This document shows, piece by piece, positions 1 through 64,000 of a stretch of DNA of 64,000 nucleotides (position 1 is the stretch's first letter; each line of letters opens with the position of its first letter). A program made the position numbers and the translations under genes. The notes beneath the pieces are model-generated. The model had not been told where the DNA came from and ran no database searches. It saw nothing but the letters and a program-made list of their open reading frames with translations. The stretch is taken from assembly GCA_042408215.1 (NCBI GenBank), contig JAYFMW010000008.1, positions 271,756 to 335,755 on the forward strand. Reading direction: 5' to 3'. The stretch is from Microcoleus sp. Lineage in GTDB: Bacteria > Cyanobacteriota > Cyanobacteriia > Cyanobacteriales > Microcoleaceae.

Positions 1-1362
1 AGTCAGTATTTGTCGGAAATGGGTTCGGAAACTGAAATACTTAATCCCCTGACTCTTCATCAAGTAACAAGTACCGTTTCTCCACAGCGAGTTAATCAAA
101 ATTGCTTCGGTTCTTTAGGGGTAAAAATTACGGATGTTAAAATATTACCTGATGGGGGAATTGACAGTGGTGATTCTGTGACTATTGAGATTCAATATTC
201 GGTATTAAAGTCAATTTCTGATGCGATATTTGGGGTAACAATTACCCGGAAAGACGGTCAAGTTTGTTTTGATATTAAGACGAATCAAATCGGTAAGTTG
301 CTACCGCTGGCTCAGGGGGATGGCAAAATTAGGCTACATTTGGATAGATTAGATTTGGGGAATGGTCAATATTATGTAAATGCTGGGGTTTATGAGAAAA
401 CTTTGGCTTATGCTTACGATTATCGCCACCAAGTTTATCCGTTGTATGTGCGATCGCCTGTACGCCAAAACACGATTCTTTGTCCTCCTTACCGCTGGGA
501 GTGGGATGGCGAAATGCAGGTTTCGGAATTGCCGGATCGAGTTGACAAAACTCACCCTATGAATAAAAATAATCCGGCTTATGGCAAAATTTTGACTCAG
601 TTGAAAACGAAGAATCATCCTAATTTTTTACTGTTAGGTTCTCAACAATGCGGTGTTGAGGCCTTGTATGGATGTCTGGAAAATTACTTGCAAATTATTC
701 AAGCAGGTGCTAGGAAAGTTCACTTTTTTGAATTGAATTACGATCGCGGTGTAGAGTGGTACAGCAAGCAGTTGAGTCAGGGTGTGGTGGGAGATACAGT
801 GCTGCGATGGGAGATGACTCCTGAGTATATGGATCATCCTTTGGTGGCGGAGCGGGTTTATCAGTGTTTCCCGGATGTTAAACTGATTATGATGCTCAGA
901 AATCCAGTGCAAAGAGCATGGATGCACTATAATTTAGAAGTGGCGATGGGTTTTGAAGAATTCGATGTTACAAAGGCGATCGCTTCTGAGTGCGATCGGC
1001 TAGCAGGCGAAATTGAGAAACTTCGCTCTAGTCCAAATTATCACAGTTTTAATCACCAGCATTATTCCTATTTATCGCGGGGAATTTATGTGGAACAAAT
1101 CAAGAATTGGCTGGACTATTTCCCAAGAGAACAGTTGTTGATTTTGAAGACTGAGGATTTTCAGGAAAATCCTGGTAAGGTATTTTCTAAGGTGTTGGAT
1201 TTCTTGGATATTAGCGCTAGTGCTGTCAAGGAATACGAGATTAATAGTGTGGAGGATTATAGTAAAATGCCGGAGGCGATGGAAGACAAATTAATCGGTT
1301 ATTTTAAGCCTTATAATCGGGAACTTTCTGATTTGTTGAAAGAGGATTTTAGTTGGAGTTAG
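1..1362 (+). CDS. 3' part of polysaccharide ABC exporter ATPase (Wzt C-terminal carbohydrate-binding domain) fused to a sulfotransferase-like domain; probably starts before the window
   Basis: N-terminal part resembles Wzt_C (GDSVTIEIQY...LDRLDLGNGQYYVNAGVY...YDY). C-terminal part resembles Sulfotransfer_1 (HFFELNYDRGVEWY, LRNPVQRA, YLSRGIYVEQIKNWLDYFPREQLLIL). The frame is open from the window edge. Confidence 0.75.
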   Translation, partial: SQYLSEMGSETEILNPLTLHQVTSTVSPQRVNQNCFGSLGVKITDVKILPDGGIDSGDSVTIEIQYSVLKSISDAIFGVTITRKDGQVCFDIKTNQIGKLLPLAQGDGKIRLHLDRLDLGNGQYYVNAGVYEKTLAYAYDYRHQVYPLYVRSPVRQNTILCPPYRWEWDGEMQVSELPDRVDKTHPMNKNNPAYGKILTQLKTKNHPNFLLLGSQQCGVEALYGCLENYLQIIQAGARKVHFFELNYDRGVEWYSKQLSQGVVGDTVLRWEMTPEYMDHPLVAERVYQCFPDVKLIMMLRNPVQRAWMHYNLEVAMGFEEFDVTKAIASECDRLAGEIEKLRSSPNYHSFNHQHYSYLSRGIYVEQIKNWLDYFPREQLLILKTEDFQENPGKVFSKVLDFLDISASAVKEYEINSVEDYSKMPEAMEDKLIGYFKPYNRELSDLLKEDFSWS

Positions 1363-1365
1363 GGA

Positions 1366-2805
1366 AAGAGTTTTTTACCGCAGAGAGCGCAGAGAGCGCA
1401 GAGAGTTCTGAAAGGAAGATGAATCATACCTCTTTCTGCTCTTCCTCGGTGTCCTCTGCGCTCTCTGTGGTTAATTCAAAAAAATCTCATTCACCAACAA
1501 GAGTTTTTTACCGCAGAGAGCGCAGAGAGCGCAGAGAGTGCTGAAAGGAACATGAATCATACCTCTTTCTGCTCTTCCTCAGTGTCCTCTGCGCTCTCTG
1601 TGGTTAATTCAAAAAAATCTCATTCACCAACAAGAGTTTTTTACCGCAGAGAGCGCAGAGAGCGCAGAGAGTTCTGAAAGGAAGATGAATCATACCTCTT
1701 TCTTCTCTTCCTCAGTGTCCTCTGCGCTCTCTGTGGTTAATTAAAAAAAATCTCGTTCACCAACGCTTGATCAAGTATCATAATGAAAAGAGTTTTTTAC
1801 CGCAGAGAGCGCAGAGAGCGCAGAGAGTTCTGGAAGGAAGATGAATCATACCTCTTTCTGCTCTTCCTCAGTGTCCTCTGCGCTCTCTGTGGTTAATTCA
1901 AAAAAATCTCATTCACCAACAAGAGTTTTTTACCGCAGAGAGCGCAGAGAGCGCAGAGAGTTCTGAAAGGAAGATGAATCATACCTCTTTCTTCTCTTCC
2001 TCAGTGTCCTCTGCGCTCTCTGTGGTTAATTAAAAAAAATCTCGTTCACCAACGCTTGATCAAGTATCATAATGAAAAGAGTTTTTTACCGCAGAGAGCG
2101 CAGAGAGCGCAGAGAGTTCTGGAAGGAAGATGAATCATACCTCTTTCTGCTCTTCCTCGGTGTCCTCTGCGCTCTCTGTGGTTAATTAAAAAAAATCTCA
2201 TTTACCAACAAGAGTTTTTTACCGCAGAGAGCGCAGAGAGCGCAGAGAGTGCTGAAAGGAACATGAATCATACCTCTTTCTTCTCTTCCTCAGTGTCCTC
2301 TGCGCTCTCTGTGGTTAATTAAAAAAAATCTCATTTACCAACACTTGATCAAGTATCATAATGAAAAGAGTTTTTTACCGCAGAGAGCGCAGAGAGCGCA
2401 GAGAGTGCTGAAAGGAACATGAATCATACCTCTTTCTGCTCTTCCTCGGTGTCCTCTGCGCTCTCTGTGGTTCATTAAAAAAAATCTCATTTACCAACAA
2501 GAGTTTTTTACCGCAGAGAGCGCAGAGAGCGCAGAGAGTTCTGGAAGGAAGATGAATCATACCTCTTTCTGCTCTTCCTCGGTGTCCTCTGCGCTCTCTG
2601 TGGTTAATTAAAAAAAATCTCATTTACCAACGCTCGATCAAGTATCATAATGAAAAGAGTTTTTTACCGCAGAGAGCGCAGAGAGCGCAGAGAGTTCTGA
2701 AAGGAAGATGAATCATACCTCTTTCTGCTCTTCCTCGGTGTCCTCTGCGCTCTCTGTGGTTAATTAAAAAAAATCTCATTCACAAATAATTTATCAAGTA
2801 TCATA
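1366..2805. repeat. Tandem array of 10 palindromic units (133 bp and 156 bp variants forming a 289-bp higher-order repeat)
   Basis: Units start (aagagttttttaccgcagagagcgcagag) at 1366, 1499, 1632, 1788, 1921, 2077, 2210, 2366, 2499 and 2655. Each unit has inverted arms accgcagagagcgcagag / ctctgcgctctctgtggt. Confidence 0.95.
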
Positions 2806-5247
2806 ATGAAACGGATATTTCTAGTTGGTCCTCCCAGAAGCGGTACAACACTACTTCAAAGTTTGTTAGCCTCTCATCCTGAAGTTATTTCTTTTCCTGA
2901 ATCTAAGTTTTTTCACTATTTACTGTATAATAAGTTTGTCAAAAAGTTTCCCGATAGACTGTCAGCTTTTTTTAAGGATGAGATTAATCGTCCTGAGTTT
3001 TTGCAGAATTTTGATAATAGCAAATCTACGGAACTTAAAGTGAGTTGGTTTGTCGGAGTTTTAGATAGTTTGGCTGCGGAAGAGCAGAAAAGCATTTGGT
3101 TGGAAAAAACGCCGGAACACATATATTTTATTAAAGATATAGAGCGTTTTTTACCCGATGCTAAATTTATACATATTTTGCGAAATGGTATGGATACCAT
3201 CGCTTCTCTCTATGAAGCTACTAGGATTTCTCCAGAATTGTGGGGGGATGGTTGGGATTTAGACCATTGTATTAAACGTTGGCAAGAAGGGGTGTTAATT
3301 AGCCATAGCTATGCTCATAAATCTCATCATAAATTGGTTAAATATGAGGATCTTTTAGAGAATAAAACTAAATTTTTGGCTGATATTTGTGATTTTCTTG
3401 GCATTGAGTATGATAGTAAAATGCTGGTTAATTATAAAGCTAAAGCTGCTAATTTGAGTTTGAATTTACCTTGGCATAAGGGAATTGAAAGAGATATTCA
3501 AAGCACTAAGGTTCACAAATATCATACTTTTTTTAATAGCCATGAAATTCAATATATTTTAGATAAAATCAAGTGGATAAATTCTGAAATTGTCTATAAG
3601 GTTAAGGTGGAGGTGACTGAACCTATTTCGGATATTTCTATTCCGCAAATATTCGATCGCCTTTGCTGTACAATCCAACTAGAAGGTGTTAAACTGGGTA
3701 TTGTTGAATTGCCAGTCTGTGACGGGATGGTGGCTGGTGTGGTTTTGGCGGATGCGATCGCAGCTAAGTTTGCTTGGCCAATTCTCCAACGCTTTTTTCA
3801 ACACAGAGCCTGGGAAAGTATACATAAATTATCGGAAAGTTCTCTGAGTAGATTGCATCGGAAACTTCAGTGGAGGGAATTTTTACAGGAAATATGGGAT
3901 TGTCCAATTTCATCTTCTGATTATTTCTCTAATCCCAATTTAACTATCGATGAAGCATCAATTATTAGTCTGACTGAAGACTTGATTGTGGTGGAGCTTA
4001 GCGCCGAATTGCCTAATATTAAAGTTGACCTTTCGGAAATAGATGTGCTGGTAAAAGTAGGCGGAGTTGCGGTGGGGATTGTAACTGTTGCGGTTGATAA
4101 TAATTTTGTTTCTGCTCAACAATTGCGATCGACAATTACTCAATATACTAACTTTGAATTGTGTGTTGCTGCTGTGCGATCGGCTTTGTTGGGAAAACCG
4201 CTAAATGGTAAGATGTCGCTGCGATCGCATTTAGCCACATCTGCTCAACAAATGGCGAATGCGCCCGAAAGGTTGAATGCAGCGGGTTCTGAGGGCATTT
4301 ACTCCCAAAATGCGGTGATATTTGGCAGGCACGAGGGGGCGATCGGAACGAGTGCTAGTCGTCGGGCCGCACTACCAGCGGCGGCGCTGCGGGAATTAGC
4401 AGAAGCTGCGGAAATTGCGGGGGAACCGATCATGCAAATTCCCCTAGATAACGAGTTACCGAAACAAGTAATTTACGCACCGGAAATCATGGCGCGAAAG
4501 TCGCCCTATAAAGCAGTTTCTCAATTAACTGAAACTCAAGTTTTTCACAATCAGACAGTTAATCAAAAGCTCCCAATTTTTGCCTACCGTCGCATTTCTC
4601 CTAAGGGTTTAAATGCAATTAATCCGCAGGTTTTTGAACAACAGTTGCAGCGTCTTAAAAACCAAGGTTACTATAGTGTTAGTTGGTCAAGTTTGTCCAG
4701 TGCGAAACTAACTAAAACTGCTTTACCTGGTAAACCTATATTGCTGACTTTTGACGGCGGCTATCAGGACTTTTGTGAATATGCTTTACCTTTGCTAAAA
4801 CGCTTTGACTTTACAGCAACTGTTTTTCTAGTAGCAGAGTCGATAGGAAAGACAAATAGTTGGGAAAAAGCCGACTCTGAAGAATTACAGTTAATGGGAT
4901 GGCCGGAAATTCTGCAACTGCGGGATGCAGGGATTGAGTTTGGTTCCATGTCTGCGACTTATCAACCTCTGACTGGTTTGTCGCCGACAGAAATTGTGCG
5001 GGAAGGGGCGAAATCTCGTGCTATTTTGCAACGGGGATTGGGGAAACCTGTCGAATCTTTTGCTTATCCCTACGGAAATGTTGATGAAATTGTCAAGCAT
5101 TTAATTGGGGCGATTGGCTATACTTTTGGTGTATGTTACGGGTCAAAATATAGTAGTTTTGATGATTCTTTATTGTCGCTACCCCGCATTCAAGTAGGGT
5201 GCGTCAGAAAGCGAGATTTTCGCCTCAACCAAAAATCTCTCAACTGA
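2806..5247 (+). CDS. Sulfotransferase fused to a C-terminal polysaccharide deacetylase (NodB)-like domain
   Basis: N-terminal GPPRSGTTLL PAPS loop, WLEKTP and ILRNGMD motifs. C-terminal ILLTFDGGY...ATVFL...FAYPYG...LPRI deacetylase fold. Confidence 0.8.
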   Translation: MKRIFLVGPPRSGTTLLQSLLASHPEVISFPESKFFHYLLYNKFVKKFPDRLSAFFKDEINRPEFLQNFDNSKSTELKVSWFVGVLDSLAAEEQKSIWLEKTPEHIYFIKDIERFLPDAKFIHILRNGMDTIASLYEATRISPELWGDGWDLDHCIKRWQEGVLISHSYAHKSHHKLVKYEDLLENKTKFLADICDFLGIEYDSKMLVNYKAKAANLSLNLPWHKGIERDIQSTKVHKYHTFFNSHEIQYILDKIKWINSEIVYKVKVEVTEPISDISIPQIFDRLCCTIQLEGVKLGIVELPVCDGMVAGVVLADAIAAKFAWPILQRFFQHRAWESIHKLSESSLSRLHRKLQWREFLQEIWDCPISSSDYFSNPNLTIDEASIISLTEDLIVVELSAELPNIKVDLSEIDVLVKVGGVAVGIVTVAVDNNFVSAQQLRSTITQYTNFELCVAAVRSALLGKPLNGKMSLRSHLATSAQQMANAPERLNAAGSEGIYSQNAVIFGRHEGAIGTSASRRAALPAAALRELAEAAEIAGEPIMQIPLDNELPKQVIYAPEIMARKSPYKAVSQLTETQVFHNQTVNQKLPIFAYRRISPKGLNAINPQVFEQQLQRLKNQGYYSVSWSSLSSAKLTKTALPGKPILLTFDGGYQDFCEYALPLLKRFDFTATVFLVAESIGKTNSWEKADSEELQLMGWPEILQLRDAGIEFGSMSATYQPLTGLSPTEIVREGAKSRAILQRGLGKPVESFAYPYGNVDEIVKHLIGAIGYTFGVCYGSKYSSFDDSLLSLPRIQVGCVRKRDFRLNQKSLN

Positions 5248-5396
5248 CGCACCTTACTAACTGAGTAGGGTGCGTCAGCCAGGGAAACAGTCACCGCAAC
5301 TAACAATCTCTCAACTGACGCACCTTACCTTAGTAGGGTGCGTCAGAAAGCGAGATTTTCGCCTCAACCAAAAATCTCTCAACTGACGCACCTTAC
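5194..5396. repeat. Three tandem GTAG-type REP-like palindromic doublets between convergent genes
   Basis: gtagggtgcgtcag...ctgacgcaccttac at 5194-5257, 5265-5328 and 5333-5396. Units 1 and 3 have identical interiors. A related copy starts at about 44364. Confidence 0.85.
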
Positions 5397-6614
5397 CAAT
5401 GAAATCCCTTAATCAATCCCTGGATTTTCCGCCACAAATAACCGCCTAATCCTCTGGATATTTTCTCAAACTTATAATCAAACAAAATATCCATCACATC
5501 TTCCGTTTTCATGTACTTTAAATAAGAAATTGTTTGATCGGTAAGTTCGTCATTCACATCATCGATATACTTTCTCACAGCCAATCTTTCTGAAATATTC
5601 CATTTCCGATCAAACTTGCAGTGCATTTCCGTCTCATAATCCCGAAAATCTGATATTTTACGATCCAAATACATTTGAATATATTTTCCCGCTATTTCCG
5701 CACCATCCATCCCGTGTCTAATCCCTTCGCCGCCCAGAAAGTTAACCGTAGAAACAGTATCGCCGATCGCAATTATATTATCCTTGCAATAAATATCTTT
5801 CAAACCCTGACTATATTTAAGCGTGGAACCGTGTTTGTCAATAATTTTATAGTTTTTAGACTTCAGATATTCATCAATCAGTAAATCTATATATTTTTTC
5901 AGCGGTGACAAATGCCTAATAGTTTTGGAATCTAAAAAAATGCGGCCCGCACCAACTTTCAGCCTATTTTGTTCCATTGGAAAAATCCAAGAATAACCTT
6001 TTGGCATCCATTTTTCGCCCAAAAAAAAGATTAAATCACCGCTGTATTTATTGTAAACTTCTGGTTCTACTTCAATTAAATATTCGATGCCGGTTCCCGA
6101 CAAAAAATCTGGTTTATCATTTTCTTTATCATACATAATAGCCCTAGCAAAACCCGTAGCATCAACTAATACTTTAGTGCTAACTTTGATAAGTTGACCG
6201 TCGGATAGCTGTTTAAATTCTACTAGAGTTTCGCCGTTTGCTTGTGAGTGTCGAATGTAGCGATAACCCAGCCAAACTTCACTACCCAGTCGCTGCACTT
6301 CACTGGCGAGAAATGCTCTAAATTTAGCAAAGTTTAGAACAACTCCCAAGCTTTGAGGAGACTCCCAAGTTTGACTGACTTTGCTAGTTTCAATAGTAAG
6401 TTTGTGCCAAAAACTGCCGATTACTGATTCGGGTAAATCGAATTGAGAGAGGGTTTCTAGAGGTGTGGCGGCACTGGAAAAGTCATTTTTATCAAAAGTG
6501 TCGTTTTGCTCTGCAAGCAAGACTTTGCGGCCGGATTTTGCTAATATTCTCGCACAGTGGCCAGCCAGCCGGGCCTGCTCCTACTATTACTATATCAAAA
6601 CTTGTCAAAGTCAT
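5393..6614 (-). pseudogene. NAD(P)/FAD-dependent oxidoreductase (geranylgeranyl reductase family) with a +1 frameshift in the GxGxxG motif
   Basis: ATG at 6614 gives MTLTSFDIVIVGAGPAG. One extra base near 6563 separates this from GHCARILAKSGRKVLLAEQ, which continues into ORF 5393..6520 (LVDATG, GYSWIFP, IGD...GGEGIRHG). A sequencing error is possible. Confidence 0.75.
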
Positions 6615-6668
6615 TTTGCCTTTTTCACAAACTTTTTTTCTACTGTTTAAAATTAGTTGGGATTGCTT

Positions 6669-7037
6669 TTAACTCGCTCCCAAAGTCAAAATACCCGCAG
6701 ACATATCAACTAATAACCGTCGAGTTTTCAGCCACTGGCGGCCGATTAAAAATTCCGGTACTCCGTCACCTACATGAACAGGAATGTCAAACTCTTGCTC
6801 ATCTATGCGTACTTTTCCTGCATAAAGATCGAAATTGAATTCTCCCTTAGCTGTTTTCATTTTTTCGCGCTGAATATAAATCCAATCAAGTCCTTCTAAA
6901 TCCTGACTGTCCATTGCTAACCAGCCCGAAAAACCTGTATCTAGCAGAGCATCAACAGGTAATTCTAAGCCGTTATCAGCAATCAATTCAACTTCAAAAA
7001 ACAGCTCGTCCTCATCACCAAATCTTCCTTCAATCAT
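6669..7037 (-). CDS. Retropepsin-like (clan AA) aspartic protease
   Basis: ALLDTGFSG catalytic motif and LIGRQWL. ATG at 7037 overlaps the upstream TGA (ATGA). Confidence 0.8.
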   Translation of the reverse strand: MIEGRFGDEDELFFEVELIADNGLELPVDALLDTGFSGWLAMDSQDLEGLDWIYIQREKMKTAKGEFNFDLYAGKVRIDEQEFDIPVHVGDGVPEFLIGRQWLKTRRLLVDMSAGILTLGAS

Positions 7038-7351
7038 ATCGTGCCACAAACTCCGGTTTCATTGATCCGAAAGACTTGCGGGATAGCATTGGGATGTTTC
7101 TGGCGACACATTTTTCCAGCGGCTAACGAATCTTTTTCGATAAAATGTTCCCCGCTGTCGGGTTCAACTGCTATGTACCAGTTGTAGTGGGTTTTAATCA
7201 ATTCTGGTTTGAGGCGATCGAAAATTGGTTTGCAGCGTTGATAAAATGCTTCTCTTTCAGCTCGCCACTGAGCTTTTTTTTCTTCTGACCACTGAATTTC
7301 GGGGAACAATCTTCCCCGTCGCACGGTGCGATTTGGTTTCACATTATTCAT
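7034..7351 (-). CDS. Small protein (DUF5678-like) translationally coupled to the aspartic protease
   Basis: GGAG RBS before ATG 7351. Sequence LKPELIKTHYNWYIAVEPDSGEHF...KHPNA..VFRI. Stop overlaps the protease start. Confidence 0.6.
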   Translation of the reverse strand: MNNVKPNRTVRRGRLFPEIQWSEEKKAQWRAEREAFYQRCKPIFDRLKPELIKTHYNWYIAVEPDSGEHFIEKDSLAAGKMCRQKHPNAIPQVFRINETGVCGTI

Positions 7352-7381
7352 TGTTGATTCTCCTTGATGGAAGTAGTTAGC

Positions 7382-7455
7382 TGTAAGGTGCGCAGTGCGC
7401 ACCCTACAATTCTAGCTAGTAAGGTGCCCAGTGCGCACCCTACAATTCTAGCTAA
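7382..7455. repeat. Two tandem 36-bp REP-like hairpins downstream of dxs
   Basis: gtaaggtgc(g/c)cagtgcgcaccctacaattctagcta x2. Confidence 0.8.
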
Positions 7456-9363
7456 TTAGACGCTAACAGGTGACTGTTTGTGGCTGAATGTTGCCAATAT
7501 GCGATCGCACATTTGTGACGGATTTAACCCTAAACTTGCAAAGGATTCCTCTGGCGTTGCATGATCTACCAATGTATCAGGCACGCCCAGCCGCATCACT
7601 GGTACAACAACATTATTGTCTAGCAAAGCTTCGGCTACTGCTGAACCAAAACCACCCATCAAACAGCCTTCTTCCATTGTGACAACTTTGCCAATTCGCT
7701 GTGCCAAAGGTAAGATTAATTCGGTATCTAAGGGCTTGACAAAACGCGCATTAATCACAGTTGCTTCTATGCCGTGTTCGCTCAAAATCTCGGCGGTTTG
7801 CATTGCCGGATAAACCATTGAACCGTAACCTAAGATTAGCAAGTCGTCCCCGTTGCGGAGGATTTCGGCTTTGCCGATCGCCAATTCTTCCCAACCTTCT
7901 TCCATCAAAGGCACGCCGTAACCGTTACCACGCGGGTAACGCATGGCGATCGGACCGCTTGTATGGTTAATTCCCGTGACTACCATCCGCTGCAATTCTG
8001 CCTCGTCTTTTGGAGCCATAATCACCAGATTTGGCAGACAGCGCAAGTAAGCAATGTCGTACATTCCTTGGTGAGTTGGGCCGTCAGCACCGACGATTCC
8101 GGCTCGATCTAAACAGAAGAAAACCGGCAAGTTTTGGATGCAGACATCGTGAACTATTTGGTCATATCCCCGCTGCAAAAACGTCGAATAAATTGCCACT
8201 ACCGGGCGCATTCCTTCGCAGGCTAAACCAGCCGATAAAGTAACGGCGTGCTGTTCGGCAATGCCGACATCAATGTACTGTTTCGGCAGTTTTTCCTGAA
8301 GTTTATCTAAGCCAGTTCCGGTTGCCATTGCCGCAGTAATACCGACTATTTTCGGATTATCTGCTGCTAGTTTAACTAAACAGTGGGAAAAGACTTTAGA
8401 GTAAGCGGGAGGCTTGGGTTTGGTCGAAGGAACGCCTTTACCAGTGGCTAAATTAAACGGGCTTTGGGCGTGATATCCTACTTGGTCTTTTTCGGCGATC
8501 GCATATCCTTTGCCCTTCACCGTCACAACGTGAACTAGCACCGGGCCTTGGATAGTATGACCTTGTTTGAAAGTAGCAATTAACTCTGCCAAATTGTGTC
8601 CGTCTACCGGGCCCATGTAGGTAAAGCCCAATTCTTCAATTACGGCTCCAACTTTCGACACCGCTAACCGTTTCATTCCTTCTTTGAGGCGTTCCATTTC
8701 TGGGGTAAATGTTTCGCCCACAAAGGGAATGTGTTTGAATTGTTCCTCTAAGTTATCTTTGAGAAATTGCACCGGCTGCGAGAGTCGCATTTTGTTCAAA
8801 TAGCGGGTAATTGCGCCAACATTGGGCGAGATTGACATCTCGTTGTCGTTAAGCACTACCATCAAATTGGTTTTCGGCATATGGCCCGCGTGGTTGATCG
8901 CTTCGAGTGCCATACCCCCTGTCAGGGCACCGTCGCCGATGACTGCTACAGTTTTAAAGTTTTCGCCTTTGAGGTCGCGCGCCATTGCCATCCCTAGAGC
9001 TGCGGAAATGCTCGTAGAAGCGTGGCCAGCACCAAAATGGTCAAATTTGTTCTCGGAGCGCTTGAGGTAGCCTGCAACGCCGTCTTTTTGGCGTAGGGTG
9101 TGGAATTGGTTGTAGCGGCCGGTGATCAATTTGTGCGGATAAGCTTGGTGGCCGACATCCCAGGTTACTTTGTCGCGATCGAGGTCAAGTGTCTGGTACA
9201 GTGCTAAAGTCAGTTCGACTACACCCAATCCGGGGCCGAGGTGGCCGCCACTGGCTGCTACAGTTTCTAAATGCTTTTCTCGAATTTGTCGAGCAATTTG
9301 TTCCAGTTGATGAATGGACAAGCCGTGTAATTGGTTTGGGTGAGTCAGTTCGCTGAGATGCAT
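7456..9363 (-). CDS. dxs: 1-deoxy-D-xylulose-5-phosphate synthase
   Basis: [59 protein letters not shown]. Confidence 0.97.
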
Positions 9364-9656
9364 ATTTTAAAATCTTGCTCCTGTGAATCAGGACGAATCC
9401 TTAACAGCTATAGGTTGAGCCTGCGACGCTTGGGACACGCAAACTTAGAATAGTTTAGCGGTTATTTGGGAAAAACTGTGAGGCGTAACAATTTTATTAT
9501 TTCTGACCTGGCAATTCTAGTAAATAAATTGTTAAAAATCAATATAAATTACGAACCGGTTTGTAGTAAGGACGACCGTCCTGATTCTTTTATACTCGCA
9601 GCTCAAATTTCACAAAATGCTATTACAGTCAGAAAATGACTGATTTTTGAGATAGC

Positions 9657-9708
9657 AAGGACTAAAGTCCTGACTACGAACCGGTTTGTAGTCAGGACTT
9701 TAGTCCTT
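9657..9708. repeat. Near-perfect 52-bp palindrome (REP-like doublet), possible terminator of the upstream yyaL-like gene
   Basis: aaggactaaagtcctgactac-gaaccggttt-gtagtcaggactttagtcctt. A partial copy lies at about 9550-9585. Confidence 0.8.
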
Positions 9709-9714
9709 ATTATT

Positions 9715-11814
9715 TTATACTCGCGTTTGACTTTGCTCAATTTCTGCCAACAGCCGCTCTTGACTTTTCGCAGGTTCTTTGCAAGTCAAACACTCGCAAA
9801 CCAACCCGACAACTCCTTCAGGTAAATCAGCCTCAATCTGAAATACAGCAGTCGGATAATACTGCGAAATCAACCCAGAAATTCGATCGGGAGTCGTGCG
9901 AATCAAAGTAGAATGCTGATACCAATCGAGAGCAGAAAGCAAACTCGGACAAGCTTGAGGAGCATCTTTTATAATACTGCTGAAAGCTTGCAAACCTTGT
10001 TGGGCGCGATCGAGAAATTCCAAATTCTGCCCCAGCAGCGCTAAACGAACCAAAGAGGCGATCGCAATTCCATTAGCCGCCGGAGTTGCATTATCTGTAT
10101 AGCTGCGTTCCCGCACCAACAAATCACCGCTGCAATCCTTAGCAGTATTGTAATATCCTCCTAATTCCACGCTCCACAAAAACTCATCAAATTCTGCTTG
10201 CACCAGAATTGCTTTCTCCAACCATTTGTCACTTTTACCTACTTCTTCAACTACCGACAAACTCCCTTGATGCAAATCTAACAATGCTTTCACAAACAAA
10301 GCATAATCTTCCGACTGCGCCATCACAGCGGTTTTTCCATCATAATTCAATCGGTGAAACCGCCCATCAATCCACTGATTATCTAAAATAAAATTAGCAG
10401 CTTTTACCGCCAATTCCAGATATTCCCGATCGCCAAAAACGGCAGCAGCCCTTGCCAAACCAGAAATCATCAAGCTATTCCAAGCTACAATCATTTTAGT
10501 GTCAGTAACTGCCGGAATTCTACCAGGCCAACTATCATTTTTAGCTTCCTGATTGTTCCGGGCTGGGGGAAAGGTTTTTACAGCATCGGGCTGGCCGCCG
10601 TAGCGAACTGTAAACAGTTTCGCCAAAGCCGTTTCTACCGTTTCGCTCAATAGGCACGAATGACGGCGCTGCAATACATTTCTGCCTTCAAAATTACCAT
10701 CACGACTAACAGTAAAATGTTTGTGAATTTCTACTAATTCCTCAGCAGTTAACAGTTGTTCCAGTTCGCTGTAAGTCCAAACATAAAACGCTCCTTCTTC
10801 CGGTTCAGACCCCCCCGTTGCCCCCCCTTGGTAAGGGGGGGTTGGGGGGGTAAAACTGTCAGCATCCTGTGAAGCATAAAAATAGCCCGTTGGCGCGGTC
10901 ATTTCTCGCTTCAACCATTCTACAGTCCCCGCAACGGCAGTTTCAAAAGCCGGTTCTTGGATTCCCGCACTCCACAGATTCGCTAAATACTCAACAATTT
11001 GACCGTTGTCATAGAGCATTTTCTCAAAGTGTGGTATAGTCCAAGTTGAGTCAACGGTGTAGCGGTGAAATCCGCCGGCAACGTGGTCGTAAATGCCACC
11101 CAATGCTAAGTCTAATCCCCGCTTAGTGCAAACCTCTTGGCAGTCGTATTTCGATTCAAAATTAAATCGTACTCCCCGCAGTGATAACTCAGCATAAGGC
11201 ATCATCGGAAAACTTGGGCCTTGATTGCGATCGGCAATAATTCCGGTGTTAAGTTCTAAGCCTTTTTGGAACACTTCCCGACTTAATTCTGCGGTGACTC
11301 CTGACAGCATCGCCGACTGTTGGAGGTTGCCTAAAATCTCTGATTGGAAGGCTTGCAATTTGCCTTTTTCTAGGTCGTAAAAGCGGCGAATTGATTGCAA
11401 AACTTCTAAAAATCCTGGGCGTCCGTAACGCGGTTCTACTGGGAAATAAGTGCCACCATAGAACGGAATTCTTTCGTTAGGCGTGAGAAAAACGTTGAGG
11501 GGCCAACCACCTTGACCAATCATCATTTGCAAGGCCTGCATATAAATGCTGTCGATGTCTGGCCGTTCTTCGCGATCGACTTTTATGGGGATAAAGTGCG
11601 AATTCATGTATTGGGCGATCGCACTATTAGAGAATGCTTCCCCTTCCATCACCGTACACCAGTGGCAGCTAGAATAGCCAATGGACAGAAAAATCGGTTT
11701 ATTTTGGCTGTGGGCGGTATCTAACGCTTCATCGCACCACGGCCACCAGTCGATCGGATTTTCGGCGTGTTTCCGCAGGTAAAGGCTTTGGGATTGGGCA
11801 AGACGGTTCACCAT
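9715..11814 (-). CDS. Thioredoxin domain-containing protein (YyaL/SSP411 family)
   Basis: NRLAQSQSLYLRKHAENPIDW, SCHWCTVMEGEAF, KVDREERPDID, GGFHRYTVD...PHFEKMLYDN. ATG at 11814. Confidence 0.92.
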   Translation of the reverse strand: MVNRLAQSQSLYLRKHAENPIDWWPWCDEALDTAHSQNKPIFLSIGYSSCHWCTVMEGEAFSNSAIAQYMNSHFIPIKVDREERPDIDSIYMQALQMMIGQGGWPLNVFLTPNERIPFYGGTYFPVEPRYGRPGFLEVLQSIRRFYDLEKGKLQAFQSEILGNLQQSAMLSGVTAELSREVFQKGLELNTGIIADRNQGPSFPMMPYAELSLRGVRFNFESKYDCQEVCTKRGLDLALGGIYDHVAGGFHRYTVDSTWTIPHFEKMLYDNGQIVEYLANLWSAGIQEPAFETAVAGTVEWLKREMTAPTGYFYASQDADSFTPPTPPYQGGATGGSEPEEGAFYVWTYSELEQLLTAEELVEIHKHFTVSRDGNFEGRNVLQRRHSCLLSETVETALAKLFTVRYGGQPDAVKTFPPARNNQEAKNDSWPGRIPAVTDTKMIVAWNSLMISGLARAAAVFGDREYLELAVKAANFILDNQWIDGRFHRLNYDGKTAVMAQSEDYALFVKALLDLHQGSLSVVEEVGKSDKWLEKAILVQAEFDEFLWSVELGGYYNTAKDCSGDLLVRERSYTDNATPAANGIAIASLVRLALLGQNLEFLDRAQQGLQAFSSIIKDAPQACPSLLSALDWYQHSTLIRTTPDRISGLISQYYPTAVFQIEADLPEGVVGLVCECLTCKEPAKSQERLLAEIEQSQTRV

Positions 11815-11899
11815 AATCAAATCCACTTCAACTCGTACTGAGTAAGCTTATCAGTTCTCTAGCAGTGTAGCGCGAGATGTTTGAGTTTCGCTGTTGCCT

Positions 11900-13347
11900 T
11901 TGACACTCCCCGGTCTAAAGACGCGGGGATTCTTAAGGAGAAACTTTGGGGGATGAATCCGTCCAAAGTTTGATTCTTAAAGGGTTAGTCAGCAACCCCC
12001 TACCCACTCGCTGAATTATTGAGTCTGTGGCAAATGATTGATTTGCGGATGATATTAGCTGCACCATTAACGTCTGCATTAATTAACAACCCAGTGCTAG
12101 AACGGTACAAACCTCGCTTGATTCGCTTACCCGATGGCTGCCAATTGTCGGGTTTTTCACCGACTTTCACTGGCAACAAATCTTGGTCTAAAAAACTAGC
12201 TTTTGATGTGTAAGATTCATCTTGTTCGACAAATCTCCATCCCCTTAAATCGCATTCTTGTTGAAGCCTATCTTTAACTTTAGCTGTCGGTATTTGGACA
12301 AAGTTCTGGTTAGTCTTACCTCCCATATTGACTTCTTGTTTCTGTCCTTTATTCCAACCAAAGACTAGGACGTTAATTTGGTGATCTTCACAATAATCTA
12401 TGATGGTTCTAACTGCTTTATTAACAGCATCTCTCATTCTTCTGGTGCGAGTTTCTGACAACTGTTGCAGTCTATGAGACGAAAAACCTTTAGGCAACTT
12501 ACATTGATCGTGTACTGATTGCACCCGCGCCTTTTCCTTATTAAACCATTGGTTCCAAGACTTTAATTTGTGACCATCAATAATAAATGGTTTGCCATTA
12601 CTAGAAACACAAGTTAGCCAGTTATTGATGCCGCGATCGATACCTAAAATTCCCGTTACTTCCCAGCTACAGATAGGGGCTTGTTTGGTTAGACTTTCGT
12701 GGACAAATTCGACCCAAACTTTGCCATTTCTAGGGATTAGTCGAAGTTCTTTAATCTGGCAATTCTTCAGTCTTTCCGGTAAAGTCACCCAGAGAGCATC
12801 TGTCCCAAAGTGTTCTTTGCCTTTAGTTCCCAGAGGTAGTCTCACCCGATTACCGACTATTTTCAAGGCTTGCCCAGGGTAGGTCACCTGGTACATTGCT
12901 CCCTTGGTTCTGTACTTGGGCAATCTCGGTTTTTGATTAAGTTCTCCTTTCTTGGCTAACCTTTCTAATGCTCGGAAAGAGCTAAAGGATTCAGCAACAG
13001 ATTTGAGGGATTGTTGAGCCACTTGCGAGTAAAGTAAACCGTAATTATCGTTGGGTTTGGCAATTTTGTACAGGTCTGGGTATTTAATTGCGCCTTGGTC
13101 TTTGAAGTACCGTTGCCGACTTTCGTAAGTGCCGACATTAAACAGATTGTTTGACCATCTTAAGATTTGCTCGACAATGGTTTTGTCAAGTCCCTTTAAA
13201 TGCCAAACATCTTTTTGCACTGCATACATTAATTTCAACCTCCTTTGATTAATTGTACTATATTTAGAAATATCTAACTGGGAGATTAAAGTCTCCCTCG
13301 CCCTTTCATCCCTGGACTAAAGTCGCAGGGTTTTCAGGGTATTTCTT
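11900..13347 (-). mobile_element. IS200/IS605-family element carrying tnpB only (IS1341-type)
   Basis: Right end on minus strand is hairpin ccccgcgtctttagaccgggg followed by agtgTCAA. Left-end hairpin ccctgcgactttagtccaggg is preceded by TTAT (13348-13351). No tnpA. Confidence 0.85.
12000..13229 (-). CDS. tnpB: RNA-guided endonuclease TnpB family protein (no zinc finger, rearranged RuvC-II)
   Basis: SQVAQQSL, GIDRGINN (RuvC-I), VEQDESYTSKASFLD, INADVNGAANI (RuvC-III). GGAGG lies 9 nt before ATG 13229. Confidence 0.88.
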   Translation of the reverse strand: MYAVQKDVWHLKGLDKTIVEQILRWSNNLFNVGTYESRQRYFKDQGAIKYPDLYKIAKPNDNYGLLYSQVAQQSLKSVAESFSSFRALERLAKKGELNQKPRLPKYRTKGAMYQVTYPGQALKIVGNRVRLPLGTKGKEHFGTDALWVTLPERLKNCQIKELRLIPRNGKVWVEFVHESLTKQAPICSWEVTGILGIDRGINNWLTCVSSNGKPFIIDGHKLKSWNQWFNKEKARVQSVHDQCKLPKGFSSHRLQQLSETRTRRMRDAVNKAVRTIIDYCEDHQINVLVFGWNKGQKQEVNMGGKTNQNFVQIPTAKVKDRLQQECDLRGWRFVEQDESYTSKASFLDQDLLPVKVGEKPDNWQPSGKRIKRGLYRSSTGLLINADVNGAANIIRKSIICHRLNNSASG

Positions 13348-13992
13348 ATAATAACAGCCACCGAAAAATATCCCTCCCTATTGCTCAGACTCCCGTCATA
13401 GTTTTTTCCTGAAAGATTACGGTTTGGCGTACCGCTACAACTGATTTGCTATGGATGGCCAGTTTTAGTCTCTCTCAATGGCGCTTGTTGCTGAATCGGA
13501 AACCGAGAATCGACGCACCGAATATGCTCCCAGATTTTGTCCAGAGTTATAGCCCACATTCCGCACCCTCAACTCTCACCATCGGTTTTTACTTATTTTT
13601 ATCAAGCAATCAAGCTCTCAATTAGATTTTTTTAAGTATATTTACGGATAAAAAACGTTTTAAAAGCATAACTTCTCAAGTTTTAATATTTTTTTCAGTA
13701 ATTATACTGTGTAAAACGCCAGGTGCGGAATGTGGGTTATACTATCTTGTTGAAAGGGGGCCAAATTCAGGACTAAGGCCCGGTGACAGCAGCCCTATTT
13801 TTCGATGTACGCCATAGAAAATAAGTTAGAAGCCATCAATCTAGGCACTTTGGCTAATTCCAATCAGCGTCTTCCCAATCTTCATCGAATCTTCATAAAA
13901 ACTACTTGCCTTAACCTGTGTTTCCGTTTATATTGAGGATGTGAAGGTAAAAAAACCTGATTCCAGTCCACATAAACATAAAGGTGTCAACC

Positions 13993-14670
13993 ATGAAATC
14001 CTCATTAAATTTAGTCAAATCGATTTTAGCTGTTGCCAGTGTCGCTGCTCTTAGTGCAGTATCCGCAGCACCTGCCTCCGCCGTCGGCTTCAGCTTTGGT
14101 AATATCTTTGGTGGCGATACGGTTGGAGATGCCTATCAAAACAGCTTTAATTTTGACGTAACTGAAAATGGTTTAAACTCAGTTCTTTTTAACATCTCCA
14201 ACTCTGGAAATGCCGCAGCTTCTAGTATGTTTATCGGTAAAGTTCTCTTTGATGATAATGGCTATCTGTCTAATGCCGTGGCTAACGTTAATAACACTGG
14301 TAACGTAGCCTTTACTGGTGGTGCTGGTAGCGATCAGTTGCCTCAAGGTGGTACTGGCTTCACCACAGACTATGCCTTCACAAGAGACAATGGTGCTGGT
14401 AATAAATGGGCTGTCCAAGGTAGCGAAAGTTTGGGAGTGAGCTTTACTGGAAATTATGCTAACGTAATTTCCGCTTTGAATAGCGGTAGCTTAAAATTAG
14501 GTTTGCACGTTCAAGCCTTACCAGGTGGTGCAAGCGATTCTTACCTCAGCAGCAGCAGTGGCAACACTCAAGATACTCCTGAACCTTTAACAATGCTGGC
14601 TGCGGGAGCTGCTGTTGGGTTTGGTAGTATGTTCAAAAAGCAACGCGATCAGGCTCAAAAAGCTGAATAG
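13993..14670 (+). CDS. PEP-CTERM sorting-domain surface protein (copy A)
   Basis: Signal peptide ending APASA. C-terminal TPEPLTMLAAGAAVGFGSMFKKQR (PEP, TM, basic tail). Confidence 0.9.
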   Translation: MKSSLNLVKSILAVASVAALSAVSAAPASAVGFSFGNIFGGDTVGDAYQNSFNFDVTENGLNSVLFNISNSGNAAASSMFIGKVLFDDNGYLSNAVANVNNTGNVAFTGGAGSDQLPQGGTGFTTDYAFTRDNGAGNKWAVQGSESLGVSFTGNYANVISALNSGSLKLGLHVQALPGGASDSYLSSSSGNTQDTPEPLTMLAAGAAVGFGSMFKKQRDQAQKAE

Positions 14671-14828
14671 GCTATCATTTTAACTGGTTTTCGCTCATGG
14701 CTTGATGCCAAACTGATTATCTTATGATAGAGCTAAAAAACCTGGTTTCACCAAGAAACCAGGTTTCTTATTGTTTTATTTAAACGACATGGTATAATCT
14801 AATCAATCAACTAATAACTAATATCAAA

Positions 14829-15665
14829 ATGTTCAAGAAAGAACTTTTTGGGCTAATCATTATCGCCACAGGTTTAGTAACCCTGAATATGACACTCCTC
14901 TGGAAAATGGGGGATATTGCTCATTTTTATATGAGTGTAGTTTTTTGGTTCGCTGTGGGTTCCCTACTTTGGGACAAGCAGGATATTCTCAAACAGAGTG
15001 AGGTAAAAAGTGACCTATTATCGAGAGTCGCTGGGACAATATTAATAGCTTTTATTTTATTTAAAAGTGCTATGGTTTCCAGTAAATTCGATATTTTTTT
15101 AAGAATAGCACCTTTTTTGTCTGGTTTAGGTGTGGCCCTAATTGCGGTAGGTTTTCAGGATTTAAAAAAATATTGGCGTGAATTGGTCATACTATTTTTT
15201 CATGGCATCCCCAGTGTACTTACGTCACCTTTAGTAGATATTATTACCTCGTTTACAGCTCAGTCGGCTTATTTTTCTTTGTGGTATTTGGGTTTTAATG
15301 CAACACGTGAGGGTAATTATGTTGCTTTACCGACAGGAAGGGTGTTGGTATATGGGGGATGTTCGGGTATCGAGGCCATGAATTACTTATTAGGTTTATC
15401 TGTAGTTTGTTTGTTGATGTTTCCTACTAAACAAAATAAAGCTTTGGTAATAGGTGTCGCTGTCGCTTTGGGTTTTATGATTAATACTTTGAGAGTGGCG
15501 GCAATGGCTTTGTTAGTTGCATCTAATCGCCTAGATTTGTTTAAATATTGGCATGAGGGTGAAGGTTCTTTGGTGGTGGGGATGATTGCGGTGGTTTTGT
15601 TTGGGATATTTTATCAATTTATCTTGAAACAAGATAGCAAAATTAGTCAAAGTTCGCGAAATTAA
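14829..15665 (+). CDS. Cyanoexosortase (probably type A), copy A
   Basis: Multi-TM protein with VYGGCSG (Cys), INTLRV (Arg) and YWHEG (His) exosortase triad, directly downstream of a PEP-CTERM gene. Confidence 0.88.
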   Translation: MFKKELFGLIIIATGLVTLNMTLLWKMGDIAHFYMSVVFWFAVGSLLWDKQDILKQSEVKSDLLSRVAGTILIAFILFKSAMVSSKFDIFLRIAPFLSGLGVALIAVGFQDLKKYWRELVILFFHGIPSVLTSPLVDIITSFTAQSAYFSLWYLGFNATREGNYVALPTGRVLVYGGCSGIEAMNYLLGLSVVCLLMFPTKQNKALVIGVAVALGFMINTLRVAAMALLVASNRLDLFKYWHEGEGSLVVGMIAVVLFGIFYQFILKQDSKISQSSRN

Positions 15666-15836
15666 TTAGTTTAAAGTTGAGGTAATATATCGGTTGTTCG
15701 ATTTCCACTCCCATAGTCAGGAGTCTCGTTCACTCATATGTCCGGGTGTTCAAATCCGCCACCTGTTACTACCTGTAATTGAACTGCGGTTATATATATC
15801 ATAGAAATAATGTCAGGAAATTATAGGAAACTCGTT

Positions 15837-15914
15837 ATGGCGGCCAATGAAAGTCAAATAAGTCAAATTTACGGTTCCGAGGATGCTCAAGCTATTCTGC
15901 AAATTGCGATCGCC
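15837..15914 (+). pseudogene. Truncated duplicate of the 5' end of the 2TM-domain gene (intact copy at 19197)
   Basis: 15690-15914 matches about 19051-19274 (atggcggccaatga..gctattctgcaaattgcgatcgcc) and ends at a HIP1 site. Confidence 0.85.
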
Positions 15915-16067
15915 CGATCGCAAAATGCTTCCCCTTCCATCACCCTAAACCAGTGGCCGCTAGAGTAACGAATTGACAGAAAAATCGGTTTATTTGCCAT
16001 CCGGGCCCTTTATAGGGCTTCGTCGCACCAGGCCAACCAGTCGATCGAATTTTCGGCCTGTTTTCGC
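15915..16067 (-). pseudogene. Degenerate duplicate of part of the 5' region of the yyaL-like gene
   Basis: aatgcttccccttccatcacc...gacagaaaaatcggtttattt...accagtcgatcg matches about 11616-11777 with many substitutions. Confidence 0.85.
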
Positions 16068-17016
16068 TTTTGCTGGCTAAGCTTGTCATATTATGTCCGA
16101 TCGATTACCCCTAATACGGTAGGGGCTCCCCTCACCAACAATACCTGCCAATAATTGACAATCTCAAAAACCCGCCCCTTGTATCTTAAAAGAGTGAGAC
16201 GGTAGGGGCAGGGCAGTTTCATTCTCTTTTAGGGGCTGCCCCCCGTGGCTGCCCCAATCCCACCAAATGCCTAACAAATCCTGGATGGGTGGGCATTCTT
16301 GGCACAACCCGTACAAAAAGCTGGTTTTCCGTAGGGGCAATCCCCCCGTGGTTGCCCCGAAACAGCCCTGACGGTAGAGGCGTTCCGAAAACTATGTCCC
16401 AGAAAGTCGAGTCGTCCCTTTAGTCTGCCAAAGTTCCGGCGTCACAGATAATAACGGCCACCGAAACGTATCCCTACCTATTGGTTTGACTCCCGTCGTC
16501 ATTTTTTCCTGAAACATTACGGTTTGGCGTACACCGCAGCAACTGATTTGGTATGGATGGCTAGGTTTAGCCTCTCTAAATGGCGCTTGTTGCTGAATCC
16601 GAAACCGAGAATCGACGCACCGAATCTGCTCCAAGATTTTGTCCAGAGTTATAGCCCACATTCGGCACCCTCAACTGTCACCATCGGTTTTTACTTATTT
16701 TTATCAAGCAATAAAGCTCTCAATTAAACTTTTCTACGTATATTAACGGATAAAAAACCTTAATAAAAGCTTTCAGGGTTTCTTAATAAGAATGGATATT
16801 TGAGGATTATTCGATCAAATGGTTACACCGTATAAGTTTTACTGCTTTTCACATGACCTGAATCCTTACGAACTAAGAGCCTGAACCTGGATAGTGTGAA
16901 GTAGCCGTAAAGCATTTATGAAGATTCTACTAAAACTGACCTCTAGGGTAACAATCATCCAAAAGTAGTACATAATCAAGATATAGCGAATCGTCACTCA
17001 CTGAGAAGTAATTGCC

Positions 17017-17889
17017 ATGAATACTAAACTATTCCCCACCTTGGCTACTCTTGCTGCCACTTTAGGCATGATTGCAGTTCAATCACCAGCTAAAGCCTTT
17101 AATTTTACAACTAACTTGACCACTTCCGGCGTTCCCGATGCTAAAAGCGATATTTGGCTAAAGTCAGTTACATACGGCGGTAAAACAACTAGCGATTTTG
17201 CCTTCGTCAACGCTGTAGAGATCATCAACAACACGCCGATCAAAAGTGGTTTAGACCCAAACACAAAAACGAGCAACCCTGAAGATGAGACAAAAAATAA
17301 CGACAACAGCGGTGCAGCCAGTACAGATAAAGGCGATAAAGCCAGCTCCCCAATAGTAAATGGACAAGCAGTAGATGTATCGGGAATTAAGAACCCAACT
17401 GGCGGCGAAATGGCTGCTTACCTGGGTAACAACAACCTTAACAACATCATTGACACTGAAGATGCGGGTTCGTTTAAACTTAACTTATCGTTTACTAAAG
17501 CAGTAACGAACTTGTTTTTCTGGGAACGGAATATGAATAGCACCATCAGAGTTCAAGCTTTGGATGCTATGGGACAAACGATTGGAAACCTCCTGAATCT
17601 TAATTCCCGCAGTTGGGGACAGGCTGGATACAGTATTAACACCCAAGAAATTGACACTGCTCAGAAAGTAGGCGCATGGGGCGTTAGCTTAGCAGATTTG
17701 GGAGTGAGCAGCCCGATCGGCGCTATCCAAGTCAGCACCCTCGGCTCACCGGATAATGGCCCTGACTTTAAAGTAATAGGTGAAACTCAAAATACTCCTG
17801 AACCTTTAACAATGCTGGCTGCGGGAGCTGCTGTTGGGTTTGGTGGTATGTTCAAAAAGCAACGCGCTCAGGCTCAAAAAGCTGAATAG
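17017..17889 (+). CDS. PEP-CTERM surface protein (copy B; resembles exosortase-dependent surface protein XDP2 family)
   Basis: Signal peptide ending PAKA. Motifs AASTDKGD, LGNNNLNNIIDTED and FFWER. C-terminal tail TPEPLTMLAAGAAVGFGGMFKKQR nearly identical to copy A. Family name is from recall. Confidence 0.88.
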   Translation: MNTKLFPTLATLAATLGMIAVQSPAKAFNFTTNLTTSGVPDAKSDIWLKSVTYGGKTTSDFAFVNAVEIINNTPIKSGLDPNTKTSNPEDETKNNDNSGAASTDKGDKASSPIVNGQAVDVSGIKNPTGGEMAAYLGNNNLNNIIDTEDAGSFKLNLSFTKAVTNLFFWERNMNSTIRVQALDAMGQTIGNLLNLNSRSWGQAGYSINTQEIDTAQKVGAWGVSLADLGVSSPIGAIQVSTLGSPDNGPDFKVIGETQNTPEPLTMLAAGAAVGFGGMFKKQRAQAQKAE

Positions 17890-18047
17890 GCTATCATTTT
17901 AACTGGTTTTCGCTCATGGCTTGATGCCAAACTGATTATTGTATGATAGAGCTAAAAAACCTGGTTTCAGCAAGAAACCAGGTTTCTTATTGTTTTATTT
18001 AAAGGACATGATATAATCTAATCAATCAACTAATAACTAATATCAAA

Positions 18048-18884
18048 ATGTTCAAGAAAGAACTTTTTGGGCTAATCATTATCGCCACAGGTTTAGTAAC
18101 CCTGAATATGACACTCCTCTGGAAAATGGGGGATATTGCTCATTTTTATATGAGTGTAGTTTTTTGGTTCGCTGTGGGTTCCCTACTTTGGGACAAGCAG
18201 GATATTCTCAAACAGAGTGAGGTAAAAAGTGACCTATTATCGAGAGTCGCTGGGACAATATTAATAGCTTTTATTTTATTTAAAAGTGCTATGGTTTCCA
18301 GTAAATTCGATATTTTTTTAAGAATTGCACCTTTTTTGTCTGGTTTAGGTTTGGCCCTAATTGCGGTAGGTTTTCAGGATTTAAAAAAATATTGGCGTGA
18401 ATTGGTCATACTATTTTTTCATGGCATCCCCAGTGTACTTACGTTACCTTTAGTAGATATTATTACCTCGATTACAGCTCAAGTTGCTTATTTTAGTTTG
18501 TGGTATTTGGGTTTTAATGCAACACGTGAGGGTAATTATGTTGCTTTACCGACAGGAAGGGTGTTGGTATATGGGGGATGTTCGGGTATGGAGGCCATGA
18601 ATTACTTATTAGGTTTATCTGTAGTTTGTTTGTTGATGTTTCCTACTAAACAAAATAAAGCTTTGGTAATAGGTGTCGCTGTCGCTTTGGGTTTTATGAT
18701 TAATGCTTTTAGAGTGGCGGCAATGGCTTTGTTAGTTGCATCTAATCGCCTAGATTTGTTTAAATATTGGCATGAGGGTGAAGGTTCTTTGGTGGTGGGG
18801 ATGATTGCGGTGGTTTTGTTTGGGATATTTTATCAATTTATTTTGAAACAAGATAGCAAAATTAGTAAAAGTTCGGGAAAATAA
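18048..18884 (+). CDS. Cyanoexosortase (probably type A), copy B
   Basis: Near-identical to 14829..15665 (about 10 aa differences). Cys/Arg/His triad intact. Confidence 0.88.
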   Translation: MFKKELFGLIIIATGLVTLNMTLLWKMGDIAHFYMSVVFWFAVGSLLWDKQDILKQSEVKSDLLSRVAGTILIAFILFKSAMVSSKFDIFLRIAPFLSGLGLALIAVGFQDLKKYWRELVILFFHGIPSVLTLPLVDIITSITAQVAYFSLWYLGFNATREGNYVALPTGRVLVYGGCSGMEAMNYLLGLSVVCLLMFPTKQNKALVIGVAVALGFMINAFRVAAMALLVASNRLDLFKYWHEGEGSLVVGMIAVVLFGIFYQFILKQDSKISKSSGK

Positions 18885-18906
18885 TTAGTTTAAAGTTGAG
18901 GTAATA

Positions 18907-19046
18907 TAGCCTTTCTCAGTAACAGTGCGGTACGCTTCGGGCATAGGGCTTCGGGCATAGGGCTTCGGGCATAGGGCTTCGGGCATAGGGCTTCGGGCAT
19001 AGGGCTTCGGGCATAGGGCATACCTCACAACGCTTGAGAACCGCTA
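18907..19046. mobile_element. MITE with TA target-site duplication and an internal 14-bp tandem repeat
   Basis: TA|tagcctttctca...tgagaaccgcta|TA. Interior is (gggcatagggcttc)n. The paralogous site at 15681-15695 is empty (ggtaatatatcgg). Confidence 0.85.
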
Positions 19047-19196
19047 TATATCGGTTGTTCGATTTCCACTCTAATAGTCAGGAGTCTCGCTGACTCAACT
19101 GTCCGGGTGTTGAAATCCGCCACCTGTTACTACCTGTAATTGAACTGCGGTTATATATATCATAGAAATAATGTCAGGAATTATAGGAAACTCGTT

Positions 19197-19694
19197 ATGG
19201 CGGCCAATGACAGTCAAATAAGCCAAGTTTACGGTTCTGAGGATGCTCAAGCTATTCTGCAAATTGCGATCGCCCAAAAAGAAGAAAACGGAGAACTTTC
19301 GCGAGTGCAGTTGTTCGAGATTGCAGCGGAATTGGGCATTTCCGAACAGGATATTGTGGCGGCGGAACAGCAATGGTTAGCAAATAGAGGGGAAGTTCAA
19401 GAGAAACTGGCTTTTAATCGTTACCGTCGCGGCAAATTGCAGAAAAACTTGACAAAGTACGCAATTGTCAATACTTTTTTAGTTTTGCTAAATCTAGCAG
19501 CAGCCCACGAGCTTTCTTGGTCGATTTTCATTCTACTAGGTTGGGGGTTGGGATTGTCGCTGAATGCTTGGAATGTGTATCAAACTGAAGGGGAAGATTA
19601 CGAACAGGCGTTTCAAGGGTGGCGGTTGAAGAAACAAGTCGGAGAGTCTATTGGTACTGCGGCGGATAAGTTTCTGAAGTGGTTGCAGTCGTGA
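19197..19694 (+). CDS. 2TM domain-containing membrane protein
   Basis: [12 protein letters not shown]...QLFEIAAELGIS, then two TM helices and W-rich motif (WSIFILLGWGLGL). Confidence 0.75.
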   Translation: MAANDSQISQVYGSEDAQAILQIAIAQKEENGELSRVQLFEIAAELGISEQDIVAAEQQWLANRGEVQEKLAFNRYRRGKLQKNLTKYAIVNTFLVLLNLAAAHELSWSIFILLGWGLGLSLNAWNVYQTEGEDYEQAFQGWRLKKQVGESIGTAADKFLKWLQS

Positions 19695-19712
19695 TTTGCT
19701 CTTGGGAAAAAC

Positions 19713-19814
19713 AGGACTTACGCACTCTTAGGCCAAAAACCCCCGGTGGTTGAGCGGAGTCGAAACCCTACGTCAATATCTCTCGAAGAGATGCAGGATT
19801 TTTCTCAGAAACCG
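19713..19814. mobile_element. MITE-like element with aggacttacgca / tgcgtaagtcct termini
   Basis: Terminal inverted repeat visible. Related termini at about 26888 and 39321. Confidence 0.7.
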
Positions 19815-20434
19815 GGTTTTTTGCGTAAGTCCTAGAAAAGAGAGAATTGATATTTAGCCCTGGCGAATGGAAGTCGCGGCTATACAAACAAAGTCCGAGC
19901 TGAGAGGGACTGAATTATTAAGGGCATTGTCCATCTTACCCTGATTGTTACCAATTGCATCTCATGTTCGATCGCAAAAATACTCGGTTTTGATATACTG
20001 TCTGATTACTGGCGATAGATTGAATAGATGCGTCTAAGTGTTTAATCTTCCGTTACGATCGTGCTGACCATAAACCTCAGTTAAATTTACCCAATTTCCC
20101 TCACCATAAGCATAAGGATTGTGAACAGAATATTGTGGCTTCTTCGGCTCCCATGTTAACAGAAGTGTTACAGGAAATTGAGGGGTTATTGCTGTAAATT
20201 TCAGTGAACGATCAAAATTACTGACGGCTAGTTTCTCGCGATCGCGAACAGTAAAATCCCAATCCACGAATCATTAGAAATGTTGAGTCTACGTTGCTTG
20301 TGACAACGCAAACTATAATAATCATCGGCAGGGGAAGAAATTGCACAGATAATCGCGGCAAGTGGCGGCCATCCACATCAGAAATTAATGCCGTTATGCT
20401 ATAAAACTTATGCTGGCTATCAGGAGGAAATACC

Positions 20435-21865
20435 ATGAGTCAAAATTCTCAGCCCGTTCCCCGCTTAGATTTAGCTCCCAAATTGAGCCGCCCTCTTTCA
20501 TTATGGAATCCCCTAGATTATCTGCGGTTATTGTATTGGGTGTTCTTTTTTCCCCAAGCTTTGCCGTGGTATATAGACACCTTTGGCGGTAAGGGTTTTA
20601 AGGAGGCAAAAACTGGGCTCCAAAGGTGGGAATGGCTGCGCCAAAATCCCATCCAGCCCCAGCTAGTTTTGCAAGTCTTAACGTTAGGTGTGGTTCTTCT
20701 GATCATTTTGAATGGAGTTCCTGTGCGGGTAGGTTTTGCTGTCAATTGGTGGTGGGTAATGAAGGGCATAGTGTACGGCGTGGCGTTGAGCATGGCGTCG
20801 GGCGTGGCGTTGAGCGTGGTGTCGGGCATAGTGTGTGGCGTGGCGTTCGGTGTGGTGTCGGGCGTGGCGTCGGTCGTGGCGTTGAGCGTGGCGTTTGGCG
20901 TGGTGTGGGGCGTGATGCCGGGCGCGGCGATCAGCCTGCCGTACATCGTGGCGTTGTTCGTGGTGTTGCTCGTGGTGTTGGGCGGGGCGTTGGGCGTGTC
21001 GTTGGGCGAGGTGTGGGGCGTGATACCGGGCGTGGGGTTCGGGGTGGCGCTCGGCTTGGTGTTCGCACGTCTAGAAGATTGGCTTTTCGCTTTACCGTTT
21101 ACCTTGCTCCAGCCGAGAAACCAAAATAGGTATTTTCCTCACATTACCAGCATTCCCCTTCCGTACCTATCTTCTCAGGTAGCAAATTGGCTGAGGCGAG
21201 ATTGGGAAACAGGAAAGCACAACATTAATCAACTATTGCGATTTACCTTTCAGTTTATCCCCGTTTTTCAAGCTGTTAATAAAGTGCTCGCCGAGACGCC
21301 TCCAGAACTACTTATCTATCGCGTCGCTCAATTAGCTGACGAGCTTTATGATTGGAATTTATTGCGTTTTGCCTCAGCTTCTCTGAGTGGGATTCGCTTA
21401 GATACCCCTGCGCGTGCTGCTGCTGCGGGTTTCTGGTATTTGTATGTAGAAAAGCCCAAAAAAGCGACAGAAGCTTTTGCCGTCGTGCGCGAGCTCCCCT
21501 ATGGCGAAGAGATGTTCACCTTGGCGCAAATCCTAGCAGCTTTTCACACCACAAAGGAACCCGCTCAAATTGCCGCCCTCAACCTGCCTGATTCACCCAA
21601 TCAAACGTTTTTACACTTGACTGCTTGGTCAGCAATTGCGGCCTTGCGACGGGTTATTTCCGATGTGCAAAATATCGAGCAATCAGCCTCTAAATCAGCG
21701 AGTGTTCTGGTTTTTAACCGCGCATTCGTAGAACTCCAAGACATTCTGGATGGAGCCGAAAACATCCCGCAAGCTGAACGAAAGTTAATTATAAATATTG
21801 CACAAACTTGGAGGATAAATATTGCACAAACTTGGCAAAAATCTGGACTGGCAATTACTGGTTAA
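20435..21865 (+). CDS. Membrane protein with Gly/Val-rich repeat; possibly the truncated N-terminus of an AAA/STAND ATPase
   Basis: LSLWNPLDYLRLLYWVFFFPQAL, GVA-rich TM repeats, TPARAAAAGFWYL. INIAQTW is duplicated near the end, and an out-of-frame KPVTNP follows the stop. Confidence 0.6.
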   Translation: MSQNSQPVPRLDLAPKLSRPLSLWNPLDYLRLLYWVFFFPQALPWYIDTFGGKGFKEAKTGLQRWEWLRQNPIQPQLVLQVLTLGVVLLIILNGVPVRVGFAVNWWWVMKGIVYGVALSMASGVALSVVSGIVCGVAFGVVSGVASVVALSVAFGVVWGVMPGAAISLPYIVALFVVLLVVLGGALGVSLGEVWGVIPGVGFGVALGLVFARLEDWLFALPFTLLQPRNQNRYFPHITSIPLPYLSSQVANWLRRDWETGKHNINQLLRFTFQFIPVFQAVNKVLAETPPELLIYRVAQLADELYDWNLLRFASASLSGIRLDTPARAAAAGFWYLYVEKPKKATEAFAVVRELPYGEEMFTLAQILAAFHTTKEPAQIAALNLPDSPNQTFLHLTAWSAIAALRRVISDVQNIEQSASKSASVLVFNRAFVELQDILDGAENIPQAERKLIINIAQTWRINIAQTWQKSGLAITG

Positions 21866-22133
21866 ACAAGCAATGAGCCGCGATTTTATAGACAGTCGCC
21901 TCAAGGCTCCCTGGTTAAAACCTGTGACAAACCCTGTCAGTTTCACTTGTCAGAAATTACCTGACAAGTGCAGCGCCCAATATTCACCTGAGCCCCAAGC
22001 TTCCTTTCCTAAAGAGCGATCGCCCTTTTCCTTCCCAAAGCGCGATCGCTCTTGATTTCTCATGGATTCCACTAAATGGAGCGTGCTATAATTAGTCATA
22101 GCTTCCAGTACGTCAGATATAGGAGTTTCCAGC

Positions 22134-22400
22134 ATGGATGCAAGTCAGATTGCCACTGTGACAGCAGAACACAAACTGCAATTCCCGCCTGAAATTTTAG
22201 CTCAACTACGTCCAGGCGATCGATACCAATTTTCTTTAACCGAAACTGAAATTATCTTAACAAAAATTCCCCTGTCGCAAACAGACTTGGATGAATTCCT
22301 CGAACATCTAGAAGAACTAGAACCAAATCCCAATCAACCTACTCTGCAAGAAATTAGTGAAATTGTTAAAGAAGTCCGACAAGAGTTGTGGTCTAACTAA
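22134..22400 (+). CDS. Putative antitoxin (AbrB-like N-terminus, acidic C-terminus)
   Basis: LQFPPEILAQLRPGDRY...EISEIVKEVRQELW. Coupled to the PIN gene through a TAATG overlap. Confidence 0.65.
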   Translation: MDASQIATVTAEHKLQFPPEILAQLRPGDRYQFSLTETEIILTKIPLSQTDLDEFLEHLEELEPNPNQPTLQEISEIVKEVRQELWSN

Positions 22401-22840
22401 TGAGAGTTGTATTGGATGTCAACGTTTGGATTTCAGCTTTACTATGGGGCGGAATTCCTGGTCAAATGCTGCGGCTAGCCCGAAATCAACAAATTACTAT
22501 ATTTACTTCCGATCCCTTATTGTTGGAACTGGAAACCACACTCAACCGTGCTAAATTTCGGTCACAATTGCAACAGCGAGATTATACGGTTGAATATCTG
22601 ATGTCTGTAGTCAAAGGATTTTCCACTTCTTCTTCAACAACTCCTATTAATGTTCCTGAACTGCGAGATCCTAAAGATGCCAAAATTATAGAAACAGCTT
22701 TAGGTGCTGATGCAGAAGCTATTGTAACTGGCGATTTAGATTTACTGACTCTCGGCGAAGTTGAACACATAGCGATTCTGACTCCAACAAATTTTATTAA
22801 TCGTTATTTTCCTAATTTAAGCTTTCGGAATATTGACTAG
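22400..22840 (+). CDS. PIN-domain (VapC-like) putative toxin
   Basis: MRVVLDVNVWISALL...RDPKD...IVTGDLDLL. Confidence 0.85.
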   Translation: MRVVLDVNVWISALLWGGIPGQMLRLARNQQITIFTSDPLLLELETTLNRAKFRSQLQQRDYTVEYLMSVVKGFSTSSSTTPINVPELRDPKDAKIIETALGADAEAIVTGDLDLLTLGEVEHIAILTPTNFINRYFPNLSFRNID

Positions 22841-22864
22841 AAAAAAGCGATAGCCCTTGAGATA

Positions 22865-22891
22865 CCCGACTTACTTTTTTGAGAAGTCGGG
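22865..22891. terminator. Hairpin between convergent genes
   Basis: cccgactt...aagtcggg inverted repeat. Confidence 0.5.
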
Positions 22892-22906
22892 ACTCTGCTT
22901 GTTAAA

Positions 22907-23920
22907 TTACTGGGGCGAATCGATCTTAGCAGCATCTTCAACCACAGGATGAATTAAAGCCGATCGCAAACCTTGACGAGTTTCCGCACTCAAATACCGG
23001 CGCTGCAAAATCTGCCATTTTCCCCAAGCTGCGTAGCGACTTTCTGCCAAAATACCAGCCAATATCGGCAACTCTTTTTGCAGATCGCCCTCCACAAAAT
23101 CCGTCAAAAATTCCCCTAAAACTTCACTGTCTTGAATATCACCCAAACATTCTTGAATAGCTTTCACATCCTCTACATAAGCTTCATAAGTCTCGCCGTA
23201 AAAATCTCCAAACAGATTCATCAAATAGCGAACTCGCTTAGCTTGCTTCCGCAAATCGTGCAGAATTGTTCCCTCGGCGGCCAACTTGTGTTCGACAGCC
23301 TCAGCATTCAAATCATCACAAACTTTAACTTGGCCATCCTCATATTCCGTACCCAGCAGCCAAGCCGGATGTAGGAAAAACTCGCTGACTTGAGGTAACA
23401 GTAAATCTGGCAAAACCTCAGCAATTGGCAAATGTTCGATCGCCCGAAACTGCGGTTTTTCCAACCAATCCTCGATCGACCTTTTCAGCAATTGGTAACT
23501 TTTGTGTTCCAAAACCGCCCTCACCCCTTTCAAAGCGCGGCGTCGCTGTTTGAGCAAAGTTAACAAAACTTGATCTAAAACTTCCTGTTCTTCGGCAGGC
23601 AAATTCGGGTAATATCGGTTTTGGAGACTGTCGAGCATCACATCCAAATCTCTGAGAGTTCCCAGAATCCGTCCAACTTTACCAATTTTGTGCTCTTGGG
23701 CCTGTTTTGGCAAATCTAAAACCGGAGCGAAACCAGTCACAGCCGATCGCAAACGCCGCATTCCGACTCGCATTTGGTGAAGTTCTTCCGCATCTTTGTC
23801 TTTGAGAACTTCAGCTTCGTGGGCTAGAGTTTTGCGGAAATATTTCTCGATCGCGTCAGCAGCCGCGTCTCCGAGAGTCTTAACTTGAGTTTTAACTTTG
23901 ACTGATGTTTTTAGGTTCAT
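22907..23920 (-). CDS. CHAD domain protein (polyphosphate-binding)
   Basis: EELHQMRVGMRRLRS, LRDLDV, LHDLRKQAKRVRY, LGDIQD. ATG at 23920. Confidence 0.9.
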   Translation of the reverse strand: MNLKTSVKVKTQVKTLGDAAADAIEKYFRKTLAHEAEVLKDKDAEELHQMRVGMRRLRSAVTGFAPVLDLPKQAQEHKIGKVGRILGTLRDLDVMLDSLQNRYYPNLPAEEQEVLDQVLLTLLKQRRRALKGVRAVLEHKSYQLLKRSIEDWLEKPQFRAIEHLPIAEVLPDLLLPQVSEFFLHPAWLLGTEYEDGQVKVCDDLNAEAVEHKLAAEGTILHDLRKQAKRVRYLMNLFGDFYGETYEAYVEDVKAIQECLGDIQDSEVLGEFLTDFVEGDLQKELPILAGILAESRYAAWGKWQILQRRYLSAETRQGLRSALIHPVVEDAAKIDSPQ

Positions 23921-24096
23921 GGCTGGTGTAGATGTCAAATCCCCGATCGACTTTAATTTTGATTTCAAGGCTTTTCTAATAAGGGGTTACATCCTAGCAC
24001 ACACTTTTAATTTATGAACCGCACCCACAATAAATCTTAATGTAAGGTGCTTGACAATTTATCCAAAATATGCATTGACAGTCCTGGATGCACTCC

Positions 24097-24226
24097 AATC
24101 AAAGAAACCGGGTTTTTTACCGAATTTGCTGGTCTCAACCAAGTATTGTCGTAAATCAAAGAAACCGGGTTTTTTACCGAATTTGCTGGTCTCAACCAAG
24201 TATTGTCCTAAAAAAACCAGGTTTCT
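24097..24226. repeat. 57-bp tandem repeat of the dispersed aaaccgggtttt/aaaacccggttt family
   Basis: aatcaaagaaaccgggttttttaccgaatttgctggtctcaaccaagtattgtc x2. Related motifs at about 14736, 17955, 50617, 61122 and 63637. Confidence 0.8.
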
Positions 24227-24424
24227 AGGCTCTCATGCAAAATCTCAAATCTCAAATAAAATGTCCCTCCCTCGCTCTTCGGCCAATAAAAATCCGATTT
24301 CTTGCACACTTTCCCAAAAAGGTTAAGATAGCCTCAAACTGACATTTATTCGCCAAAGGGTGAGAGAGGGTGCGATCGGGAAAGACAAGTTTGAGATTAA
24401 ATCAAGTCCACCCAGACAGGCAGT

Positions 24425-24766
24425 TTAGCCCTTCTTCCAGTCTTTCGCCGATTGTTCGAGTACGTAGGTTGCTACATCCTCAATTTGTGCCGGCTTCAAG
24501 CGGCCCTTAAAAGCAGGCATAGCATTTTTGCCATTTGTTACCTGAGTGGTAATAGCTTCGATGGAATTCATGCCGTATTTCTCAAGAGCAGCCTTTTTCA
24601 AGGTTTTCATACCCATAACCACGTTGCCGCCACCGATGTGACAAGCTGCACAGTTAGCGCTAAAGATTTTAGCTCCATTAGCGGCATCTCCAGCCAAAGC
24701 AGGGCGGCCAAAGCCGACGGTAAAAATTGCAAACGCTAACAGAGCGATCGATAAGAGTCTTTTCAA
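24425..24766 (-). CDS. petJ: Cytochrome c6
   Basis: Signal peptide, [29 protein letters not shown]. Confidence 0.95.
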
Positions 24767-25284
24767 CGAAGTTCTCCTCTACTGGATACACAAAGAGTGA
24801 TTGTTTAGATATTTTACCTGTTTAATCAGGCACGAACACGTAGACGCGATCGCGATCTCCCGAGTAATTTACCACTTTTTTGCAGTCGCGATTCAACTCT
24901 CAAAATTCTCGACGCCCCATGCGGGAGCCTTCTGAGCCGCCCTGAGCAAAAAAGCAGCCAAATTTTCGATTTGGGCCTGGGACATCCAGCTTTCCGGCAC
25001 CTGGCGGCACCAAAAACTTGCCTCGCTACCGTCATAAGTCATCGGTTGTCTTAGATACGCCACCAAAGCATTGATGTTGCTGCGGGGAGGGGTTGCCCCA
25101 TTGAGGTCAGCCAAAGACAGAGATCTAGTCGGATCGGGCAAATTAGCTCCTCCGACGTGACAATTGAGGCAATTTTGCTGGAACAAGCGCTTCCCTGCGG
25201 ACAAATCCTCAGCCGAAAACAAGCGAGTATCTCCCTGTCCAATTCCAGTGCCACAGGTTCGCTGGCTTGCAAATAGCGAGTCAC

Positions 25285-25851
25285 TTGACACTCCCCGACC
25301 GTCGCGGACGGGGATTCTTGGTTCATCGACAAACCTTAAAATTACCTATCCTTACGGCATTACTTAAACCTGATACCCGTTCGATTGAACCTGTGTACCG
25401 AGCATAATTTAGGCAATCCCAGAGGGCTATATCTCCTCAAGCTTTTAGAGAATTACTTCTCACGATTCCGTGTGCCCCACGGTACGTTTAATATTTAAAA
25501 GTTTTACTTTTCTGGTTTTGGGCTAGCGTTAGCTTCCCTGACTATGTTTATTCGTGGTATTCGTCACCCACTAGCCATTATTATTTTCCGACCCGTCGTT
25601 TGAGCTTGGTGTCTCATGTGTATCGGCGGTTATTCTACCTGTGACATACTCATGATGTACCTCCAAACGAACCCCATGTCAAGAGCAAAATCTATCAAAA
25701 TCAGACTTTCTGAGTATGAATACCAGCAACTACAGCAGGAAGCCGAAAGACAAGGCACAGGTATGTCTGATTTACTGAGAAAATGTATCTCTAAGTTTCC
25801 TGCCGTAAAAAAGCCGTCCTAAAAGGACGGGGCTTTAAACCCAAATTTCCG
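25285..25851 (-). mobile_element. IS605-family deletion derivative with tnpB remnants and a divergent RHH gene
   Basis: Right end ...gggagtgTCAA. Left end aagccccgtccttttaggacggctt follows TTAC and is nearly identical to the left end at 57278-57322. Internal ttccgtgtgccccacggtacg is shared with the tnpB 3' end at about 56114. Confidence 0.85.
25676..25822 (+). CDS. Small ribbon-helix-helix (CopG/MobC-like) protein, 48 aa
   Basis: MSRAKSIKIRLSEYEYQQLQQEAERQGTGMSDLLRKCI: beta-strand-helix-helix pattern. Confidence 0.65.
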   Translation: MSRAKSIKIRLSEYEYQQLQQEAERQGTGMSDLLRKCISKFPAVKKPS

Positions 25852-25959
25852 GTAAATTTTAGATTTCAGATTTTCGATCGAAAAACGACCAGCTAGCAAT
25901 GCTTAGGAAACTCCAGCCCTCTCCCAATCCAAAATCCAAAATCTAAAATCTAAAATTGA

Positions 25960-26448
25960 TTAACGAGCGCCTTTACCGCCAGCCCACTGCTTGCCGATAA
26001 TTTTCGGTTGCAACAGAATGTGACCGGCAATCGCGTACAAATCATCATCCGAGAGATTTCTCATCTCAGCAAAAATATCCGCGCTCTTCATGCTCGGATG
26101 CAACTCAGAAATTTCCTCAAAACCGTCATAAGTCGTGGGATTTTTCATATAGTCCACCAGCGACTCCACATTATTGCGGGGCGGGTTTGCCAAAGCTAGA
26201 GTTTCGGGACTCAAATTCACATTCGGGTCAGTTTTTGTCATTCCTGAATTGTGACATTGAGCGCAAGTCGAACCAAACAAGCGTTTGCCTTGCTGAACCT
26301 GTTTGAGACTCAGTACCACGGTCGCCCCCTTGTCATTTAAAGTCACGGTGCGAAGTTCAGGACTCAGTTCAACAGCCATCGCACTGCTGACAAATAACTG
26401 AAATGTCAAGAATACAGCGGTCAGAGCAATGAAAGATCTTTTAAGCAT
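25960..26448 (-). CDS. psbV: Photosystem II cytochrome c550
   Basis: CAQCH, TKTDPNVNL, YMKNPTTYDG, AIAGHILLQPK. GGAG precedes ATG 26448. Confidence 0.95.
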   Translation of the reverse strand: MLKRSFIALTAVFLTFQLFVSSAMAVELSPELRTVTLNDKGATVVLSLKQVQQGKRLFGSTCAQCHNSGMTKTDPNVNLSPETLALANPPRNNVESLVDYMKNPTTYDGFEEISELHPSMKSADIFAEMRNLSDDDLYAIAGHILLQPKIIGKQWAGGKGAR

Positions 26449-26598
26449 GGTTCTCCTTAAAAAAAAATCAGGCGAATTTATTGAATGCTCTTTTGCAGAG
26501 CCGGCAAACAGATTGCTATTCAAGATTCCACCGCCGGGAAAAACTGCTGACAGTTTATGCGGTTGTACCTTTAAAGGTAAGGGAATTTTGCGATCGAT

Positions 26599-26790
26599 CT
26601 AATCTGCTAGAAGTTTTGAGTCGCGTCTCTTTTCCAGAGCAGACATAATTGCCTTAACATCCTCCAGGGCCAAACGGGTTTGAGGGTGCTTGTAAGCAAT
26701 TTCTAACTCGTCGCACAAGCGGATAACGTCTTCAACAGGGACGTTGAAGTCCTCTGCTATTTCTGCGATGGACAGGTCTGCAAAACCCAT
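26599..26790 (-). CDS. Small cyanobacterial IF-2 N-terminal-like HTH protein
   Basis: MGFADLSIAEIAEDFNVPVEDVIRLCDELEIAYKHPQTRLALED. Confidence 0.7.
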   Translation of the reverse strand: MGFADLSIAEIAEDFNVPVEDVIRLCDELEIAYKHPQTRLALEDVKAIMSALEKRRDSKLLAD

Positions 26791-27191
26791 AATTTTTAGG
26801 TCGCTGACAGGTCAAAATTGGGTTAACGGCTATTAACTAAAAGCTGGACAATTTCACAAAGCGCTGTTAGTTTGTTCTGAGGTTTATAGGACTTACGCCG
26901 ATCGTTAAATCCAGGATGCGCCGAAGGGCACTTTACCGCTATTTACAGCGCCTCAAAGGATTTTTTTTTGCCTGAGTCCTGATTGAGTCTGTCAGAGCCA
27001 ACTAACCGCTAACTGCCACTAGGCATTTTTGCTCAGCTAAGCTTTATAGCCAATCAACTTCCAATCAATATCATCCCACTGCGGTGTCGTTATTACCAAG
27101 TGAATTACCCACAGCAACCACTAGGTATGATTGAGGCTGCCAATTTGTACTCCTTAGCTCAGAGACTGGGAGCGAGACCATCTGCGATCGT

Positions 27192-28142
27192 TCACGGCGA
27201 AAGTTTGAAAGCGTGAGTCTGTGCCGACACTGCGTGGCTGTCTGTTGGTTCTTGAGCCTCAAATTCCGATCGAGCCAATAAAGGCTGGGGCTGGTGAAGG
27301 CTAATTAGCTGAGCCAGAGTTTTCTTGAGCTGAGTCCGGGGGACGATCGCATCTACAAAACCGTGAGCAAACGAATATTCGGAAGTTTGATAATTTTCCG
27401 GCAGTTTTTCCCGCAGAGTTTGTTCGATGACCCGGCCGCCGGTAAACGCCACAGTCGCTTTCGGCTCGGCAATTATAATGTCTCCCAGCATGGCAAAACT
27501 AGCGGTGACGCCGCCAGTAGTCGGGTGAGTCAAAATCGGGATGTAAAGCAATCTCGCTTCCCTGTGGCGTTCCAGAGCCCCGGAAACCTTAGCCATTTGC
27601 ATCAGGCTGAGCATTCCTTCTTGCATTCTCGCACCGCCAGAGGAGCAGACAACGATCGCTGGTAAGCGTTCTCGCGTCGCGTGTTCGATCAGGCGAGTCA
27701 GCTTTTCTCCGACTACTGAGCCCATGCTGCCGCCGATGAACTGAAATTCCATGACTCCCAGGGCGACGGGTAAGCCATCGAGTTTGCCGATGCCTGTTTC
27801 TACTGCGTCTAAGTGACCTGTTTTTTCTTGAGTTTCTCGGAGCCGATCGCTATATTTTTTGCGATCGCGAAATTTCAAGGGATCGGTGGCGTGGAGCCCT
27901 TCATTAATGGGCATCCAGCTATGGGCATCGATCAACTGCTCGATGCGATCGTCACTGTAAACTCTCATGTGATGCCCACACTCCAAGCAAACCATTTGAT
28001 TTGCTCGCAGGTCTTTGGTATAACTCAGTGCACCGCAAGATTCGCATTTATTCCAAAGTCCGTCAGCAATTTCTCGTTCCGGCCGTTCTTGAGAGTTCGG
28101 TACTGATTTTCGTCGATTTGCAAACCAATCAAATAAAGACAT
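27192..28142 (-). CDS. accD: Acetyl-CoA carboxylase carboxyltransferase beta subunit
   Basis: C4 zinc finger, [32 protein letters not shown]. Confidence 0.97.
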
Positions 28143-28207
28143 TAAAACTTAGTAATTGTTAGTTGGTAATTGGTAATTGTTAGTTGTTGACTGTTAACTG
28201 TTAGCTG

Positions 28208-28429
28208 TTAACTGTTTGATTCGGGTTCCTCTTCAATTGGACCGATCGGGAGCGATGCAGTCTGCTGGTGTTCTGGAAGAACTTGCAAAGCTGTAGAACT
28301 ACCTGCTCCCAAACAAGATGCGATGCCTAAGTCAACAATCCGAGTTGGGATTTGATGAGCAGCAAGGATTTGCTGCATCAATTCGGCTTCCCAGCGAAAG
28401 CTAGTGGTTGTTAGTGTAATCCAAGACAC
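28208..28429 (-). CDS. Small DUF2007-like putative signal-transducing protein
   Basis: WEAELMQQILAAHQIP...ALQV. Confidence 0.6.
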   Translation of the reverse strand: MSWITLTTTSFRWEAELMQQILAAHQIPTRIVDLGIASCLGAGSSTALQVLPEHQQTASLPIGPIEEEPESNS

Positions 28430-28448
28430 GGAACAATTTTACCAATTA

Positions 28449-28837
28449 TTGACACTCTCAGGTCTAAAGACACGCTCGATTCTGCTGACAGAGTAAAACT
28501 CTCGCTACGGCCGTCAAACGCCGTCTACTTAGTCACCAATCGTCAAGCGATAGTTACTAGCTACTTTTGTCTCCAATGCTTTCAGAATCCATCACTAAGC
28601 CAAGACACGGTACGCTCAACATCCTGCCATTATTAGCTCTTTTTGTGTTACCTCTCAATAGGTGTACTAAGTTGCTGGGATTTCTCCGATACTAGGATGT
28701 TTCAACACGTAGATGTTTTTGTTCTTACTCACAACTCAATTGTAGCACATTTTCAATACCACGGCGGTTAAAACCGCAGGAGTCGCTTCCCTCTCAGGTC
28801 TAAAGACTCTGAGTTTCCCGCATCCCGTATTATTTTT
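28449..28837 (-). mobile_element. Non-coding IS200/IS605-family mini-element
   Basis: Right end ...tctttagacctgagagtgTCAA. Left-end hairpin actcagagtctttagacctgag. ctctcaggtctaaaga occurs at both ends. No ORF in the track. Confidence 0.75.
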
Positions 28838-28888
28838 ATGAGACAATATTATGCTCGATCGCGCGGGGAAAAATTAGGGTCAGAAATT

Positions 28889-29710
28889 CTAATTCGGGAA
28901 AAACAACTGCCAGTAAGTAGATAAGATCGCTTCGCCCCACAAAGCTGTAATTGCTGCACCCAGAGCCAGAAATGGGCCGAAGGGCATCGGTTGACGCCGA
29001 TCGAGCAACCCGATCGCGATCGCCCCGCCACCAGCAAAAGCCCCGGCCCCGCAAGCGATAAATCCCGCTAACAGCAAGTATTTCCACCCCAGCCAAGCTC
29101 CCATCAAAGCGGCCAATTTGCTATCCCCAGCGCCCATAGCATTTTGCCCAAGGGCTAGAGAACCTGCTAAACCGATGATGTCAAACAGCCACAGCCCGAC
29201 AACTGCTCCCAGGATACCGTTGAGTACCAGATGGTTAACGGAGTCGATCGGACTAAATATCGGCCACCAACCTTTCGCCATCTGAAAAACCAGTCCAGCC
29301 ACCAAACCCGATCGAGTCAAAGAATTAGGCAAAGTCATTGTATCGCAATCAATCAAAGACAAAGCCAAAAGCCAGCTAAAAAAAGCCCAAAAACCCAGAG
29401 TTTGTAATGTCACGCCAAACTGCCAAAAAATCAGCAAAAACAGCAAACCCGTAGCTGCTTCCACCAGCGGATAGCGTGCAGAAATCGGGCTGCGACAGTG
29501 ATTGCAGCGTCCCCGCAGCCACAGCCAGCCGAACACTGGTACATTTTCGTAAAATCTCAGCCGATTTAAACATTTGGGACAGCGAGAAGGAGGCGAAAGT
29601 ACCGACAAACCGGCTGGTAACCGATAAACTACCACATTCAGAAAGCTGCCGATCGCCGAGCCTAAAGCAAAGACAATGGCATAAACAAGAGAATTAAAGA
29701 TTATTTCCAT
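28889..29710 (-). CDS. pilD: Type IV prepilin peptidase
   Basis: GSFLNVVVYRLP, CPKC/CNHC, LSLIDCD, MGAGDSKL, PFGPFLA. ATG at 29710; the upstream ORF extension is STRR-derived. Confidence 0.93.
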   Translation of the reverse strand: MEIIFNSLVYAIVFALGSAIGSFLNVVVYRLPAGLSVLSPPSRCPKCLNRLRFYENVPVFGWLWLRGRCNHCRSPISARYPLVEAATGLLFLLIFWQFGVTLQTLGFWAFFSWLLALSLIDCDTMTLPNSLTRSGLVAGLVFQMAKGWWPIFSPIDSVNHLVLNGILGAVVGLWLFDIIGLAGSLALGQNAMGAGDSKLAALMGAWLGWKYLLLAGFIACGAGAFAGGGAIAIGLLDRRQPMPFGPFLALGAAITALWGEAILSTYWQLFFPN

Positions 29711-29767
29711 TAACAGGTAATTGGGAATGGGTAATTGGGCATTGGTAATTGGGCCTTGGTAGCCCGT

Positions 29768-30080
29768 CACAAATAACAAATAACAAATAACAAATAACAA
29801 ATAACCAATAACAAATAACCAATAACAAATAACCAATAACAAATAACAAATAACTAATGACTAATGACTACTGACTACTGACTACTGACTACTGACTACT
29901 GACTACTGACTACTGACTACTGACTACTGACTACTGACTACTGACTACTGACTAATGACTAATGACTACTGACTACTGACTAATGACTACTGACTACTGA
30001 CTACTGACTACTGACTACTGACTACTGACTACTGACTAATGACTACTGACTAATGACTACTGACTAATGACTACTGACTA
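29768..30080. repeat. Heptameric STRR arrays (acaaata; actactg/actaatg)
   Basis: More than 40 tandem 7-mers. Confidence 0.95.
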
Positions 30081-30338
30081 ATACATTTGCGATTCAATCT
30101 CTTCAAAACTAACAAAACGTTCACCGGGCAACAAAATGGGTGGCGCAGCAAAAATTAGCTGGCCTCGATCGCTTCCTGGACTGACAACTACACCTGCTGG
30201 ACGCTGTATTCGATCGGAATTAACTTTGAGATATAGACCATAGACCGATCGAGCTACTCGGATCAAATCGGGAGCGAGCAACCTGAGACTCTCGGAAGTT
30301 TCTATCCTGGGTTTTGGGCTTGACTGGTATTCTGTCAC
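30078..30338 (-). CDS. Small hypothetical protein
   Basis: 86-aa ORF with GQLIF..PILLPGERF and protein-like composition. Confidence 0.55.
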   Translation of the reverse strand: MTEYQSSPKPRIETSESLRLLAPDLIRVARSVYGLYLKVNSDRIQRPAGVVVSPGSDRGQLIFAAPPILLPGERFVSFEEIESQMY

Positions 30339-30425
30339 TGGAAACTGATCATAATTGTATAGGTCTAGCTGTTGGTGTCGCCGCTAGATCGATCGAACTT
30401 ACCTTATTTTTTAACAATAGACTAG

Positions 30426-32006
30426 GTGGAAATTAATAGATTAACCTACAATCCTCCCTTGGCTGCGATCGAACTGCGACTGCGCGATCTCCTTCCGGCT
30501 GAACTGTACGCTGCTGCGTGGGTAGAGCCATCGCCGGCGACACTGATCGGCGTGTTCGAGCATCTGCGAACCCTCCGCTACATCCTCCAGGATTACGTGC
30601 CGAGGTTAGTTTCCGAATCACCCCCCCAGCCGGGCGAGGTGCGTTACCAGTGGCAAGAAGGCACGCTACTGTTCACGGATTTGGCTGGTTTTACGTCGCT
30701 GTTGGAGGCGAACGCGGCCGAGGGGCCCAAGGGAGCTGAAACCCTGCTGGGGGTCATCAACGACTATTTCGCCTCAATGATTGCAATTGTCAGCAAGTCG
30801 GGCGGAGATTTGCTGGAGTTTACAGGAGATGCCATGCTGGTGCAATTCCTGGCTGATAAACACCAACAGGATACCGCCCTGGCAGTTAGGGCCGGTTTGC
30901 GGATGCAGCGAGCAATGGCAGAATTTGCCAACATTCCAACGGCTAAAGGGGTTTTGTCTTTGAGAATGCGAGTGGGTATCCACTGCGGCCGCTACATTAG
31001 TGCTGACATCGGCACGCCCCTGCGGATGGCTCATGTGTTGCTGGGGAATGCCGTGCAGCAAGCTAAGCAAGCTGAGGGCTCTGGGACTGTGGGAAGGGTA
31101 TGTTTGACTGAAACAGCTAGTTCTGGCTTGGGAGAGCAATTTCGCTTTGAACCTGGGAAACCGGGTTATTTGTTGGTGACGGACGATTTTACTGATGCTC
31201 AACTGGGAGAGTATGAGATCACTCTGACTAGGCGGCGGATGCCGAGTTCGGTATTGCTCGATCGCAGCATTTCGGGCTTAGTCAGGGAGATCGAAGAATC
31301 TTTGAAGCGGGTTGAACCCCTTGCGAGTTATATTCCCAAACCGATTCTGACGCTGCTGGTAGAAAATGCTAACAAGCGAGGGATTCCGCCGGATTTTCCG
31401 CTCCCGACGGTGATGTTTGTCAATTTGATTGGTTTACCGGAGTCGGTGGACAAAGCAACGCCCGCCGAAGAAGCCAGCCTGGTAATCGGCTGTTCTCGCG
31501 TTTTCGCGCTGATTGATGCTGTGGTGTCAGCTAAAGGGGGCGTGTTGCAGAAAGTAACGGCTCACTTGGACGGTTCGGATCTGCTGATCTACTTTGGCGT
31601 ACCAGATGTTCACGCCGATGATGCTTGTCGTGCGGCTACTGCTGCGATTGCGATTCGAGAAATTATTGCAGGTTTGGCCCTGCTGACGATCGGCAGTAAG
31701 GAAGTTAAGATATTTTGTCAAATTGGGCTGTCCTTGGGGCCGGTGTTTGCTGCTGAGGTTGGGGAACCGCGCGGGCGACGGGAGTTTAATGTCTTGGGAG
31801 ATACGGTGAATACGGCGGCTAGATTGATGAGCAAGGCGGGGGAAAACCAAATTTTGATGACTGAAAGGGTGTTTGAGTCGATCGCCCTAGAATTCAATTG
31901 CGAGGCTTTGGGAGCGGTTTCTCTCAAGGGCAAATCGGCTCTGACTCAGATTTTTGCTCTGCACGGTGCAAAGGTGGAGAAGGGAAAAGGGGGCGATCGA
32001 TTTTAG
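30426..32006 (+). CDS. Class III nucleotidyl cyclase with two tandem catalytic domains
   Basis: C1: FTDLAGFT, GDA, RVGIHCG. C2: LQKV, IGLSLG, LGDTVNTAARL. Confidence 0.88.
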   Translation: MEINRLTYNPPLAAIELRLRDLLPAELYAAAWVEPSPATLIGVFEHLRTLRYILQDYVPRLVSESPPQPGEVRYQWQEGTLLFTDLAGFTSLLEANAAEGPKGAETLLGVINDYFASMIAIVSKSGGDLLEFTGDAMLVQFLADKHQQDTALAVRAGLRMQRAMAEFANIPTAKGVLSLRMRVGIHCGRYISADIGTPLRMAHVLLGNAVQQAKQAEGSGTVGRVCLTETASSGLGEQFRFEPGKPGYLLVTDDFTDAQLGEYEITLTRRRMPSSVLLDRSISGLVREIEESLKRVEPLASYIPKPILTLLVENANKRGIPPDFPLPTVMFVNLIGLPESVDKATPAEEASLVIGCSRVFALIDAVVSAKGGVLQKVTAHLDGSDLLIYFGVPDVHADDACRAATAAIAIREIIAGLALLTIGSKEVKIFCQIGLSLGPVFAAEVGEPRGRREFNVLGDTVNTAARLMSKAGENQILMTERVFESIALEFNCEALGAVSLKGKSALTQIFALHGAKVEKGKGGDRF

Positions 32007-32032
32007 ATTTTAGATTTATGATTTTCGATAGA

Positions 32033-32551
32033 TTAGTAATTTTCATCTAAAATCATAAATTCCGATCGATACTTCACCGTTCCGCTGCAATCCTGCAAAG
32101 CTCCACTTTCTAACTCCAACACCATAAAAGCTTCATCGGGCACATCATATTCACATTTCAAGCTCTTTCTACTAGCAGGAATGAACCCAAAACGCGAATA
32201 GAAATCTGGATTTCCCAGCACAACCACTGCCTGAAATCCCGATCGCACGCACTCTTTTAATCCCTCCCGGATCAGCAGCGATCCGATACCTTGGCGTTGA
32301 TAGTCGGGAAGAACCGCGACTGGTGCCAACCCCAGAATCGACAAATTGCTAGAACATTTCCCTGCTACCGCAACCGGACTGAATAAAAGGTGTCCGACAA
32401 TGCGATCGGATTGCACAGCAACGAAGGAAAATGTAGATGCAATTCCCCGCAAGCGATCGACTAAGTTAGCCTCATTTTCTCGCCCGAATGCCGCCATATT
32501 AACTTGGCGAATTGCCTCTATATCTTCTAGCTTTTCAGTACGAATATCCAT
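32033..32551 (-). CDS. GNAT family N-acetyltransferase (YhbS-like)
   Basis: LAPVAVLPDYQRQGIGSLLI, VVVLGNPDFYSRFGF. Confidence 0.92.
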   Translation of the reverse strand: MDIRTEKLEDIEAIRQVNMAAFGRENEANLVDRLRGIASTFSFVAVQSDRIVGHLLFSPVAVAGKCSSNLSILGLAPVAVLPDYQRQGIGSLLIREGLKECVRSGFQAVVVLGNPDFYSRFGFIPASRKSLKCEYDVPDEAFMVLELESGALQDCSGTVKYRSEFMILDENY

Positions 32552-32819
32552 AAACTCGCTCCATCACTCCACCGATTGCAGCCGCAACCTTGTACCCAAT
32601 CCGAATCCCAAAGAACCGACCGTTCGGATTCTTTTTCCGCAACTGCCGTGCTGATTCTAAACCCATTTTGTCTACTGCATAATCCCCTGTTTCTATATCA
32701 ATGATGACCATTTTGCCCAGATTTTATTCTCGCTCTACTTGTTGACGGATGTGCTCATCGTAGAGCTTCTCTGCAAGCCTTGCAACTTCTTCGCTGCTCA
32801 GCAGAATGGAGCTTTGCAT
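32535..32819 (-). pseudogene. DUF5678-like small gene with an internal stop (not in the ORF track)
   Basis: ATG 32819 gives MQSSILLSSEEVARLAEKLYDEHIRQQVERE*NLGKMVIIDIETGDYAVDK...RKKNPNGRFFGIRIG. In-frame TAA at 32724-32726. Confidence 0.65.
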
Positions 32820-32925
32820 ATTCCACCTTTCGATCGCGATATTTATCAAATTATAACGTCCCAGAAGCCTTTTTGCTCTTATTGAGCCATGTGTTGTTGG
32901 AAACAGTCGAACCGACTAACAGCGA

Positions 32926-33990
32926 TTATTGCGGGACAAGCTGACCCGAAGACAATCGCTTAATCCCCTCCATCGCTGTATTTTCTCCCGCTTTGTCACC
33001 GCCATCGCGAGCAACTTTCAAAGCTCGCTCGTAGGATTCCAGAGCTTTGGTAGATTGACCGAGACTTTCGTAAATCGCGCCCATATTGTTGAGCAAGCGT
33101 CCGACACTTGTCTTGTCACCTATTGCTTCTAACATAATCATTGCTTGCTGAAAATAGATCAGGGCTTGAGCATCTTTGCCGAGTTTGCGATAGGTAAGTG
33201 CCATATTATTGAGCAGGCGGCCGACACCCGCTCTGTCTGCTATTTCACGACGAATGGCTAAAGCTTGCTGGTAAAATTCCATCGCTTTGTTGAAATCGCC
33301 GATGTTGTAATAGATGCCGCCCATATTATTGAGGGTACGGCCTAAATCACGTCGCTCGCCATCTTTGGTGCGAATGGTTCGGGCTTGCTGGTAAAATTCG
33401 ATCGCCTTGGCATAATTTCCCTGTTCTGCGTACACAGCCCCGATATTGTGAAAGGATTCTCCAATTTCAATTTGGTCCTTGGCAGTTTTAGCAAGTTCCA
33501 AAGCCTCTTGGTGCAGTTTCATCGCTTCAGGAAAATTGTCTGCAACACGGTTGACAAAACCGATGAGATTAAGGGTGCGCGCTGTGCGACTCCCTTCGCC
33601 GATTTCTCGGTGGATGGCTAAAGCTTGGCGCAAAACTTCTAAAGCTTTAGACTGGGAAGCCGTTTCACCATAAACTTCACCGATATTGTTGAGGGTTTCT
33701 CCGATACCGGGTTTGTCCCCTAGCTGCTGGCGAATTGCCAAAACTTGTTCAAAAGTCTGGAGGGCTTCTCGAAACAAACCTTGACGGTGCTGTCCAACAC
33801 CTTTTTGAAATAGTTGGTCTGCTTGTGTTTTGAGGTCTGTTGTCTGGGCGCGATCGCTCTCTTGGACACGCCTGGGATGTATAATTGGGGCAGATGCCAG
33901 AGCCTCTGAGATTGCCAATACGCTGAGTGTGGGCGATAGGACAATAGTTATAGCTGCGACATAGCTGAAGTGGTAAGAGCGGCTGTACAC
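32926..33990 (-). CDS. Secreted tetratricopeptide repeat protein
   Basis: N-terminal hydrophobic leader and repeated TLNNIGxVY..G....A TPR units. Confidence 0.88.
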   Translation of the reverse strand: MYSRSYHFSYVAAITIVLSPTLSVLAISEALASAPIIHPRRVQESDRAQTTDLKTQADQLFQKGVGQHRQGLFREALQTFEQVLAIRQQLGDKPGIGETLNNIGEVYGETASQSKALEVLRQALAIHREIGEGSRTARTLNLIGFVNRVADNFPEAMKLHQEALELAKTAKDQIEIGESFHNIGAVYAEQGNYAKAIEFYQQARTIRTKDGERRDLGRTLNNMGGIYYNIGDFNKAMEFYQQALAIRREIADRAGVGRLLNNMALTYRKLGKDAQALIYFQQAMIMLEAIGDKTSVGRLLNNMGAIYESLGQSTKALESYERALKVARDGGDKAGENTAMEGIKRLSSGQLVPQ

Positions 33991-34208
33991 CGAACAAGTC
34001 CTCCAAAAGCCAAGTTATATAACTTTTAAGATAGAGCTCTTTGGCGTTACTCTGCCGCATTTCTTGTCAGTCACTACGTTCTGACTTTGTTCTCATCTCA
34101 CCAAACTGCTAGAATCAGCGGCACATTGTTGAGTGCGGAAACGAGAACAGCGTTTTTACTGGATGGAAGCAATGTTTTTTCTGAACTGTGCAAGTTGATG
34201 TCCTGTTT

Positions 34209-34510
34209 TTGACACTCCCCACGGCTAAAAGCCGGGGGATTCCTGCTTCATCCGTCCTCCCTAGAAAATTAAATACAAGTATTTAACTCTCCCCGTTTGG
34301 ATACGTCCACAGGCTCACACGGACGGCCCGACCGCGTTTGAAAGGTTTTATTAAACTTTCTTTTGACTCGCAGTTTTTACAAGATTTAGGATTAGCTACC
34401 AGGGTGACGGCTCGTGAGTTCTCCCCTTGACCTACTTCGCTTTTTAATTATGCGCTTTACCGCTCATTTATTGTACTTCATTTTGTCTGTACATCTCGTC
34501 TTTCATCAGG
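34209..34510 (-). mobile_element. Non-coding IS200/IS605-family mini-element with a damaged left end
   Basis: Right end gaatcccccggcttttagccgtggggagtgTCAA. Left remnant ctcgtctttcatc resembles ctcgccctttcatc at about 13297 and is followed by ataa (TTAT target). Confidence 0.7.
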
Positions 34511-34513
34511 ATA

Positions 34514-35011
34514 ATGCGATCGGGCAAAGCAGACATTGGTTTTGTTTCTCTTCCCATCTCAGATGAATTTGAAACTAGGGAAATTTTGCGGGACAAATAT
34601 CTGGTTTTGCTACCGCCGACTGCCAAATTACCAAATGCTAAGATTACTTGGGAAGAATTAGCGAATTATCCGCTGATTTTGCAGCCGCCAGAAACAGCTT
34701 GTTCGATCCAGCTTCGCAAGTATTTGACAACTTCGGAATTCCCCTTAAATGTCGGTTACGAACTCAGCGAAGATTCAACTGTCAGTATGGTGATGCAAGG
34801 TTTGGGTGCAGCAATTATACCACGTTTGGCCGCAGAACCGATACCGGCTGAGGTGAAAGTTTGCAGTTTGCCGGCAGAATTTGAAAGGATAATTGGGGTG
34901 GCTGTTTTGAGGGATGCGCTGTTAATTCCGGCCGTGTTTGCGTTTTTGGATTTAGTTACAAGTCGTGCAGAGGTTGAGAGTGAGGGCGAGTTTCCGATCG
35001 ACCCTTCATGA
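34514..35011 (+). pseudogene. LysR regulator, C-terminal substrate-binding part only (HTH missing)
   Basis: RSGKADIGF...VSMVMQGLGAAIIPRLA...RIIGVA. Begins exactly at the mini-element boundary. Confidence 0.8.
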
Positions 35012-35050
35012 GAAACCTAAGTTATTAATTATTGGTTAGATTGGGATTTT

Positions 35051-35141
35051 TCAACCGCAGATATTAGCCGATGAACACAGATGAACGCGGATGGGATTTT
35101 ATCTGCGTTTATCTGCGTTCATCTGCGGTTGAAAAAAATTC
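35051..35141. repeat. Palindromic element (aaccgcagat...atctgcggtt) duplicated with the Uma2 unit; second copy at about 35881-35971
   Basis: Direct copies 830 bp apart with internal inverted repeats. Confidence 0.8.
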
Positions 35142-35166
35142 CCATAACCAATGTGGAATAGATTGG

Positions 35167-35818
35167 CTAGTTAGATTTAGTCATCTCTTTTACCCAGTTG
35201 CGGAAATTCACCTCTGCTTCTACTTCATCTATCTGCGCTGCGGCCAAAAATTCGTACAGCTTGGACTTGGGGAGAATCGGAAAAGTGGGGCTGACAGATA
35301 CTTCCAAATACTCAGAGTTTTCTAGCTGATAAATTCGCCATTCTCTACCATCGTACCGCCAAAACTCCGGTACTCCCATACTGGCATAGAGAGCAGGCTT
35401 GTTAATATCAGTATGGGTGATGTCTATTTCTACGACTAAATCGGGTGGCGGATCTGTGGCTAGATCTACTGTACGACCGGCTACGAGGGGCTGATTTTGG
35501 ATATAATAGGCATTATCTGGTTCTGCACCGCGATTCTAGGTCCGATCGCTCCAAGGTTGTCGAACCCATTGTTTTAATCTTCAAACCTAGTTCTCTCACC
35601 AAAATCCGAATCAAAAACTCGATTAAGCGTGCCGAAAATTCGTGTTCTTCTAAAGGCATGGTAATTTCTAAAGTCCCTCGATCGAATATCAATGTGGCCG
35701 CTCGTTTATCGCCAAAAATCTTGAGCAGTTGTTGATAATCCTGCCAAGCAATATCTCTAAACACCACCCGCTGTTCGCCTATGAGTAACGGTGGTGCGAT
35801 CGGCGCAACAGAAATCAT
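35167..35818 (-). pseudogene. Uma2-family (DUF820) endonuclease, frameshifted tandem copy
   Basis: Nearly identical to 35997..36647, with one extra base at about 35536 (cgattctagg vs cgatttagg). Confidence 0.85.
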
Positions 35819-35996
35819 ATGTTTTACTTCCAGCTATGATATTTCTAGGATAACACTAGGGTCGAGCAATTTTAGATTTTTCAACCGCAGATATTAGCCG
35901 ATGAACACAGATGAACGCGGATGGGATTTTATCTGCGTTTATCTGCGTTCATCTGCGGTTAAAAAAAATTCCCATAACCAATGTGGAATAGATGGG

Positions 35997-36647
35997 CTAG
36001 TTAGATTTAGTCATCTCTTTTACCCAGTTGCGGAAATTCACCTCCGCTTCTACTTCATCTATCTGCGCTGCGGCCAAAAATTCAGAGAGCTTGGACTTGG
36101 GGAGAATCGGAAAAGTGGGGCTGACAGATACTTCTAAATACTCAGAGTTTTCTAGCTGATAAATTCGCCATTCTCTACCATCGTACCGCCAAAACTCCGG
36201 TACTCCCATACTGGCATAGAGAGCAGGCTTATTAATATCAGTATGGGTGATGTCTATTTCTACGACTAAATCGGGTGGCGGATCTGTGGCTAGATCTACT
36301 GTACGACCGGCTACGAGGGGCTGATTTTGGATATAATAGGCATTATCTGGTTCTGCACCGCGATTTAGGTCCGATCGATCTAGGGTTGTCGAACCCATTG
36401 TTTTAATCTTCAAACCTAGTTCTACAGCCAAAATAATAATCAGTCGTTCGATTAAGCGTGCCGAAAATTCGTGTTCTTCTAAAGGCATAGTAATTTCTAA
36501 AGTCCCTCGATCGAATATCAATGTGGCCGCTCGTTTATCGCCAAAAATCTTGAGCAGTTGTTGATAATCCTGCCAAGCAATATCTCTAAACACCACCCGC
36601 TGTTCGCCTATGAGTAACGGTGGTGCGATCGGCGCAACAGAAATCAT
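35997..36647 (-). CDS. Uma2-family (DUF820) putative endonuclease
   Basis: GAEPDNAYYI, PPDLVVEIDIT, YASMGVPEFWRYDG. Confidence 0.9.
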   Translation of the reverse strand: MISVAPIAPPLLIGEQRVVFRDIAWQDYQQLLKIFGDKRAATLIFDRGTLEITMPLEEHEFSARLIERLIIILAVELGLKIKTMGSTTLDRSDLNRGAEPDNAYYIQNQPLVAGRTVDLATDPPPDLVVEIDITHTDINKPALYASMGVPEFWRYDGREWRIYQLENSEYLEVSVSPTFPILPKSKLSEFLAAAQIDEVEAEVNFRNWVKEMTKSN

Positions 36648-36777
36648 ATGTTTTACTTCCAGCTATGATATTTATAGGATAACATAAGAAACAGGCTCTC
36701 CGGCCTGTTCCACAACTCACAAATTATTGATTGTGGAACGGGCCGGAGAGCCCGTTCCTAAAAATAATCAACAAATT

Positions 36778-37470
36778 CTATTTGCTCCGATCTGTTCTCT
36801 GCCGCAAAATAAATTCAGCTAGTGCTAAATCAACGGGCGTTGTCACTTTCAAATTCGTCTCTTCTCCCTCCACAATTCGTACTGGTAAACCGCATTTTTC
36901 AAACAAAGCCGCATCGTCTGTAACTTCCCAACCTTTCTCTCGCCCTTCTTCGTGACACTGCTTTAACAATTTCACTTCAAATCCTTGGGGAGTCTGGGCC
37001 GCCCACAAATTGCTTCTTTCCGGTGTGTCTCGCACGATTCGACGCTCATCCACCACCTTAATCGTATCCTTGACCGGGATGGCGACAATTAAGCCTGGAC
37101 AGCGCAAAAGTGCCTCTGCGGAGCGATCGAACAATTCAGGAGTTGCCAAACATCGGGCCCCGTCGTGTATCAAAACTCGATCGCTCTCTGGTGGTAAAGC
37201 CTGCAAACCGTTGTAAACTGACTCTTGTCTGGTTGCACCTCCTTGAATCAGTTCGATCGGCTTTTGCGGAGATAAATCCCTGATAATTGCTTGAAAATCA
37301 GGAAAATCCTCTGGCTGGCCCATGATACCAATCCAGCTAATCTGCTGGGAAGCCTCAGCAGCAGCCAAAGTCCAACTCAGCAAAGGTTTTCCCAGCAAAG
37401 TCAGCAGCAGTTTGTTACGCTGACTACCCATCCGTCGCCCCGAACCCGCCGCAGGAATTAATAAGTGCAT
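36778..37470 (-). CDS. ispD: 2-C-methyl-D-erythritol 4-phosphate cytidylyltransferase
   Basis: PAAGSGRRM, GGATRQESV, VLIHDGAR, AAQTPQGF, TDDA, NLKVTTPVD. Confidence 0.96.
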   Translation of the reverse strand: MHLLIPAAGSGRRMGSQRNKLLLTLLGKPLLSWTLAAAEASQQISWIGIMGQPEDFPDFQAIIRDLSPQKPIELIQGGATRQESVYNGLQALPPESDRVLIHDGARCLATPELFDRSAEALLRCPGLIVAIPVKDTIKVVDERRIVRDTPERSNLWAAQTPQGFEVKLLKQCHEEGREKGWEVTDDAALFEKCGLPVRIVEGEETNLKVTTPVDLALAEFILRQRTDRSK

Positions 37471-37639
37471 TTACTAACTGTTTTTAATCCAACTACCTAT
37501 ATATAATAAGAGCGTCCTGTACTCTTCAATCAGTTGTTTAGTTGTCAGCCAGTAGCTTTTAAAGTCTATAAATACTATAAGCTGATAGCTGAGAGCCGAT
37601 CGCTGAGAGCTACTTTGTATAGATAATAGCCGATCGTTT

Positions 37640-38605
37640 ATGATGCGAATACTAGCACTTGTCCCTGGCGGGATTGGCGACCAAATTTTATTTTTCCCCA
37701 CCCTCGATGACCTCAAGCAGTCTTATCCAGAGGCTCAGATTGATGTCATCGTGGAACCGAGGGCAAAAAGTGCTTACCGAGTCTGCAAGTCTGTCAAAGA
37801 AGTCTTGACCTACAATTTCAAAGACCGCAATTCTATGGCGGATTGGGGTAATTTACTGGGCATAATTCGCGATCGCGAATACGAAGCAGTAATTTCTCTC
37901 GGCCAGCGGTGGAGTGTCGGACTTTTGCTATGGCTGACAGGCATTCCCCAAAGAGTTGGCTATTCTGGAAACAACAATGGTCTATTTCTCACCAATCCCG
38001 TACCGCTGAAAACTGAACAGTACGCAGCTCCAATGTACCACGATTTGCTGCAAGGATTCAAGATTAAAAATCCTTGTCCGCCACTAGCAATTAATGTACC
38101 AAAAATGGACATTCAGTGGGCAGAAGCGGAACAGCAACGGTTGGGCATTAAAGAAAGCGGTTACATTCTAATTCACGGCGGATCTAGTCAGTTAGCTCTG
38201 TCTAAAGGTATTGACAAAATTTACCCGATCGACAGTTGGAAAGAAATAATTGAAGATTGTCAGCAGCGGCAGCCAAATTTGCCCGTGGTTGTGGTTAAAG
38301 GGCCCGAAGATGCTGATTTTGTGACAGAACTAATTAAGTTGTGTCCGAAGGTGAAAGTTACATCGCCCGATGATGTTGGCAAGTTAGCTGCGACAATTGC
38401 TGCTGCTAATTTGATGATGTGTACTGACAGTGCACCGATGCACTTAGCTGTAGCAGTTCAAACTTATACAATAGCTTTGTTCGGCCCCACTGAACCGGCG
38501 AAATTACTGCCCAAGAGCGATCGCTTTTTGGGCATTAAATCTCCTACGGGCAAAATGGCGGACATCTCTCCTCAAGATGTTTTAAAGAAAGTTTGGGGCG
38601 GCTAA
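37640..38605 (+). CDS. Glycosyltransferase family 9 (heptosyltransferase-like)
   Basis: GGIGDQIL, ILIHGG, DSAPMHLAVA, ALFGPT. Confidence 0.9.
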   Translation: MMRILALVPGGIGDQILFFPTLDDLKQSYPEAQIDVIVEPRAKSAYRVCKSVKEVLTYNFKDRNSMADWGNLLGIIRDREYEAVISLGQRWSVGLLLWLTGIPQRVGYSGNNNGLFLTNPVPLKTEQYAAPMYHDLLQGFKIKNPCPPLAINVPKMDIQWAEAEQQRLGIKESGYILIHGGSSQLALSKGIDKIYPIDSWKEIIEDCQQRQPNLPVVVVKGPEDADFVTELIKLCPKVKVTSPDDVGKLAATIAAANLMMCTDSAPMHLAVAVQTYTIALFGPTEPAKLLPKSDRFLGIKSPTGKMADISPQDVLKKVWGG

Positions 38606-38737
38606 AAACTAGCTAGTTCCCAGGCTCTACCTGGTTCGGCCTGGGAACGAGGACAATTTCTTCAGTCTCGCGTTGCGCGGACTTGGCTGGTGTAGACGCG
38701 ATTTCAATCGCCGAGTTATATCAAATATAATACAACT

Positions 38738-39319
38738 ATGAAACGAGCAGTATTTCTTGACAGAGATGGCGTATTAAATATCGAAGCCGGCTACATTCAC
38801 CAAGTAGAAGATTTGCATTTAATCCCCGGAGTAGCTGAAGCTGTACGCAAATTAAATGACCAACAAATATTTTGCTGTCTGGTTTCCAATCAATCGGGGC
38901 CGGCGAGGGGTTATTATCCGCTTAGCCACGTAGAAGCTTTGCACAAACGTCTCTGTCAGTTATTAGAAAATGAAGCAGGAGCAAAATTAGATGCTCTTTA
39001 TTATTGTCCTTATTTGAGCGAAGCAGAAGGCGGAACTAACCCAGAATTTACGCGGTATACAACTTGGCGAAAACCGAATACAGGGATGTTGGTAGCCGCC
39101 GCTTGGGAACAGGATTTAGATTTGCGAAATAGTTTTATGGTGGGGGATAAAGCAACAGATATAGATCTGGCACACAATGCCGGCTGTATTGGTATTTTGG
39201 TGCAGACTGGTTACGGTGAAAGTGTGTTGAGTGGGGAATATCAGCACCATACTAAACCGGATTTTATTGCAGCAAATTTAGCCGCAGCGGTTGAGTGGAT
39301 TTTGCCCAATTTTGATTAG
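38738..39319 (+). CDS. gmhB: HAD-IIIA phosphatase (D,D-heptose-1,7-bisphosphate phosphatase-like)
   Basis: FLDRDGVLN, VSNQSG, RKPNTGM, MVGDKATD. Confidence 0.8.
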   Translation: MKRAVFLDRDGVLNIEAGYIHQVEDLHLIPGVAEAVRKLNDQQIFCCLVSNQSGPARGYYPLSHVEALHKRLCQLLENEAGAKLDALYYCPYLSEAEGGTNPEFTRYTTWRKPNTGMLVAAAWEQDLDLRNSFMVGDKATDIDLAHNAGCIGILVQTGYGESVLSGEYQHHTKPDFIAANLAAAVEWILPNFD

Positions 39320-39349
39320 TTAGGACTTACGCACATACTCTACTTGTTG

Positions 39350-39454
39350 ATATCTAGTCCGGTTGAATAGTTATAATACTTTTGTCCGACCATGCCCTAT
39401 GCCCTATGTCCTATGCCCGTACAGGATTTATCAGCAATTAACCGAACTTGATAT
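39350..39454. mobile_element. MITE-like element that supplies the stop codon of the hybrid kinase
   Basis: Termini atatctagtccggtt...aaccgaacttgatat with an internal atgccct repeat. Contains the TAA at 39438-39440. Confidence 0.65.
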
Positions 39455-40649
39455 GAGTCTTACAGGAAAGTGCAACGTAAGGAAGCGCGACTGTAAAGGT
39501 GGTGCCCATGCCGACTTTGCTTTCGCAGGCGATCGCACCTCCTTGCAATTCAACGGCTTTTTTGACAATAGTTAATCCTAAACCATTACCTTTAATCTTC
39601 CCAGTATTTTTGCACCGATAAAACATTTCAAATATTTTCCCTAATTCTGCTTCTGAAATGCCCATACCTTCGTCTCTAACGCGAAAAATTACTGAAGGAG
39701 ATTTAAGATTTGTCAAGTGAGAATTTGCAAATTGATAGTCAGGTTCTTTGTCTCCTGACTCTCCCTGACGATACTCCAATTCCAAGGTGATTTTGCCACC
39801 ATTGGGAGAATATTTCATGGCGTTGACGATTAAGTTGGAGAGAATGCTATGCAGTAATTGTTGATCTAAGATCGCACTGGTAACGTTTGATGGGATTAAT
39901 GTCAGTTGGTGCTGGGCTTCATTTCCTAACTGCAATTGCTCCAGCAAGTCTTGACAAAATTCAACTAAATTTATTGGTAATGGATGATATTTTAGTTGAC
40001 CTGCTTCGGCTTTACCCATGAACAGCATATCATCAATTAGCTGGTTCATTTTCTGGGTAGCTGAGTGGACGAGTCGCAGGGTTCTGGTTTTGGATGAGTC
40101 GTCGCTGTGAGTGCGATCGATCTCTAGGAGTTCAGCAGAGAGTAAAATTGCGTTGAGTGGGTTTCGCAATTCGTGGGCTACCATTGAGATATATTGGTTT
40201 TGGCGGCGCGCTTTTTCTTCAGCAGATTCTCTGGCTGCTTCTGAAATTTGGAGAGCTTGCCGCATTTTTACTTCGATTTCGCGTCTGTGCAGGGCAATCT
40301 CGATCGTCACCCGCAAGTCTTGTTGTTGAAATGGTTTGACTAGGTAGCCGAACGGATCTGTAAGTTTGGCTCTTTGCAGTGTTTTTTCGTCAGCATAAGC
40401 TGTTAAAAATACTGTTGGTACATTTGTATTGATTCTGATTTTTTCGGCTGCTGTTATGCCGTCCATGTCTCCTTTAAGCACGATGTCCATCAGCACTAAA
40501 TCTGGCTGGTTTTCGGCTACTTTTGCAATTGCTTCTTCCCCTGAAGGCACTGTAGCTGTTACTGCATAGCCCATTTTTTTTAATCTACCTGCTATGTCCT
40601 CGGCAACAATAATTTCGTCTTCTACAACTAAGATTTTGATCGGACTCAT
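39438..40649 (-). CDS. Hybrid response regulator-histidine kinase
   Basis: REC domain (ILVVEDE, VLMDI, YLVKPF), HisKA (AHELRNPL), HATPase (NAMKYS, DEGMG, GLGL). ATG at 40649. Confidence 0.92.
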   Translation of the reverse strand: MSPIKILVVEDEIIVAEDIAGRLKKMGYAVTATVPSGEEAIAKVAENQPDLVLMDIVLKGDMDGITAAEKIRINTNVPTVFLTAYADEKTLQRAKLTDPFGYLVKPFQQQDLRVTIEIALHRREIEVKMRQALQISEAARESAEEKARRQNQYISMVAHELRNPLNAILLSAELLEIDRTHSDDSSKTRTLRLVHSATQKMNQLIDDMLFMGKAEAGQLKYHPLPINLVEFCQDLLEQLQLGNEAQHQLTLIPSNVTSAILDQQLLHSILSNLIVNAMKYSPNGGKITLELEYRQGESGDKEPDYQFANSHLTNLKSPSVIFRVRDEGMGISEAELGKIFEMFYRCKNTGKIKGNGLGLTIVKKAVELQGGAIACESKVGMGTTFTVALPYVALSCKTHIKFG

Positions 40650-40654
40650 TTTTT

Positions 40655-43579
40655 TTAAATACGACGGCGGTAATTTAATTCTTTGAGAACAAGATTGTAA
40701 CAAGTTCCGTACTGACTGTCAATGGTCAGACTTCCATCTAATTGACTGGTCAACATCCTGACTAATCGTATTCCTAATGTTTCAGTATTTTCTACATCAA
40801 AATCAGCCGGGAATCCCACACCATTATCTTGAATAATTAAGTGAAATTGCTGAGAACTTATTTCACAAAACTTAATGTTTATTTCACCGGATATGCTGTA
40901 TGGAAAGGCATATTTTAAGGAATTGGAAACTAGCTCATTAATAATTAAACCGCAAGGAATGGCTGTTTCTATATTTAAAGAAATGGGGTCAATGTTGAGC
41001 TGAATTTGGATGGAACTGTTGCAGCAACCGAAAGATTGATACACATTAGCAACCAGATTTTCGACGTAGAGCGGAAGGTCAATGCGATCGAGATTTTCGG
41101 ATTGGTAAAGTTGCTCGTGAATCAGAGCCATTGAATGGATACGATTCTGGCTTTCTTCAAATAAAGATAGCGTCGTTTCGTCTTCGATGTATTGGGCTTG
41201 GAGTTGCAGCAGGCTGGAAACTACCTGCATATTATTTTTAACTCGGTGGTGAATTTCTTTGAGCAATATTTCTTTTTCCCGGAGTGCAGCTTGGATGCGG
41301 GCTTCTGTAAGTTTGCGATCGCTGATATCTTCGCAAATACCGGCAATGCGGTAAACTTTCCCCGACTCGTCATAAATGGGAAAAGCCCGATCGCACACCC
41401 AGCGAATTGTACCGTCTGGACGTACAATCCTATATTCAGTGCTAGTAGATTCACCAACCACGATGCGCTGAAAAGATTCCAGCAAAAGGTGTTTGTCTTC
41501 AGGATGTAGCCAATCTATCCAATTGCAGTTATTGGTGTACAATGCTTCGCGCGATCGCCCCCAGATTTGTTCGTAAGCTGGACTCACATACAAAATATCG
41601 GTCAATTCAACAGAAACTAGCCAGAAGGAATCTTGGATATTTTCTGCTAGCTGACGGAAGCGTTCTTCACTTTCGCGGAGAGCTTTTTCGGCTTGCTTGC
41701 GTTCGGTGGTGTCGCGGGAAACCCCGACAGTCATTACCACTTGACCTTCGGTGTTAAAAATCGGCGATTTAATTGTGTCGAAATAGTGGACTTCTCCGTC
41801 ACCACTTTTAATAGGTTCCTCTAATATTTGCCTCACTTGACCTGTGTTGAACACGCTGGTGTCGTCGAGGATATATTGCTGAGTATAATCGGGTTCTTGA
41901 AATTCAGTATCAACGATACCGATCAGTTCCGAATTTTCCATTTGGTAATAGTCGCGAAAGGCTTTGTTTGCCCAGATCATGCGGGACTGCGGCCCTTTTA
42001 CCAGGATCATATCTGTAATCGCGTCGAGGATTTGCTGGTACATTTGCTTGGCATCTTGTAGTTCTTTTTCTACGAGTTTTCGCTCGCTGATGTCTTCTGC
42101 AATGCCAACTATACGGTAGACTTCACCAGTTGGATTGGTAATCGGAAAAGCCCGATCGCGAATCCAGCGATTTTCGCCGTCTGGTTTAACTAATCGATAC
42201 TCTTCATCGTATTCGCCGCAGATTTGTTTTGGTAAAGCAGCAAGAATCCGGTCTCTATCTTCTGAATGAATCGGGTCTAAAAAAGACTTGGGTGCAGCGT
42301 ACAAGTCAGCGCGGCTTCTACCCCAAATTTTTTCGTAAGCGGGACTGATGTAAATCGTTTGATTTTTAGGAGTATCAGTGATCCAAAACACGCTTTCGAT
42401 ATTTTCTGCTAGCTGTCGAAACCGTTCTTCGCTTTCTTTAAGTGCTGCTTCTGCTTTTTTGCGTCCGCTAATATCGCGCTGCACTCCAAAATGCCCCAGG
42501 ATTCTGCCGTGAGTATCGTAAATGCAAATATAATCTCCTTCAACCCACATTTGAGTGCCGTCAAATTTGCGACTTTCACTTTCGATGTGAATTCTACCAG
42601 CCTCAAAAAAATTTTTAATTACCTCTCTGCTGTGAGTCATGTTGTCGCCAAAGAAATAGCTGAGCGAAGGGCAGATAAAATCTTCTCTGGTAGCCCCATA
42701 TTGAGCTAGCAAAGCATCGTTTACCTTCGTTACCCGCCCGCTAGCAAATACATAATCTAAGACTTTTTCCTGGTCAACTGTATCGTCCCACTGCACAGGT
42801 TTGTCCAGCATCATAAAGAAAAAGCCATCTAAAGATTGTGAAAAAAACAATTCTAATTGTTGCTGACTCTCCCGCAGGGCTTCTTCGGCGCGCCAGTGTT
42901 CGATCATTTCTTCGCGCAATTGTTGGTTGGAGGCATTTAATACGGCGCTTTGCTTTTTGTATTTGATTTCTAGAGCTGTTTTCAGCCGTTCCATCCCTAT
43001 TAGTGCCTGCTTTTGTTCTGTAATCTCTTGGGTAACAACCATCCCGGCCAAGATTTCTGACCGCTCGTTTTTGACGGGAACAACTGTTATTGAATAAATG
43101 CGATCGCCATATTTATATTCAAAAGTATGCTCTTTTCCTGCCAAAGCAGCGCGATATTTGGATTCAAAAAGTTGCAAATCTTCTGGTGGGACTACTTCCT
43201 GCAAAGTTTTGCCTTCCAAGTTTTCTGTGGACCAGCCAATTACTGCCAAACCTTGACCGTCAGCCAGAGTGTAGCGCAAATCTCGATCGAACAAACATAC
43301 CCAGCCGTTCGGATAGTTTTCGATCACAATTCGGTAAATTTCCTGACTTTTTTGGAGAGATGCGATTAACCCAATTCGCTCCTCGGTGAGTTCAAATTCA
43401 GTTGCGGAACCCGAAGCACACCCATAATCGACTGCTTTGAGTTGTGTCCGTAAATTTACGCACAATTCTTTCTGTTGCTGTAACTCCTCTTCGAGTTGCC
43501 GGATTTTGACTTTTTGCTCTGCTACTAATGCTTCGCAGGTGTCAAGAGGTCGATCGCCGCCTGTGGGATTAATACACAT
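40655..43579 (-). CDS. Multi-PAS histidine kinase (HisKA_2 type)
   Basis: About 5 PAS/PAC units, EIHHRVKNNMQ, ELVSNSLKYAF, DNGVG. Confidence 0.92.
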   Translation of the reverse strand: MCINPTGGDRPLDTCEALVAEQKVKIRQLEEELQQQKELCVNLRTQLKAVDYGCASGSATEFELTEERIGLIASLQKSQEIYRIVIENYPNGWVCLFDRDLRYTLADGQGLAVIGWSTENLEGKTLQEVVPPEDLQLFESKYRAALAGKEHTFEYKYGDRIYSITVVPVKNERSEILAGMVVTQEITEQKQALIGMERLKTALEIKYKKQSAVLNASNQQLREEMIEHWRAEEALRESQQQLELFFSQSLDGFFFMMLDKPVQWDDTVDQEKVLDYVFASGRVTKVNDALLAQYGATREDFICPSLSYFFGDNMTHSREVIKNFFEAGRIHIESESRKFDGTQMWVEGDYICIYDTHGRILGHFGVQRDISGRKKAEAALKESEERFRQLAENIESVFWITDTPKNQTIYISPAYEKIWGRSRADLYAAPKSFLDPIHSEDRDRILAALPKQICGEYDEEYRLVKPDGENRWIRDRAFPITNPTGEVYRIVGIAEDISERKLVEKELQDAKQMYQQILDAITDMILVKGPQSRMIWANKAFRDYYQMENSELIGIVDTEFQEPDYTQQYILDDTSVFNTGQVRQILEEPIKSGDGEVHYFDTIKSPIFNTEGQVVMTVGVSRDTTERKQAEKALRESEERFRQLAENIQDSFWLVSVELTDILYVSPAYEQIWGRSREALYTNNCNWIDWLHPEDKHLLLESFQRIVVGESTSTEYRIVRPDGTIRWVCDRAFPIYDESGKVYRIAGICEDISDRKLTEARIQAALREKEILLKEIHHRVKNNMQVVSSLLQLQAQYIEDETTLSLFEESQNRIHSMALIHEQLYQSENLDRIDLPLYVENLVANVYQSFGCCNSSIQIQLNIDPISLNIETAIPCGLIINELVSNSLKYAFPYSISGEINIKFCEISSQQFHLIIQDNGVGFPADFDVENTETLGIRLVRMLTSQLDGSLTIDSQYGTCYNLVLKELNYRRRI

Positions 43580-43678
43580 ACTGGGTAATTAATTTGCAGT
43601 TCCAGACTTGAGTTTTTTTAAGCCTAACATTAACAGGACTAAAGCCAAGTGTCACACTTAAATCAACTTGTCGGGTGC

Positions 43679-43798
43679 GTCATATCAAATCCTCTCTTCA
43701 TCGGAATAGTAAATTTGAGTTAACTGTTAACTGTCAACCGTCAACCGTCAACCGTCAACAATCACCTGACGGTGCCACCGGAATTGATATCAGACTTT
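43679..43798. repeat. ~110-bp element with an inverted copy at 44438-44543, flanking the pepP relic
   Basis: atcaaatcctctcttcatcgg...cacctgacggtgc.accggaattgat matches the reverse complement of 44438-44543. The copies differ in the number of internal 7-mers. Confidence 0.85.
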
Positions 43799-43874
43799 GG
43801 TTATAGAGCGATTATTGAGGATTTAGCCTAGTAGAGCTACTCTATGTGCTGTTTTTAGAGCCTTCAGATCTCTT

Positions 43875-44298
43875 CTACTTAATAATTACCGCTGTCAAGA
43901 CTTCATGACTGTCAACCGTTACCAAAACATCATCTTCAATTCTAATGCCAATACCGCGCCAGTTTTCGGGAACCTCCGGCGGCCGTGGGGCGAGTTTAAT
44001 CTGAGGAGAAATATAAATTCCCGGTTCCACCGTCAGCACTTGTCCAGGCTGCAAAACTTGCGGATTTTCACCGTACTGATAGCACAAATTTGTGTTCTTC
44101 GTGGTGCGGTGCGATCGCTGCTACTGCTGAAGCTTCGTTAAAACCTGTTAAGTAGAAAAAATCGCTATCTTGTCGGTATGTGTATGCTACATCGTTGTGC
44201 ATAACGGCCATTGGCGCGCTGCGAAATATCGCCGTACCAGTGCCGATTTTTGCCATTAATTGTTCGCGTCTTTGTCGGTATTCTGTGGGATTGGTCAT
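43875..44298 (-). pseudogene. pepP: Xaa-Pro aminopeptidase relic with a large internal deletion
   Basis: N-terminal EYRQRREQLM...RQDSDFFYLTGF is joined out of frame to C-terminal LTVEPGIY...[13 protein letters not shown]. Confidence 0.85.
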
Positions 44299-44710
44299 CC
44301 GATTTGAGATTTGAGATTTGAGATTTGAGATCGATCAGTCCTGGACGCGAACTGGCACATAAGGTAGGGTGCGTCAGTTGGGAAAAACCTAATTTTTCGT
44401 ACTCAACTCAAGACGCTCCGCACCATACAGCGTGGTTAAAGTGTGAGATCAATTCCGGTTGCACCGTCAGGTGATTGTTGACGGTTGACGGTTGACAGTT
44501 AACTCGAATTTACTATGCCGATGAAGAGAGGATTTGATCTGACAATTGCGTCCAGGAATGTTGATTTTAATATTAACATTCGGCGGTTGAAACCGCTTCT
44601 ACACAGACAAAACCCGCTATGAGGCGGGTTGAATTTCTTTAGTCCGCTTGGAGTGGACTTCGTTTGTGTAGAAGCGAATTCTATTCGCCCTGAATATTCG
44701 CCCTAACTTT

Positions 44711-46597
44711 TTAAAGTTGAGGAACGTATTGTTCTTTTTCTGGCACAAAAGTGTACTCAGCTACAATTTGCCGGAATTCTTCGCCGTCGATGGTTTCTTT
44801 TTCAATCAACAAATCCACTAGGCGATCGATCGCGGTGCGATTGTCGCGAATAATCCGGCGCGCATCTTCGTAGCAGTGATCGACAATTGCTCGAACTTGT
44901 CCGTCAATCCGAGAGGCTATTTCTTCGGAATATTCCGATCGCGCTGTGTAGTCGCGGCCGAGGAAAATTTCGCTTTGCTGAGCTTCCAAGGCGATGGGGC
45001 CCAAGGTAGACATCCCGTAGCGAGTCACCATTTGGCGCGCCATACCGCTGACTTGCTGCAAGTCGTTGCCGGCACCGGTGGTAACTTCGGCATCGCCGAA
45101 AACTACTTCCTCCGCTGCGCGGCCGCCCAAAGCACCGCTAATCCGTGCCAAAATTTGCGATCGAGAAATCAAACCTTGGTCTTCGCTGGGCATAAACCAA
45201 GTTAAACCACGGGCTTGTCCGCGAGGGACTAAAGTTACTTTTTGTACGGGATCGTGGGCTTGAATGACGGTACCAACGATCGCGTGACCGATTTCGTGGT
45301 AAGCAATTAAGCGCTTGCTCTTGCTATCCACCAAAGGAGTGCCTTCCATACCTGCGACTACTCGATCGACTGCATCGTCAATTTCGAGCATCGTAATCGC
45401 TTCTTTCCGGCGACGGGCGGTTAAAATGGCAGCTTCGTTCAGCAAGTTGGCCAAATCAGCACCGGTAAAGCCAGGAGTCCGGCGGGCGATCGCGTCCAAA
45501 GAAATATCGGGGCCTAGTTTTTTGTTGCGCGCGTGAACATCCAAAATCTCCAACCTGCCCTTGATATCCGGCGTATCTACGCTAACTTGGCGGTCAAAAC
45601 GTCCCGGCCGCAGCAAAGCAGAGTCGAGCACGTCAGGGCGGTTTGTGGCAGCAATGATGATAATTCCAGTATTGCCCTCAAAACCGTCCATTTCCGTCAG
45701 CAACTGGTTGAGGGTTTGTTCGCGCTCGTCGTTGCCGCCACCGATGCCACCGCCCCGCTGACGACCCACGGCGTCAATTTCATCAATAAATATGATGCAA
45801 GGAGCATTTTCCTTCGCTTTCTTAAACAAGTCGCGGACGCGGGAAGCGCCGACACCTACGAACATTTCGACAAATTCTGAACCGGAGATGCTGAAGAAAG
45901 GCACGCCTGCTTCGCCTGCGATCGCTTTGGCCAGCAGAGTTTTGCCGGTTCCCGGAGGGCCAACTAGGAGCACGCCTTTGGGAATTTTGGCTCCGATCGC
46001 GGTGAAGCGTTCTGGCTTTTTGAGGAATGTCACGACTTCTTGAAGTTCTTCTTTGGCTTCTTCAACGCCGGCTACATCGTCGAACAGTACGCCGGTCTTA
46101 GCTTCCATTTGAAAGCGAGCTTTGGACTTGCCAAAATTCATGGCTTGGCCTGGGCCGCCTGGTACGTTGCCGCCGCGGCGGAATAGGAAAAACAGCCCTC
46201 CCACCAACAGCAGGGGAAAAACGAGATTGCCTAAGAGTCCCCACACAGCGCCGTCGTTACGCAGCGGGTGAGTGTCGAAGCTGATTTGGGAGGCTCTGAG
46301 TCGAGAAACCAGTTCCGGGGCATTGGAGGGTAAATCCACTCGCCACCGCTGTTCGTGATTGTCCAGTTCGGGATCGACTGCTAGGATAATAGCCGTCCGA
46401 CCTCCGTCGTAAAGGTCAACGCTGGTGACTCGACCGGCGTTTAAGTAATCTAAGAATCGACCGTAGCTCAGGCGGGTGCTGGCGGTGTTCTTGCTATTTT
46501 CGGTGGCGGATGTTGCAAAAGCCCCTTGCCACAGGAAAAAGCCGATGACTAAGGCGGGTAAAGTCCAAAGTAGTATAGTTCGCCAAGAAATTTTCAT
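44711..46597 (-). CDS. ftsH: ATP-dependent zinc metalloprotease FtsH (FtsH2-like)
   Basis: [29 protein letters not shown]. Confidence 0.96.
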
Positions 46598-46901
46598 AAA
46601 TACGGGGGCCTCAAGATGTGGACAAATCGGGTAAGATCGCGGTGTCGGGGATGTGAGATAAAAGTTAACACTCAGAATCTTAACTAAATGTAACTTAACA
46701 ATGCACTCTCAGGCAACAGGGCATGGCTGTGGCGATCGAGCATAGGACTCACCGAAAGCATCCAGGGTACAAAGCCCTCGGTACAGGTCGCTCTTGTCGC
46801 CTCTCAAATCTCAAATCTCAAATCTCAAATCTAAAATCCATTAAGGGCGATCGTCCCGAATATAATATTTGGTGCTGATTCCAATACCGATCTAGGTAAA
46901 G

Positions 46902-46950
46902 TTAGAAAAATCGCGGCAAAACCCACTGTATTTAAGCGTGGCAGTGTCAA
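46902..46950 (+). mobile_element. Minimal fused left-end/right-end scar of an IS200/IS605 element
   Basis: TTAG|aaaaatcgcggcaaaacccac...gtggcagtgTCAA: target tetramer, single degenerate hairpin, and the same agtgTCAA terminus as the other elements. Confidence 0.5.
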
Positions 46951-46997
46951 GGGATAAGGCATGATAATGGTGAGGCTCAGTGAGGTAACACATTTCA

Positions 46998-48080
46998 ATG
47001 ACAACTAGACAGCTTGTTCCTAATTCGGCTATGCTGACCCAGCAGACTAAAATCTCTTCTCACAGATCGATTATTAGTGCTGATTTGGGTCGCACGGCAA
47101 CTAAAGCTTGCGTGAGTCGCAACCCGAGTGGTGTTGTTTTCATCCCCGCCAACGTACTTTCTATGCCGGTGGAAAAGGTGCGGGGCGGCAGCTTTGAGTC
47201 CAAAGCAACAGACCCTCTGTTGGATATGTGGCTGGAGTACCAGGGCAAGGGTTACGCTATAGGCCAACTGGCGGCGGATTTTGGCGCTAATCTCGGCGGT
47301 GCTGACCAGTCTAAAGTAGTGGATGCTTTGGTTAAGGTTTTTTCCTGTGCTGGATATTTCCAAATGAAAGGCGAAATAGCAGTTGTGCTGGGTTTGCCGT
47401 TTTATTCGCAGGATCAGTTTGAGAAGGAAAAGGAAGAAATTGTCAGCCAACTGCGCTCTCCGCACGTTATGGTTTACCGGGGCGAGCGCGTGGATCTTAA
47501 CATCAGCCACGTTTGGGTGATGCCGGAAGGGTTCGGCAGCCTGATTTGGTGCGAGGCTCAAGACAACAAGGAGTTTTCGCCGGAGTTGCCAGAACTATCT
47601 GTGGCTGTTGTCGATATCGGACATCAAACTACTGATTTGTTGATGGTCGATCGTTTCCGATTCGCCCGGGCCGCTTCTAAGAGTGATTCCTTTGCTATGA
47701 ATAAGTTCTACGAACAAGTTGCTGCAAAGATTCCGGGAGCCGATGCTCAATCTCTGTCTTTACTTGAAGCCGTTAACAAGTCTGAAGGCAACCGTTTCTA
47801 CCGTCCTAGAGGAGCTACTAAGCCAACTAATTTAGATCCGATTATTAAGGATTTGCGGGAGAGTTTCGCTAACGAATTGTCCGAACGTTTGGTGCAGTGG
47901 CTACCGGAACGGGTGACGGATGTGGTTCTGACTGGTGGCGGTGGCGAATTTTTCTGGGAGGTTCTCCAACCCTTGCTCAGAGAAGCCAATCTCAAGGCTC
48001 ACTTGGCTCAGCCTTCTCGGAAAGCAAATGCTTTAGGACAGTATATTTATGCTGAGGCTCAGCTAGCCACCATTAAGTAA
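46998..48080 (+). CDS. parM: ParM/StbA-family actin-like ATPase (chromosomal)
   Basis: Actin motifs ADLGRTATK (phosphate 1), VMPEG, VDIGHQTTD (phosphate 2), LTGGGG (adenosine), ANALG. Confidence 0.85.
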   Translation: MTTRQLVPNSAMLTQQTKISSHRSIISADLGRTATKACVSRNPSGVVFIPANVLSMPVEKVRGGSFESKATDPLLDMWLEYQGKGYAIGQLAADFGANLGGADQSKVVDALVKVFSCAGYFQMKGEIAVVLGLPFYSQDQFEKEKEEIVSQLRSPHVMVYRGERVDLNISHVWVMPEGFGSLIWCEAQDNKEFSPELPELSVAVVDIGHQTTDLLMVDRFRFARAASKSDSFAMNKFYEQVAAKIPGADAQSLSLLEAVNKSEGNRFYRPRGATKPTNLDPIIKDLRESFANELSERLVQWLPERVTDVVLTGGGGEFFWEVLQPLLREANLKAHLAQPSRKANALGQYIYAEAQLATIK

Positions 48081-48100
48081 CGCATTAAGGCTTGAACCCT

Positions 48101-48631
48101 ATGGCACTGTGGGCAAAAAATAAGGCGAATTTCTCGGTGGCGTTTACGGAAGATGCTGCGGATCAAACTTTGCTGGCCGCTATTGAAAAAGATCTGGCTG
48201 TGACTAGGTATCAGACTTTCAGCAATCTCTGCAAGCAAGCTCTGTGGCAGTTTTTGTCTGTGTCTGAGTCTGAGTCTGAGTCGGCGGGTTCTACACCTAG
48301 CTTTCAGCGGTTGGAACAGCGTATTGCTGAACTTGCGGTCAAATTTGCTGAGTTCGAGCACAATGTTTCCGCTGAGGAATTAAGCCGTTTGGAGGGACTG
48401 GAACATCACCTGAATCAACTCAGCGCGCAGTTGTCGCAGTTGCAGGGGAGTGTTGATGCTAAGTTTGCTCAAGTTTCTTTTGCCAAAGTTTCAAAAGTAG
48501 TAGAGCCTGACGCGGTTGAGTCTGAGTCTGTAGCAGATCAGAATGTAGTTTCTGATGCTGAGGTTGCTCCTCGTCGGCAATCCGATCCTTTGTTGGATCG
48601 TTTAAGTTCTTTGTTACCGCAAGATTTCTAA
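48101..48631 (+). CDS. ParR-like adaptor (RHH-like N-terminus, coiled coil, C-terminal amphipathic helix)
   Basis: Starts 20 bp after parM. FSVAF..DQTLLAAIEKDL..FSNLCKQALWQFL, heptad repeats, DPLLDRLSSLL terminus. Confidence 0.65.
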   Translation: MALWAKNKANFSVAFTEDAADQTLLAAIEKDLAVTRYQTFSNLCKQALWQFLSVSESESESAGSTPSFQRLEQRIAELAVKFAEFEHNVSAEELSRLEGLEHHLNQLSAQLSQLQGSVDAKFAQVSFAKVSKVVEPDAVESESVADQNVVSDAEVAPRRQSDPLLDRLSSLLPQDF

Positions 48632-48804
48632 AATGAGGTAGCCAAGGTTTTTTAGCCTTGAGATGTGCTGTTAGTGGCTGGCTGTTGTCAGCCAGTTCTG
48701 AATAAATAAACAAGGCGATCGCTCTTTTGAAAAAAATGGCGATCGTTTTGTTATTGCCGATTTGAGATTTGAGATTTGAGATTTGAGAATTACTCACCTG
48801 AGTG

Positions 48805-49713
48805 TCAATCCATTAATCCTAATTTTTGCAATCGTGAACGAATCGCCCCAGATTGTCTCTGAAATTTCTTTGCTAATTCGCCAATTTGTTGACCGCTAGC
48901 ATATTCATTCTTCAACTTCTCATCTTCTTCTCGACTCCACTTGACATAAGCTCTGGGATACTTCTGACGAATTTTCTCAACATCGTAGGTTTTAGGTCGA
49001 TCGGCCTTATTTTGAGCGACAGAACTCTCAGGTTGAGAATTGCGATCGCCTACGGCTGACTGCACGCGGTTAGGAATAGCAGCAATTTCTTGAGATACCA
49101 GCCCCAAAGCATTTTCTACTTGTTGCTGAAGTTCTGTTAGCTGCCGTTGCTGCAAATTTCCCCACTGTGGCAGTTCGTTGATAAACTGCTGCAAATCGAG
49201 CATTATTGTTGTCAAAGTTTCGATTTGTGCTAACTCCGGCCGCTGTTTGAATTGGCGGCCGATCAGATCGATCTCGCTTTGAATCATTTTAATAGTTTTT
49301 TCTAAAATTATTAGCCGCTGACGCAGATTCTCAACTGCTGAAATTAGAGAATGTACGTTTTCTCCTGGCTGAACATTGAGATTTTCGCTCTGAGTTTGAG
49401 AGATCGCCTCGTCTAAAGACTTGATGACAGTTTGTAACTGCTCGATCGCCCGATCGGTGGTAGCGGCTTGTTGATTTACCCGATCGAACGTTGAGGCCGT
49501 ACTAGCCCTAACTTGTCGCTGCAACTTTTGCCGGTTAACAAAATTCAACAGTAGCGAAATTACTACCGGCACCTCCGCATAGACGCTTTGCTGCCAAACC
49601 AAACTAGCAGCCAATCCAACCGCAGAGGCAGCCAGAAAAACCAATTCAGCAGTTTCTAACAAATTGCTCGCTGTGGAATTTTGGATTTTGGTTGGTGAAT
49701 TGGATGAGGACAT
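48805..49713 (-). CDS. Membrane-anchored coiled-coil protein with a C-terminal Myb/HTH-like domain
   Basis: Two N-terminal hydrophobic helices, a long coiled coil, and [16 protein letters not shown]...[19 protein letters not shown]. Confidence 0.6.
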
Positions 49714-49748
49714 ATGTTAAGTATGTGGGTAAAGTTAAAGTGCGATCG

Positions 49749-49880
49749 AATTGGGAATTGGGAATTGGGAATTGGGAATTGGGAATTGGGAATTGGGAAT
49801 TGGGAATTGTTAATTGGGAATTGGAAATTGGGAATTGGGAATTGTTAATTGGGAATTGTTAATTCGTAATTCGTAATTGA
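49749..49880. repeat. Heptameric STRR array (aattggg)
   Basis: Tandem 7-mers. Confidence 0.9.
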
Positions 49881-49946
49881 TAGGCTGTACATCACCGAAT
49901 TTAAAATTACTAGGGGTTTTTTATTATGCCAATTTACTTAAATATG

Positions 49947-50516
49947 TTAAACCTGCAAAATTTGTCGAGCCAAAGTGAAGTAAATCAAAACGCCGAGGAC
50001 ATCAACTGCTGTGGTAATAAAAGGAGCGGACATTAAAGCCCAGTCTAAACCCAAAGAACGAAATAAAAACGGCAGAGCAGAACCGGCAATAGAAGCTAAA
50101 ATTGCGATCGCCAACAAACTGATCCCCACTGCGATCGCCACTGCTAAATTCCCTTGTAGGGTGTAAGCCCAGCCAGTCGCTACCGTCCCCAATATAGAGC
50201 CTAACAGCGCTCTCGCCATCCCAGGAGCGAATAATTATCTGAAGAGGCCCCATTGCTGTAATTTCGTAGGTGTTCAAACCCTTTTGCGAGCAACGGTGAT
50301 TAAATCGGTCTAAAAATAATTGTCACCGCCGGATTGGACACCACCCAAGGTATAAATGACTTCGGCGATGTCAGGGAACTGCACCGGCTGCAAAATCGCT
50401 TTTGCTCCTTGAAAGTCTCGTTCCAGCAGAGCTTTTAACTGCGATCGTACTAATTCCCGCAATTCTTTTCGCGGGTAGGTGGGTAGCGAAGATAATTGAT
50501 AATTGTTTTCTGTCAC
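49947..50516 (-). pseudogene. mgtE: Magnesium transporter MgtE relic with several internal deletions
   Basis: N-terminal GAKAILQPVQ.PDIAEVI is fused to YTLGGVQSGGDNYF*. C-terminal LPFLFRSLGLD.ALMSAPFITTAVDVLG. CBS domains and most TM segments are missing. Confidence 0.8.
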
Positions 50517-50709
50517 AGACGACCCTCCTAAATCTCTGCTGCGCGCGTTCCTGAATCCAGTCTATAGCGTATTGACACCAATAGTTACAGTTATCAGACT
50601 TGCACGCAGGGGTGAGAAACCCGGTTGATTTTTTGATGCTTCACCACCAAAACCAAGATGTATCCTAGAAACCGGGTTTCTTGGTGTTGTATTTTTTATA
50701 TGAATCTCC

Positions 50710-52446
50710 TTAAACCAACAATTGATATTTTTCTTCTGCCAAACGGTAAAGCGGCCGCCACACCAAACGGTTAGTCAATACAACCAACAGCGACATCACA
50801 GAAGTAGCAGCCAAAAGCAAGGGAAAATTCCCCGAAGCTGTCGCCTGAGAAATAGTTTCTCCCAAACCATCTGTAGTAATTATTTGACCTTTAAACTGCA
50901 CGTATTCGCTGACAATACTTGCATTCCAAGCACCGCCAACAGCGGTAATAATTCCTGTAATTAAATAGGGGAATATTCCTGGCAAAATCAAGCTTTTCCA
51001 CCGCTGAAATAGGGAAAGTTTATAAACTTGTGCAGCTTCAAATAACTCCGAAGGTATCGCTTGAGCGCCGGCAATCACATTAAACAGCAAATACCACATA
51101 GTACCCAACATCATCAACGCCACTGAACCAATTTGCAAGCCACCTCCAGCCTGAATTAAAGCTAGCAATAATACTGGGAATAAAGCCGTTGCTGGTACAG
51201 AAGCAGCTATTTGTACTAAAGGCTGCAAAATCTGAGCCAAACGCGGATTTCGACCGATCGCCACTCCGACTGGTACTGTCCACAACAGCGATAAAAATAG
51301 GGCGCAAATGACTCGCAAAGCTGTGAAAATTGCACCTCCTATGACTTTTTGCCAGTCGGACAAACTCAGCATTCGCAGCAACAGCACGGCTTCCCAAGTT
51401 CCCCAAAGCACAATGACGGCAAACCCGCTGACAAATATCCAATTAATCCAATTTCCGATGCGACTTTTTTGTTTGGGATTTATTGGTAAATTAGCGGGTG
51501 CAAAAGCTCTGACTAAACCGCGATCGAAACTGTCGCCGATCGGCGAAATGCGCGACTTCAACACCCGCAGCGTCGCCGATCGCCTGAAAAAATCCAATAC
51601 ATTTGACTGGGGTACATTAGCAGATTCTACGGCTTGATATTTAAACTTTTCTACCCAAGCAATCAAAGGCTGCCATACAAAAAAGTCAATGGCTATAATC
51701 ACACCGATTAAGACTCCTAAACCCCAGCCGATCGCGCCAAAATTGCCTTCATTAGCTGCCTTGCCTAAATAGGAACCGAGTCCCGGCAGTTGAAAGTTTT
51801 TGTCACCCAAAGTAAAAGACTCGATCGCAATCAAAAAGAACCAACCGCCAGCCACTGACATGACGCTATTCCACACCAGTCCGATCGCACCAGCGGGCAA
51901 CTCTAACGTCCAAAACTGCTGCCAAGCATTGAGTCGGTAAACTTTAGCAGCTTCCTTAAGTTCTCGCGGAATGCCGGAGAGAGACTGATAGAAACTAAAG
52001 GTCAGATTCCAAGTCATCCCTGTAAATATGAGGATAACTGATGCTATTTCTACGCCGATTCTTTGACCGGGAAATAAAGTAATTAGCGCTAAAACAACTC
52101 CCGGTAAAAAAGATAAAACCGGAATTGACTGCAAAATATCTAATAAGGGAATTAAAATTTTTGCAGCAAGGGGAGAGCGGTAAGCAGAATAAGCATAAAC
52201 TAGGGTAAACAAGAGCGATAAAAAATAGGCTACTGCCATACGCAAAAGAGTCTGGGCTGTATATATTGGCAAGACACTTAGCGTCGTCTCAATTTTGTAA
52301 GTGGGGTTGTAGTCACCAGTGAATTGAGATGCTGTTTGGACAATTACCAAAATTAGAGACAAAATTGCTAAAATTAGCAAGCCATCTTGCCAAGTCCAAG
52401 TCGATCTTTCTAGAGTTTTATTGGCGGGTGTTAGAGGTCTTGTCAT
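50710..52446 (-). CDS. NitT/TauT-family ABC permease (duplicated TM domains)
   Basis: LDILQSIPVLSF, QIAASVPATALFP, two EAA loops. Confidence 0.9.
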   Translation of the reverse strand: MTRPLTPANKTLERSTWTWQDGLLILAILSLILVIVQTASQFTGDYNPTYKIETTLSVLPIYTAQTLLRMAVAYFLSLLFTLVYAYSAYRSPLAAKILIPLLDILQSIPVLSFLPGVVLALITLFPGQRIGVEIASVILIFTGMTWNLTFSFYQSLSGIPRELKEAAKVYRLNAWQQFWTLELPAGAIGLVWNSVMSVAGGWFFLIAIESFTLGDKNFQLPGLGSYLGKAANEGNFGAIGWGLGVLIGVIIAIDFFVWQPLIAWVEKFKYQAVESANVPQSNVLDFFRRSATLRVLKSRISPIGDSFDRGLVRAFAPANLPINPKQKSRIGNWINWIFVSGFAVIVLWGTWEAVLLLRMLSLSDWQKVIGGAIFTALRVICALFLSLLWTVPVGVAIGRNPRLAQILQPLVQIAASVPATALFPVLLLALIQAGGGLQIGSVALMMLGTMWYLLFNVIAGAQAIPSELFEAAQVYKLSLFQRWKSLILPGIFPYLITGIITAVGGAWNASIVSEYVQFKGQIITTDGLGETISQATASGNFPLLLAATSVMSLLVVLTNRLVWRPLYRLAEEKYQLLV

Positions 52447-52459
52447 AAAAATTAGTTAT

Positions 52460-52731
52460 TGGGTATGGGGCATGGGGAATTGGGAATGGGGAATGGGGAA
52501 TTGGGCATTGTTAGCTGTTGAGTGTTAACTGTTAACCGTTAGCTGTTAAGCGTTAACCGTTAACCGTTAACCGTTAACTGTTAGCTGTTAACCGTTAACC
52601 GTTAACTAATGACTAATGACTGCTGACTAATGACTGCTGACTAATGACTGCTGACTAATGACTACTGACTAATGACTGCTGACTAATGACTGCTGACTAA
52701 TGACTACTGACTAATGACTACTGACTACTGA
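52460..52731. repeat. Mixed heptameric STRR arrays (gggaatg, ccgttaa, actaatg/actgctg)
   Basis: Tandem 7-mers between the ABC genes. Confidence 0.9.
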
Positions 52732-54052
52732 CTTCGGATTCTAAGAAAATTTCGCCGCCCGGTTCATCGTAACTATATAACTCCGCATAGCGACCCCAGT
52801 CAATAGCAGTTTTCAATTGCCGCATTGCTTCTTGGGGGCTAAAGTGGGCTTCCAGAATATCCAGAATCAATTCTTCAGAAATACGTTGATTTCGCTTGGC
52901 TTGAAGCATCCGAGAAATCTGCTGTACTAGGCGAATATTGCTAAGAATTTGGGTGCGAACAATTTGTTTTCGCTGATCGATTCCACCGGCAATGAACTGA
53001 AGACCAACAGGAGTGAGGAGGAGGTCGCCTTCTTGAATTGCCAGAAAATCCATTATTTTTGCGGCTTCAACGATCGGCAAAATGTCATCAACCTCTAACA
53101 TTAATTCTTGGCCAAGCCGATAGAGGTCTTTCTCCTTGCGGTCTTCTAATAGTTCTAAAAGACCTGCAACTGCGCCAATTCGCACTTGTGGTAGGGATTG
53201 GTATTTAGTGCTTTGAGCGGGTTGAGGTTGAGATACGGTAGTGGCTGGGGGCGACTCGGTTTCGCAACTCAAATCGGGATTGGTAAGAATTTTGTAAACC
53301 TGGTCTACGATGGCTTGGAATTGCGGAGTTTTGCGATCGCGATAGTGTGGCAAAGTCACGGTCAATTCGGCGCGAATTCGCCCCGGATTGCGGCCCAAAA
53401 CTACAACCCGATCGGCTAAAATTACTGCTTCTTCAATCCCGTGAGTCACGATGAGTACAGCTTTAGTAGGAATCTTCTTTTCTAACCACAAATCTAATAA
53501 TTCAAACCTTAAGTTTTCTGCGGTTAGTACGTCTAAAGCTGAAAACGGTTCGTCCATGCAGAGCAATTCTGGTTCCACAGCCAAAGCTCTAGCAAATCCA
53601 ACCCGCTGCCGCATCCCCCCCGAAAGTTCTTTCGGATAAGCATTTTCAAATCCGTCTAAACCGATAATATCAATCATTCGCAAGGCTTTTTGTTGGCGCG
53701 GTTCTGGCAATTCTCCTTTAGCTTTTAAGCCTAATTCTACATTTTCTAGTACCGTCAGCCAGGGATAAAGGGCAAAGTTTTGAAATACAATTGCCACCCC
53801 AGGATTCAAGCCTACCAAAGGACGATTGTGGTAGAGAACTTGACCATCGCTGGGCGGGATTAGTCCGGCAATCATCCGCATTAATGTTGATTTCCCAGAA
53901 CCCGACGGGCCGAGCAGAGCTACTATTTCGCCCGATCGCAACTCTAAATTAATTGGCTCTAAAATAGAGATTTTTTGACCGTTGGGCTGCTGGTAAACCT
54001 TGCTGACGCCTTCTAAGGTAATGAGGCACTCTGTTGCTGTTTTGACGACCAC
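52718..54052 (-). CDS. NitT/TauT-family ABC ATPase with a C-terminal AAA-associated domain
   Basis: GPSGSGKST, LSGGMRQRVG, MDEPFSALD, C-terminal IDWGRYAELY. Confidence 0.92.
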   Translation of the reverse strand: MVVKTATECLITLEGVSKVYQQPNGQKISILEPINLELRSGEIVALLGPSGSGKSTLMRMIAGLIPPSDGQVLYHNRPLVGLNPGVAIVFQNFALYPWLTVLENVELGLKAKGELPEPRQQKALRMIDIIGLDGFENAYPKELSGGMRQRVGFARALAVEPELLCMDEPFSALDVLTAENLRFELLDLWLEKKIPTKAVLIVTHGIEEAVILADRVVVLGRNPGRIRAELTVTLPHYRDRKTPQFQAIVDQVYKILTNPDLSCETESPPATTVSQPQPAQSTKYQSLPQVRIGAVAGLLELLEDRKEKDLYRLGQELMLEVDDILPIVEAAKIMDFLAIQEGDLLLTPVGLQFIAGGIDQRKQIVRTQILSNIRLVQQISRMLQAKRNQRISEELILDILEAHFSPQEAMRQLKTAIDWGRYAELYSYDEPGGEIFLESEVSSQ

Positions 54053-54166
54053 GACTAAACCCCCTCGCTTGTTGTTTAAATTTAGTTATTAGTCAGTAGT
54101 CATCAGTCAACTGTCATCAGTCAAAAATTCTATCTAACTGATAACTGACAGCTAATAACTGACAAG

Positions 54167-55368
54167 TTACTGCCGACTATTTGGTCGATCGTCCGCGACG
54201 GGCAATCTCTTTTTTACCAGGAATAAGACTGGAAGAGCAGCGAGTTGGAGCGCAACTGAAAATACAACCAGACCAGTAATTGAGCGATCGTACAGAATTC
54301 CCATCGCCAAACTTCCCAGAAACCATGATAAGCCATAGCCTGTATTAAATATCCCATAGGCGGAACCTCTTTTGTCCGCAGGCACGAGTCCGGCTACAGC
54401 GGCTTTCAAAATCGATTCCTGGACTCCCATGCCCATACCCCATAAAGTCATTCCCAGCAATGCCCCCTGCCCGTTGCCGAAGAATACCAATGGGGCAAAC
54501 AGTGAAGACAAAAGGACTGCAAAGGTCAGGGCCGAGATGCCGATGCGATCGAACAAACGCCCAAAGACTAAAGCGGCTGCTGCGTCAACTGCCATAGCCC
54601 AAGCATAGAATAGCGGAATTTGGCTGTCAGAGGCGATTGCACTCCTGTGAAAGTGAAAAGCAATTAGCGGAAAATCTGCATAGCCCGCTCCTATGAGCCC
54701 TACAGCGCCTAGATAAACCCAAAATAGCCTCGGCAGACCTTCCCCTTTGATTTCAAACGCTCCTGGTTCAAAATCGCGGGGATTAGGATAAATTTGTTGA
54801 AGTACCAACAGCGCTGTCAGCTCCAAAAAAGCTGGCACAGCCAAAATCGCAAAGCCTGCCCGATAACCTAACTGGAAATAAAGCATTGCTGCGACAAGTA
54901 GTGGCCCCAGCGTGGCACCGATTTGATCGAGGGCTTCGTGGAAGCCAAAGCCAAAACCTTTGCCAACTTTGATAGCTGCGTGGGAAAGCAGCACGTCGCG
55001 GGCTGGAGTGCGAATTGCTTTGCCCGTGCGTTCAGCTATCATCAATGTGGCGGCTGCTTGCCAAGTTCCTGTTAAAGCTAAAAGTGGTACAGCGAGTGTA
55101 TTTATGAAATAACCGAGGGTTGTAATTTTCCAATACTGTCTAGTTTGGTCGCTGATGTAGCCCGTGAACAAGCGCAATCCATAGCCAATTAACTCGCCTG
55201 AACCTGCTACTAAACTTACTACAGTACCGCTAGCTCCCAAAGTTCCTAAATAAGCTCCGGTAATGCTGCGCGCGCCTTCATAGGTAGCATCGGCACAGAG
55301 GCTGACAATTCCTAGGAAGAACACAAACTTAGGGCAGATTTTTGATAAAGATCTTGATTTTATGTCAT
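54167..55368 (-). CDS. MFS transporter; 5' end uncertain (possible frameshift just upstream of 55324)
   Basis: ADATYEGARS, ERTGKAIRTPARD, GFHEALDQIGA. The ATG at 55368 (MTxNQDL/SKSA..) is not cleanly in frame with ORF 54167..55324. Confidence 0.8.
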
Positions 55369-55428
55369 GTTAGTAGTTGTCGAGCTATCTGAGGTAAATC
55401 GATTAATTAGATTGTTTATGAGCTGTAT

Positions 55429-55827
55429 CTATTTTCCTAAGCGAGCTAGAATGATACCTAACTGAACTGCGATTACTCCTAGTATGGCACTGCCAGCCCA
55501 GTAAAAAGTGGCCAAGCTGTAAGATCGATCGCGCCACAAAGCATTTGTCTCTAAACCGTAAGTTGAAAAAGTAGTATAAGCTCCCAAAAAGCCAGTTGTT
55601 ACCATTAACCGCACCTCCAGAGGAATAGTCGCCACCCGTTCTACAACTAGGGTGATAAAAAATCCCATAGCCAAGCAACCGGTGATGTTAATAAAAAAAG
55701 TTCCGTAGGGAAAAGCGGTGCTGAAACGGCTGGCAAACCACAAGGTGATATAATAGCGAGTTAAAGCGCCGGCGACTGCACCGAAACTAATGGCGATCGG
55801 CACTCGGAAATTGGGGTCTTGTAGCAT
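55429..55827 (-). CDS. crcB: Fluoride efflux channel CrcB/Fluc
   Basis: [34 protein letters not shown]. Confidence 0.93.
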
Positions 55828-55979
55828 CAAAAGATTTGAGATTTGAGATTGTAGATTTATACCACAGATTGAAGCGAATTTCAAGATTTGCGGGTTAAAA
55901 ATAAAAAATTAAAGTGCGCTAAACCGTACCTGGAAATTGACGGTATTCTACACAGCCTCTGAAATTTGGTAGATACAAT

Positions 55980-57318
55980 TTGACATTCTCACCGGGCTGA
56001 AGCCACGGTGATTCTAAACATCACTGTTTAGGCTTCCTCTTTCGGCGATCCGACTTATTTAAAAGAGTTTCCTCATTCAAACTCTTGTCGATATCTCCAG
56101 AGGCGTTTGAGGTTTCCGTGTGCCCCACGGTACGCAATCCAAGTTCTAATATGTTGCGAGCGGCGTTCCAATCTCGGTCTAAAACGAATCCACAATGTGG
56201 ACAAATATGTGTTCTTTGACTTAATGACTTTTTCGCCACTTTCCCACAACTAGAACAATTTTGACTTGTATAGTGTGGCGGTACTGCAACAGTTGCCACC
56301 CCAAACACTTTGCCAAAATATTCAATCCAATTTCTAAAAGCTGTCCAAGCCGCATCTGATATCGACTTGGATAGCTTTTTGTTTTTGACCATGTTACGCA
56401 CCTGCAAGTCTTCATAGGCTACCAAGTCGTTAGACTGGACTACGCACCTTGCTAATTTCACAGCAAAGTCTTTACGCCGCCTGCTTACCTTGAGGTGTTT
56501 TCTACTTAAACAATTTCGAGCCTTGGCTCTATTTTTAGAACCTTTCTGCGTTCTAGAAAGTCTACAATTAAGCTTTTTTAACGATCTTTCGGACTTTCTT
56601 AGATGGCGCGGGTTCTCTACGGTGTTACCGTCAGAGTCTGTGTAGAAATGAGTTAGCCCTACATCCAAACCGATTGTTTTTCCGGTCGGCTCCCGCTTTT
56701 CGTTTCGTTCAGCGTCAATACAAAATTGCACGTAGTAGCCATCGGCTCGACGAACTACGCGCACTCGTTTAACTTGACTTAGCTGATAGAAATGTAGGTC
56801 ACGAGTTCCCCATAATTTAAAAATTCCGGCTTTAAATCCATCAGTGAAAGTTATATTTCGTCGGTCTTCAGAAAGCTTCCACCCACAGGTCTTGTATTCA
56901 ACAGAACCGTGCGTTTCATGCTTTTTGAAGTGCGGAAAACCTTTCTTTCCTGGTTTTGCCTTCTTGCAGTTGTCAAAGAATCGTGCAATCGCTGACCAAG
57001 CTCTTTCAGCAGAAGCTTGCCTTGCCATTGAGTTGAGTTTACTGGCCCAAGGAAATTCTTTGGCAAGAACTACGCAATAAGCGCTTAAGTCGTAGCGACC
57101 TACCCCTGGGGTATCCATCCAGTACCTGATGCAGCTATTACGAATGAAGCGAGCAGTACGAATGGCTTCGTCTAGCCGTTCGTACTGCTCGCTTTTCCCT
57201 TCTAGCTTGGCTTCAAATACTAACATTTACGTCGAGTGAGTGAATATAAAGACTATAACAGAGTTCTGGAGAAATTAAAGCCGTCCTATAAGGACGGGGC
57301 TTTAGACCCAGCTTTTTG
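55980..57318 (-). mobile_element. IS200/IS605-family element carrying tnpB only
   Basis: Right end tcaccgtggcttcagcccggtga followed by gaatgTCAA. Left-end hairpin gccccgtccttataggacggc follows TTAC (57319-57322). Confidence 0.88.
56021..57226 (-). CDS. tnpB: RNA-guided endonuclease TnpB
   Basis: GLDVGL, AYEDL, CSSC/CPHC zinc finger, DRDWNAA: intact D-E-D triad. Confidence 0.92.
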   Translation of the reverse strand: MLVFEAKLEGKSEQYERLDEAIRTARFIRNSCIRYWMDTPGVGRYDLSAYCVVLAKEFPWASKLNSMARQASAERAWSAIARFFDNCKKAKPGKKGFPHFKKHETHGSVEYKTCGWKLSEDRRNITFTDGFKAGIFKLWGTRDLHFYQLSQVKRVRVVRRADGYYVQFCIDAERNEKREPTGKTIGLDVGLTHFYTDSDGNTVENPRHLRKSERSLKKLNCRLSRTQKGSKNRAKARNCLSRKHLKVSRRRKDFAVKLARCVVQSNDLVAYEDLQVRNMVKNKKLSKSISDAAWTAFRNWIEYFGKVFGVATVAVPPHYTSQNCSSCGKVAKKSLSQRTHICPHCGFVLDRDWNAARNILELGLRTVGHTETSNASGDIDKSLNEETLLNKSDRRKRKPKQ

Positions 57319-57361
57319 GTAAACAACTATTGAATGCCGATCGAGATGATTGCTTAAGCTA

Positions 57362-57465
57362 TAGCGGTTCTCAAAAAAGTGAGGTATGCCCACGGAACCC
57401 TATGCCCTATGCGCCATGCCCCATGCCCTATGCCCAGTCGTACCTCATCTTTCTGAGAAAGGCTA
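57362..57465. mobile_element. MITE of the same family as 18907-19046, opposite orientation, with TA duplication
   Basis: TA|tagcggttctca...tgagaaaggcta|TA with an internal atgccct repeat. Confidence 0.8.
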
Positions 57466-57490
57466 TACTACTTTGAGGGAGAGTCCCGAA

Positions 57491-58348
57491 ATGAATCAAA
57501 TTAAAACTGCTGCTTTGTTAGGCTTGTTAAGTGCCCTGTTAATTACCGTTAGCTATTGGGTAATCGGCGGTACGGGAGGTGCAATTATCGGCATTGGTTT
57601 GGCCGCCGCCATGAATCTGGGTTCTTGGTTTTACTCAGATAAAATCGCTTTGGCGGCCTACGGAGCAGTGCCGGTAACTGCCAACCAAGCGCCCGGACTT
57701 TATGCAATGGTGGAAAGACTGTCGCAGCGCGCTAATTTACCCATGCCGGGAGTTTACACGATCCCCACTCCGTCTGCTAACGCTTTTGCTACCGGGCGCG
57801 ATCCCGAACACGCAGCGGTTGCAGTAACTGAAGGCATTTTGAATATGCTGTCAGAGGAGGAACTCGAAGGGGTAATCGCCCACGAACTCACTCACATTAA
57901 CAATCGCGACACGCTGACGCAAGCGGTGGCGGCAACGGTGGCGGGGGCGATTTCGTGGTTGACGGAAATGGCGAGTTATAGTATGTGGTTTGGTGGCAGG
58001 GACGATCGCAACGGCCCGAATCCTGTAGGGTTGCTGCTGACAATTATCCTCGCACCGGTGGCTGCTTCAGTCATTCAGCTAGCCATTTCGCGCACGCGGG
58101 AGTTTTCGGCGGATGCGGGCGCAGCCCGGTTAACGGGCAATCCAAGGGCTTTGGCGAGGGCTTTGCAGCGGTTGGAAAGTGGCGCGCGACAAATGCCTCT
58201 AAATGGTAATCCAGCTTTTGCACCGCTGTTGATTGTGAATTCGTCTGCTGGTGATTGGTTTAGAAGTCTGTTTTCCACTCATCCAACCACGGAAGCGCGG
58301 ATTGAAAATTTGATGAAGATGGAACAAGAATTGCTGAATTCTGATTAA
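57491..58348 (+). CDS. htpX: Zinc metalloprotease HtpX (M48)
   Basis: NAFATGR, HELTH, ISRTREF.AD, FSTHP. ATG 57491 follows GGAGAG. Confidence 0.92.
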   Translation: MNQIKTAALLGLLSALLITVSYWVIGGTGGAIIGIGLAAAMNLGSWFYSDKIALAAYGAVPVTANQAPGLYAMVERLSQRANLPMPGVYTIPTPSANAFATGRDPEHAAVAVTEGILNMLSEEELEGVIAHELTHINNRDTLTQAVAATVAGAISWLTEMASYSMWFGGRDDRNGPNPVGLLLTIILAPVAASVIQLAISRTREFSADAGAARLTGNPRALARALQRLESGARQMPLNGNPAFAPLLIVNSSAGDWFRSLFSTHPTTEARIENLMKMEQELLNSD

Positions 58349-58478
58349 ATGCTAGAATGAATTCAGGCGCTACACATCCAAATTTAGTGCAAGCATTGAT
58401 TCTGGCGCTACAGATACAAAATCTACCTACAGACTGTGGATTGTTTGCAAAACGTTTGCTAATCAGGAGATAATTAAG

Positions 58479-59066
58479 ATGACAGATCCAAATATGACCG
58501 AAGAAGAAATTATAGATGTAACTCCCGAAACGACGGCGATCGTTAAAAAGGAGATGCCAAACGCTACAGATGAAGCGATCGCCGAAACAGCCGTATTATT
58601 TGAAGCCCTTAAAAAACGGGCTGCGGCAGAAGTACAAGCAGCGGGGGATCTCACCCGTGAGGCTTACTTGAAAGCTGTGCGAAAAGCGCAGTTAGCCCTC
58701 GCCAAAAATAAGACGATCGCCAAAGAAAGAATGACAGATGCGGTGGGGTTGATTCAAAAGGAAGCTGAGAAAAATTGGCTGGTGGTTGATGCGATTAAAA
58801 CTCGCGCGCAATCACAGGTACAAGATGCAGGTGAAGTCAGTCGCGAGGCTTATTTGAAAGCGGTGCGCCAAGCGCGAGAAGCCGTAGAACAAAATCAGTT
58901 TATCGAACGCGATCGCATCGAACAAGCTGTTGACCAAATTCAGAAAGAAACTGAAAAGAATTGGCACGTTGTGGTTGGGGAAATTGAGTCGATCGGTAGT
59001 CGCTTGACAGAGGCGTCGAAATCTGCATTCCAGGCGCTAACCAAGTTTTTTGACAAGAAGCATTAA
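58479..59066 (+). CDS. Helical protein with an internal two-fold repeat
   Basis: KRAAAEVQAAGDLTREAYLKAVR / TRAQSQVQDAGEVSREAYLKAVR. Confidence 0.7.
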   Translation: MTDPNMTEEEIIDVTPETTAIVKKEMPNATDEAIAETAVLFEALKKRAAAEVQAAGDLTREAYLKAVRKAQLALAKNKTIAKERMTDAVGLIQKEAEKNWLVVDAIKTRAQSQVQDAGEVSREAYLKAVRQAREAVEQNQFIERDRIEQAVDQIQKETEKNWHVVVGEIESIGSRLTEASKSAFQALTKFFDKKH

Positions 59067-59143
59067 ACTCAGATATGGGATTATTCTCGCTTAACAGGTA
59101 ATATCAATTCCGGTTACATCGTAATTAATATTACCCGAAATCA

Positions 59144-59247
59144 GGACACGGCAGTGCCGTTTCCCTACAATGTTATTTTGGGGTAGGGAAACGGCATTGC
59201 CGTCTCCGAATTTAGAAATTAGGAGACGGCAGTGCCGTGTCCCTACA
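59144..59247. repeat. Three GTAG-type REP-like hairpins upstream of aspS
   Basis: gacacggcagtgccgtttccctac / gtagggaaacggcattgccgtctc / gagacggcagtgccgtgtccctac. Confidence 0.8.
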
Positions 59248-59293
59248 GCGCTATAATCAGAAAGCCTTATTTTTAGTCCACAAACCCCCAACC

Positions 59294-61081
59294 ATGAGAA
59301 CTTACTACTGCGGCGAACTGCGAAGCGAACACATCGGAGAAACTGTCACCCTTTACGGATGGGTGGATCGCCGCCGCGATCATGGCGGGGTGATTTTTCT
59401 GGATTTGCGGGATCGATCGGGTATCGTACAAATTGTCAGCGATCCCCAACGCACCCCCGATTCCTATCACGGGGCTGAGGCTTTGCGAAACGAATACGTG
59501 GTGAAAATTACAGGTAGAGTCACCAGCCGCCCCGAAGATTCCCTCAACCCCAAATTGCCTACGGGTGAAGTAGAAATTTACGCTGACGAGATTGAGTTGT
59601 TGAATGCGGTTCGCAAACAGTTACCGTTTCAGGTAGCGACGGCTGATAATGAAAGCGTGCGGGAAGATTTGCGCCTGAAATATCGGTATTTGGACTTGCG
59701 GCGCGATCGCATGAGTCGCAATTTGCAGCTTCGCCACCAAGTAGTCAAAGCGATGCGTCGCCACCTCGAAGATGTGGGAGGTTTCATTGAAGTTGAAACA
59801 CCGATTTTAACGCGATCGACTCCCGAAGGTGCGAGAGATTATTTAGTTCCCAGCCGCGTCAATTTAGGCGAATGGTACGCTTTGCCGCAGTCGCCGCAAT
59901 TGTTCAAACAATTGCTAATGGTTTCCGGTTTAGACAGATATTATCAGATTGCCCGCTGCTTCCGCGATGAAGATTTGCGCGCCGACAGACAGCCGGAATT
60001 TACGCAATTAGACATGGAAATGAGTTTCATGTCTTTGGAAGAAATTCTCGAATTAAATGAAGGTTTAGTCTGCCATATTTTCCAAAGTGTGAAAGGCGTG
60101 GAATTGCCTTGTCCTTTCCCCCGTTTGACTTACGCCGAAGCGATGGATCGCTACGGTAGCGACAAACCAGATACTCGCTTCGGTTTGGAATTAGTCGATG
60201 TTTCCGATTTGATGAAAGCTTCGGGATTTAAGGTGTTTTCCGGTGCAGTGGCTGCGGGCGGAATTGTGAAAATTTTGCCGATTCCGGGCGGGAACGATGC
60301 GATTTCTAATGTGCGGATTAAACCGGGTGGCGATTTGTTTAAGGAAGCCAGCGAAGCCGGTGCTAAGGGATTAGCTTATATCCGGGTGCGGGAGAATGGC
60401 GAAATTGATACGATCGGCGCAATTAAGGATAATTTGACAGAGGCTCAAAAACAGGAATTGCTCGATCGCACGGGCGCGCAACCTGGTCATCTGTTGTTAT
60501 TCGCAGCCGCTGATGTGACGACTGTCAATAAGACTTTGGATAGATTGCGTTTGGCGATCGGTCAAGAATTGGGATTGATTGACAAAGACAAGGTTAATCT
60601 GCTATGGGTGACAGATTTTCCAATGTTTGAATGGAATGCTGACGAGAAGCGTTTGGAAGCATTACACCATCCGTTTACTGCGCCGCATCCCGATGATATT
60701 GATGATTTGAAAACTGCGAGAGCTCAAGCTTACGATTTGGTATTAAATGGTACAGAAGTCGGTGGCGGTTCTCTGCGGATTTACCAGCGGGATGTTCAGG
60801 AAAGGGTGTTTGAGGCGATCGGTTTATCGACGGAGGAAGCTGATAATAAGTTTGGCTTTTTGTTGGATGCGTTTGAGTATGGAACTCCGCCGCATGGAGG
60901 AATTGCTTATGGTGTCGATCGCCTGGTGATGCTGTTGGCTGGTGAGGAGTCGATTCGTGATGTAATTGCTTTTCCGAAGACGCAGCAAGCGCGTTGTTTG
61001 TTGGCGAATGCGCCGTCTGGTGTGGATGAGAAGCAGTTGAAGGAGTTGCAGGTGCGATCGACTTATGTAGCCAAAACATAG
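59294..61081 (+). CDS. aspS: Aspartate-tRNA ligase
   Basis: [49 protein letters not shown]. Confidence 0.97.
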
Positions 61082-61232
61082 GTATGTGAAACAGCTTCAA
61101 TGAATAGTGGATGGGTGGCGAGAAACCGGGTTTTTTCCAGAATACTCGTCACACCTCCCAGAAACTGCGAAAAACCCGGTTTCTTTGATTTGCGGGTAAT
61201 CAGAAATTCACAAATGATTTAGGATTGCTATA

Positions 61233-61327
61233 GATGTAATGACTTTTCCGAAGACACAGCAAGCGCGTTGTTTGTTGACAAATGCGCCGCATGGTGTAGA
61301 TGAGAAGCAGATGAAGGAATTACAGGT
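61233..61327 (+). repeat. Diverged 95-bp direct copy of the aspS 3' region (60959-61053)
   Basis: gatgtaat..cttttccgaagac.cagcaagcgcgttgtttgttg...gatgagaagcag.tgaagga.tt.caggt. Confidence 0.88.
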
Positions 61328-61427
61328 CTGGTCAGACTCAGCGATTTCACCTTTGTCCTATTATTCGATTCCAGATCTGGGTTATCATTTTAGTTAAGCG
61401 CCTCCATCTTGATTCATCTTCCCAGTT

Positions 61428-63623
61428 ATGTCACCCAAACCCTGTTACTGTATCAATCCTGCCTGTCAACAACCAGATCACCGCGATAATAACAATTCTA
61501 ACACTCTTTACTGTTTAAGTTGTGGATCACAATTGTTGTTAAAGGGTCAATTTCGGGTGAGTCGTTTGTTAAGTGATGATAGTGGTTTTGGCAATATTTA
61601 TGAGGTTTTTCAGGGCTTTTCCGCGAAGATTTTAAAGGTATTAAAGCCCGAATGGAATAATCAACCGAAGGCGATAGAATTATTTAAACGGGAATATGAG
61701 GTTTTAAAGGAATTAAGTCAACAAGGTGTCAGAGGGATTCCCCAAGCGGAAAGTTATTTTGAATATACCACCAAACCAGGGTTAAAATTATATTGTTTGG
61801 TGATGGAAAAGGTCGAGGGTGTTGATTTAATTCAATCGTTAAATAATAATGGTAAGGTGAATCAAACTCAGGCTTTAAAATGGTTACGAGAAATTGTTTT
61901 GATTTTAGATAAAATTCACCAGAAAAAATATTTCCATCGGGATATTAAACCGCCTAATATTATGATGCGAAATAATGGAGAATTGGTGTTAATTGATTTT
62001 GGCACAGCTAGGGAAGAAACGCAAACTTATTATCAAAAAGTACAGGGTGGACAAGTTACGGGGATTAGTTCCGTAGGTTATACACCCATTGAACAACAAC
62101 ATGGTCAAGCTGTGGCGCCGTCTGATTTTTTTGCGTTGGGGAGAACTTTTGTCCATTTATTGACAGGAAAACATCCTCTTGATATGTATGATCCCATGAG
62201 AGATGTTTTAAATTGGCGTGGATATACGAAAAATATTAACCCCTTACTATTAGATTTGATTGATGATTTAATGGCTAGATTAGCGGCTGATCGCCCTCAA
62301 AATACTCAGGTTATTTTACAACGATTAGAGCGTATTGAACAGAATTTAAAACAACCTCAAAATCCTGTACCTCATCCTGTACCGATTTCACCTCCTCAAT
62401 TCCCCAAAAAACAGATTAGAAACAGTTTGATTGTTGTCGGAAGTATTACTTTATTAGGTTTAGGAATTGTTTCTTTACGTCAACCTTCATCAGTTGTGAC
62501 AACCAATCAACCAACAGAAACACCAACCCCGATAAATACTCCTAGGTTAACACCAATTCCTAAAACAACACCGACTCCAATAGAAACACCGACTCCTGAA
62601 ACTATTGTGACAACCAATCAACCAACAGAAACACCAACCCCAATAAATACTCCTAGGTTAACACCAATTCCTGAAACAACACCTACTCCAATAGAAACAC
62701 CGACTCCTGAAACTATACCTATTCAACTCATTAAATATACAAAAATCTCCCTTGCTCAAACCTTCTCTGATCATTCTTATGCTGTTAAATCTGTAGTATT
62801 TAGTCCAGATGGTAAGGTTTTAGCCAGTGTGCGTTCTGACAGTACAATTAAATTGTGGGAGATGAAAACGGGAAGGGAAATCAACTCTCTCTCTGGTCAT
62901 CATAATTCGGCTGGATTTGCAGCATTTAGTCCAGATGGTAAGGTTTTAGCTAGTGGTGGAGACAGAAAAATCAAATTGTGGGAAGTCGCAACGGGAAGGG
63001 AAATCAACTCTCTCTCTGGTCATTCTAATTGGGTTAATTCTGTAGCATTTAGTCCAGATGGTCAGGTTTTAGCGAGTGGGGGTGATGGCGAAACCATCAA
63101 ATTGCGGGAGGTGAAAACGGGAAGGAAAATCAACTTTCTCTCTGGTCATTCTGGTTCTGTTTGGTCTGTAGCGTTTAGTCCAGATGGTAAGGTTTTAGCT
63201 AGTGGTGGAGACAGAAAAATCAAATTGTGGGAAGTCGCAACGGGAAGGGAAATCAACTCTCTCACTGGTCATTCTAATTGGGTTCGTTCTGTAGCATTTA
63301 GTCCAGATGGTCAAGTTTTAGCCAGTGGGAGTTGGGACGAAACCATCAAATTGTGGGAGGTCAAAACGGGAAGGTTAATCAACACTCTCTCTGGTCATTC
63401 TGGTTGGGTTGAGTCTGTAGCATTTAGTCCAGATGGTCAGGTTTTAGCTAGTGGGGGTGTTGACGATACCATCAAATTGTGGGAGGTGAAAACGGGAAGG
63501 GAAATCAACACTCTCTCTGGTCATTCTCATTCTGTTAATTCTGTAGCATTTAGTCCAGATGGTCAGGTTTTAGCCAGTGGGAGTAAGGACGGAACCATCA
63601 AATTGTGGAGGGTGGGAAATTAG
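61428..63623 (+). CDS. Ser/Thr protein kinase with 4-Cys prefix, TM helix, PT-rich linker and 7 WD40 repeats
   Basis: CINPAC..CLSC, HRDIKPPN, IDFG, TM segment, repeated SVAFSPDGQVLASG..D.TIKLWEV. Confidence 0.93.
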   Translation: MSPKPCYCINPACQQPDHRDNNNSNTLYCLSCGSQLLLKGQFRVSRLLSDDSGFGNIYEVFQGFSAKILKVLKPEWNNQPKAIELFKREYEVLKELSQQGVRGIPQAESYFEYTTKPGLKLYCLVMEKVEGVDLIQSLNNNGKVNQTQALKWLREIVLILDKIHQKKYFHRDIKPPNIMMRNNGELVLIDFGTAREETQTYYQKVQGGQVTGISSVGYTPIEQQHGQAVAPSDFFALGRTFVHLLTGKHPLDMYDPMRDVLNWRGYTKNINPLLLDLIDDLMARLAADRPQNTQVILQRLERIEQNLKQPQNPVPHPVPISPPQFPKKQIRNSLIVVGSITLLGLGIVSLRQPSSVVTTNQPTETPTPINTPRLTPIPKTTPTPIETPTPETIVTTNQPTETPTPINTPRLTPIPETTPTPIETPTPETIPIQLIKYTKISLAQTFSDHSYAVKSVVFSPDGKVLASVRSDSTIKLWEMKTGREINSLSGHHNSAGFAAFSPDGKVLASGGDRKIKLWEVATGREINSLSGHSNWVNSVAFSPDGQVLASGGDGETIKLREVKTGRKINFLSGHSGSVWSVAFSPDGKVLASGGDRKIKLWEVATGREINSLTGHSNWVRSVAFSPDGQVLASGSWDETIKLWEVKTGRLINTLSGHSGWVESVAFSPDGQVLASGGVDDTIKLWEVKTGREINTLSGHSHSVNSVAFSPDGQVLASGSKDGTIKLWRVGN

Positions 63624-63924
63624 TTTTTTTGATTCCAGAAACCGGGTTTATTACTAAGTTGATGGTTCCCCAAAATCGGGTGGAAAGAAACCCGGTTTCT
63701 GAGGCTAGGGTGGAGATAAAATAAACCGGGTTTCTTACTAAGTTGATGGTTTCCCAACGCGGCTGGTAAGTGGGGAGGGCGGGTTTATTTAACCTGTTAT
63801 CAACCCGAAAGGCTGTTGGCATCGCCCGCCCCTACAGATCCCACATGAATGGTGCAACATATAAGCTTCAACCTACAATATAAACTCCTATTCTCCATCT
63901 CTACTTAACTCTCTTTTCTCTCTT

Positions 63925-63970
63925 CCCTCTGCGTTCTCTGCGCCCTCTGCGGTTAATAAAAAAAAATCTC
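63925..63970. repeat. Solo half-copy related to the 1366-2805 array unit
   Basis: ctctgcgttctctgcgccctctgcggttaataaaaaaaaatctc resembles ctctgcgctctctgtggttaattaaaaaaaaatctc. Confidence 0.65.
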
Positions 63971-64000
63971 AGTGTCACAGCCAAACATCTGCGTTACCCT

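What the first reader, a model, noticed from the sequence alone, without database searches (positions are those of the whole stretch)
46998..48631. Chromosomal ParM-like actin + ParR-like adaptor operon with no plasmid context: candidate repurposed cytoskeleton
Seen in the sequence: a complete actin-fold ATPase (DLGRTATK, PEG, DIGHQTTD, TGGGG) followed 20 bp later by a 176-aa partner. The partner has a short hydrophobic/basic N-terminus (MALWAKNK), an RHH-like block, a coiled coil and an amphipathic C-terminal helix (DPLLDRLSSLL). The pair lies divergent from ftsH among core genes, with no rep, relaxase, integrase or obvious parC iteron array. Established: type II ParMRC systems normally segregate plasmids, and ParR binds ParM through a C-terminal helix. 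Inference: this is a domesticated filament system, possibly membrane-tethered through the adaptor N-terminus and acting in cell shape or division rather than DNA segregation. I recall a comparable chromosomal pair (CorM/CorR) reported in Anabaena but cannot verify orthology here.
Basis: partly seen in the sequence, partly recalled or inferred. Interest (0 to 1): 0.85.

Follow-up and report, generated by a model that had tools for sequence, protein, structure and literature searches.

The report
Known cyanobacterial cell-shape actin pair (FcmBC/CorMR)

Summary
Window 46998-48080 (+) encodes a 360-aa actin-fold ATPase. Twenty bases later, 48101-48631 (+) encodes a 176-aa partner. The pair lies divergent from ftsH on a 335-kb contig of core genes.

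Both proteins pass NCBIfam equivalog models: FcmB 650.6 bits (cut-off 300) and FcmC 163 bits (cut-off 90). The ATPase matches the solved CorM filament of Anabaena (9rmi; E 2.8e-153; Foldseek 66% identity).

Two 2025 papers (PMC12645912; bioRxiv 10.1101/2025.06.27.661541) show experimentally that this chromosomal ParMR derivative forms cortical filaments. The adaptor tethers them to the membrane, and the system controls cell shape rather than DNA segregation.

The family is in 25 of 25 sampled genomes of the window's family and 19 of 19 of its genus. Its tree follows taxonomy. The best plasmid homologues are only 53-57% identical. The flanking heptamer arrays are dispersed, non-conserved repeats, not parC.

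Three lineage differences were seen. The CorM N-terminal tail is shorter. The CorR N-terminus is only weakly amphipathic. MinC lacks the Nostocales CorM-binding helix.

The parts
46998..48080 (+). fcmB / corM: 360-aa actin-like ATPase that forms the filament
   Evidence: NF052678 morpho_FcmB 650.6 bits against a cut-off of 300. Pfam ALP_N and MreB-like_C. PDB 9rmi CorM at E 2.8e-153. AF2 model against 9rmi_A: TM 0.75, 66% identity. Single copy in the genome.
46998..47063 (+). N-terminal variable, low-confidence tail of CorM (aa 1-22)
   Evidence: pLDDT is below 50 for residues 1-22. The region is unaligned and variable in A2. About 26 residues precede the conserved core here, against about 45 in Nostocales-type orthologues. 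The paper assigns the 40-aa tail of Anabaena CorM a role in filament dynamics.
48101..48631 (+). fcmC / corR: 176-aa adaptor
   Evidence: NF052682 morpho_FcmC 163 bits against a cut-off of 90. A same-strand ORF downstream of fcmB, ending in ...[DE]F, is present in 49 of 49 loci examined.
48101..48133 (+). CorR N-terminus MALWAKNKANF, the presumed membrane-binding segment
   Evidence: It aligns with the Nostocales MFQWSKKVVKS segment (A1), whose deletion abolishes vesicle binding in Anabaena CorR. The hydrophobic moment here is 0.349, unremarkable (rank 171 of 516 background 11-mers), against 0.535 for the Nostocales form.
48122..48271 (+). RHH-like block of CorR (aa 8-57: extended segment, helix 19-34, helix 40-57)
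   Evidence: AF2 secondary structure. Invariant F15, D21, F40, L43, C44, K45, A47 and L48. Not confirmed by fold or sequence search.
48296..48487 (+). Long helix / coiled coil of CorR (aa 66-129)
   Evidence: AF2 helix 66-129 with pLDDT about 90. The profile matches only coiled-coil chains in the PDB.
48584..48628 (+). C-terminal CorM-binding helix of CorR (aa 162-176, DPLLDRLSSLLPQDF)
   Evidence: D162 and F176 are invariant; P163, R167 and D175 are at least 90% conserved in 28 orthologues. AF2 helix 163-171. The equivalent residues 150-162 of Anabaena CorR are required to recruit CorM. The complex prediction gave weak support.
46598..46997 (.). Divergent ftsH-fcmB intergenic region with the presumed operon promoter
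   Evidence: Two blocks are conserved among 14 Microcoleus-type loci, about 46610-46710 and about 46843-46997. The second holds a conserved TATAAT at 46861-46866. They are separated by a variable middle that holds the heptamer array (A3). Promoter function is inferred; the consensus scan found no two-hexamer site here.

Best explanation
The pair is the Microcoleaceae orthologue of the chromosomal FcmB/FcmC (= CorM/CorR) cytoskeleton of filamentous cyanobacteria. The mechanism below is taken from the characterised orthologues and is inferred here. FcmB/CorM is an ATP-dependent actin-like protein that polymerises into double-stranded filaments lying under the cytoplasmic membrane, transverse to the trichome axis. 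FcmC/CorR is a dimeric RHH-type ParR descendant that no longer binds DNA. It holds the membrane with its N-terminus and captures CorM with its C-terminal helix (aa 162-176 here), so the filaments are tethered to the cortex. The system is needed for normal rod or barrel cell shape, probably by patterning lateral peptidoglycan synthesis. It does not segregate DNA. It was inherited vertically in this lineage. Shown here: orthology, conserved catalytic and interface motifs, chromosomal context, absence of a conserved centromere, and presence in RNA libraries. Inferred: polymerisation, membrane tethering and the shape role in this organism.
For: Family and structure:
- Both NCBIfam equivalogs are passed.
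- The PDB CorM chain 9rmi matches at E 2.8e-153 over residues 9-358.
- The AF2 model's top Foldseek hit is 9rmi_A (E 2.9e-38, TM 0.75, 66% identity). Alp7A, Ta0583 and ParM chains follow at 14-21% identity.

Distribution and descent:
- Among 401 cyanobacterial genomes, 80 score over the cut-off (at least 502 bits) and the next best hits score at most 68.8 bits. Own family 25 of 25, own genus 19 of 19, family f5 45 of 45.
- In the tree the window's protein sits in its genus (SH-aLRT 97) and family (99). The 17 taxon labels need 16 changes, the least possible.
- Named relatives are Microcoleus species at 93-99% identity. They include two records on multi-Mb replicons: CP181291.1, titled a complete chromosome, and CP031705.1, a 6.76-Mb record.

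Plasmids and centromere:
- 69 plasmid records match, all below 60% identity. The best four (53.5-57.3%) are all in Nostocales and the next are at most about 25%.
- The heptamer unit also occurs at 24240, 44301-44331 and 55832-55858.
- An upstream array of at least 3 exact copies is seen in only 2 of 17 related loci, with other units. The array region is missing in 5 of 14 aligned upstream regions.

Adaptor and interface:
- The adaptor termini are conserved.
- Complex prediction of CorM 25-360 with CorR 125-176 gave weak support. Score 0.53 against best control 0.01; runs agree in at least 61% of contacts; partner pLDDT at least 47. The mark was reached by 116 of 157 solved complexes and 2 of 215 mismatches, but at 0.60 or under by only 18 of the 157 and by both mismatches. 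A like complex (4a62, ParM with a ParR peptide) is solved, so the pass may be from memory.

Expression:
- Contigs of RNA libraries from 4 studies cover the operon. Two of them bridge the fcmB-fcmC junction: X1 record 5 (46808-48388) and X6 record 30 (47784-48620).

Published experiments read:
- Deletion mutants are rounded and DNA distribution is unaffected.
- CorR does not bind promoter or parC DNA.
- CorR binds vesicles through aa 1-10 and CorM through aa 150-162.
Against: - There is no experiment on this organism or on any Oscillatoriales-type member. All function is carried over from Nostoc punctiforme and Anabaena.
- The N-terminal 11-mer of this CorR has an ordinary hydrophobic moment (0.349, rank 171 of 516). 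The preprint itself says the helix is poorly conserved in Oscillatoriales.
- The MinC control described for Anabaena cannot work the same way here. The genome's MinC (279 aa) lacks the N-terminal insertion with the CorM-binding helix. The insertion is present in 5 of 5 f5 genomes and in 0 of 6 others, own included.
- Sequence-profile and fold searches did not link the adaptor to ParR or RHH structures.
- The complex support is weak.
- RNA libraries can contain DNA, and contigs do not prove a single transcript.
Confidence: 0.92

Rival explanations
1. The proteins are the same orthologues, but anchoring and regulation are rewired in Microcoleaceae. CorR would not hold the membrane through an N-terminal amphipathic helix, and a factor other than MinC would set where filaments form. 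The filaments might be anchored through another partner or serve a partly different role, for example in trichome mechanics or motility.
For: The N-terminus is weakly amphipathic (0.349 against 0.535 in Nostocales). MinC lacks the CorM-binding helix in 6 of 6 non-f5 genomes examined. The divergent ftsH-fcmB arrangement is kept in 9 of 9 fetched loci of family f1 and in f22 and f28. It is seen in none of 30 f5 loci, which have 1.5-kb flanks. The CorM tail is shorter.
Against: W4, K6 and K8 and the following strand align with the Nostocales membrane-binding segment, and net charge is +2. The preprint reports predicted amphipathic helices in Oscillatoriales CorR homologues. A genome-wide scan for another CorR-like C-terminal peptide found only CorR itself and one unrelated internal match. 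Conserved gene order may be simple inheritance.
Confidence: 0.1
2. The pair is a working type II ParMRC partition system that segregates the chromosome or a large replicon, with the upstream heptamer array as its centromere.
For: The architecture is the ancestral one: an actin-like ATPase followed by a small adaptor with a C-terminal helix. A tandem array (TCTCAAA x5.3) lies 160 nt upstream of the ATPase gene.
Against: The ParM equivalog NF010498 scores 51.5 bits against a cut-off of 417. The array unit is dispersed in the window (12 matches; 0.05 expected by chance). It is one of dozens of heptamer arrays and is not conserved in relatives. The context is a 335-kb contig carrying dxs, ispD, accD, psbV, aspS and ftsH. 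Orthologous CorR does not bind DNA, and mutants show normal DNA distribution.
Confidence: 0.03
3. The pair is a recently integrated plasmid or mobile-element remnant with no host function.
For: Two TnpB genes and some gene fragments lie in the window.
Against: The family is present in 19 of 19 genomes of the genus and 25 of 25 of the family, in a conserved position next to ftsH. The tree is congruent with taxonomy. Both frames are intact with invariant catalytic motifs. The operon is found in RNA libraries.
Confidence: 0.01

Closest known systems
CorM/CorR of Anabaena sp. PCC 7120 (bioRxiv 10.1101/2025.06.27.661541; PDB 9rmi)
   Same: Same two-gene chromosomal operon. CorM is 66% identical over 336 aligned columns. 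The adaptor has the same layout: N-terminal basic/aromatic segment, RHH-like block, long helix, disordered linker and a C-terminal helix ending in DF. No conserved parC.
   Different: The CorM N-terminal tail is about half as long. The CorR N-terminus has another sequence and a lower hydrophobic moment. The genome's MinC lacks the helix that regulates CorM in Anabaena. ftsH is the divergent neighbour here but not in Nostocales-type loci.
FcmB/FcmC of Nostoc punctiforme (Npun_R4472/R4471; PMC12645912)
   Same: This is the family on which the NCBIfam equivalogs NF052678 and NF052682 are named, and both are passed. Same gene order. That paper lists a Trichodesmium erythraeum FcmB as an orthologue, so non-heterocystous relatives are already included.
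   Different: Transcription by the hormogonium sigma factor SigC and the hormogonium phenotypes may not carry over to this organism. This was not examined here.
ParMRC type II partition system of plasmid R1
   Same: Actin-fold ATPase plus a downstream adaptor whose C-terminal helix binds the ATPase. It is the evolutionary source according to both papers. ParM chains are structural neighbours at 14-16% identity.
   Different: The window's pair is chromosomal and has no conserved centromere repeats. The ParM equivalog is failed (51.5 against 417 bits). The orthologous filament is antiparallel and non-staggered, and its adaptor binds membrane, not DNA.
MreB rod complex
   Same: It is also an actin-like, membrane-associated, antiparallel double filament, and its loss also rounds the cells.
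   Different: It is a different family. The genome has its own MreB on contig C28 (483 bits), and the window's protein was not among the PF06723 matches. No FcmB-MreB interaction was detected in two-hybrid assays.

Membership tests
FcmB / CorM | Scores over the curated equivalog cut-off (NF052678, 300 bits) | tested here: met
   650.6 bits; 651.1 bits in the genome search. The distribution is bimodal: at least 502 bits or at most 68.8 bits.
FcmB / CorM | Actin-fold ATPase with intact nucleotide-binding motifs, close to the solved CorM | tested here: met
   Pfam ALP_N and MreB-like_C. 9rmi at E 2.8e-153. Model TM 0.75 and 66% identity to 9rmi_A. DLGRT..K, MPEG, D.GHQT.D and GGG columns are invariant.
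FcmB / CorM | Falls in the chromosomal cyanobacterial clade, apart from plasmid-type ParM | tested here: met
   Tree of 64 sequences: the 52 FcmB-type rows separate from 12 ParM-like rows (SH-aLRT 93), and the window's row sits within its genus (97). This was a quick LG+G4 search with long outgroup branches.
FcmB / CorM | Encoded on the chromosome | tested here: met
   The contig is 335,755 bp with core genes. Orthologues lie on multi-Mb replicons: CP181291.1, titled a complete chromosome, and the 6.76-Mb record CP031705.1, and on single-contig genomes such as G156.
FcmB / CorM | Extended disordered N-terminal tail (40 aa in Anabaena) | tested here: inconclusive
   A tail exists (pLDDT below 50 for residues 1-22), but only about 26 residues precede the core against about 45 in Nostocales-type orthologues.
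FcmB / CorM | ATP-dependent polymerisation into cortical antiparallel filaments | not testable with these tools
   Shown only for Anabaena and Nostoc proteins.
FcmC / CorR | Scores over the curated equivalog cut-off (NF052682, 90 bits) and lies directly downstream of fcmB | tested here: met
   163 bits. The gap is 20 nt on the same strand. The same order is seen in 49 of 49 loci.
FcmC / CorR | C-terminal helix that binds CorM | tested here: met
   D162 and F176 are invariant; P163, R167 and D175 are at least 90% conserved. Helix 163-171. Binding itself has only weak computational support (0.53 against control 0.01).
FcmC / CorR | N-terminal amphipathic helix that binds membrane | tested here: inconclusive
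   The segment aligns with the Nostocales helix and keeps W4, K6 and K8. Its hydrophobic moment of 0.349 is not above background (rank 171 of 516), against 0.535 for Nostocales.
FcmC / CorR | RHH-type dimerisation domain without DNA binding | tested here: inconclusive
   The strand-helix-helix pattern is compatible. There was no RHH or ParR hit by Foldseek (best E 1.4) or by profile search (coiled coils only). DNA binding is not testable here.
Type II ParMRC plasmid partition system | Plasmid-borne, with parC centromere repeats upstream bound by ParR | tested here: not met
   The context is chromosomal. The only upstream repeat is a dispersed heptamer array that is not conserved in relatives.
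Type II ParMRC plasmid partition system | ParM equivalog score (NF010498, 417 bits) | tested here: not met
   51.5 bits.
Nostocales-type MinC-regulated CorMR | Long MinC (over 300 aa) with an N-terminal helix that competes with CorR for CorM | tested here: not met
   Own MinC is 279 aa without the insertion. The insertion is present in 5 of 5 f5 genomes (340-373 aa) and absent in 6 of 6 others.

The most novel reading that the evidence does not exclude
In Microcoleaceae the CorMR cytoskeleton runs on different control parts from those of the Nostocales model. MinC has no CorM-binding helix, the CorR N-terminus is only weakly amphipathic, and the operon is locked in a divergent arrangement with ftsH. 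Filament placement, and perhaps membrane anchoring, would then depend on a factor not yet identified. This lineage would be the place to find how a cortical actin is patterned without the Min link.
Probability: 0.25. Interest if true: 0.45.

Novelty: already known. Interest (0 to 1): 0.15.

Why it matters
The system itself is a striking case of a plasmid-segregation machine turned into a cell-shape cytoskeleton. It was published twice in 2025, has a solved filament structure, and is named automatically by NCBI's family models. This window adds only another orthologue in a lineage that both papers already include. Its residual value lies in three points: the MinC regulatory link described for Anabaena cannot exist in this form in Microcoleus-type genomes, the adaptor's membrane-binding segment is divergent, and ftsH synteny is lineage-specific. 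These points are small and testable extensions, not new biology.

Tried and rejected
- Foldseek of the CorR model against the PDB gave no match at E <= 0.001 (best E 1.4, homeodomains). The model's mean pLDDT is 67.7, so this says nothing on RHH membership.
- A profile of 28 CorR orthologues against PDB sequences matched only coiled-coil chains for positions about 63-125. The single sequence gave only a chance-level hit.
- Pfam finds nothing significant in CorR.
- The Rfam scan of 46300-49000 gave two sub-threshold chance matches: SNORD28 at 28.1 bits against a gathering score of 50, and GIR1 at 17.8 against 100.
- The consensus promoter/terminator scan found no more sites than shuffles give.
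- The repeat search of the 400-nt upstream region found only the heptamer array and short chance pairs.
- A genome-wide regex scan of 34,299 frames for a second CorR-like C-terminal peptide found CorR and one unrelated internal match on contig C3.
- The three antisense ORFs over the pair (188, 100 and 112 aa) have no Pfam match.
- The look-up of earlier findings returned nothing.
- I considered using the single complex job on CorM with this genome's MinC. I used it on CorM-CorR instead, so the MinC question remains open.
- Parts of the laid stretch without contig cover (for example 46652-46735 in three runs) are not interpreted.
Full report
**Observation**

The two ORFs exist as described. Window 46998-48080 (+) gives a 360-aa protein. 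It carries DLGRTATK, MPEGFG, DIGHQTTD and LTGGGGEF, and these residues are invariant across 28 aligned orthologues. Twenty bases after its stop, an ATG at 48101 opens a 176-aa frame. That frame begins MALWAKNK and ends DPLLDRLSSLLPQDF. A TTG three codons upstream is possible, but the ATG form matches orthologues that lack the TTG. ftsH (44711-46597, minus strand) is divergent, 400 nt away.

**Identity**

- NCBIfam holds curated equivalog models for exactly this pair. The ATPase scores 650.6 bits on 'filament morphology actin-like protein FcmB' (cut-off 300). The partner scores 163 bits on 'filament morphology membrane protein FcmC' (cut-off 90). The ParM equivalog is failed at 51.5 bits against 417.
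- The PDB holds one sequence relative, chain 9rmi 'CorM', at E 2.8e-153 over residues 9-358.
- An AlphaFold2 model built on 28 orthologues has mean pLDDT 70.4, with residues 1-22 below 50. Its best Foldseek match is 9rmi_A, the CorM filament of Anabaena sp. PCC 7120 (E 2.9e-38, TM 0.75, 66% identity). Alp7A, Ta0583, Alp12 and ParM chains follow at 14-21% identity.

**What is published**

I read two papers.

*PMC12645912 (mSphere 2025).* I read the abstract, the Results and the Discussion, and ran a term search of two supplement files.
- It names FcmB/FcmC in Nostoc punctiforme.
- Deletions give wide, round cells with normal nucleoids.
- FcmB forms membrane-associated filaments around the cell. 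These become cytoplasmic without FcmC.
- The two proteins interact with each other but not with MreBCD.

*bioRxiv 10.1101/2025.06.27.661541.* I read the abstract, sections 5 (part 1 of 2), 7, 8, 10 and 11, and ran a term search.
- It names the same system CorM/CorR in Anabaena.
- CorM forms antiparallel, dynamically unstable double filaments.
- CorR does not bind the promoter or parC DNA. It binds vesicles through residues 1-10 and recruits CorM through residues 150-162.
- MinC depolymerises CorM through a helix in a Nostocales-specific N-terminal extension.

A search of the library for CorMR, FcmBC, chrParM and FcmB found only these two relevant papers.

**Distribution and descent**

- In 401 sampled cyanobacterial genomes the FcmB model is over its cut-off in 80. 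These include 25 of 25 genomes of the window's family, 19 of 19 of its genus and 45 of 45 of family f5. Scores are at least 502 bits or at most 68.8 bits, with nothing between.
- A quick maximum-likelihood tree of 64 sequences was built from 49 FcmB loci, 3 second copies and 12 ParM-like sequences. It puts the window's protein inside its genus (97) and family (99). The 17 taxon labels need the minimum of 16 changes. The outgroup branches are long, so the deep root is not secure.
- Named relatives at 93-99% identity are Microcoleus (with some Tychonema and Lyngbya labels). Two of these records are multi-Mb replicons: CP181291.1, titled a complete chromosome, and the 6.76-Mb record CP031705.1.

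**Chromosome or plasmid**

- The window is the last 64 kb of a 335,755-bp contig in a 7.36-Mb, 30-contig genome. It carries dxs, ispD, accD, psbV-type cytochromes, aspS and ftsH.
- No replication, relaxase or integrase gene was found among 48 ORFs scanned. Two TnpB genes lie at 12000-13238 and 56021-57226.
- Against 72,556 plasmid records, 69 match, all below 60% identity. The best four (53.5-57.3%) are in Nostocales plasmids and the rest are at about 25% or less.
- The genome holds no second ParM-like gene at E <= 0.001.

**Centromere**

In fact (TCTCAAA)x5.3 lies at 46802-46838 and its inverted copy at 48759-48788. Four observations argue against a parC role.
- The same unit occurs at 24240, 44301-44331 and 55832-55858: 12 matches in the window against 0.05 expected by chance.
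- The window holds dozens of other heptamer arrays in intergenic DNA.
- Of 17 related loci, only 2 have an upstream array of three or more exact copies, and those use other units.
- In an alignment of 14 upstream regions the array sits in a variable middle that is missing in 5 loci. The two flanking blocks are conserved.

Contigs from other genomic places also end in these arrays (table 7). They are dispersed short tandem repeats, not a conserved centromere.

**The adaptor**

- In 49 of 49 loci a same-strand ORF follows fcmB and ends in ...[DE]F. One of these (L020) is truncated.
- The 28-sequence alignment has invariant F15, D21, F40, L43, C44, K45, A47, L48, D162 and F176. P163, R167 and D175 are nearly invariant.
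- The AF2 model (mean pLDDT 67.7) shows an extended N-terminus, helices 19-34 and 40-57, a long helix 66-129, a disordered linker and a helix 163-171. This is the layout described for CorR.
- The complex prediction of CorM 25-360 with CorR 125-176 gave weak support. The median score was 0.53 against a best control of 0.01, the runs agreed in at least 61% of contacts, and the partner pLDDT was at least 47. The mark was reached by 116 of 157 solved complexes and 2 of 215 mismatches. At 0.60 or under it was reached by only 18 of the 157 and by both mismatches. A ParM-ParR peptide complex is solved, so the pass may reflect memory.

**Where this copy differs from the models**

1. About 26 residues precede the conserved core of CorM, against about 45 in Nostocales-type orthologues.
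2. The first 11 residues of CorR have a hydrophobic moment of 0.349. That is rank 171 of 516 among the 11-mers of the two proteins. The Nostocales segment scores 0.535. Membrane binding by this segment is therefore inferred from alignment, not from amphipathicity.
3. The genome's MinC is 279 aa. It lacks the insertion with the helix motif that all 5 examined f5 genomes carry (340-373 aa). None of the 6 other genomes has it. This agrees with the preprint's statement that the extension is unique to Nostocales.
4. The divergent ftsH neighbour is kept in 9 of 9 fetched loci of the window's family and in two other families. It is in none of 30 f5 loci, whose flanks are only 1.5 kb. Neither paper's main text mentions ftsH (for the preprint).

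MreB is present elsewhere in the genome.

**Expression**

Contigs from metatranscriptomic libraries of four studies lie on the operon at 90-100% likeness. Two contigs bridge the junction of the two genes. These libraries can hold DNA, and contigs do not define transcripts, so this is only weak support for expression.

**Verdict**

The system is already described, structurally solved and captured by annotation models. This window adds an orthologue in a lineage both papers already cover. The only open edge is how the filaments are placed and anchored in Microcoleus-type cyanobacteria, which lack the Nostocales MinC helix.

Noticed in passing
L075, L076, L077 (G050:C2, G368:C71, G390:C1); L160, L161 (plasmids NZ_CP026684.1, NC_007410.1): Some Nostocales carry a second FcmB/CorM copy of 505-526 aa. 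An N-terminal hydrophobic segment and a helical region of about 140 aa are fused to the actin domain (53-61% identity to the window's protein). Four copies lie on plasmids, where they are annotated as 356-366-aa ParM/StbA, and no FcmC-like gene follows. The three genomic copies form one clade nested inside the Nostocales FcmB clade. Some have altered motifs. They may be a self-anchored derivative that moved back to plasmids. Neither paper's main text contains 'transmembrane'; the preprint has no 'paralog' and the mSphere paper uses the word only for mreB.
   Followed up: partly
window 46802-46838 and 48759-48788; also 24240, 44301-44331, 55832-55858 and many other arrays: The operon is bracketed by inverted copies of a TCTCAAA heptamer array. 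The window holds dozens of different 7-nt tandem arrays in intergenic DNA, for example ACTACTG x32.6 at 29853-30080 and GAATTGG x15.9 at 49748-49858. These are dispersed short tandem repeats that vary between relatives.
   Followed up: yes
L085, L096, L124, L144, just upstream of fcmB: In 4 of 14 aligned relatives an insertion of about 300 nt, unrelated to the window's sequence, separates the conserved upstream block from the fcmB start. Three of the insertions end in a GTCCTAGAAGGACGG hairpin-like motif. They may be a small mobile element or an RNA gene.
   Followed up: no
window 1366-2811: A large tandem array with periods of 133, 156 and 289 nt (4-10 copies, up to 97% matches). Each unit contains CGCAGAGAG x3. 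It lies between two sulfotransferase-domain genes.
   Followed up: no
window 14829-15665 and 18048-18884: Two 278-aa exosortase (EpsH) genes have nearly equal Pfam scores. Each is preceded by the same AACTAAT repeat 3,219 nt apart, which suggests a recent direct duplication of about 3.2 kb.
   Followed up: no
window 43875-44298 and 49947-50219: Gene fragments flank the locus: two short pieces of an aminopeptidase P (AMP_N and Peptidase_M24 ends) and a 90-aa C-terminal piece of MgtE. TnpB/OrfB_IS605 genes lie at 12000-13238 and 56021-57226.
   Followed up: no
L020 (G098:C1): In one Nostocales genome the fcmC orthologue appears broken. tblastn gives two overlapping pieces, and the longest ORF is 108 aa and lacks the N-terminal part.
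   Followed up: no
window 48805-49713 (-): A 302-aa ORF lies convergent with fcmC. It has no Pfam or NCBIfam family and is conserved at 74-77% identity in three genomes of the same genus. It lies directly beside fcmC in two of them and about 2.9 kb away in the third.
   Followed up: partly
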